Source of the DNA: Bdellovibrionota bacterium
GTDB taxonomy: Bacteria; Bdellovibrionota; UBA1018; UBA923
NCBI GenBank assembly: GCA_040754655.1
Contig: JBFMCE010000059.1
Span: forward strand, 1-24,484
Reading direction: 5' to 3'
Length of the DNA: 24,484 nucleotides
The position numbers and the translations under genes were made by a program. Below are positions 1 through 24,484 of this stretch, piece by piece. Position 1 is the first letter of the stretch, and each line of letters opens with the position of its first letter. The notes under the pieces are model-generated. The model was not told the origin of the DNA. It made no database searches and was given only the letters and a program-made list of their open reading frames with translations.

Positions 1-120
1 CCGGGCTTCTCTTAGCGGAACTGAAAACGGCCGAGCTTCTCTGGAGAAGCTATTCACTTTCCAAATGTGTTCTACTTCTCTAAGCAAACCCCTCAGAAAC
101 CAATAGAGCTGATTCATACG

Positions 121-192
121 ACACAAATTCAACACAATTGCGAGCGAGGAAACTTTCGGCAAAAAAACACCACACAAAAACCACACAATTGC
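121..192. repeat. Two 21-bp imperfect direct repeats (121-141, 172-192), each holding two ACACAA units 11 bp apart
   Basis: acacaaattcaacacaattgc vs acacaaaaaccacacaattgc, 18/21 identical; intergenic, upstream of the promoter at 258-286. Confidence 0.6.
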
Positions 193-257
193 ACGGGGAA
201 GCTGCGCTGCCCTCAGTCAGCAGAACCTCAACCAGACCCAGAATTCATACCACCACC

Positions 258-286
258 TTGCCATTCCTAAACAAGCCTCTTAAGGT
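258..286 (+). promoter_or_regulatory. Putative sigma70 promoter of the EEP gene
   Basis: TTGCCA-N17-TAAGGT, followed by a purine-rich RBS (gagggaggg) before ATG 327. Confidence 0.55.
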
Positions 287-326
287 GCGGGGCCAGAGAA
301 GCGGGGTTTGAGGGAGGGAACTTCTC

Positions 327-1271
327 ATGAAGAGACTCATCGCTGTGCTCTACAGCCTACTGCTATTAGGGCTTTCAAGCCAACTCACAGCTGCATCGAC
401 GTCTTTGCCTGAAACGATACCGGCCGACCCTGAAAACACGCAAAGCAATTTTAAGGCGACGCCAGCCTCTCACTGCCTGAGTGTAGCCACTCAGAATCTT
501 TGGCACGACAACTTCGAATACGAAAAACGAGCGCAAACTTTGCGCAGAGAACTTGAAAAAGGACCGCTCGCCGACATCGTCGCATTTCAAGAAGCTTGGA
601 TATGGCACACTGGCGATAGCCTCTTCACTGATTTCATCGCATGGTCAGGATACCAGCCGTTTTTTCGCCAAACGATTTCTAGAGAACGTTTCACCGAAGG
701 CATTGCACTGGCTTCTCAAGCTGCACCCACACGCTTGATGGCGGAAACGCTTCCACACAACACCGTCGTCGGAAAGCGCGTGATCCTCGGAGCCCGCTAC
801 CGCATTCGCGGCATCACTATAAGGGTGTTCAACGTCCACTTCATGCCAGGTCCTGAGCCGCTTGAATTCATCAGAAAAGACCAAATGCAAACGCTACTCG
901 ATAGAACCAAACCCTTCATCGCTAAAGAACCTGTGATCGTTCTTGGTGATTTCAATGCTACCCCTGGCTCGAAAACGATCGCCGAAATGAAAGCCGCAGG
1001 CTTTGAAGACGTCTTTGGCAACACCAGCATCATCACCTACGACAAGGCCAATCCCTACAATTGGTGGTCGGTATCAAAACGCCTCGACTACATCTTTTTC
1101 AACAAAGCCTTTCTTAGCGTGAAAAACGCCAACCTGATTTTCAAAGAGAATCTCATCTCTGACCACTATGGCATTCGCGCTGAATTGTGTTTGAAGAGGA
1201 ATCGCCCCGCCGGCGCGCGGATCGAAGCATGGAAACCTTTACCTATGAGAATCAATGCAGCGAGAAATTGA
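327..1271 (+). CDS. Secreted endonuclease/exonuclease/phosphatase (EEP) family protein
   Basis: Signal peptide; EEP motifs TQN, FQE, NVH, LGDFN, RLDYIF and SDH in canonical order. Confidence 0.9.
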   Translation: MKRLIAVLYSLLLLGLSSQLTAASTSLPETIPADPENTQSNFKATPASHCLSVATQNLWHDNFEYEKRAQTLRRELEKGPLADIVAFQEAWIWHTGDSLFTDFIAWSGYQPFFRQTISRERFTEGIALASQAAPTRLMAETLPHNTVVGKRVILGARYRIRGITIRVFNVHFMPGPEPLEFIRKDQMQTLLDRTKPFIAKEPVIVLGDFNATPGSKTIAEMKAAGFEDVFGNTSIITYDKANPYNWWSVSKRLDYIFFNKAFLSVKNANLIFKENLISDHYGIRAELCLKRNRPAGARIEAWKPLPMRINAARN

Positions 1272-1292
1272 ACATAGTGTGTATACTCCCCA

Positions 1293-1301
1293 TGATATTA
1301 T
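1293..1301 (+). promoter_or_regulatory. Extended -10 element (TGaTATTAT) 6 nt before ATG 1308; leaderless-type start
   Basis: TGn-TAnnnT match; no SD between it and the ATG. Confidence 0.5.
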
Positions 1302-1307
1302 AAGAAA

Positions 1308-1940
1308 ATGACCCGGCTCTACGCTGCCTATTGTTTTTTAATACTTATTGGGGCGCCTAAATTTGCTTTTGCGGAATACGATGGTTTGAAACGCGCGCTA
1401 TTCAAATGTACTGAGGAACGCAATTGGATGGAAACCCATTGCGAGTTTCGCAGCTTTATTCATCTTCAAGAACAAAAGCCTATATATTCATCAACATCAG
1501 TTACAGAAAAACTAGCCGCTAGTGCACTGATTTTCGGACAAAAAGCTGTTTGTGCATTGTCTCCGACAGACCCTGGAACATGCCAGAATCGTGTCGAGGG
1601 TCAATTTAAACACAATTATCTAGCCTTCAGATTAAAAAAAATACAAACGGAAAAGAAACTCTCTGAATGCCAGTCTGCATGCTTGGCAATCTGTGTGTCG
1701 AGCTTACTCATAAACTTCGTTGAATTTACACCGTGGTTTACTGATCCTGATTACGTTTTTTTTTCCGAAAAAGGAAGGTGCACCGATTATAGTCGAGTTG
1801 CAGTAGCCCTTTTTGAAGCCCTTGGTCTTGAAGGAGCCATCGAAATGAACAGCATCCACTCATTTGTTCGAGTTAAAGTTAAAGACAAGTGGTACTATGC
1901 TGAGCCTCAGGATAGTTCCTGTATATTTTATGGTGACTAA
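1308..1940 (+). CDS. Secreted transglutaminase-like / papain-fold cysteine protease domain protein
   Basis: Signal peptide ending AFA; C-terminal G-R-C-T-D-Y...LFEALGL...H-S-F-V...W-Y-Y-A-E-P-Q matches the transglutaminase-like core. Visibly more AT-rich than its flanks. Confidence 0.7.
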   Translation: MTRLYAAYCFLILIGAPKFAFAEYDGLKRALFKCTEERNWMETHCEFRSFIHLQEQKPIYSSTSVTEKLAASALIFGQKAVCALSPTDPGTCQNRVEGQFKHNYLAFRLKKIQTEKKLSECQSACLAICVSSLLINFVEFTPWFTDPDYVFFSEKGRCTDYSRVAVALFEALGLEGAIEMNSIHSFVRVKVKDKWYYAEPQDSSCIFYGD

Positions 1941-2046
1941 TTAAGTTGGAGACCACAGTAATAAGCTTGGCCAACATCTTGCCACCCGTGTAACGCTACG
2001 GAGCCAGGCACCTCGCGCCATCGCGCAAAAGAACGCGCGCCCCACC

Positions 2047-2469
2047 TCACTCGTCTCCACGCACTCGAGAACGGTCTCGTTTTTTTTCGCCATGCCGGCG
2101 CTTTCGCACCTTTCGTTTTTCTTTAGCAGTGCGGCTGGGCCTCGTTTTTTTGCGAGGTTTTGGAGGATGGGCCACTTCTAAAAGCATCAGCCTAAGCTTG
2201 TCCAGACAGTCTTCTCTATTGCGACCCTGGTCGCGGAAACGATCGCTCATGATCACAATCGCGCCGTCTTTGTTCAACCGAGAATAAAACCGAGACAAAA
2301 ATCGCGCTCGAACGCCCTCGCTCAGCGAACCGCTCAATACAGGGTTCCAGTGCAACACAGCCTTGCTGTTCACTTTATTGACGTTCTGCCCGCCTGGCCC
2401 CGAACTGCGCGCGTACGCAATCTCAAGCTCGGCGTCTGCAATTTGAATGTCGGCAGTCACAAACAACAT
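2047..2469 (-). CDS. arfB: Alternative ribosome rescue aminoacyl-tRNA hydrolase ArfB (YaeJ)
   Basis: RSSGPGGQNVNKV GGQ motif, RDQxxNRxxC segment, and a basic C-terminal tail (PKPRKKTRPSRTAKEKR). Confidence 0.95.
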   Translation of the reverse strand: MLFVTADIQIADAELEIAYARSSGPGGQNVNKVNSKAVLHWNPVLSGSLSEGVRARFLSRFYSRLNKDGAIVIMSDRFRDQGRNREDCLDKLRLMLLEVAHPPKPRKKTRPSRTAKEKRKVRKRRHGEKKRDRSRVRGDE

Positions 2470-2487
2470 GGTATAGAGCCTTTCACA

Positions 2488-2853
2488 ATGAGCTCAAAAG
2501 ACACGAAACTCGTTTATTCCACTGACCCAAAGCTTAACCAGCGCTGCCCGAAGTGCAAAGAACTTGTGTCAGAGTGCGCTTGCCCACCGCAGGTTCACGT
2601 CAAAGACTACAAGTTTGTCGCGGTTCTTCGAATTGAAAAATCAGGGCGCGCCGGAAAAACCGTGACAGTGATCGATCAACTGCCCAAATCAGAGATCTTC
2701 TTGAAAGAACTCACGACCAAACTCAAGAAAAAGTGCGGATCAGGCGGCACCTACCTCATGGATGGGAAAGAGGGCGTGATTGAGATTCAAGGAGATAAAC
2801 GCGAGTTGATTCGCGACTTGCTTGCAAAAGAGGGCATCCGCTCAAAAGGTTAA
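2488..2853 (+). CDS. yciH: Translation initiation factor SUI1/eIF1 homolog YciH (start reassigned from 2350 to 2488; 121 aa)
   Basis: LVYSTD start motif, CxxC-x6-CxC, EKSGRAGKTVTVI, LKKKCGSGGT, IEIQGDKR. The upstream extension would overlap arfB. Confidence 0.92.
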   Translation: MSSKDTKLVYSTDPKLNQRCPKCKELVSECACPPQVHVKDYKFVAVLRIEKSGRAGKTVTVIDQLPKSEIFLKELTTKLKKKCGSGGTYLMDGKEGVIEIQGDKRELIRDLLAKEGIRSKG

Positions 2854-2915
2854 AAACTTATGATAGAACTGAAGCCCCTCGCTTTTCAAAACGCCCTGTA
2901 GTAGGTGAACACGCC

Positions 2916-3530
2916 ATGGAACCTTTGAAGTCGACTAAAGACCAGTCTCTTTTTGTACAAGCGGCCCTTGCACTAGACTCTGATTTTGCAGAGCTCGAAC
3001 GGCTCAGCGGCCAGCTTGAACGTCTTCCAATTGAGTCCGATAGCGGCCTCGAGCAGGCACGCAAGGCGCTGACAAGATTTAGTGAATGCGGCAGCCGCAT
3101 CGGCGAAGGCGTCAAGATACTCGCTAAAGAACTCGAAGACTCGCGCTCTCGAGCGGAAAGAGCGGCTCAGATCGTGTCAGAAAGAGCAGTGGCTATTCAG
3201 AAACGTTTTGAACAAACCGAACAAATGCTCGCAAGGTTTCGTTCGCTTGGTGAGATGGCAGGCAAAATCAATGCTGCCGTTGTTCAGCTCCAAAAGCCGA
3301 CCCAAAGCGGCGAACTTAGCGCTGAAGAAAAGGCCCTTTTAGCCAAACACATGCCTGAGATTGACTCAAACCTCGCCATTCTTCTCGACGAAACTCGCAA
3401 GCTTAGGGAAGATGCGGGTGCAGTCAACATGAAAGCGCTTGAACGTGAAGCAGATTCGATGGCTCAGTCGCTGCAGTCCGTCCGTCAAAAGCTCAGTTCA
3501 ATGAATCCTAGGCCGCATCTCGTGAATTAA
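2916..3530 (+). CDS. Hypothetical all-alpha coiled-coil protein
   Basis: 204-aa ORF, heptad-rich (L/A/E/K/Q/R), SD-like aggtga upstream; no recognised family. Confidence 0.75.
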   Translation: MEPLKSTKDQSLFVQAALALDSDFAELERLSGQLERLPIESDSGLEQARKALTRFSECGSRIGEGVKILAKELEDSRSRAERAAQIVSERAVAIQKRFEQTEQMLARFRSLGEMAGKINAAVVQLQKPTQSGELSAEEKALLAKHMPEIDSNLAILLDETRKLREDAGAVNMKALEREADSMAQSLQSVRQKLSSMNPRPHLVN

Positions 3531-3573
3531 AACTGGGAAACAAGAACCCGGCAATCGTCCCACCACATTCGCG

Positions 3574-3595
3574 CTTGCACGAGCGGCAAGTTTTT
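3574..3595 (+). terminator. Weak candidate intrinsic terminator
   Basis: CTTGC-N7-GCAAG stem followed by TTTTT, downstream of the stop at 3530. Confidence 0.3.
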
Positions 3596-3657
3596 CCTCA
3601 TTCTCATATCTCGTAGACACTCGCGACGCTCTGCGAACATACTTAAATAAAGCACAT

Positions 3658-4704
3658 ATGAAGAATGCCGCTGATCCAAGACTCTTGGGCTATACCGAGC
3701 TGCCCGTTGAAAGGCTGCACGTAAACCAAAGGCTACCCTTTGAGGTTTTTGTCTATATGCCCAGCGAAGGCAAGGTGTTGCTCTTTCTCGAGCCTAACCT
3801 GGTGCTTGAACATTCCAAGTACAAGCAAATGCAAGCGTCTCCGCGTAGATTCCTCATCAAAGAGAGCGACATCAATAAACTCAAAGCTTATCTTGCCACA
3901 CCAGAGCATACCTTGATCGAGTCTTTGAATACCGCATTCGATAGACCTCACAAAGTTGATGCAATGCTGAAACGGGAGCTGCAACTCAAGAGCGCCGAAG
4001 TGGTGTTTCGCAGCCTTCAGTTCACGCCTGATCCTTCAAGCTCGTTTGATGCGATCGAGCAGTTCGATCAACACCTTCATTACGTTGTAGACGAACTCTT
4101 GGCGCTGCTCGATGTCGATACGTCGCTTGCTGACAAAATGCAGGCGATTCAAAAGATGCTCGAAACCGACCATTGGAACCACTCATTAAACGTCGCGGCA
4201 TTCGCGCCTCTTTTTGCGATCGCTCTGGGTTATTCGAATCGAAAGGTGCTGCACGATATTTCAACCGCGGGATACCTGCACGATGTGGGCATCGTATATT
4301 GCAATGTCTCGTTGCCAAAACGCGAGCTCAATTACACTCCGTCTGAGCTTCGACGTTACCATGATCACCCGGAAGCCGGACGCGCCTTGATCGCCAACAG
4401 CGGCATCTCGGTGTCTGAAGAAGTCAAACGGATCATCGCGCAACACGAAGAACGTTTTGATGGCTCAGGTTTTCCGCTGAAAATCTCGGGCGTCGAAATC
4501 TACGAGCCCGCGCAGATCGTGGCAATCGCCGATCGCGTAGACCAGCTCGTGCGCACCGATGAACCAGGCTACCTCACCGTTGATCAAGCTCTCTTGAGTT
4601 TGTATAAAGAAGCCCTGAAGAAGCCCCAACGCTGCCCTTACAATCCTGCCTTGCTCAAACAAATCGTAGGCGCCGGCGTCGCCGCCGGCATCATTCGCCA
4701 GTAA
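3658..4704 (+). CDS. HD-GYP-like metal-dependent phosphohydrolase (non-canonical)
   Basis: HSLNVA, LHDVG, HPEAG, QHEERFDGSGFP and IVAIAD motifs. Confidence 0.85.
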   Translation: MKNAADPRLLGYTELPVERLHVNQRLPFEVFVYMPSEGKVLLFLEPNLVLEHSKYKQMQASPRRFLIKESDINKLKAYLATPEHTLIESLNTAFDRPHKVDAMLKRELQLKSAEVVFRSLQFTPDPSSSFDAIEQFDQHLHYVVDELLALLDVDTSLADKMQAIQKMLETDHWNHSLNVAAFAPLFAIALGYSNRKVLHDISTAGYLHDVGIVYCNVSLPKRELNYTPSELRRYHDHPEAGRALIANSGISVSEEVKRIIAQHEERFDGSGFPLKISGVEIYEPAQIVAIADRVDQLVRTDEPGYLTVDQALLSLYKEALKKPQRCPYNPALLKQIVGAGVAAGIIRQ

Positions 4705-4716
4705 CGCCACGCAATA

Positions 4717-4732
4717 TGGCAGCTCGTTTGCA
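4717..4732 (+). promoter_or_regulatory. Sigma54 (-24/-12) promoter
   Basis: TGGCAGCTCGTTTGCA: GG-N10-GC with TGGCA/TTGCA flanks, in the short intergenic gap before ATG 4747. Confidence 0.7.
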
Positions 4733-4746
4733 ATGCGAGCAGCAAT

Positions 4747-5418
4747 ATGAAGCACAGCTTACTTTTTGTTCTTCTCATGTCTGTAGCGGTCGTCTCATGC
4801 GGGAAAAAGAAAAAAGCGAGCTCAAACAGTTATGAATTCGAGCCTGAGCACACGCTTTATAAGGTTCATTGCGTTACCGAACCCACTCCTTCGCCTTCTC
4901 CTCGAGCAGCGCCAAACTCTGTGGCAGACCCAGATCTGCCCGAGAGCCTGCCAGAGATTCGAATTCCCATTGAAGTCGAACAGTGTTCCGGCCTCGGAGG
5001 CGTTCCTCATTTCAACAACAAAGAAATGCCTGGGCTCATTGCGATCGTAGATTGCAATTCAAGAGCAGTGCGATTTAAAACGCGTGATTATCGGGTCAAT
5101 GAAGTGACCGCCATAGGCCCTACCGGCGAGTTCCATGCGCGCGTGATGTACATGAATCGCCTGGCAGTCGACTCGCAGGGCAATGCAAATTGTTGGACAA
5201 GGCTTTTGGGTGATCTTTCGGGCCGGGTTTCTTGTCCTGGGGATCCCGCTGGCGCCCGCATGGATCTTGAGGCTCGTTGGTCTTTTGACGAAACGCCCCC
5301 AGAAGTCATGGAGCCGCCAACGCCAGGACAAGCTGATTTTCGCAACGGAAAACATTGCGAACTTCTGCCAGGAAACTGCTCCTTCGTGAACCGCGCATCG
5401 ATAGGATGCGGTGGCTAG
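4747..5418 (+). CDS. Hypothetical lipoprotein, Pro-rich linker, multiple Cys
   Basis: Lipoprotein signal MKHSLLFVLLMSVAVVS-C, followed by GKKKK, TPSPSP linker and a beta-rich Cys-containing body. Confidence 0.8.
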   Translation: MKHSLLFVLLMSVAVVSCGKKKKASSNSYEFEPEHTLYKVHCVTEPTPSPSPRAAPNSVADPDLPESLPEIRIPIEVEQCSGLGGVPHFNNKEMPGLIAIVDCNSRAVRFKTRDYRVNEVTAIGPTGEFHARVMYMNRLAVDSQGNANCWTRLLGDLSGRVSCPGDPAGARMDLEARWSFDETPPEVMEPPTPGQADFRNGKHCELLPGNCSFVNRASIGCGG

Positions 5419-5462
5419 TAGATCCGTTAAAACATAACTCAAGCAAGCGTAGCGTATGTAGA

Positions 5463-5500
5463 CACAAAAAAGCCCTGGGTAAAACCAGGGCTTTTTTGTG
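5463..5500. terminator. Bidirectional intrinsic terminator
   Basis: Perfect 16-bp inverted repeat CACAAAAAAGCCCTGG/CCAGGGCTTTTTTGTG with 6-nt loop; T-tracts on both strands; between convergent genes. Confidence 0.92.
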
Positions 5501-5501
5501 G

Positions 5502-5630
5502 TTGATTGCGCTTGCAGCTTCGAGGCACAAGGAAGGCGGGCGATGCCCGACCAAAGCGACCATAAAAGGTCGCTGCGGGAGCGGCTGAGTACGCCTGACG
5601 CCGTATGATCAAAAAAGAACGAGCAATTAA
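5502..5630. repeat. Structured intergenic element (REP/MITE-like or structured 3' UTR of citrate synthase)
   Basis: Hairpins at 5537-5549 and 5555-5574, AGGCG/CGCCT complementarity (5534-5538/5592-5596), and imperfect terminal inverted repeats (8/10). Confidence 0.4.
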
Positions 5631-6769
5631 CGTTTTTCGATGGAGGTTGATTTCTGGTCTAACTTCCCCACATACCTGCCCCTCGGGCGATAAATGCGGT
5701 TGTTGGAATACTGCTCAAGAATGTGCGCGATCCAGCCACTCACTCGGCTTACCGCGAAAATTGGCGTAAAAAGATCGATCGGAATTCCCATGCAGTAATA
5801 AACCGTGGCCGAATAGAAATCGACATTCGGCATGAGCTCTTTCTTCTCTTGCATGATGTCGTCGATCTTGATCGACATCTCGTAGAAATGCCTCTGCCCC
5901 GTCTTTGTCGTGAGTTCTTCGCTCATTTTGCGCAAGATCCGCGCCCTAGGATCGCCATTCTTGTAAACACGATGGCCGATTCCCATGACCTTCTCTTTGC
6001 TATCAAGCGCATCTTGAATGAACTTCTCTGCGCCCTCAAGCGTGCCAATGCGCAACAACATCTTCATCACTTGTTCATTGGCACCGCCATGCAAAGGACC
6101 TTTGAGCGTGCCGATCGCAGAAGTGATCGCAGAATGCATGTCAGACAAGCTGGAAGTGGTGACTCGAGCAGAGAACGCCGAACAATTGAGCTCGTGGTCG
6201 GCATGTAAAATCAGACAAGTGTCAAAAGCCTTGGCGATCTTCTCATCAGGCTTTTCGCCTTTAAGAAGATACATGAAGTTCCAAGCCACGCCTTTTGAGG
6301 TATCAGGCTTTAAAATCTCTTTTCCTTCGCGTAAACGGTGGAAGCCTGCCACTAGAGCGCCCATGATTCCGGTCAGGCGCATGGCTTTTCGGTGGTTCGC
6401 AGCCTCCTCAATGTCTTTGGCATCCGCATCATACATCGCAAGGCTTGAAGTGATGGTACGGAGAAAATCCATGGGTACCGCGTTTTTCACAGGCAATTGT
6501 TTCATCAAAGAAATGGTCTCAGGCTTGAGCGCCATGTTTGAAACCAGTTCTACACGCAGCTTTTCAAGCTCTTCTTTTTTGGGAAGCCTGTCATTCCACA
6601 ACAAGAAAACCACCTCTTCAAAGGAAGAGTGCTCAGCTAGATCTTCGATCGTATAGCCGCGGTACGTTAAAGTTGCGCCTATAATCGAGCTGACGCGAGT
6701 TGAACAAGCGACAACCCCTTCAAGGCCCTTATCGATCGCACCATCATACTCTTTCACTCCCGCTGCCAT
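5627..6769 (-). CDS. gltA: Citrate synthase, short type / 2-methylcitrate synthase family (start reassigned to ATG 6769; 380 aa)
   Basis: GLEGVV, HADHELN, GPLHGGAN, GIGHRVYK and PNVDFYS motifs; AAGGAG SD before 6769. PrpC-type specificity is not excluded. Confidence 0.9.
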   Translation of the reverse strand: MAAGVKEYDGAIDKGLEGVVACSTRVSSIIGATLTYRGYTIEDLAEHSSFEEVVFLLWNDRLPKKEELEKLRVELVSNMALKPETISLMKQLPVKNAVPMDFLRTITSSLAMYDADAKDIEEAANHRKAMRLTGIMGALVAGFHRLREGKEILKPDTSKGVAWNFMYLLKGEKPDEKIAKAFDTCLILHADHELNCSAFSARVTTSSLSDMHSAITSAIGTLKGPLHGGANEQVMKMLLRIGTLEGAEKFIQDALDSKEKVMGIGHRVYKNGDPRARILRKMSEELTTKTGQRHFYEMSIKIDDIMQEKKELMPNVDFYSATVYYCMGIPIDLFTPIFAVSRVSGWIAHILEQYSNNRIYRPRGRYVGKLDQKSTSIEKR

Positions 6770-6797
6770 ACGAATGCTCCTTTTGTTGTATCCTTTG

Positions 6798-6826
6798 AAA
6801 TTAAGAGGCGCCTGCTTGGTTGTCAA
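6798..6826 (-). promoter_or_regulatory. Sigma70 promoter of citrate synthase
   Basis: TTGACA-N17-TAATTT on the minus strand; the ORF-track TTG start at 6826 is part of this -35 box. Confidence 0.75.
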
Positions 6827-6884
6827 TGAGAACCCAAAAACAGTCGCTTGGGCCCTCTAGCCAGTCTGGTTTAAAGCGTTTAAG

Positions 6885-7850
6885 GTGGAAACGGTGCAAC
6901 CAAACCAAGCCAACGAACAGCTATTTCGCCCGTTTTCGAGCCCAAAGCGACCCAAGATCTGGCGTAGACTAGGTCTTGCAAGCCTTGTCGTCTTGGTTTT
7001 GCACGTCTTTTTCTTCAGTGTCGTCGCTCCTTACCTGAAACTTGAAAGTGACCGCGGACAACGCACGGAAGTCGTCCAAATCACCCCTCAAGAACTCGCT
7101 CGGCTTAAGAAAAAAATCCTCAATGATAAATACCTTAGTCCATTGCTTGAACAAGAACTGCGAAAAGAATTTCAAACAAAAGAACCCCCTAAAGACGCTC
7201 GCATGATGGCTCCGTTCAACCAAACGGTACCTCGCGAGAAAGTCGCAGGACCTCAACCCGATGCTCCGTTAAAGGGGGGCGGCACACCGAAAGCCCAGCA
7301 ACAGCCTCAGCAAAAACTAGACCTCTCTAAGCTAGGTTTAGGCTCAAAACTACCGCCGCCGCCAAAGCCGCAAACTTATGCTGGCCCCGAAGGTCCGCCG
7401 TCACCCCACCGCCCCGTGGGTCGTGATGACAAAAGCCTTGAACGCGCCGATGAGAACATGCTCAACGCCATTGAGAGTGAATACTATTCGTTCTTTTCTC
7501 GCTTGGAAGAGCCGATCATCCGCAATTGGTATTTCTTGCTGCGCTCAAACGACCACAAGATCAGGGAAGAAATGGTTGCGCGCAAAGTACGCGCCGGATC
7601 TGAGCTGCCGGTCACGATAGAGTTCGTGTTAGATCGAGAGGGTAATTTCAAGTCGATCGATGTGATCGAGAGTTCCGGGGTTCCAAGCCTTGACTGGGCC
7701 ACGCGAGAATCGGTGCGAAAGCTAGGCTCGCTTCCAAATCCGCCGCCCGGGCTTTTTGAGGGCGGGCAGTATTTTACGCGAAGATTGAAATTCATGGTGC
7801 ACGTGAGCGAGGCGCCCTTTATCAATGCGCGGCCTGATATTTATTGGTGA
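6885..7850 (+). CDS. TonB/TolA C-terminal domain protein (energy transducer-like)
   Basis: N-terminal TM helix with His (LVVLVLHVFFF), Pro/Gln-rich linker, C-terminal VTIEFVLDREG...SSGVPSLD...LPNPP. Confidence 0.8.
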   Translation: METVQPNQANEQLFRPFSSPKRPKIWRRLGLASLVVLVLHVFFFSVVAPYLKLESDRGQRTEVVQITPQELARLKKKILNDKYLSPLLEQELRKEFQTKEPPKDARMMAPFNQTVPREKVAGPQPDAPLKGGGTPKAQQQPQQKLDLSKLGLGSKLPPPPKPQTYAGPEGPPSPHRPVGRDDKSLERADENMLNAIESEYYSFFSRLEEPIIRNWYFLLRSNDHKIREEMVARKVRAGSELPVTIEFVLDREGNFKSIDVIESSGVPSLDWATRESVRKLGSLPNPPPGLFEGGQYFTRRLKFMVHVSEAPFINARPDIYW

Positions 7851-7858
7851 CGTGAGCG

Positions 7859-9328
7859 TCAGTGTCTTTTTGACTTAAGCCGGAGTTCAAACTGAGCCGG
7901 TCCTTTACCTGTGGGGCGAAAGATGCCAATCTCGTAGAACCCATGGTTGGATTCTTTTTTTGCCAAGCGTTTAAACTCCTGGATTACGACAGAGAGAGCT
8001 GCTTTGCATTCGAGGTTGAAGCCACAAAAATGCATTTTAGGACTTGCAACCACGTTGAACGGCGTGATCTGAATCTCTTCCAGATTAAGAAGACCGCTCA
8101 AACGGATCGCTTCCTCCCAATCGCTTCGGTTCGCCAAGGCCAAGATCTCTGCCGGGGGCCTGGGACGAGCCGAGAGCGCACGGTCTGCTGATCTCTCGAC
8201 GGAACCCAGTAGAAATGAGCAAAGGACATTCTTTGTCAAAGAATTACCTTTCTCTAAATCCAGTAACTTATCGTCGTATTCGCACCCATGCTCTTCAGCG
8301 AACTTCTTGAAACTTGCGAGCTGCTGCTTGCAACGTTCAAAGTTAAATTCAGATGTGTTTGAGCGGGAGTAACATTCTGTAAGCATTTTTTCAGGAATGA
8401 GACCCACCAGCTGGTGAATAGCGCCTTGATGCATATCCTTCGACTCAAGATCAATCTTCGCATCACTCAAGGCAGCCTCCATTTTTCCCACCTCAACGTC
8501 ATCAGGCAGTGGCAAAGAAAAATCAGGTGTGAAATCGATAGTAAGCGGCAACCTCTTGGGTTCAATTTGCGCATCAAGATCAGCGTCAAAGTCTTCGAGC
8601 AAGGCAAAACGCTCGCAATCAACCGCTGAAGACAAGATCTCAAACGACTTGTCGAAGTTCGCAAGCTCATCCACCGCCGATAAATAAACGACGCAATCTT
8701 TCATCTTCTTGTTCTCAGGCTTCCGACAGAATGCACGGCGCTCAATCACGGCTTTGTAGCGTGAGACACCAGTATCGCGAACCTGATCCGTGCATCGTGC
8801 GACGGAGTCAGGATCGCTAAACTCTTTGGTGCAATCAGGCAATAAGAGAACAGGCCTTGAGCCCGCAAGATCTGTCACCGTGAGAAGGCGAACCTTGGGG
8901 AATGCACCTACAACAATTTCAAGCGGTTTATCGAAAGGATGAGTAATATGGTCATGTCTGGGAATGGGTGGAGGATTGGGATAGTGCCACCACTGGCTCA
9001 ACCGATGGGTGACAGTTTGGCGTAAACTGAGATTTTCGCTTCCCCAGCTGAAATAATGAATTGAATGCAACGGCGGTTGCAGCGCATCTTTGAGCTTTGG
9101 GTCCACTGGCATGCCCAAAGGTTTCGTCGGCACGCACGCGTCACCATCGGGGTCATGAGAACTGGGCTTGTCCCCGAGATAAAACCGCGTGCAGTTGTAG
9201 TGTTGCTTTGTAAAAAGGTCGCGCACCTGCTCTAACATCTTCTGGTCTTCAGAGTTTTGAGAGAACCCCCAGGGGTCTGAAAGAAAGAAGAGAATCGAAA
9301 CCAGCGCGATAGGAACGCGTTTTTTCAT
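7859..9328 (-). CDS. Secreted Cys-rich hypothetical protein (489 aa)
   Basis: Signal peptide, about 13 Cys mostly in pairs; starts 3 nt after the stop of the sigma-ZAS fusion gene. Confidence 0.8.
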   Translation of the reverse strand: MKKRVPIALVSILFFLSDPWGFSQNSEDQKMLEQVRDLFTKQHYNCTRFYLGDKPSSHDPDGDACVPTKPLGMPVDPKLKDALQPPLHSIHYFSWGSENLSLRQTVTHRLSQWWHYPNPPPIPRHDHITHPFDKPLEIVVGAFPKVRLLTVTDLAGSRPVLLLPDCTKEFSDPDSVARCTDQVRDTGVSRYKAVIERRAFCRKPENKKMKDCVVYLSAVDELANFDKSFEILSSAVDCERFALLEDFDADLDAQIEPKRLPLTIDFTPDFSLPLPDDVEVGKMEAALSDAKIDLESKDMHQGAIHQLVGLIPEKMLTECYSRSNTSEFNFERCKQQLASFKKFAEEHGCEYDDKLLDLEKGNSLTKNVLCSFLLGSVERSADRALSARPRPPAEILALANRSDWEEAIRLSGLLNLEEIQITPFNVVASPKMHFCGFNLECKAALSVVIQEFKRLAKKESNHGFYEIGIFRPTGKGPAQFELRLKSKRH

Positions 9329-9331
9329 TCG

Positions 9332-10147
9332 CTAAAGTTTCTTCGAGAAGATCATCTGCAAAATAAAAAACACCGCAAGGCTCGCCAACAGCACTCGCAC
9401 TTGTGACTCATCAATGACACGCAGGAGGCCTGGCCAAGGGCTCGGGCCTTTTCTGTTTTTCAATTTAAGCGCTGTAAGAGTTACTTGCTCGACCTGCTTC
9501 TTGAACTCATTGTCGGGCTCGACCGAAGGAACCGAGCTCGCCCAATCGAGATATTGTTTCTTGAAATAACTGAAGCTCGTGCGACAAGTATCACAATCAG
9601 CCATGTGCTCATGCAACCTCGTTCCCGTGTCGGGGTCGAGATCATTTCCAATGTAATGAGAAAAAACCTCTGGAATTGGCGCCTCAGCGCTCCACCGTTT
9701 GCAATTGGGAACCCAGCGGTCTTCTTCGATTTCAAGACCTGCGGTTGCACCTGTCCAAGACTTGCCGTCCGAAAAAAGAAGGCGTGCGTTTTCAAGGTGC
9801 GAATCGAGTTGGCGTTGGCTGAGTTTAAGCGCACTAGCGATTTGAGCGCGGGTGAATCGCGCTTTCAATTTCAATACGACGGCTGCTCTTGCGATCGCAG
9901 GCATGCGAAAAAAAAGATCCGAACCAAACCCACGGTAAGCCTCGCGATCGGCGAACTCCCACAAGACTCCGGCAAAACGCTCTGAAGTGACTTGATCTTG
10001 CAACGTCAGCGCTACGACAGCATCGGCCACCGCTCGCTCGGCCTTTTCAACCGATTGCGTAACTGCATAACCAAGCGAGAGCCCCCAGCTTTCGGCCCAG
10101 GCAAGGTACTTCTCAGTCATGCGTGCTTTCTGTTCCGGCGTCACCAC
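9332..10147 (-). CDS. Degenerate ECF sigma-like domain + zf-HC2 (ZAS) anti-sigma motif + C-terminal TM helix
   Basis: Sigma2-like LGYAVTQSVEKAERAVADA; sigma4-like MPAIARAAVVL...TRAQIASALKLSQRQLDSHLENARLLF; H181-x3-C185-x2-C188; TM at about aa 252-267. Confidence 0.7.
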   Translation of the reverse strand: MVTPEQKARMTEKYLAWAESWGLSLGYAVTQSVEKAERAVADAVVALTLQDQVTSERFAGVLWEFADREAYRGFGSDLFFRMPAIARAAVVLKLKARFTRAQIASALKLSQRQLDSHLENARLLFSDGKSWTGATAGLEIEEDRWVPNCKRWSAEAPIPEVFSHYIGNDLDPDTGTRLHEHMADCDTCRTSFSYFKKQYLDWASSVPSVEPDNEFKKQVEQVTLTALKLKNRKGPSPWPGLLRVIDESQVRVLLASLAVFFILQMIFSKKL

Positions 10148-10154
10148 GAGATCA

Positions 10155-10184
10155 AGTGTATCACTTCATTTTTAGGGTTTGCCA
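10155..10184 (-). promoter_or_regulatory. Sigma70 promoter with extended -10, 7 nt before GTG 10147 (leaderless-type)
   Basis: TGGCAA-N18-TACACT with TG extension (TGaTACACT); no SD. Confidence 0.55.
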
Positions 10185-10286
10185 TCGGACAAAGGCCATA
10201 GTGGCCGGTTTATGGACTTTTTTGCCTAATAATAACGCCATGCCGCAGTCTTGGCTGGCTTACTTCAGGAAAAGCGATGAACGGAA

Positions 10287-10922
10287 TCACTCAGGATCAA
10301 GCCCAAAAGTGGTGGGCTCAGGGTAAAAACCCCCTCTGAGGATGGTACCGTCTGCAGGTTTTCGGACGGCAGACTTTTCGTCTTGTCTTTCGCCTTCCCG
10401 AGACTCGGTCTCTCGAAGGCTTGAAGGAACCAAGGGCACTGCATCGGCGTATTCCTTCCAATCGATCTCGGAAATCTCGCTAAACTCACCGATATCAATA
10501 AAACGACACTCAAGCTTGAGATTCCAGGCAGCACTCTCGTATCCACCACCCGTGTAGTTCAAATCTGGAAGAGCAGGAGCCCTATGAACATGCTCAACCC
10601 CGCCGTCTGCGCGCGTCAAGGTTGCCACTTGCCGGCTTGTTTGAGCATCAAACTTCACCTCAAAGCTTCCGTTCCAACGACAACCTTTCAGGTCTTCGGA
10701 TTGGATCGACATCTTGTAGTCATCGAATGAAAACGAATTTGAAAAAGATCTTCGGCCTGCCATCTCACGCACAGCCCCGATCCATTCGCCGAGCACTGCC
10801 GAGTCGTCGCCGCAGCTGAGCCTGCAAAGAAATCGGTACATCGGTCTTGAGTTGCTTTTGACTTCATCGGCCGAAACATCGGTTTGCGGTGCCATCAGTA
10901 AGGCTAACAAGAGCCAGCGCAT
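10287..10922 (-). CDS. Secreted hypothetical protein, paralog of 10929-11741
   Basis: Signal peptide; CxxxC...C...EH...LEC pattern shared with the neighbouring gene. Confidence 0.75.
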   Translation of the reverse strand: MRWLLLALLMAPQTDVSADEVKSNSRPMYRFLCRLSCGDDSAVLGEWIGAVREMAGRRSFSNSFSFDDYKMSIQSEDLKGCRWNGSFEVKFDAQTSRQVATLTRADGGVEHVHRAPALPDLNYTGGGYESAAWNLKLECRFIDIGEFSEISEIDWKEYADAVPLVPSSLRETESREGERQDEKSAVRKPADGTILRGGFYPEPTTFGLDPE

Positions 10923-10928
10923 GCGCTT

Positions 10929-11741
10929 CTACTCTTGCGTTACGGTCGCGGTCTCTGTCGCGACTGACGCAGTATCGGCTTCAAGCTCAATGCGCATGTA
11001 GCTCGCGGTCGAACTTTCAGCTGCATCGAGATCACCTAAATTCTCACTCACGCTAGCGCTTTTAGCAGGGGCCAAAGTCGACGTCACCGAGCGCGAGATG
11101 CTCGCCGTGTTGGTGATCAACGGAGCCGACGTCGCGGTTTCGACGAGTTTTACCTCATCAGCCTGAGCCTCGACCTTTGCGGTTTCTTGTGGCTGCACTT
11201 CTGCTTTCGGCATTTCTACGATTTTTTCCGCAGGAGAGAACGGAACCTCGAGTGCCCATTCTTCGTGACCAATGATTTGGCTTTTGCATTCAAGAGAAAC
11301 GCCCAGAGAATCATTTAAGAAGTACAGCTCAAGCGCTTCAGGACTATCGATATCCTGTAGAGACTGTGAATGCTCAAAGCGAGTTTGTCCCTTTTGACCT
11401 TTCATCTTGACGGAAAGAGCGTCTCCAACAAGAGAAATGTCAACTTTACCTTGAAGAGGACATGCGGGTAACTTTTCAAGGTCGACGACCATTTTTGAGG
11501 GATCCATTTTATTGGGGAAGCTCAGCCAGTTGGGAGCGCCTTTCTTTGAGCCTAAAAGACCCGATGCGCTCATCTTTGCGTTAAGCAAATCTGGAGCGGT
11601 CACTTCTACGACCGTTCGTTCGCCGTTGCATCCGATCGCACACATATACTCGTGGCGCTCTTTTGATTCTGCGTGGATATCGCTTGCAGACAAGATTGAT
11701 AGAACGATGGTGGAAAACAGAAAAAGCCCTGTTTTGAACAT
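10929..11741 (-). CDS. Secreted hypothetical protein with Ala/Thr/Ser/Glu-rich tail
   Basis: Signal peptide ending IHA, AAGGAG SD, four conserved Cys, low-complexity C-terminus. Confidence 0.8.
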   Translation of the reverse strand: MFKTGLFLFSTIVLSILSASDIHAESKERHEYMCAIGCNGERTVVEVTAPDLLNAKMSASGLLGSKKGAPNWLSFPNKMDPSKMVVDLEKLPACPLQGKVDISLVGDALSVKMKGQKGQTRFEHSQSLQDIDSPEALELYFLNDSLGVSLECKSQIIGHEEWALEVPFSPAEKIVEMPKAEVQPQETAKVEAQADEVKLVETATSAPLITNTASISRSVTSTLAPAKSASVSENLGDLDAAESSTASYMRIELEADTASVATETATVTQE

Positions 11742-11779
11742 ACAACTACTCCTTTAAATCTCACTCATCAAAGAAGTAG

Positions 11780-11795
11780 AGCAAGGCCTGGGCCA
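11780..11795 (-). promoter_or_regulatory. Sigma54 (-24/-12) promoter
   Basis: TGGCCCAGGCCTTGCT on the minus strand, about 40 nt upstream of ATG 11741. Confidence 0.7.
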
Positions 11796-12004
11796 AATCA
11801 TTGGCCTATAGAAAGCATAGGCAAGCACCTGAAATACAAAGCAAAACCTATTTTAACCCTCAAAAACGCCGTCTAAAAACTGGCCACCTGCTCAGCTCCC
11901 GATCAGCCCTTAAAACCGCCACGCTTTTGCACATCCCGGAAGTTGAAGAAAAACTTTTGATCAGAGGAATCAAAAAGACCGTAACCCTGCAAAAACCAAC
12001 GCAG

Positions 12005-13408
12005 TTAAGATAATCTACCCAATGATTGTTTAGCCTGCGCCAACTGCTTCAAAACCGCAGCCGGAGATGTGCCGCCCTGCGAAGTGCGCGCATTCAAAAC
12101 CGCGCGAGGTTGGATTTCATCCACAACTGAAGGTCTAAAAAGCGTGCTAATTTTTTTTAGTTCATCAAATGAAACCTGTTCCAGCTTTTTTTGATTTTCG
12201 ATGCAGTATCGAACTACCCCACCTACGACCTCATGAGCTTGCCGAAACGGCATGCCTTGCCTGACCAAATGATCAGCCAGATCGGTGGCATTCGAAAAAT
12301 CACCCTCTACAGCGCACGTCATTCGATCTCGATTAAAATTTGCCTTCGACAACATCAATGCCATCAGATCTAAACTCTGCGAAACAGTATCAAGGCCGGC
12401 AAACAAGAACTCTTTGTCTTCTTGAAGGTCACGGTTGTACGAAAGCGGCAACCCCTTGAGCATCGTAAGCGCTCCTATCAACGCGCCAAAGACTTTTCCC
12501 GTGCGCCCCCGAATCAGCTCCGCGACATCAGGGTTTTTCTTCTGTGGCATGATGCTACTTCCCGTGGTCACAGCGTCATCAAGTTCTACAAACCCGTATT
12601 CAGGCGTGCTCCACAAGATGAGTTCTTCTGAGAGCCTTGAAAGATGCGTTGCGATCAACGATGCACAACTCAAAAACTCGACCACGAAATCGCGATCGCT
12701 CACGGCATCGAGACTGTTCTGGGAGACCAACGCAAAACCCAGTTCCTTTGCCACCATCTCGCGATCGAGCGGAAATGAAGTACCCGCCAGAGCCGCAGAA
12801 CCCAGAGGAAGCACATTGAGCCTTGCCGCACACTCTCGCAAACGAGCTTTGTCTCGATCAAGCATCCAAAAATACGCAAGCAAGTGATGCGCGAGACTCA
12901 CGGGCTGCGCGTGTTGCAGGTGGGTCGTACCCGGCATCAACGTTTCAACATGGTTTTCAGCCAAAGATACCAGTGTCGACTGCACTGCTTGAAGCTTCTC
13001 AACGACTACAGAACATTCTCCACGCAAATAAAGCCTAGTCGCAGTCGCGACTTGATCATTGCGACTACGGGCGGTGTGCAATTTTCCGGCAAGCGCGCCC
13101 AATTTCCGAGTGAGCCTTGCTTCGATCTCAGAATGGATGTCTTCGGCATTGTTTTTGGTCATTATCGCCAAACTTCCGCCAGACTCTTTGAGCTCAGCAG
13201 TGATTTCAGACTGCAGTTCGCCCAAAGCGGAGACCAGCGCTTGAGCCTCTTCACTCGTGAGTACGCCTACTTTGCCCAGCATCCTTGCATGGGCAATGCT
13301 CAACCGCAGATCCTCGCTCCAAAGCCTTGCATCAATGGCGATCGAACTTGTGAACGCCTCGACCATTTTGTGGGTTTCTTTCTCAAATCTTCCACCCCAA
13401 AGCTTCAC
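12005..13408 (-). CDS. argH: Argininosuccinate lyase
   Basis: KLWGGRF, HTARSRNDQ, GSSIMPQKKNPD, YNRDLQEDK; its GTG start overlaps the argG TGA stop (GTGA). Confidence 0.97.
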   Translation of the reverse strand: MKLWGGRFEKETHKMVEAFTSSIAIDARLWSEDLRLSIAHARMLGKVGVLTSEEAQALVSALGELQSEITAELKESGGSLAIMTKNNAEDIHSEIEARLTRKLGALAGKLHTARSRNDQVATATRLYLRGECSVVVEKLQAVQSTLVSLAENHVETLMPGTTHLQHAQPVSLAHHLLAYFWMLDRDKARLRECAARLNVLPLGSAALAGTSFPLDREMVAKELGFALVSQNSLDAVSDRDFVVEFLSCASLIATHLSRLSEELILWSTPEYGFVELDDAVTTGSSIMPQKKNPDVAELIRGRTGKVFGALIGALTMLKGLPLSYNRDLQEDKEFLFAGLDTVSQSLDLMALMLSKANFNRDRMTCAVEGDFSNATDLADHLVRQGMPFRQAHEVVGGVVRYCIENQKKLEQVSFDELKKISTLFRPSVVDEIQPRAVLNARTSQGGTSPAAVLKQLAQAKQSLGRLS

Positions 13409-14607
13409 TGACTTTTCCTCAAGTTTTGCGAAAGTTGAAAATACATTTGCTGTTGAAGGCCGAAGTTTTTCACCGTTCCCGTGCTCTCGCGTTGATCAAA
13501 AGCAGTCGTATCAAACGAAGCTAGGTTTTCTGAATAAAGCGCCCAGGCGCTTTTTCTTCCAGCGACTTGCACTGAGCCTTTGAAAAGCCTCAAAAACACC
13601 GTACCAGTAACTCTGGTTTGAGTCTTCGCGATGAAAGCCTCGAGAGCGTCTTTGAAAGGATCATACCAGAGGCCTTCATAAGCGAGCCTTCCCCACTCGG
13701 CATCGACAGAAGCTTTGAATCTCAGTTCCTCTCGAGTCAATACAAGCGCTTCAAGAGCCCGGTGCGCGGTCAAAAGAAGGGTCGCGCCAGGACATTCGTA
13801 ATTCTCTCTCACCTTAAGGCCAAGCATTCTGTCTTCCATGATGTCGATTCGCCCTACCCCATTCTCGCCTGCGAGTGCATTTGCCTTCGCGATCAACGCA
13901 GCAGGGCTTAGTTTGGTTTTTCCGATCGCCACCGGAACGCCGTTCTCAAAGTCGACTTCGATTTCTTGAGCGAAATTCGGAGCCTCGATTGGTGAGCGGG
14001 TCCATTGAAAGATTTCTTCTGGCGGGAAAAAGTCAGGCTCTTCCAAGCGACCACCCTCGATTGAACGCCCCCACAGGTTTTCGTCGATGCTCCAGATTTT
14101 CTCTAAACTCTGCTTGATTGGCACTCCATGGGTTTTTGCGTACTCAATTTCCCAAGTGCGGGTGAGGTTTCTCTCTCGAATCGGAGCATGGATTGTAGCT
14201 TCGGGCATCAGAGCCCTGATGCTGAACTCGATGCGGAACTGATCATTCCCTTTGCCTGTGCAGCCATGCGCAAATGCCGTGGCTCCCAGTTTCTTCGCCA
14301 CTTCGACGGCCTTTGCCGCGATGATCGGCCGAGCAATCGAGGTGCTCAGCGGATAGCCTTCGTAATAACCGTTGGCGCGAACCGCTGCGAAGCAATACTC
14401 CTTGGCGAACTCTTCTTTGGCATCAATGGTGTAGTGCTCGGTTCCCATTGCTTTTGCCTTTTCAGCCGCATCGCGGATGTCGGCTTCAGGTTGCCCGACA
14501 TCCACAGTCACCGTGATAACGCGCTCATAACCATACTCTTCGCGCATCAGGGGGATGCAAATCGAAGTATCCAAACCTCCGGAATAAACCAAAACCACTT
14601 TCTTCAT
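13405..14607 (-). CDS. argG: Argininosuccinate synthase (start reassigned to ATG 14607; 400 aa)
   Basis: YSGGLDTS, HGCTGKGNDQ, SIDENLWGRS; GAGGAG SD before 14607. Confidence 0.97.
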   Translation of the reverse strand: MKKVVLVYSGGLDTSICIPLMREEYGYERVITVTVDVGQPEADIRDAAEKAKAMGTEHYTIDAKEEFAKEYCFAAVRANGYYEGYPLSTSIARPIIAAKAVEVAKKLGATAFAHGCTGKGNDQFRIEFSIRALMPEATIHAPIRERNLTRTWEIEYAKTHGVPIKQSLEKIWSIDENLWGRSIEGGRLEEPDFFPPEEIFQWTRSPIEAPNFAQEIEVDFENGVPVAIGKTKLSPAALIAKANALAGENGVGRIDIMEDRMLGLKVRENYECPGATLLLTAHRALEALVLTREELRFKASVDAEWGRLAYEGLWYDPFKDALEAFIAKTQTRVTGTVFLRLFKGSVQVAGRKSAWALYSENLASFDTTAFDQRESTGTVKNFGLQQQMYFQLSQNLRKSQ

Positions 14608-14629
14608 CGTCGGACTCCTCTCGTATGTC

Positions 14630-14643
14630 TGCATATATATGCA
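14630..14643. promoter_or_regulatory. ARG box (ArgR operator) over the putative argG -10
   Basis: Perfect palindrome TGCATATATATGCA; overlaps minus-strand TTGCAT-N17-TATATA (14662-14634). Confidence 0.8.
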
Positions 14644-14692
14644 TGAAAATCTGACCATGCAAGAAAATTTATGCTTGACTCTTACTATAGAT

Positions 14693-14727
14693 AGCATATT
14701 TATGCATATATGGTGCATAAATATGAA
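14693..14727. promoter_or_regulatory. Tandem ARG boxes spanning the argC start
   Basis: AGCATATTTATGCA (14693-14706) and TGCATAAATATGAA (14714-14727), 21-bp period typical of ArgR tandem operators; TTGACT -35-like box at 14675-14680. Confidence 0.85.
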
Positions 14728-15807
14728 ACAAAAGCTGTTCCGGCCGCCATTGTGGGAATAAGAGGCTACTCTGGCCTTGAACTCGCAGGGCTCTTGCTTA
14801 AACATCCGGGAGTTGAGCTCAAGGCAGGGTTTTCATCCGACCCAGGCTTTAACCTTGGCGACTATCTCGAAGATGAAAAGGCCACCCAGGTATCGATTCT
14901 TAGCAACGAGGACATTGTTCAAACAGCTAGGGAATTTGAGACCCTCTTTCTTGCGACCCCGCCCAAGACCTCGCTTGATCTTGCACCAAAGCTTCTCGAA
15001 GCAGGCTGTCGGGTCATCGATTTGAGTGGCGCATTTCGCCTCAAAAAAGGTTCGACCGAGGAACGGATTGAAAAGTACCAGAAGTGGTACAAGCTTGAGC
15101 ACAACCAACCCGAACTTCTTTCTTCAGCGCACTATGGGCTTGTGCCGTGGGGAAGCCCAGAGGCGCTGCCTTCCGTGCGGTTCATCGCCAACCCTGGTTG
15201 TTATGCGACTTCGGTTTTGATGGCGCTTTTGCCGCTGGTGAAGGAAAAGCTGATTGAGCTCAATACCATCGTGATCGATGCAAAGTCAGGAACGTCGGGC
15301 GCGGGGAAAAAGGCGGAAGAAAACCTTCTTTTCGCAGAGGTCGCCGAAGACTGCACGCCATACAAGGTAGCTCAACACCAGCACCTGCCCGAGATCCGCG
15401 AAATGATCGAAAGGTATACGGGCGAAACCATAGATCCGATGTTCAGCACGACGCTTCTTCCGATCAAACGCGGCATTACGACCGCTATTTACGCCAGGCT
15501 GTCTGCAAGACTGCGAGAAGAACCTCTTTCTTCAGTCGTTGAAAGGATAGATCTGGCTTACGAAAAATTTTATGCAGACTACCCGCTCTTGAAATGGGGC
15601 TTGCTGCAAGAAGAGCCCGGGCGACCTTCGCCCCTTTCTTTGAAACGCGTCGTAGGATCGGCCCGAACCCGGATCCGGTATGCGGCCGAGGGCGATAAAC
15701 TTTTTGTGTTTTCAATGATCGACAATTTGCTCAAAGGGGCGGCCTCGCAAGCAATCGAGAATTTCAATTTGATCCATGGGCTTCCCCTTTTAACCGGCCT
15801 GACTTGA
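14710..15807 (+). CDS. argC: N-acetyl-gamma-glutamyl-phosphate reductase
   Basis: IVGIRGYSG, VIDLSGAFRL, IANPGCY, SGTSGAG, HQHLPEI, DNLLKGAA. Confidence 0.97.
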   Translation: MVHKYETKAVPAAIVGIRGYSGLELAGLLLKHPGVELKAGFSSDPGFNLGDYLEDEKATQVSILSNEDIVQTAREFETLFLATPPKTSLDLAPKLLEAGCRVIDLSGAFRLKKGSTEERIEKYQKWYKLEHNQPELLSSAHYGLVPWGSPEALPSVRFIANPGCYATSVLMALLPLVKEKLIELNTIVIDAKSGTSGAGKKAEENLLFAEVAEDCTPYKVAQHQHLPEIREMIERYTGETIDPMFSTTLLPIKRGITTAIYARLSARLREEPLSSVVERIDLAYEKFYADYPLLKWGLLQEEPGRPSPLSLKRVVGSARTRIRYAAEGDKLFVFSMIDNLLKGAASQAIENFNLIHGLPLLTGLT

Positions 15808-15823
15808 GAAGGAGGGACACGAA

Positions 15824-17023
15824 ATGACCCCAGGACCAGGAATCGCAAGAACCCTATTGCCCAGAGGCTTTCTCGCAAGCGGAATCAACTGCGGAGTCAG
15901 GCGCTATCGCCCCGACCTGGGCGTTATTCTATCGGAAGTCGATGCCGTAGGCGTGGGCGTCTTCACTCAAAATGAATGCAAGGCCGCTTCGGTGGTTTAC
16001 TCGCAGTCGATCCTTCCGACCAATCATTTGCGCGCCATCGTAACCAATAGCGGACAGGCGAATGCCGCTACAGGATCGCAAGGCAAGGAAGACAACTGGC
16101 AGATGGCCGTGGCCGCGGCGAAAAGCGTGGGTTGCCATGCGCATCAAGTCGCGACCGCATCTACCGGAGTCATTGGCGCGGCCTTGGCTGTCGATAAAAT
16201 CGCGGCCTCGATGCCCGAACTCGTACAGCGGGCGGGAACCACGGCTGAACCATTCGCTCTTGCGATACTCACCACTGATCTCGTGCCAAAAACGGTGACC
16301 ACTGAAGTCCGGTTGAGCGGCGGCCCGGTTCGGATCACCGGCATCTGCAAAGGCTCAGGCATGATTCACCCCAACATGGCCACGATGCTGGGATACCTGC
16401 TCACAGACGCCGAGATTGATATTGAAACAGCTCAGTCTTTGCTGAAAGAGGCGGCAAACTTGAGCTTCAATATGATCAGCGTCGACGGAGACACTTCGAC
16501 CAATGACTCGGTCTTTTTGGTCGCAAACGGCGCGAGCAGAGTCGGGCTTGAAACTACGGAGGACCACAAGCAGTTCAAAAAAGCGCTCACAGATCTTTCC
16601 CGGTTTCTCGCCCAAGCCATCGCACGAGATGGGGAAGGAGCAACGAAACTTATTGAAGTAACCGTACAAGGAGCTCCGAATGAAACCCTCGCTAGACAAG
16701 CGGCAAGAGGGTTGACCGTGAGCCCTCTGCTCAAGACCGCCGTGCATGGCGATGACCCCAACTGGGGGCGAGTGCTCGCAAGGCTTGGCGCGGAAAAAGT
16801 CCCGGCGGAATGCCTGGCGAAGCTTACGCTCCAAATCCAAGGCAAGACGCTTTGTGAGCGAGGGGCGCCCGCGGAATTCAAGCGCAATGAAGTGAGCCTT
16901 CTGCTCAAGAGCGACACGGTGAAGATCTTGGTGGACCTGCACTCAGGCCAAGCCACAGCGACAGCCTGGGGATGCGATCTCTCGAAGAAGTACATCGAAA
17001 TCAATGCGGAGTACACGACATGA
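15824..17023 (+). CDS. argJ: Ornithine acetyltransferase / N-acetylglutamate synthase
   Basis: NSGQANA, STGVIG, KGSGMIHPNMA|TML autoproteolysis site, DTSTND, DGEGATK, DPNWGR; GGAGG SD. Confidence 0.97.
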   Translation: MTPGPGIARTLLPRGFLASGINCGVRRYRPDLGVILSEVDAVGVGVFTQNECKAASVVYSQSILPTNHLRAIVTNSGQANAATGSQGKEDNWQMAVAAAKSVGCHAHQVATASTGVIGAALAVDKIAASMPELVQRAGTTAEPFALAILTTDLVPKTVTTEVRLSGGPVRITGICKGSGMIHPNMATMLGYLLTDAEIDIETAQSLLKEAANLSFNMISVDGDTSTNDSVFLVANGASRVGLETTEDHKQFKKALTDLSRFLAQAIARDGEGATKLIEVTVQGAPNETLARQAARGLTVSPLLKTAVHGDDPNWGRVLARLGAEKVPAECLAKLTLQIQGKTLCERGAPAEFKRNEVSLLLKSDTVKILVDLHSGQATATAWGCDLSKKYIEINAEYTT

Positions 17024-17916
17024 AAACACTCGCGCGCTCGCACGGGGTTCTCGCCACCCTCGGTTACGTCAAACGGTTCGCTGGCACCAGTCTTCTCGTC
17101 AAGATTGGCGGTGCGGCGCTTGAAGAGGCTTCGCTTGTAAAGCGTATCTGTGAAGACTTGCACCTCATCCAATCGGTGGGCATTTCGTTGGTGGTGGTGC
17201 ATGGCGGAGGGCCCGCCATCAATCGCGAGCTCACCTCGAAGGGAATTGCCTGGGAATTCGTCGAAGGACAAAGAGTGACCACTCCGGAAATGATGGAAGT
17301 CATCGAGATGGTGCTCTGCGGTCAGGTGAATCGGAAGATCGTCAAGGCGTTGAACCAGACGGGCGCTTCGGCCGTCGGAATCTCGGGAACGGATGGCCAG
17401 ACTCTCCTCTGCAAACCGGCCAGCGCAAGGCTGGGATTGGTAGGTTCAATAGAAAAAGTGAATACGACGTTCATTGACTCGATTCGAAAGACGCCAGCCA
17501 AAGAGGGTTTCTCCGCCATCCCGGTTGTAGCCCCCATCGGGATTTCGCGCACCGGAACAACGTTCAACATCAACGCAGACTGGGCAGCCAGTCGCGTTGC
17601 TCAGGCGCTCGGGGTGAAGAAAATGATTTTTCTCACGGACCAAGATGGAATTTTGGGTGAAACCGGGCAAATTCTGCAAGAACTCGACGCAGGCGAACTT
17701 GAAACCTTGATCGAAACCGGCGTTGTAAAAGGCGGGATGCTCGCAAAGACCAAGACCATCCTGCATGCGCTCAAAAACGGAGTCACTGAAACGCATATCT
17801 TGAATGCAAGAAGACCCCACAGTTTGATCGAAGAACTATTCACCGATCAAGGCATCGGCACCATCTGCAGGCTCAGGTCGCGAGCCTCGAAACAAAAGGA
17901 GTTGCGCTATGCTTAA
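17020..17916 (+). CDS. argB: Acetylglutamate kinase (start reassigned to ATG 17020, ATGA overlap with argJ; 298 aa)
   Basis: VKIGG, VHGGG, GQRVT, NINAD, GGMLAK; N-terminal helix and ELFTxxGIGT signature of arginine-inhibited NAGKs. Confidence 0.96.
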
Positions 17917-18871
17917 ACTGCAAAACAGGCACCTGCTCACGGGCGAAGAACTTTCCCTGGTTGAAATAAACGCTTTGCTTGATCTCGCCGACACTCTGGC
18001 AAAAGAGCGCAGACAAGGCATTGCGCAGACCAATTCGTTGCAGGGAAAGCACATGGTGCTTTTCTTTGAAAAACCTTCACTGCGCACAAGACTAAGTTTT
18101 ACCGTTGCAATGCAAGAACTGGGTGGCTTCGTGATCGACAGCACTTCCGCCACTCGCAAATCCGAGGAACCCGAAGATTTGGCAAGGGTACTAGCAGGTT
18201 ATTGCCATGCGGTTGTCGCGAGGGTGCACCATCACGCTTGGGTCGAGAGGCTAGCGAGCCGTTCTCCGATTCCGGTGATCAATGGCCTATCAGACTCGCA
18301 CCATCCCTGCCAGGTGCTTGCCGACATCTTGACTTTAAAGCAGCGCTTTGGGTCAGTTGAAGGATTGAGGCTTGCTTATGTCGGTGACGGCAACAACATG
18401 CTGCATAGCTTGTTATTGCTGATGCCCTTCCTAGGAATTCAAGTTCACTACGCCTGCCCTCAAGGTTATGAACCTAACGCGCTCATCAGAAAACGCGCCA
18501 TAGCTCGGGCAAAGGAAGGAGTTCTTGCTAAAAAACACTCGTCTCTCTTCAAAGCCTCTGAAAGCGTTCAAGCCTTCACCGATCCCATCGAGGCCGTACG
18601 CGACGCCAATGTTGTTTACACAGACGTCTGGACGAGCATGGGCTTTGAAACGGAACAAACAGACCGCGAAAGAGCTTTCGACGGTTACCAACTCAATGAA
18701 GAAATCTATTCCCATGCCGCACCGAATGCACTAATCATGCACTGTATGCCGATGCTCAGAGGAAAAGAGATCTCAGAAACCTTGCCCGATCATCCCAACT
18801 CGGTTGTTTTTGCTCAAAGTGAAAATCGCCTTCATGCTCAGAAGGCCTTGCTTATGGGACTTCTTGGATAA
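17909..18871 (+). CDS. argF: Ornithine carbamoyltransferase
   Basis: FEKPSLRT, HPCQ, GDGNN, DVWTSMG, HCMP, ENR. Confidence 0.93.
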   Translation: MLKLQNRHLLTGEELSLVEINALLDLADTLAKERRQGIAQTNSLQGKHMVLFFEKPSLRTRLSFTVAMQELGGFVIDSTSATRKSEEPEDLARVLAGYCHAVVARVHHHAWVERLASRSPIPVINGLSDSHHPCQVLADILTLKQRFGSVEGLRLAYVGDGNNMLHSLLLLMPFLGIQVHYACPQGYEPNALIRKRAIARAKEGVLAKKHSSLFKASESVQAFTDPIEAVRDANVVYTDVWTSMGFETEQTDRERAFDGYQLNEEIYSHAAPNALIMHCMPMLRGKEISETLPDHPNSVVFAQSENRLHAQKALLMGLLG

Positions 18872-18880
18872 GGAGAGACG

Positions 18881-19324
18881 ATGCCAAAGTCGCGCTTAGC
18901 GGCCCTGAGAAAACTCTTGAGCCAAGAAAGAGCATCGACTCAAGATGAGCTGCGCGAGCAACTCGAAAAACTTGACTTCGAAGTCACTCAATCGACGATT
19001 TCACGTGATTTGCGGAAGATCGGGGCCATCAAAGCCATCGACCCCGACGGACGCACGGTCTACCGACTGCCCGAAGAGAGTTTAGCTCCAATCACCGCCA
19101 GCTCGATGCGAGAGCTTGTTTTAGACATTCAAAGCAACGGTTATCTGATCGTCATCCATACGACGCCAGGCTCGGCCTCGCTAGTCGCACGGCAACTGGA
19201 TCAAGTGGCGCCTGAGAACATCCTAGGAACGATCGCGGGTGATGATACGGTATTCGTCGCGCCCGCTTCACTTAAAGAGACGAAGAGCGCGATTCGGCTG
19301 ATCGAAGACGCGCTTTCTGAGTAG
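18881..19324 (+). CDS. argR: Arginine repressor
   Basis: TQDEL, VTQSTISRDL and GTIAGDDT motifs; AAGGAG SD. Confidence 0.97.
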   Translation: MPKSRLAALRKLLSQERASTQDELREQLEKLDFEVTQSTISRDLRKIGAIKAIDPDGRTVYRLPEESLAPITASSMRELVLDIQSNGYLIVIHTTPGSASLVARQLDQVAPENILGTIAGDDTVFVAPASLKETKSAIRLIEDALSE

Positions 19325-19352
19325 CACCCGACTTCCGGTTACGCGCGCTTCC

Positions 19353-20345
19353 TTAGATGTTGGTGCGTTCACGCATTGGGATAGCGGGTCTTTCTTCACC
19401 ACCACCATTTTGGTGTCTTTTAAAAAGATCAAAGATCTGTTCAAGGCCTGGAGTCACAGTATCTGTTTCTGATCCGTCATGCATATGTGGTTTTGAAGCA
19501 GGGCCTCGATGAGGCACGTCTCCTTCTTCGTCTTCTTGAGTCAAAACGCTTCTGCAAACCTCGGCTTCAAACGAAAGAGAATCTTGCTCAACTAAAAGCT
19601 GCTTTTTCGAATCATCCACACTTTCCTCGGTGACGATATCGCCTTCGCCATCAATGACGATCATATCGCCTGCGGTTCTTCCGATAATGGATCCGTCGTT
19701 CAACGACAGCTTTGAGCGAATGATGAAAACATTGCCGTAATTGCCCTTCAAAGGCGTATCCACAACCAGAAACACCCCATCGTTCTCAATGCCCAAGCCA
19801 GCCATTGATTGGGATTCAGGAAGCTTAGGCTGATGCTCGTAGGGCTCTGTGCCTTTTGGGGCGGGGGCAAAGATAAGGTGTTTGCGCGCCTGATTTAGAA
19901 TCGAACTATTTTGCGCAAATGCGACCACCTCAAAACGTCCCAATGCCTTTTTGTCGCCGTTCGTTTTCTTGTAAAACTCTTGGTAGGCCAAAATGTATTC
20001 GGAGACGAACTTCTTAAACTCTCTCAGCGCTTTGACATTGCTTCTGTATTTCTTATGCACGTCTTCGAGGTACTTGACGTGCTTTGGAAGAATAGAAAGA
20101 CCTTCGACTCTGACTTGCGCATAGTCATCATGCAACCTCTGACCGTCCTCAATTCCCGGAGACATCTGCGCTGCAATCACGGGGCGATACGCGCAATAAA
20201 GCTCGACCATCGGCGAGATTTCAGAGGGCTTTTCACCAGGCTGCTTCTCGCCTCGCGGTTTTTCGCCCGCGTAACAAGTGAACGTGATGACCAAGAGCGA
20301 GAGCGCCAACAAACGGTGGTTGATTTGGCTTTTTTGTTTCTTCAT
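19353..20345 (-). CDS. Secreted hypothetical protein, paralog of 20370-21458
   Basis: Signal peptide; collinear similarity blocks with the upstream gene. Confidence 0.8.
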   Translation of the reverse strand: MKKQKSQINHRLLALSLLVITFTCYAGEKPRGEKQPGEKPSEISPMVELYCAYRPVIAAQMSPGIEDGQRLHDDYAQVRVEGLSILPKHVKYLEDVHKKYRSNVKALREFKKFVSEYILAYQEFYKKTNGDKKALGRFEVVAFAQNSSILNQARKHLIFAPAPKGTEPYEHQPKLPESQSMAGLGIENDGVFLVVDTPLKGNYGNVFIIRSKLSLNDGSIIGRTAGDMIVIDGEGDIVTEESVDDSKKQLLVEQDSLSFEAEVCRSVLTQEDEEGDVPHRGPASKPHMHDGSETDTVTPGLEQIFDLFKRHQNGGGEERPAIPMRERTNI

Positions 20346-20369
20346 AAAATCTCCGATTAATCGAACTTA

Positions 20370-21458
20370 TTATTTGTCGCTCAAGGTGCGCGCAGAAGTC
20401 GCTGTTTTCGCGACTGGCGCCGCGGTTGCGGTGCGAGTCGCCGTAGCGTCGGCCGCCAAAGAGCGCGCTGCTTTGTCTGCATCGACCTTCGCAGGATCAG
20501 GTTGCCCCGCCATCACGGCAAGAACGCGTTTGCATTCGAAAGCCCTGGCTTCAAGTTCTTTTCGATACGCGGCGATCTTCTCTTCTTCCTCCTTGACCGA
20601 AGACTCAAATGAGGCGGCTTGTTGTTTGAGAGATTCATCGTCGATGACAACCCTCGCCACACCTTCATCAAAGACCGGGCGCAGTGAAATCGCACCGGGT
20701 CTTGCCCCATCGATATCGCCGCTCAAAAGGCCAACCGCAGACAAAACCAGGTATTGCCTTCCACTTGGACCCGTCACAAGAGAACCTCCGCTAAGCCAAC
20801 CGTCTCCCTCGTAAAGGCCAAAAGAAAGTTCGTCTGACAGCATCGTTTGAGGCCTCTCAGGTTCAACAACGCCCTTGGTGGGGCTTGCCGGGTTGCCTGG
20901 CATGGTAAGATAGCCCTTCGCTGCATTGGCGCATGCGGTGCCGGCATTCTTACCCAAAAGATCAAGGCGGTCTCCGTAACTTTCGTCAAATTCGATCACT
21001 TGCTTTGAATCTTTTCCTAAAACGCCAACCATTTGCCTGTAAGAATCGGAATAGTGGCGAAGGCAAGTCTTTAGGGTGCCATCTTGGGGGAATAAGGCCG
21101 AATCCGGCAAAAACTTAAGTTCACGCATTTTCTTGAGGTAGTCTACTTGAGCCGTGACGGCGGGCAGGGCCGCCTTTTTCAGATGCTCGTAATCCGCCCG
21201 AACGATTTCCCAATTTTTAGCGATCTCTTGCTTGTTGAACGAATCAAGTTTCGCAAGCTCAATCTTGTTCTCGTCGTCTTGAGCCTCGCAGAACATCTTC
21301 ACAAATTCCTTCGCAGGAGCCGCATTGAACGGGGCAACGGCTTCAGGAATAGTCTCGTCGTATTTAGGGTTCTGCTGCGCATGGCCTTGTTGAGGCAGCG
21401 CGTTCAGGCAAATTAAAAAAGCAACTAGATCGATGGGAAAACGGTTTTTCATGGGCAT
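20370..21458 (-). CDS. Secreted hypothetical protein (start probably 21458 or 21452, not 21497)
   Basis: Signal-peptide-like N-terminus ending GHA; purine-rich RBS; the sigma54 site lies inside the longer ORF-track extension. Confidence 0.8.
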   Translation of the reverse strand: MPMKNRFPIDLVAFLICLNALPQQGHAQQNPKYDETIPEAVAPFNAAPAKEFVKMFCEAQDDENKIELAKLDSFNKQEIAKNWEIVRADYEHLKKAALPAVTAQVDYLKKMRELKFLPDSALFPQDGTLKTCLRHYSDSYRQMVGVLGKDSKQVIEFDESYGDRLDLLGKNAGTACANAAKGYLTMPGNPASPTKGVVEPERPQTMLSDELSFGLYEGDGWLSGGSLVTGPSGRQYLVLSAVGLLSGDIDGARPGAISLRPVFDEGVARVVIDDESLKQQAASFESSVKEEEEKIAAYRKELEARAFECKRVLAVMAGQPDPAKVDADKAARSLAADATATRTATAAPVAKTATSARTLSDK

Positions 21459-21485
21459 CTCTCTTTCTCTTAAACAAGAACTATT

Positions 21486-21501
21486 TGCACCGCGCATGCC
21501 A
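21486..21501 (-). promoter_or_regulatory. Sigma54 (-24/-12) promoter
   Basis: TGGCATGCGCGGTGCA on the minus strand (GG-N10-GC), about 28 nt before ATG 21458. Confidence 0.6.
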
Positions 21502-21721
21502 CCCGTTAGTCATGCCGGCCGCGAGGAGGGCGCGGATACCAACCCTGCGTTTTCGCTAGAATCGCCAAGCCTCTGAGCTGCGCCCCGATGTTCAGAAGCT
21601 AAACACCTGGCAAAAACGCACGCCAAACGCTCTGTCTAAAGAATTGACATCTGTAAAGCAGGCTCGATTGAAAAACGGGCAGATCCGCCTCGGCCGCGAC
21701 TCCGAGATTTCGCGCAAAACC

Positions 21722-21737
21722 CGGCATTGGCCTTGCA
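21722..21737 (+). promoter_or_regulatory. Sigma54 (-24/-12) promoter
   Basis: CGGCATTGGCCTTGCA, 44 nt before ATG 21782; divergent from the site at 21486-21501. Confidence 0.7.
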
Positions 21738-21781
21738 TTGATCATGTTTTGAGAAGTTGTAGTGAGTAAGGAGTAGTTGTT

Positions 21782-22639
21782 ATGAAGTTCAAGCCGACGT
21801 TTATTATCCTTCCGCTGGCGTTCATGCTCGCAGCCTGCGGATCTGACGAAGAAGATGTTCCTGTAAGGCCTTCTTCGGTACAAACAGCGTCAGTGCCTGC
21901 GGCCCCTGGGCCAGGAAGCGGCACTCCGCCCGGAACATCCAATCCTGCTCCATCACCGTCACCGTCCCCCGGAGGCGGAGTTCGCCCTGGTTGCGGTTCA
22001 AGCAACGCTCACCGAAGATTTGACAGTTTCCCAGTGACGGGCATTGGTAATGGTTACGTTGATACACCTGTGATCAACACCATCCCTGACCAAGTCTTGC
22101 GTGTCGCGGTTCGCCCCGATGGCGCTGGCCGCAACACCGATAACAATGGCAGCGCTACGTTCAACCGCGCTGCGATGCGGGTGAGTTTGTTGCAGAATGG
22201 ATCTCCGATCTCCTCGCAAACGATTCCGTTGCAAATCACCAACGGAAACGAGCCTTACAGCGTGAGCATCCCAAGAGGCGTCATCACCGATCCAATGTTG
22301 ATCGATTTCAGCAGCCCTGTGACGAGCACATCCCCGGGCGCAAGTCTCTCGATTCGCATTTCCGAGTTCATGAGCGATTACCAGTGCAACACCGTGTGCA
22401 ATCTAGGCGTGCCTGGGCAATGTTACAACCCGATGGACCCGTTCTGCACTCGCGGCGGGTTCAGCTCAAATTGGAACTACGTCTACGATTACCACACCCA
22501 GCGGCAGTGGCAGTGCTGCGGAACGAATCTTGACGTCTGTCAGCGCATGCATTGCGGAGTGGGCGCGGTACGTCCGAACTCAAGATGGAATGTCACCGTG
22601 TTCGTAGAAACCGAAGACACGACTTGTATCCCGAATTGA
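21782..22639 (+). CDS. Lipoprotein with Pro/Ser/Gly linker, beta-rich domain and Cys-rich insert
   Basis: LAAC lipobox, AAGGAG SD, PAPSPSPSP linker, 8 Cys in about 60 aa near the C-terminus. Confidence 0.88.
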   Translation: MKFKPTFIILPLAFMLAACGSDEEDVPVRPSSVQTASVPAAPGPGSGTPPGTSNPAPSPSPSPGGGVRPGCGSSNAHRRFDSFPVTGIGNGYVDTPVINTIPDQVLRVAVRPDGAGRNTDNNGSATFNRAAMRVSLLQNGSPISSQTIPLQITNGNEPYSVSIPRGVITDPMLIDFSSPVTSTSPGASLSIRISEFMSDYQCNTVCNLGVPGQCYNPMDPFCTRGGFSSNWNYVYDYHTQRQWQCCGTNLDVCQRMHCGVGAVRPNSRWNVTVFVETEDTTCIPN

Positions 22640-22641
22640 GT

Positions 22642-23487
22642 TCAAAAGCTGTCGGGATACTCGGTAAAATATCCGGTGTCATCGACCAAGAAGAACTTTT
22701 TAAGCTTCTCGTTGTCGCGAAACTCAGAACGAAACTTGGGTTTGATCTTGAGTTCTTCGAATGCAACGCCGGCATAGGCCCCGATTGACAGTTCAGATAC
22801 GGACGGGCCCATTGACACCCAAAAACCGCGGTTTGAATAATAGGCAGCCAGCAGCTCACCGCCTGCCGCAAAAGCAACAGCAGCAGACGCATCAACCCCA
22901 AAAAACTCTCGAAAAATATCTCGCGCCTTCACGCAGCTGTCACCGTCGTCATGCCTCACGTTGAGGGCAATGGTTTTATAGCCCAATCCCTCGATCAGAA
23001 GCCCTACTCCGACGGCGCCTCGATACGTAATAACGACCGGCATGATCGCTTTTGAACCGTCATTTTTTACAAGTTCAACCGCGAGCAGGCTCTTCATATA
23101 TTTTCCAAAGCGTTTGACTGCAGTTCCCGCCTGGATTTTACCTCCGGTAATCACTGCCCCGATTTTGTAAGCTTGAACATTCTCGTGGTGAAGGGTGGCA
23201 TCGACGACGCAATCCGGAGCGAGTCCCTTGTAGCGGTACTCTCCGGTGGGCTCATAGACGAAAGAACGCAGGTTGTGGAGGACAGTGAGTTCTTGGGGTC
23301 CTTTTTTAGCTTCCTCTCGCGCGTCGTTCGGTCCTCCTTTTGTTTGCTCGCTTTTTTCGCGAGGCCCTTCTTCGGGTAGACTCGATGCCGACGTTAATGC
23401 CGGCGAGGTCAAAGACAAAACAAGCAAGAATACAGGTAGGATCGACCGGTCAGTAAGGGCTCTTTTGTAAGAATTGGCTTTTAACAT
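22642..23487 (-). CDS. Secreted hypothetical protein, C-terminal half resembling EipA(DUF1134)/DUF992-like Gly/Ala-rich beta domains
   Basis: Signal peptide; GAVGVGLLIEG...DIFREFFGVDASAAVAFAAGG...IGAYAGVAFEELKIK. The ORF is solid; the family call is tentative. Confidence 0.65.
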   Translation of the reverse strand: MLKANSYKRALTDRSILPVFLLVLSLTSPALTSASSLPEEGPREKSEQTKGGPNDAREEAKKGPQELTVLHNLRSFVYEPTGEYRYKGLAPDCVVDATLHHENVQAYKIGAVITGGKIQAGTAVKRFGKYMKSLLAVELVKNDGSKAIMPVVITYRGAVGVGLLIEGLGYKTIALNVRHDDGDSCVKARDIFREFFGVDASAAVAFAAGGELLAAYYSNRGFWVSMGPSVSELSIGAYAGVAFEELKIKPKFRSEFRDNEKLKKFFLVDDTGYFTEYPDSF

Positions 23488-23610
23488 TTCCTAAAACCTC
23501 GCTATCGTGCGGCTACCCCTAGCCTAGCCTGGGTTCTCAGACAATCGATTAGTTGCGAAGAAATTGTGCAAGGTCCGACAACAGAATCGCTTGAGACGCT
23601 TAGATGACCC

Positions 23611-23675
23611 GTTGCCGATCTGGCAACAGTTTGTTGCCAACCCACCTTGCCCTGAAAAAGCAACAGTGATACCAC
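23611..23675. promoter_or_regulatory. Inverted-repeat operator cluster and putative promoter of the TIGR02147 gene
   Basis: TGGCAACA-gtt-TGTTGCCA (23621-23639), GTTGCC-N5-GGCAAC (23611-23627), second GCAACAGT at 23660; TTGCCC-N17-TACCAC with TG extension (23647-23675). Confidence 0.55.
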
Positions 23676-23685
23676 GCGGCCCACG

Positions 23686-24484
23686 ATGTTTAATTCTGAC
23701 CGACTACAGTATCAAAATTATCGCCAGTGGCTCGAAGGCGAACTCACGAAGCGTTGCGAGAAGAATCCAAAATACTCGCTCCGCGCCTTTGCGCGGACAT
23801 TGGGGCTGAGTCCCTCGCAATTGTCGCGCATTCTCTCAGGAAAACGCCCGCTGAGCGTACCGACGGCGGATCAAATCGCCTTTCGGCTGGGGCTCCCTCC
23901 TCAGGCGCGGTCGCAACTCCTGAGCCTTGTGGTGAATCAAGAACGCGCTCTTGGAGGACGCTCTAAAAAAGATCGAAAAACACAAGATGATCCATCCAGC
24001 TCCCTTGTCCTGTCTCTTGACGCGTTCGCAGTCATCTCGGCGTGGTACCACTATGCCATCACCGAGCTCACCCAGGTGGAAGATTTCAAGAGTCAACCCC
24101 GATGGATCGCCTCCCGGCTGGGCATCACCATCGCTGAGGCGAACGCGGCCGTCAAACGCCTCGTCCGTCTTGGGGTTCTTTCGAAAGACCACGAGGGCAA
24201 CTTCAAGAAAACAGCGGATTCAGTCGCGACCACCAATGAAATACGCTCATCCGGGCTTCGCAAGTTTCATAAACAGATTCTACAGAAAGCCATGGAATCA
24301 CTCGAAGAGATAGAACTTGAAAAACGCGATGTAACCGCAATAACGATGGCGATCGACCCAAAGAATTTGCCAAAGACCAAACAAAAGATTCAAAAGTTCC
24401 GAAAAACGCTTTGTTCACAACTTGAAAAAGGAAGGCCTACGGAAGTGTACACTCGGTCGATCCAACTTTTTCCATTAACCCTAC
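23686..24484 (+). CDS. TIGR02147 family protein (XRE-type HTH + DUF4423), truncated by window end; absent from the ORF track
   Basis: Manual translation: MFNSDRLQYQNYRQWLEGELTKRCEKNPKYSLRAFARTLGLSPSQLSRILSGKRPLS...ISAWYHYAITEL...WIASRLGI...RKFHKQIL...EKRDVTAITMAID...EVYTRSIQLFPLT; open for 266 codons. Confidence 0.92.
   Translation, partial: MFNSDRLQYQNYRQWLEGELTKRCEKNPKYSLRAFARTLGLSPSQLSRILSGKRPLSVPTADQIAFRLGLPPQARSQLLSLVVNQERALGGRSKKDRKTQDDPSSSLVLSLDAFAVISAWYHYAITELTQVEDFKSQPRWIASRLGITIAEANAAVKRLVRLGVLSKDHEGNFKKTADSVATTNEIRSSGLRKFHKQILQKAMESLEEIELEKRDVTAITMAIDPKNLPKTKQKIQKFRKTLCSQLEKGRPTEVYTRSIQLFPLTL

Follow-up and report, generated by a model that had tools for sequence, protein, structure and literature searches.

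Described sigma/anti-sigma fusions and sigma mimics

Pairs of ECF sigma factors and anti-sigma factors form a major bacterial signalling system. To our knowledge, fusions of the two partners into a single chain are known mainly from Actinobacteria, with one further case in Pseudomonas, and sigma mimicry is known only from PhyR, the anti-anti-sigma factor of the alphaproteobacterial general stress response. PhyR contains a compact ECF-like sigma2 and sigma4 unit which is not used for transcription. This unit is joined to a receiver domain, binds the separate (class II-like) protein NepR and competes with EcfG for it.

The more usual arrangement is represented by SigW and RsiW of Bacillus subtilis, where a canonical sigma factor and its membrane-bound zinc-binding anti-sigma factor are encoded by two genes and the extracytoplasmic domain of RsiW is cut by PrsW. 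RsiW, RsrA, ChrR and RslA share the ligand pattern C/H-x(about 25)-H-x3-C-x2-C.

Single-chain proteins with an ECF sigma, a ZAS domain and a transmembrane (TM) part have been described for the actinobacterial groups ECF48, ECF52 and ECF53, SCO4117 being one example; in the passages on these groups, the sigma2-sigma4 part is followed by a zinc-finger anti-sigma domain and then by a membrane helix (PMC8999054). According to the same passages, their core is canonical and matches Pfam models, they have one or two TM helices, and they are extended by as many as about 400 residues, with outside domains that are rich in proline or bind carbohydrates (PMC8999054). An actinobacterial cluster combining PF04542, PF08281 and PF13490 was also found in the Atlas. 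A different solution is IutY of Pseudomonas putida (ECF243), where the sigma factor is likewise fused to a membrane-bound anti-sigma; this FecI/FecR-type hybrid is freed by Prc and RseP and is described there as the one case whose release by regulated proteolysis was demonstrated experimentally (PMC8999054). Its core is functional and FecI-like, and its anti-sigma part is of the FecR type with a periplasmic sensing domain rather than a ZAS.

A fusion protein encoded in a Bdellovibrionota genome

The window analysed here is the whole 24,484-nt stretch of contig JBFMCE010000059.1. One gene on its minus strand encodes a protein combining a sigma-like half, a ZAS-like domain and a membrane anchor, arranged as follows.

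9332..10147, minus strand: fusion ORF of 271 aa (sigma-like / ZAS / tail-anchor fusion)
9932..10147, minus strand: sigma2-like three-helix domain, residues 1-72 (helices 4-30, 33-48 and 55-68)
9899..9931, minus strand: short connector GFGSDLFFRMP, residues 73-83
9764..9898, minus strand: sigma4.2-like helix-turn-helix, residues 84-128 (helices 84-94, 100-106 and 111-125)
9677..9763, minus strand: segment with a conserved W..CP.W hairpin, residues 129-157 (C149 codon at 9701-9703)
9455..9676, minus strand: four-helix class I anti-sigma domain, residues 158-231
9407..9454, minus strand: P-x3-PG motif and a short helix before the anchor, residues 232-247
9335..9406, minus strand: C-terminal hydrophobic helix (tail anchor), residues 248-271, with 3-5 residues beyond

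The AF2 monomer model (pLDDT 81.9, pTM 0.70), the VIA comparisons and an alignment of 48 sequences bear out the single-chain architecture put forward in the first-pass annotation, namely ECF-like sigma2 and sigma4 followed by a ZAS and a terminal membrane helix without any outside domain. Confidence of the model is low around the junction of the two halves (pLDDT 49-70 for residues 130-170 and 49-60 for residues 129-157). The second GTG, at 10144, is probably the true start because the homologues begin with MTPE...; the database version of the protein has 262 aa and starts at M10.

No Pfam or NCBIfam model reaches its cut-off on the family, and the members for which source names were seen are all called 'hypothetical protein'. 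The Pfam matches anticipated by the first-pass annotation were recovered in part: zf-HC2 and Sigma70_r4_2 appear below threshold, while Sigma70_r2 gives no match at E<=1. Scans with Pfam and NCBIfam did not reveal a receiver or any other input domain in the fusion protein. When the family profile was searched against the PDB, it returned only RsiW (E 0.039) and no sigma factor.

The alignments were drawn from 37 representatives and 19 matches of a separate search. We left out P0001 (identical to the window protein), P0018 (an in-frame gap) and P0021, P0028, P0041, P0042, P0046, P0047 and P0049 (fragments or N-truncated). P0050, a 773-aa eukaryote-like RING repeat protein with a spurious CxxC match, was rejected as a member of the family.

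The order of domains is that of ECF48, ECF52 and ECF53, and the remark in the first-pass annotation that ECF-ZAS fusions are described mainly in Actinobacteria holds (PMC8999054). Unlike the members of these groups, the proteins of the fusion family do not match Sigma70_r2, are about 35 residues shorter between sigma2 and sigma4, have an acidic recognition helix, possess a single TM helix with no extension beyond it, and come from Bdellovibrionota by Atlas labels. The family is therefore not of the ECF48/52/53 type, being set apart from the published descriptions of those groups as far as the text of PMC8999054 covers them. In contrast to IutY, the fusion protein offers no periplasmic part to a site-1 protease. 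With PhyR it shares no more than the sigma-like fold: in place of a receiver, which is absent, the mimic carries a class I ZAS followed by a membrane anchor. SigW/RsiW provides the best structural match of both halves (5wuq_A, Z 10.2, moderate for a helical protein; 5wuq_C, Z 5.6, a weak score), whereas the fusion protein is one chain, with a degenerate sigma part and a tail anchor. Overall, the best reading of the family is that of a variant of the known ECF-anti-sigma fusions (ECF48/52/53, IutY).

Fold of the sigma-like half

Residues 1-128 are modelled as an ECF sigma2 and sigma4 fold, in line with the resemblance noticed at first reading. In a wide PDB search with VIA-align, the top four matches over model residues 1-128 or 1-130 were ECF sigma factors with Z-scores of 9.8-10.2, a level (about 10) which for a helical protein is moderate by the tool's own caveat. 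The best was SigW from the SigW/RsiW complex (126 residues aligned), followed by RpoE with NepR (5uxx_C, Z 10.1), CnrH with CnrY (4cxf_A, Z 9.9) and SigG1 (Z 9.8), so three of the four come from anti-sigma complexes. Sigma or sigma-like chains fill the top 15 rows, and PhyR is found at Z 8.0. Compared with the sigma2 domain of SigR (1h3l_B), the sigma2 part gave Z 7.6 with 70 of 78 residues aligned. Foldseek returned sigma and PhyR rows at probability 0.96-1.00, with PhyR at ranks 1-5, yet with E of 0.1-0.9; as E exceeded 0.1 throughout for both models (the whole protein and the anti-sigma domain alone), the fold assignments are based on consistency of ranks and on VIA Z-scores.

At the level of sequence, only sigma4.2 is significant. 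Alignment of the family with 20 canonical ECFs of its relatives by hhalign covered residues 81-122 (91% probability, E 1.1e-6). Pfam Sigma70_r4_2 remains below threshold, with E 0.22 for the window protein, matches at E<=1 in 12 of 19 members and a best value of 0.0022.

Degeneracy of the sigma-like half

Sigma70_r2 is absent among the 16 Pfam families matching at E<=1 in a scan of all 19 of 19 members, TIGR02937 does not match the fusion protein at E<=1, and PF04542 found seven other loci in the genome but none at the fusion locus. The very short linker between sigma2 and sigma4, pointed out already in the first-pass annotation, is a property of the whole family. The distance from the W of region 2.3 to the LP motif is 18 residues in 38 of 48 family sequences (range 18-33) and 47-65 residues (median 53.5) in the 20 canonical ECFs, which leaves the family shorter by the above-mentioned 35 residues or so. 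Connector 73-83 occupies the place that in canonical ECFs is taken by the last part of region 2.4, the linker and the first helix of sigma4. A connection of 18 residues is presumably too short for sigma2 to sit on the clamp helices while sigma4 reaches the flap. The loop at residues 49-54, which corresponds to the -10 pocket, is hypervariable, with 9-51 residues between alignment columns 47 and 58, while its ECF counterpart has a fixed length of 16.

Substitutions affect both domains. In sigma4, the K/R contacting the -35 element (17/20 ECFs) is replaced by D/E in 40 of 48 family members, and a -35-contacting R (18/20 ECFs) by N in 28 of 48. The net charge of the recognition helix, QLDSHLENAR in the window protein, is -1.2 in the family against +3.0 in ECFs. 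In sigma2, where the residue correspondence is a low-confidence extension of the hhalign alignment, the region 2.2 Q present in all 20 ECFs gives way to A in 30 of 48 members, a D/E (20/20 ECFs) to R/K in 28 of 48, and a W and a D (18/20 ECFs each) are also replaced. The degeneracy of the sigma2 motif noticed at first reading is supported: the canonical Q, D/E, W and D positions are not kept.

Other positions are retained. Of the 48 sequences, 40 retain E37, which aligns with the acidic position in the 'AED' motif of ECFs, and R87, matching a sigma4 arginine of 17/20 ECFs, is invariant. The 'recognition' helix itself is strongly conserved (H117, L118, E119 and N120) and therefore should bind something, possibly DNA in an unusual mode.

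These data bear on the possibility that the protein is a minimal but genuine ECF sigma factor, held at the membrane by its fused ZAS and freed when a protease cuts the anchor or linker or when the zinc is lost. Such release would be the mechanism of IutY, which is also proposed for ECF48/52/53, and the domain order is that of the known sigma/anti-sigma fusions (PMC8999054, in its passages on fusions). Both sigma domains are predicted to fold as in ECFs, R87 and E37 are conserved as described, and the flexible low-pLDDT segment 129-157 could serve as a cleavage site. In genomes where no canonical ECF exceeds the cut-off, the fusion protein could even be the only group-4-like sigma. If it does act as a sigma factor, its sigma2-sigma4 connection would be the shortest working one known and would call the accepted function of the ECF linker into question. 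The missing residues between sigma2 and sigma4, the acidic or N residues at the -35-contacting positions, the variable -10-pocket loop, the A in place of the region 2.2 Q and the lack of Sigma70_r2 and TIGR02937 matches in the sigma2 part all speak against this, and we consider it unlikely. The sequence data speak against a canonical sigma factor that reads promoters and point to a loss of DNA or core binding by the sigma half. We infer that this half is a pseudo-sigma, which has kept the folds but has lost the linker with the first sigma4 helix, the basic -35 residues and the fixed -10-pocket loop.

Anti-sigma domain, zinc motif and membrane anchor

In the AF2 model, the anti-sigma domain consists of helices 158-165, 172-184, 186-205 and 213-231, and H181-x3-C185-x2-C188 (codons 9584-9607) spans helices 2 and 3. 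The three residues are invariant in 48 of 48 relatives, so the HxxxCxxC zinc motif, whose lack of conservation in homologues would have spoken against the first-pass proposal, is a constant feature of the family. C149 is the probable fourth zinc ligand judging from its conservation: it is kept in 42 of 48 relatives, and a first Cys is present in 21 of 22 sequences when split forms (see below) are included. The C-to-H spacing is 28-51 residues in the family and roughly 25 residues in RsrA, ChrR and RsiW; in the split form L057, the first Cys precedes the His by 25 positions (counted by hand).

Class I anti-sigma domains are defined, in the part of PMC7406223 that treats them, as four-helix domains whose Hx3Cx2C motif bridges the second and the third helix (PMC7406223), and the fusion protein likewise has four helices with the motif at this junction. 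Pfam zf-HC2 matches the window protein with E 0.0015 and 19.1 bits, short of the gathering threshold of 22.2; among the 19 members, it matches 14 at E<=1, with 4.6e-5 as the best value. RsiW, the one PDB match of the family profile, is also the best match of the anti-sigma domain modelled alone (pLDDT 84.1; 5wuq_C, 70/70 aligned, at the weak VIA Z-score given above), and anti-sigma domains make up five of the top seven VIA rows for this model. In one protein from a metagenome-assembled genome, P0018, the whole ZAS core is missing via the in-frame gap.

Between the anti-sigma domain and the anchor, P235 is kept in 44 of 48 sequences and G240 in 34 of 48. A hydrophobic C-terminal helix is present in 48 of 48 and is followed by at most about 25 residues; none of the 48 has an extracytoplasmic domain.

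Distribution of the family and split forms

The family is small (37 representatives in 1.84 billion sequences). Within its own Bdellovibrionota-like order, 82 of 91 sampled genomes carry the gene in a single copy. Published ECF classification requires Pfam hits for both sigma2 and sigma4 (PMC7826278, main text), and the family falls outside it because the sigma2 part matches no Pfam model. A full-text literature search found no description of the family or of a sigma mimic fused to a ZAS; the supplementary tables of PMC7826278 could list a related group. Yet this unnamed family is maintained as one copy in nearly every sampled genome of the order.

In three genomes from another family of the phylum, adjacent genes encode a sigma-like protein (153-192 aa) and a ZAS-TM protein (135-143 aa), and the same class contains a further pair of a sigma-like gene and a gene for a Cys-less TM protein. 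Pfam analysis of 18 flanking or module proteins showed no recurrent context of the split and fused forms in other families. The adjacent two-gene forms support the descent of the fusion gene from an ECF sigma / ZAS gene pair.

Two genomes, G017 (96% complete, 4 contigs) and G002 (89% complete), carry the fusion gene but no canonical ECF over the cut-off. Each has three sigma-70-family genes over the cut-off, all open frames of 349-618 aa, and G017 also has one sub-threshold 175-aa frame (E 2e-4). In the genome of the window, the fusion protein is the sole zf-HC2-like match, and next to two of the three canonical ECFs no anti-sigma gene is apparent.

Both observations on the window's genome would suit an anti-sigma factor with a built-in decoy, where the sigma-like domain competes for the ZAS with an external sigma, either a canonical ECF or one of group 3, or with another protein. 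PhyR domains score among the closest in structure (Foldseek ranks 1-5), and the sigma-like domain of the fusion protein is degenerate, as it is in PhyR. However, a decoy for a canonical ECF cannot be general because G017 and G002 have none over the cut-off, and we know of no citable case of class I anti-sigma domains acting on group-3 sigmas. There is also no receiver or other input domain to drive the switch, and no conserved sigma gene was found beside the fusion gene in the loci of 11 relatives. A decoy role appears improbable to us.

A tethered pseudo-sigma as a possible zinc-thiolate switch

The fusion protein is probably a self-contained stress switch and not an ordinary sigma factor. 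We tentatively favour a more specific form of this explanation, which we hold at somewhat less than even confidence: a tail-anchored descendant of a fused ECF sigma and ZAS that works as a tethered pseudo-sigma/zinc-thiolate switch. Starting from the folds, motifs, conservation, distribution and split forms observed, we infer the intramolecular clamp, the signal and the output outlined here. At rest, the zinc-loaded domain (Cys149, His181, Cys185 and Cys188) would clamp the sigma-like domain closed at the cytoplasmic face of the inner membrane, with sigma2 and sigma4 arranged as in sigma/anti-sigma crystal structures. There is no outside sensor domain and therefore the input should be cytoplasmic or in the membrane. 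RsrA and ChrR are the paradigm for thiol oxidation or zinc loss acting at a Cys/His site; thiol oxidation, electrophile attack or zinc loss at this site, or cleavage of the anchor, would be the likeliest inputs. Opening would free the sigma-like domain, which could then work by contacting other proteins, such as the core of RNA polymerase or a different regulator, rather than by initiating transcription at specific promoters.

One may go further and regard the pseudo-sigma with its zinc-thiolate anti-sigma as a one-protein device, an order-wide cytoplasmic redox/zinc sensor which modulates RNA polymerase or a regulator by competition; this extension we find possible but doubtful. Zinc motifs in membrane-bound anti-sigma domains, RsiW included, are often structural and not sensory, according to the section of PMC7406223 on such domains. 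If the sensor reading is correct, redox or zinc sensing of this kind would also operate in species without a canonical ECF sigma, and the split, fused and sigma2-less forms would trace the path by which it evolved. A true pseudo-sigma would represent a second, independent lineage of sigma mimicry beyond PhyR, with a different input logic, and would provide a compact model of 270 residues for the reading of the cytoplasmic redox or zinc state by an anti-sigma domain.

Neighbouring genes and promoter

Two genes lie downstream of the fusion gene in the window.

7859..9328, minus strand: 489-aa ORF between the fusion gene and the TonB-like gene, lineage-specific
6885..7850, plus strand: TonB-like gene, 321 aa (TonB_C, TIGR01352)

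As first noted, the 489-aa ORF begins 3 nt past the fusion gene's stop codon, but its suggested role as a secreted Cys-rich sensor partner had to be abandoned: it was found in 0 of 30 relatives' genomes, is absent from 11 of 11 relatives' loci and has no family match. This ORF is outside the conserved module. The upstream genes (211 aa and 270 aa) were likewise rejected as partners, occurring only in the window's own locus; upstream genes vary among relatives.

In 10 of 11 relatives' loci, belonging to two families, the TonB-like gene directly follows the 3' end of the fusion gene in the place of the 489-aa ORF. It is tail-to-tail with the fusion gene in genome G026 too, and is missing in the f10 loci and others. 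The two genes are convergent and therefore not co-transcribed. We did not retain the TonB-like protein as a functional partner, given this orientation and the lack of conservation in the f10 loci.

The recurrent neighbourhood is nevertheless what could be expected if sigma/anti-sigma ancestry were only history and the protein were now a membrane scaffold, constitutively folded around structural zinc, whose role lies outside transcription, e.g., in the envelope together with the TonB-like protein. Zinc is structural in membrane-bound RsiW (PMC7406223, section on such domains), and no regulon, signal or partner was identified in the present analysis. Against it stand the convergent orientation and the loci without the TonB-like gene. 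Conservation, moreover, is highest in the helix-turn-helix of sigma4 and in the helices of the anti-sigma domain, which is what one would expect of an ancestral interface that still functions. We regard the scaffold explanation as the remotest of those considered here, and keep to the tethered pseudo-sigma switch.

Upstream of the fusion gene, one promoter-like element was read by eye.

10155..10163, minus strand: TGaTACACT, an extended -10-like element, 7 nt upstream of the first GTG

This element hints at a promoter for the housekeeping sigma and at an mRNA of the fusion gene that is leaderless or nearly so. A two-hexamer promoter scan of 7700-10400 gave 0 sites. Inspection by eye of 12 orthologous upstream regions did not reveal an ECF-type (autoregulatory) promoter, which is a further point against an active sigma factor. 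In the switch model, the gene appears to depend on an extended -10 promoter of the housekeeping type rather than on autoregulation through an ECF promoter. Several of the 12 orthologues have TGnTAnnnT-like elements ahead of the start, in several cases 6-10 nt before it; in L001 and L005 such an element is located about 40 nt before the start.

A sigma-like and an anti-sigma domain in one chain

window 9332-10147, (-): fusion ORF, 271 codons

The product of this gene had been proposed in the first-pass annotation to combine a sigma mimic, a zinc-binding anti-sigma (ZAS) domain and a membrane anchor. Sequence profiles recognise its N-terminal half poorly: Pfam Sigma70_r4_2 is matched at E 0.22 (residues 81-122), Sigma70_r2 is absent from the Pfam matches at E<=1, and the NCBIfam scan found no sigma model. 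Of 19 members of its family of homologues, 12 reach Sigma70_r4_2 at E<=1, the best with 0.0022, whereas Sigma70_r2 is reached by none of the 19 at this Pfam threshold. When the family profile was compared with one of 20 canonical ECFs from relatives' genomes, it aligned sigma4.2 (residues 81-122) with 91% probability (E 1.1e-6), and sigma2 only as a low-confidence extension.

An AlphaFold2 model built from a 19-sequence alignment (pLDDT 81.9, pTM 0.70) has three helices within residues 4-68 and three within 84-125. When it was compared by VIA with 48,161 PDB representatives, every one of the best 15 rows was a sigma or sigma-like chain. ECF sigmas headed the list at Z 9.8-10.2; for helical proteins, VIA itself cautions that values near 10 are only moderate.

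VIA matches of the fusion-protein model
5wuq_A, SigW with RsiW: Z 10.2, 126 residues aligned, model 1-128
5uxx_C, RpoE with NepR: Z 10.1
4cxf_A, CnrH with CnrY: Z 9.9
7qh5_B, SigG1: Z 9.8
3n0r_A, PhyR: Z 8.0

Foldseek returned the same families (probability 0.96-1.00, E 0.1-0.9). We assign the sigma2/sigma4 fold, as had been anticipated for this half, because both domains align together and the ranking is uniform.

The C-terminal half matches Pfam zf-HC2 slightly below the threshold (19.1 bits against a cut-off of 22.2, E 0.0015, residues 164-189) and NCBIfam NF052375 'anti-sigma factor' at E 0.0017; zf-HC2 is recognised at E<=1 in 14/19 of the family, the best at 4.6e-5. RsiW was the sole meaningful match in a family-profile search of PDB sequences (E 0.039). 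In the model this part consists of helices 158-165, 172-184, 186-205 and 213-231, with H181 at the end of helix 2 and C185 and C188 at the start of helix 3. Four helices with zinc ligands across helices 2 and 3 constitute the definition of the zinc-binding class I anti-sigma domain in the available part of PMC7406223, and the anti-sigma part, as modelled, fits it. Modelled alone (22 sequences, pLDDT 84.1), the domain again has RsiW as its best PDB match (Foldseek probability 0.96, E 0.21; VIA Z 5.6, 70/70 aligned), and anti-sigma domains (RsiW, PupR, RskA, RslA, MucA) take up five of its best seven VIA rows. These matches to the model are weak in absolute terms, yet consistent.

Only R87, H181, C185 and C188 are invariant in the 48-sequence family alignment, so the predicted conservation of HxxxCxxC extends to 48/48 sequences; C149, within a W..CP.W hairpin, is kept in 42/48. 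Each of the 48 proteins closes with a hydrophobic helix and has no more than about 25 residues beyond it, which points to a tail-anchored protein with nothing outside the membrane. The proposed single-chain architecture is thereby upheld, including the missing outside domain. One family protein from a MAG, P0018 (L067 2501-3289), has lost the whole ZAS core in frame, ...CPQWN being joined straight to SIPMIE..., while a close relative (compare L066) retains it; the zinc site may have been deleted naturally in this variant, or else the gap is an artefact of assembly.

Degeneration of the sigma-like domain

The mimic-like degeneracy suspected earlier, including a short sigma2-sigma4 connection, is borne out by comparison with the same 20 ECFs, in which the sigma2 columns rest on the weaker part of the alignment.

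Sigma-like domain of the family compared with canonical ECFs
Spacing from the region 2.3 aromatic marker to the sigma4 'LP': family 18 residues in 38/48, range 18-33; ECFs 47-65, median 53.5
Recognition helix, first basic position: family D/E 40/48; ECFs K/R 17/20
Recognition helix, second basic position: family N 28/48; ECFs R 18/20
Recognition helix net charge: family -1.2; ECFs +3.0
Region 2.2 Q: family A 30/48; ECFs Q 20/20
Acidic residue preceding this Q: family R/K 28/48; ECFs D/E 20/20
D ending region 2.4: family R 36/48; ECFs D 18/20
Stretch with the loop between sigma2 helices 2 and 3: family 9-51 residues; ECFs fixed 16

So short a spacing means that the family lacks the last part of region 2.4, the linker and the helix that opens sigma4. 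In E. coli sigmaE the -35 contacts are made by the two basic recognition-helix positions, and in ECFs the -10 base pocket is formed by the loop that joins sigma2 helices 2 and 3. Taken together, the modelled fold is kept, while the differences in spacing, charge, residues and loop indicate, at the level of sequence, that the features for spanning the polymerase and for canonical promoter reading are lost.

As described in the accessible portion of PMC8999054, the same kind of architecture occurs in the actinobacterial fusions ECF48/52/53 and in the IutY hybrid. The present family differs from them in its degenerate core, the lack of an outside domain, its taxon and its order-wide single-copy conservation. 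One alternative is an active minimal sigma that proteolysis sets free, the mechanism of IutY and the one put forward for ECF48/52/53; with both the linker and the DNA contacts missing, we consider it unlikely. PhyR is similar only in that its sigma-like domain, too, is non-canonical.

To enter the published ECF classification, a protein had to match Pfam models for both sigma2 and sigma4, and ECF-like proteins that did not were excluded (PMC7826278, available part), so the family is unlikely to be included there. Our full-text literature search found no description of it.

Distribution and origin of the family

A word-indexed search gave 18 relatives (34-51% identity, 274-348 aa); every one is named hypothetical and comes from a metagenome or MAG. 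When 1.84 billion representatives were scanned exhaustively with HMMER, 37 matched at E<=0.001; these include several fragments and one spurious match, the RING repeat protein P0050. The nearest ESM Atlas clusters are labelled 'hypothetical protein', with Bdellovibrionota as the commonest phylum, which makes the taxon guessed earlier a reasonable one. Six other genomes of the order yielded a second, more distant clade of the same architecture (256-333 aa).

The 48-sequence profile (E<=1e-8) was run against 401 genomes from the phylum, one of them the window's. It matched 82/91 genomes of the window's order, once each (families f1 6/6, f3 49/58, f10 17/17, and all nine small families), and 14/309 genomes outside it. 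In three genomes of another family outside the order the module consists of two adjacent genes, a sigma-like gene followed by a ZAS tail-anchored gene:

L057 1953-2963: split module
L058 57-983: split module
L059 1994-2920: split module

The first protein (153-192 aa) has the same short sigma2-sigma4 connection, and the second (135-143 aa) has the Cys/His/Cys/Cys ligands and a terminal membrane helix; in L057 and L059 not a single base separates the two genes. One genome of this family carries a fused 271-aa form, and in a genome of the same class a sigma-like gene adjoins a gene for a membrane protein that lacks the Cys. In a further family, two genomes encode 227-237-aa forms with a sigma4-like helix-turn-helix only, followed by a Cys/His/Cys/Cys domain and a membrane helix:

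L062 1617-2300: sigma2-less form
L063 1633-2346: sigma2-less form

Given these split and partial forms, the window's protein is best read as the fusion of a sigma/anti-sigma operon. The L062 gene adjoins LD-carboxypeptidase and ROK-family genes.

Sigma factors of carrier genomes and possible mode of action

The window's genome has seven Sigma70_r2 loci, three of them canonical ECFs (178-235 aa), and the fusion protein is its sole zf-HC2-like match. The 178-aa ECF gene (L026 / L018, G000:C165) is followed by one for a 185-aa multi-pass membrane protein, likely its anti-sigma; the 188-aa and 235-aa ECFs have no obvious adjoining anti-sigma gene.

In two other carriers of the fusion gene, G017 (96% complete, 4 contigs) and G002 (89% complete), only three sigma-70-family genes per genome score over the cut-off, with PF04542 and TIGR02937 alike, and their open frames measure 349-618 aa. 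Since none is a canonical ECF, the module does not depend on one. A 175-aa open frame in the first of these genomes (G017:C4:822348-822689, (-)) matches TIGR02937 below the threshold (E 2e-4, model positions 51-161) and may be another degenerate sigma-like gene.

Since some carrier genomes have no canonical ECF and the protein has no input domain, it is quite unlikely to be an anti-sigma with a built-in decoy, serving a separate sigma. Our tentative preference, to which we would give not quite an even chance, is a self-contained tail-anchored switch. We infer an intramolecular contact in which the zinc-loaded anti-sigma domain would clamp the pseudo-sigma domain of the same chain; thiol oxidation, electrophiles, zinc loss or anchor cleavage could open the clamp, and the freed pseudo-sigma domain would give its output via protein-protein contacts. 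That the protein is a scaffold, its zinc being structural and its role outside transcription, seems improbable. The family represents sigma mimicry in a second lineage or, alternatively, a sigma working without a linker, and simple experiments can separate the two.

Expression and gene neighbourhood

window 6885-7850, (+): TonB-like gene (TonB_C, TIGR01352)
window 7859-9328, (-): 489-aa ORF, signal-like N-terminus, many Cys
window 10163-10155, (-): extended -10-like TGaTACACT, 7 nt ahead of the first GTG of the fusion gene, read by eye
window 10287-10922, (-): 211-aa ORF upstream of the fusion gene, signal-like N-terminus
window 10929-11741, (-): 270-aa ORF upstream of the fusion gene, signal-like N-terminus

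Translation of the fusion gene probably starts at the second GTG (10144), because homologues begin with MTPE...; databases store a 262-aa version. No Shine-Dalgarno is visible upstream of the gene in the window, and a simple two-hexamer promoter scan found nothing there. By eye, TGnTAnnnT-like elements precede the start in several of 12 orthologues (L001-L012 upstream regions), at 6-10 nt in several and at about 40 nt in L001 and L005, and no ECF-type promoter was seen upstream of the 12. The TGaTACACT element and the lack of a visible Shine-Dalgarno or ECF-type promoter suggest that the housekeeping sigma drives expression, perhaps of a leaderless mRNA that starts at GTG.

The cysteine-rich 489-aa ORF, which begins 3 nt past the fusion-gene stop codon, had been put forward as a sensor partner. 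A homologue was found in 0/30 relatives' genomes, only the window's genome having it, and it matches no Pfam or NCBIfam family, which rules it out as a conserved partner. It separates the fusion gene from the TonB-like gene and looks like a lineage-specific insertion, since in relatives these two genes abut at exactly that place. The TonB-like gene lies tail-to-tail directly at the 3' end of the fusion gene, beside citrate synthase, in 10/11 relatives' loci, and it is the tail-to-tail neighbour in the genome G026 as well (loci, all together: L001, L002, L004-L008, L010-L012, L056), overlapping the fusion gene by a few bases in some. It is missing from f10 loci; the adjacency may be inherited gene order only.

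Genes upstream of the fusion gene vary among relatives, and the 211-aa and 270-aa ORFs have no family match and no counterpart in 11 relatives' loci. Further upstream lies an arginine biosynthesis cluster (window 12005-19324) with argH-like lyase, argG-like synthase, argC-, argJ-, argB- and argF-like genes and the ArgR repressor. The longest argG ORF (466 aa) has about 65 extra N-terminal residues, so the real start is probably internal. A gene for an HTH_3 + DUF4423 protein (window 23686-24483, (+)) is cut by the window end.
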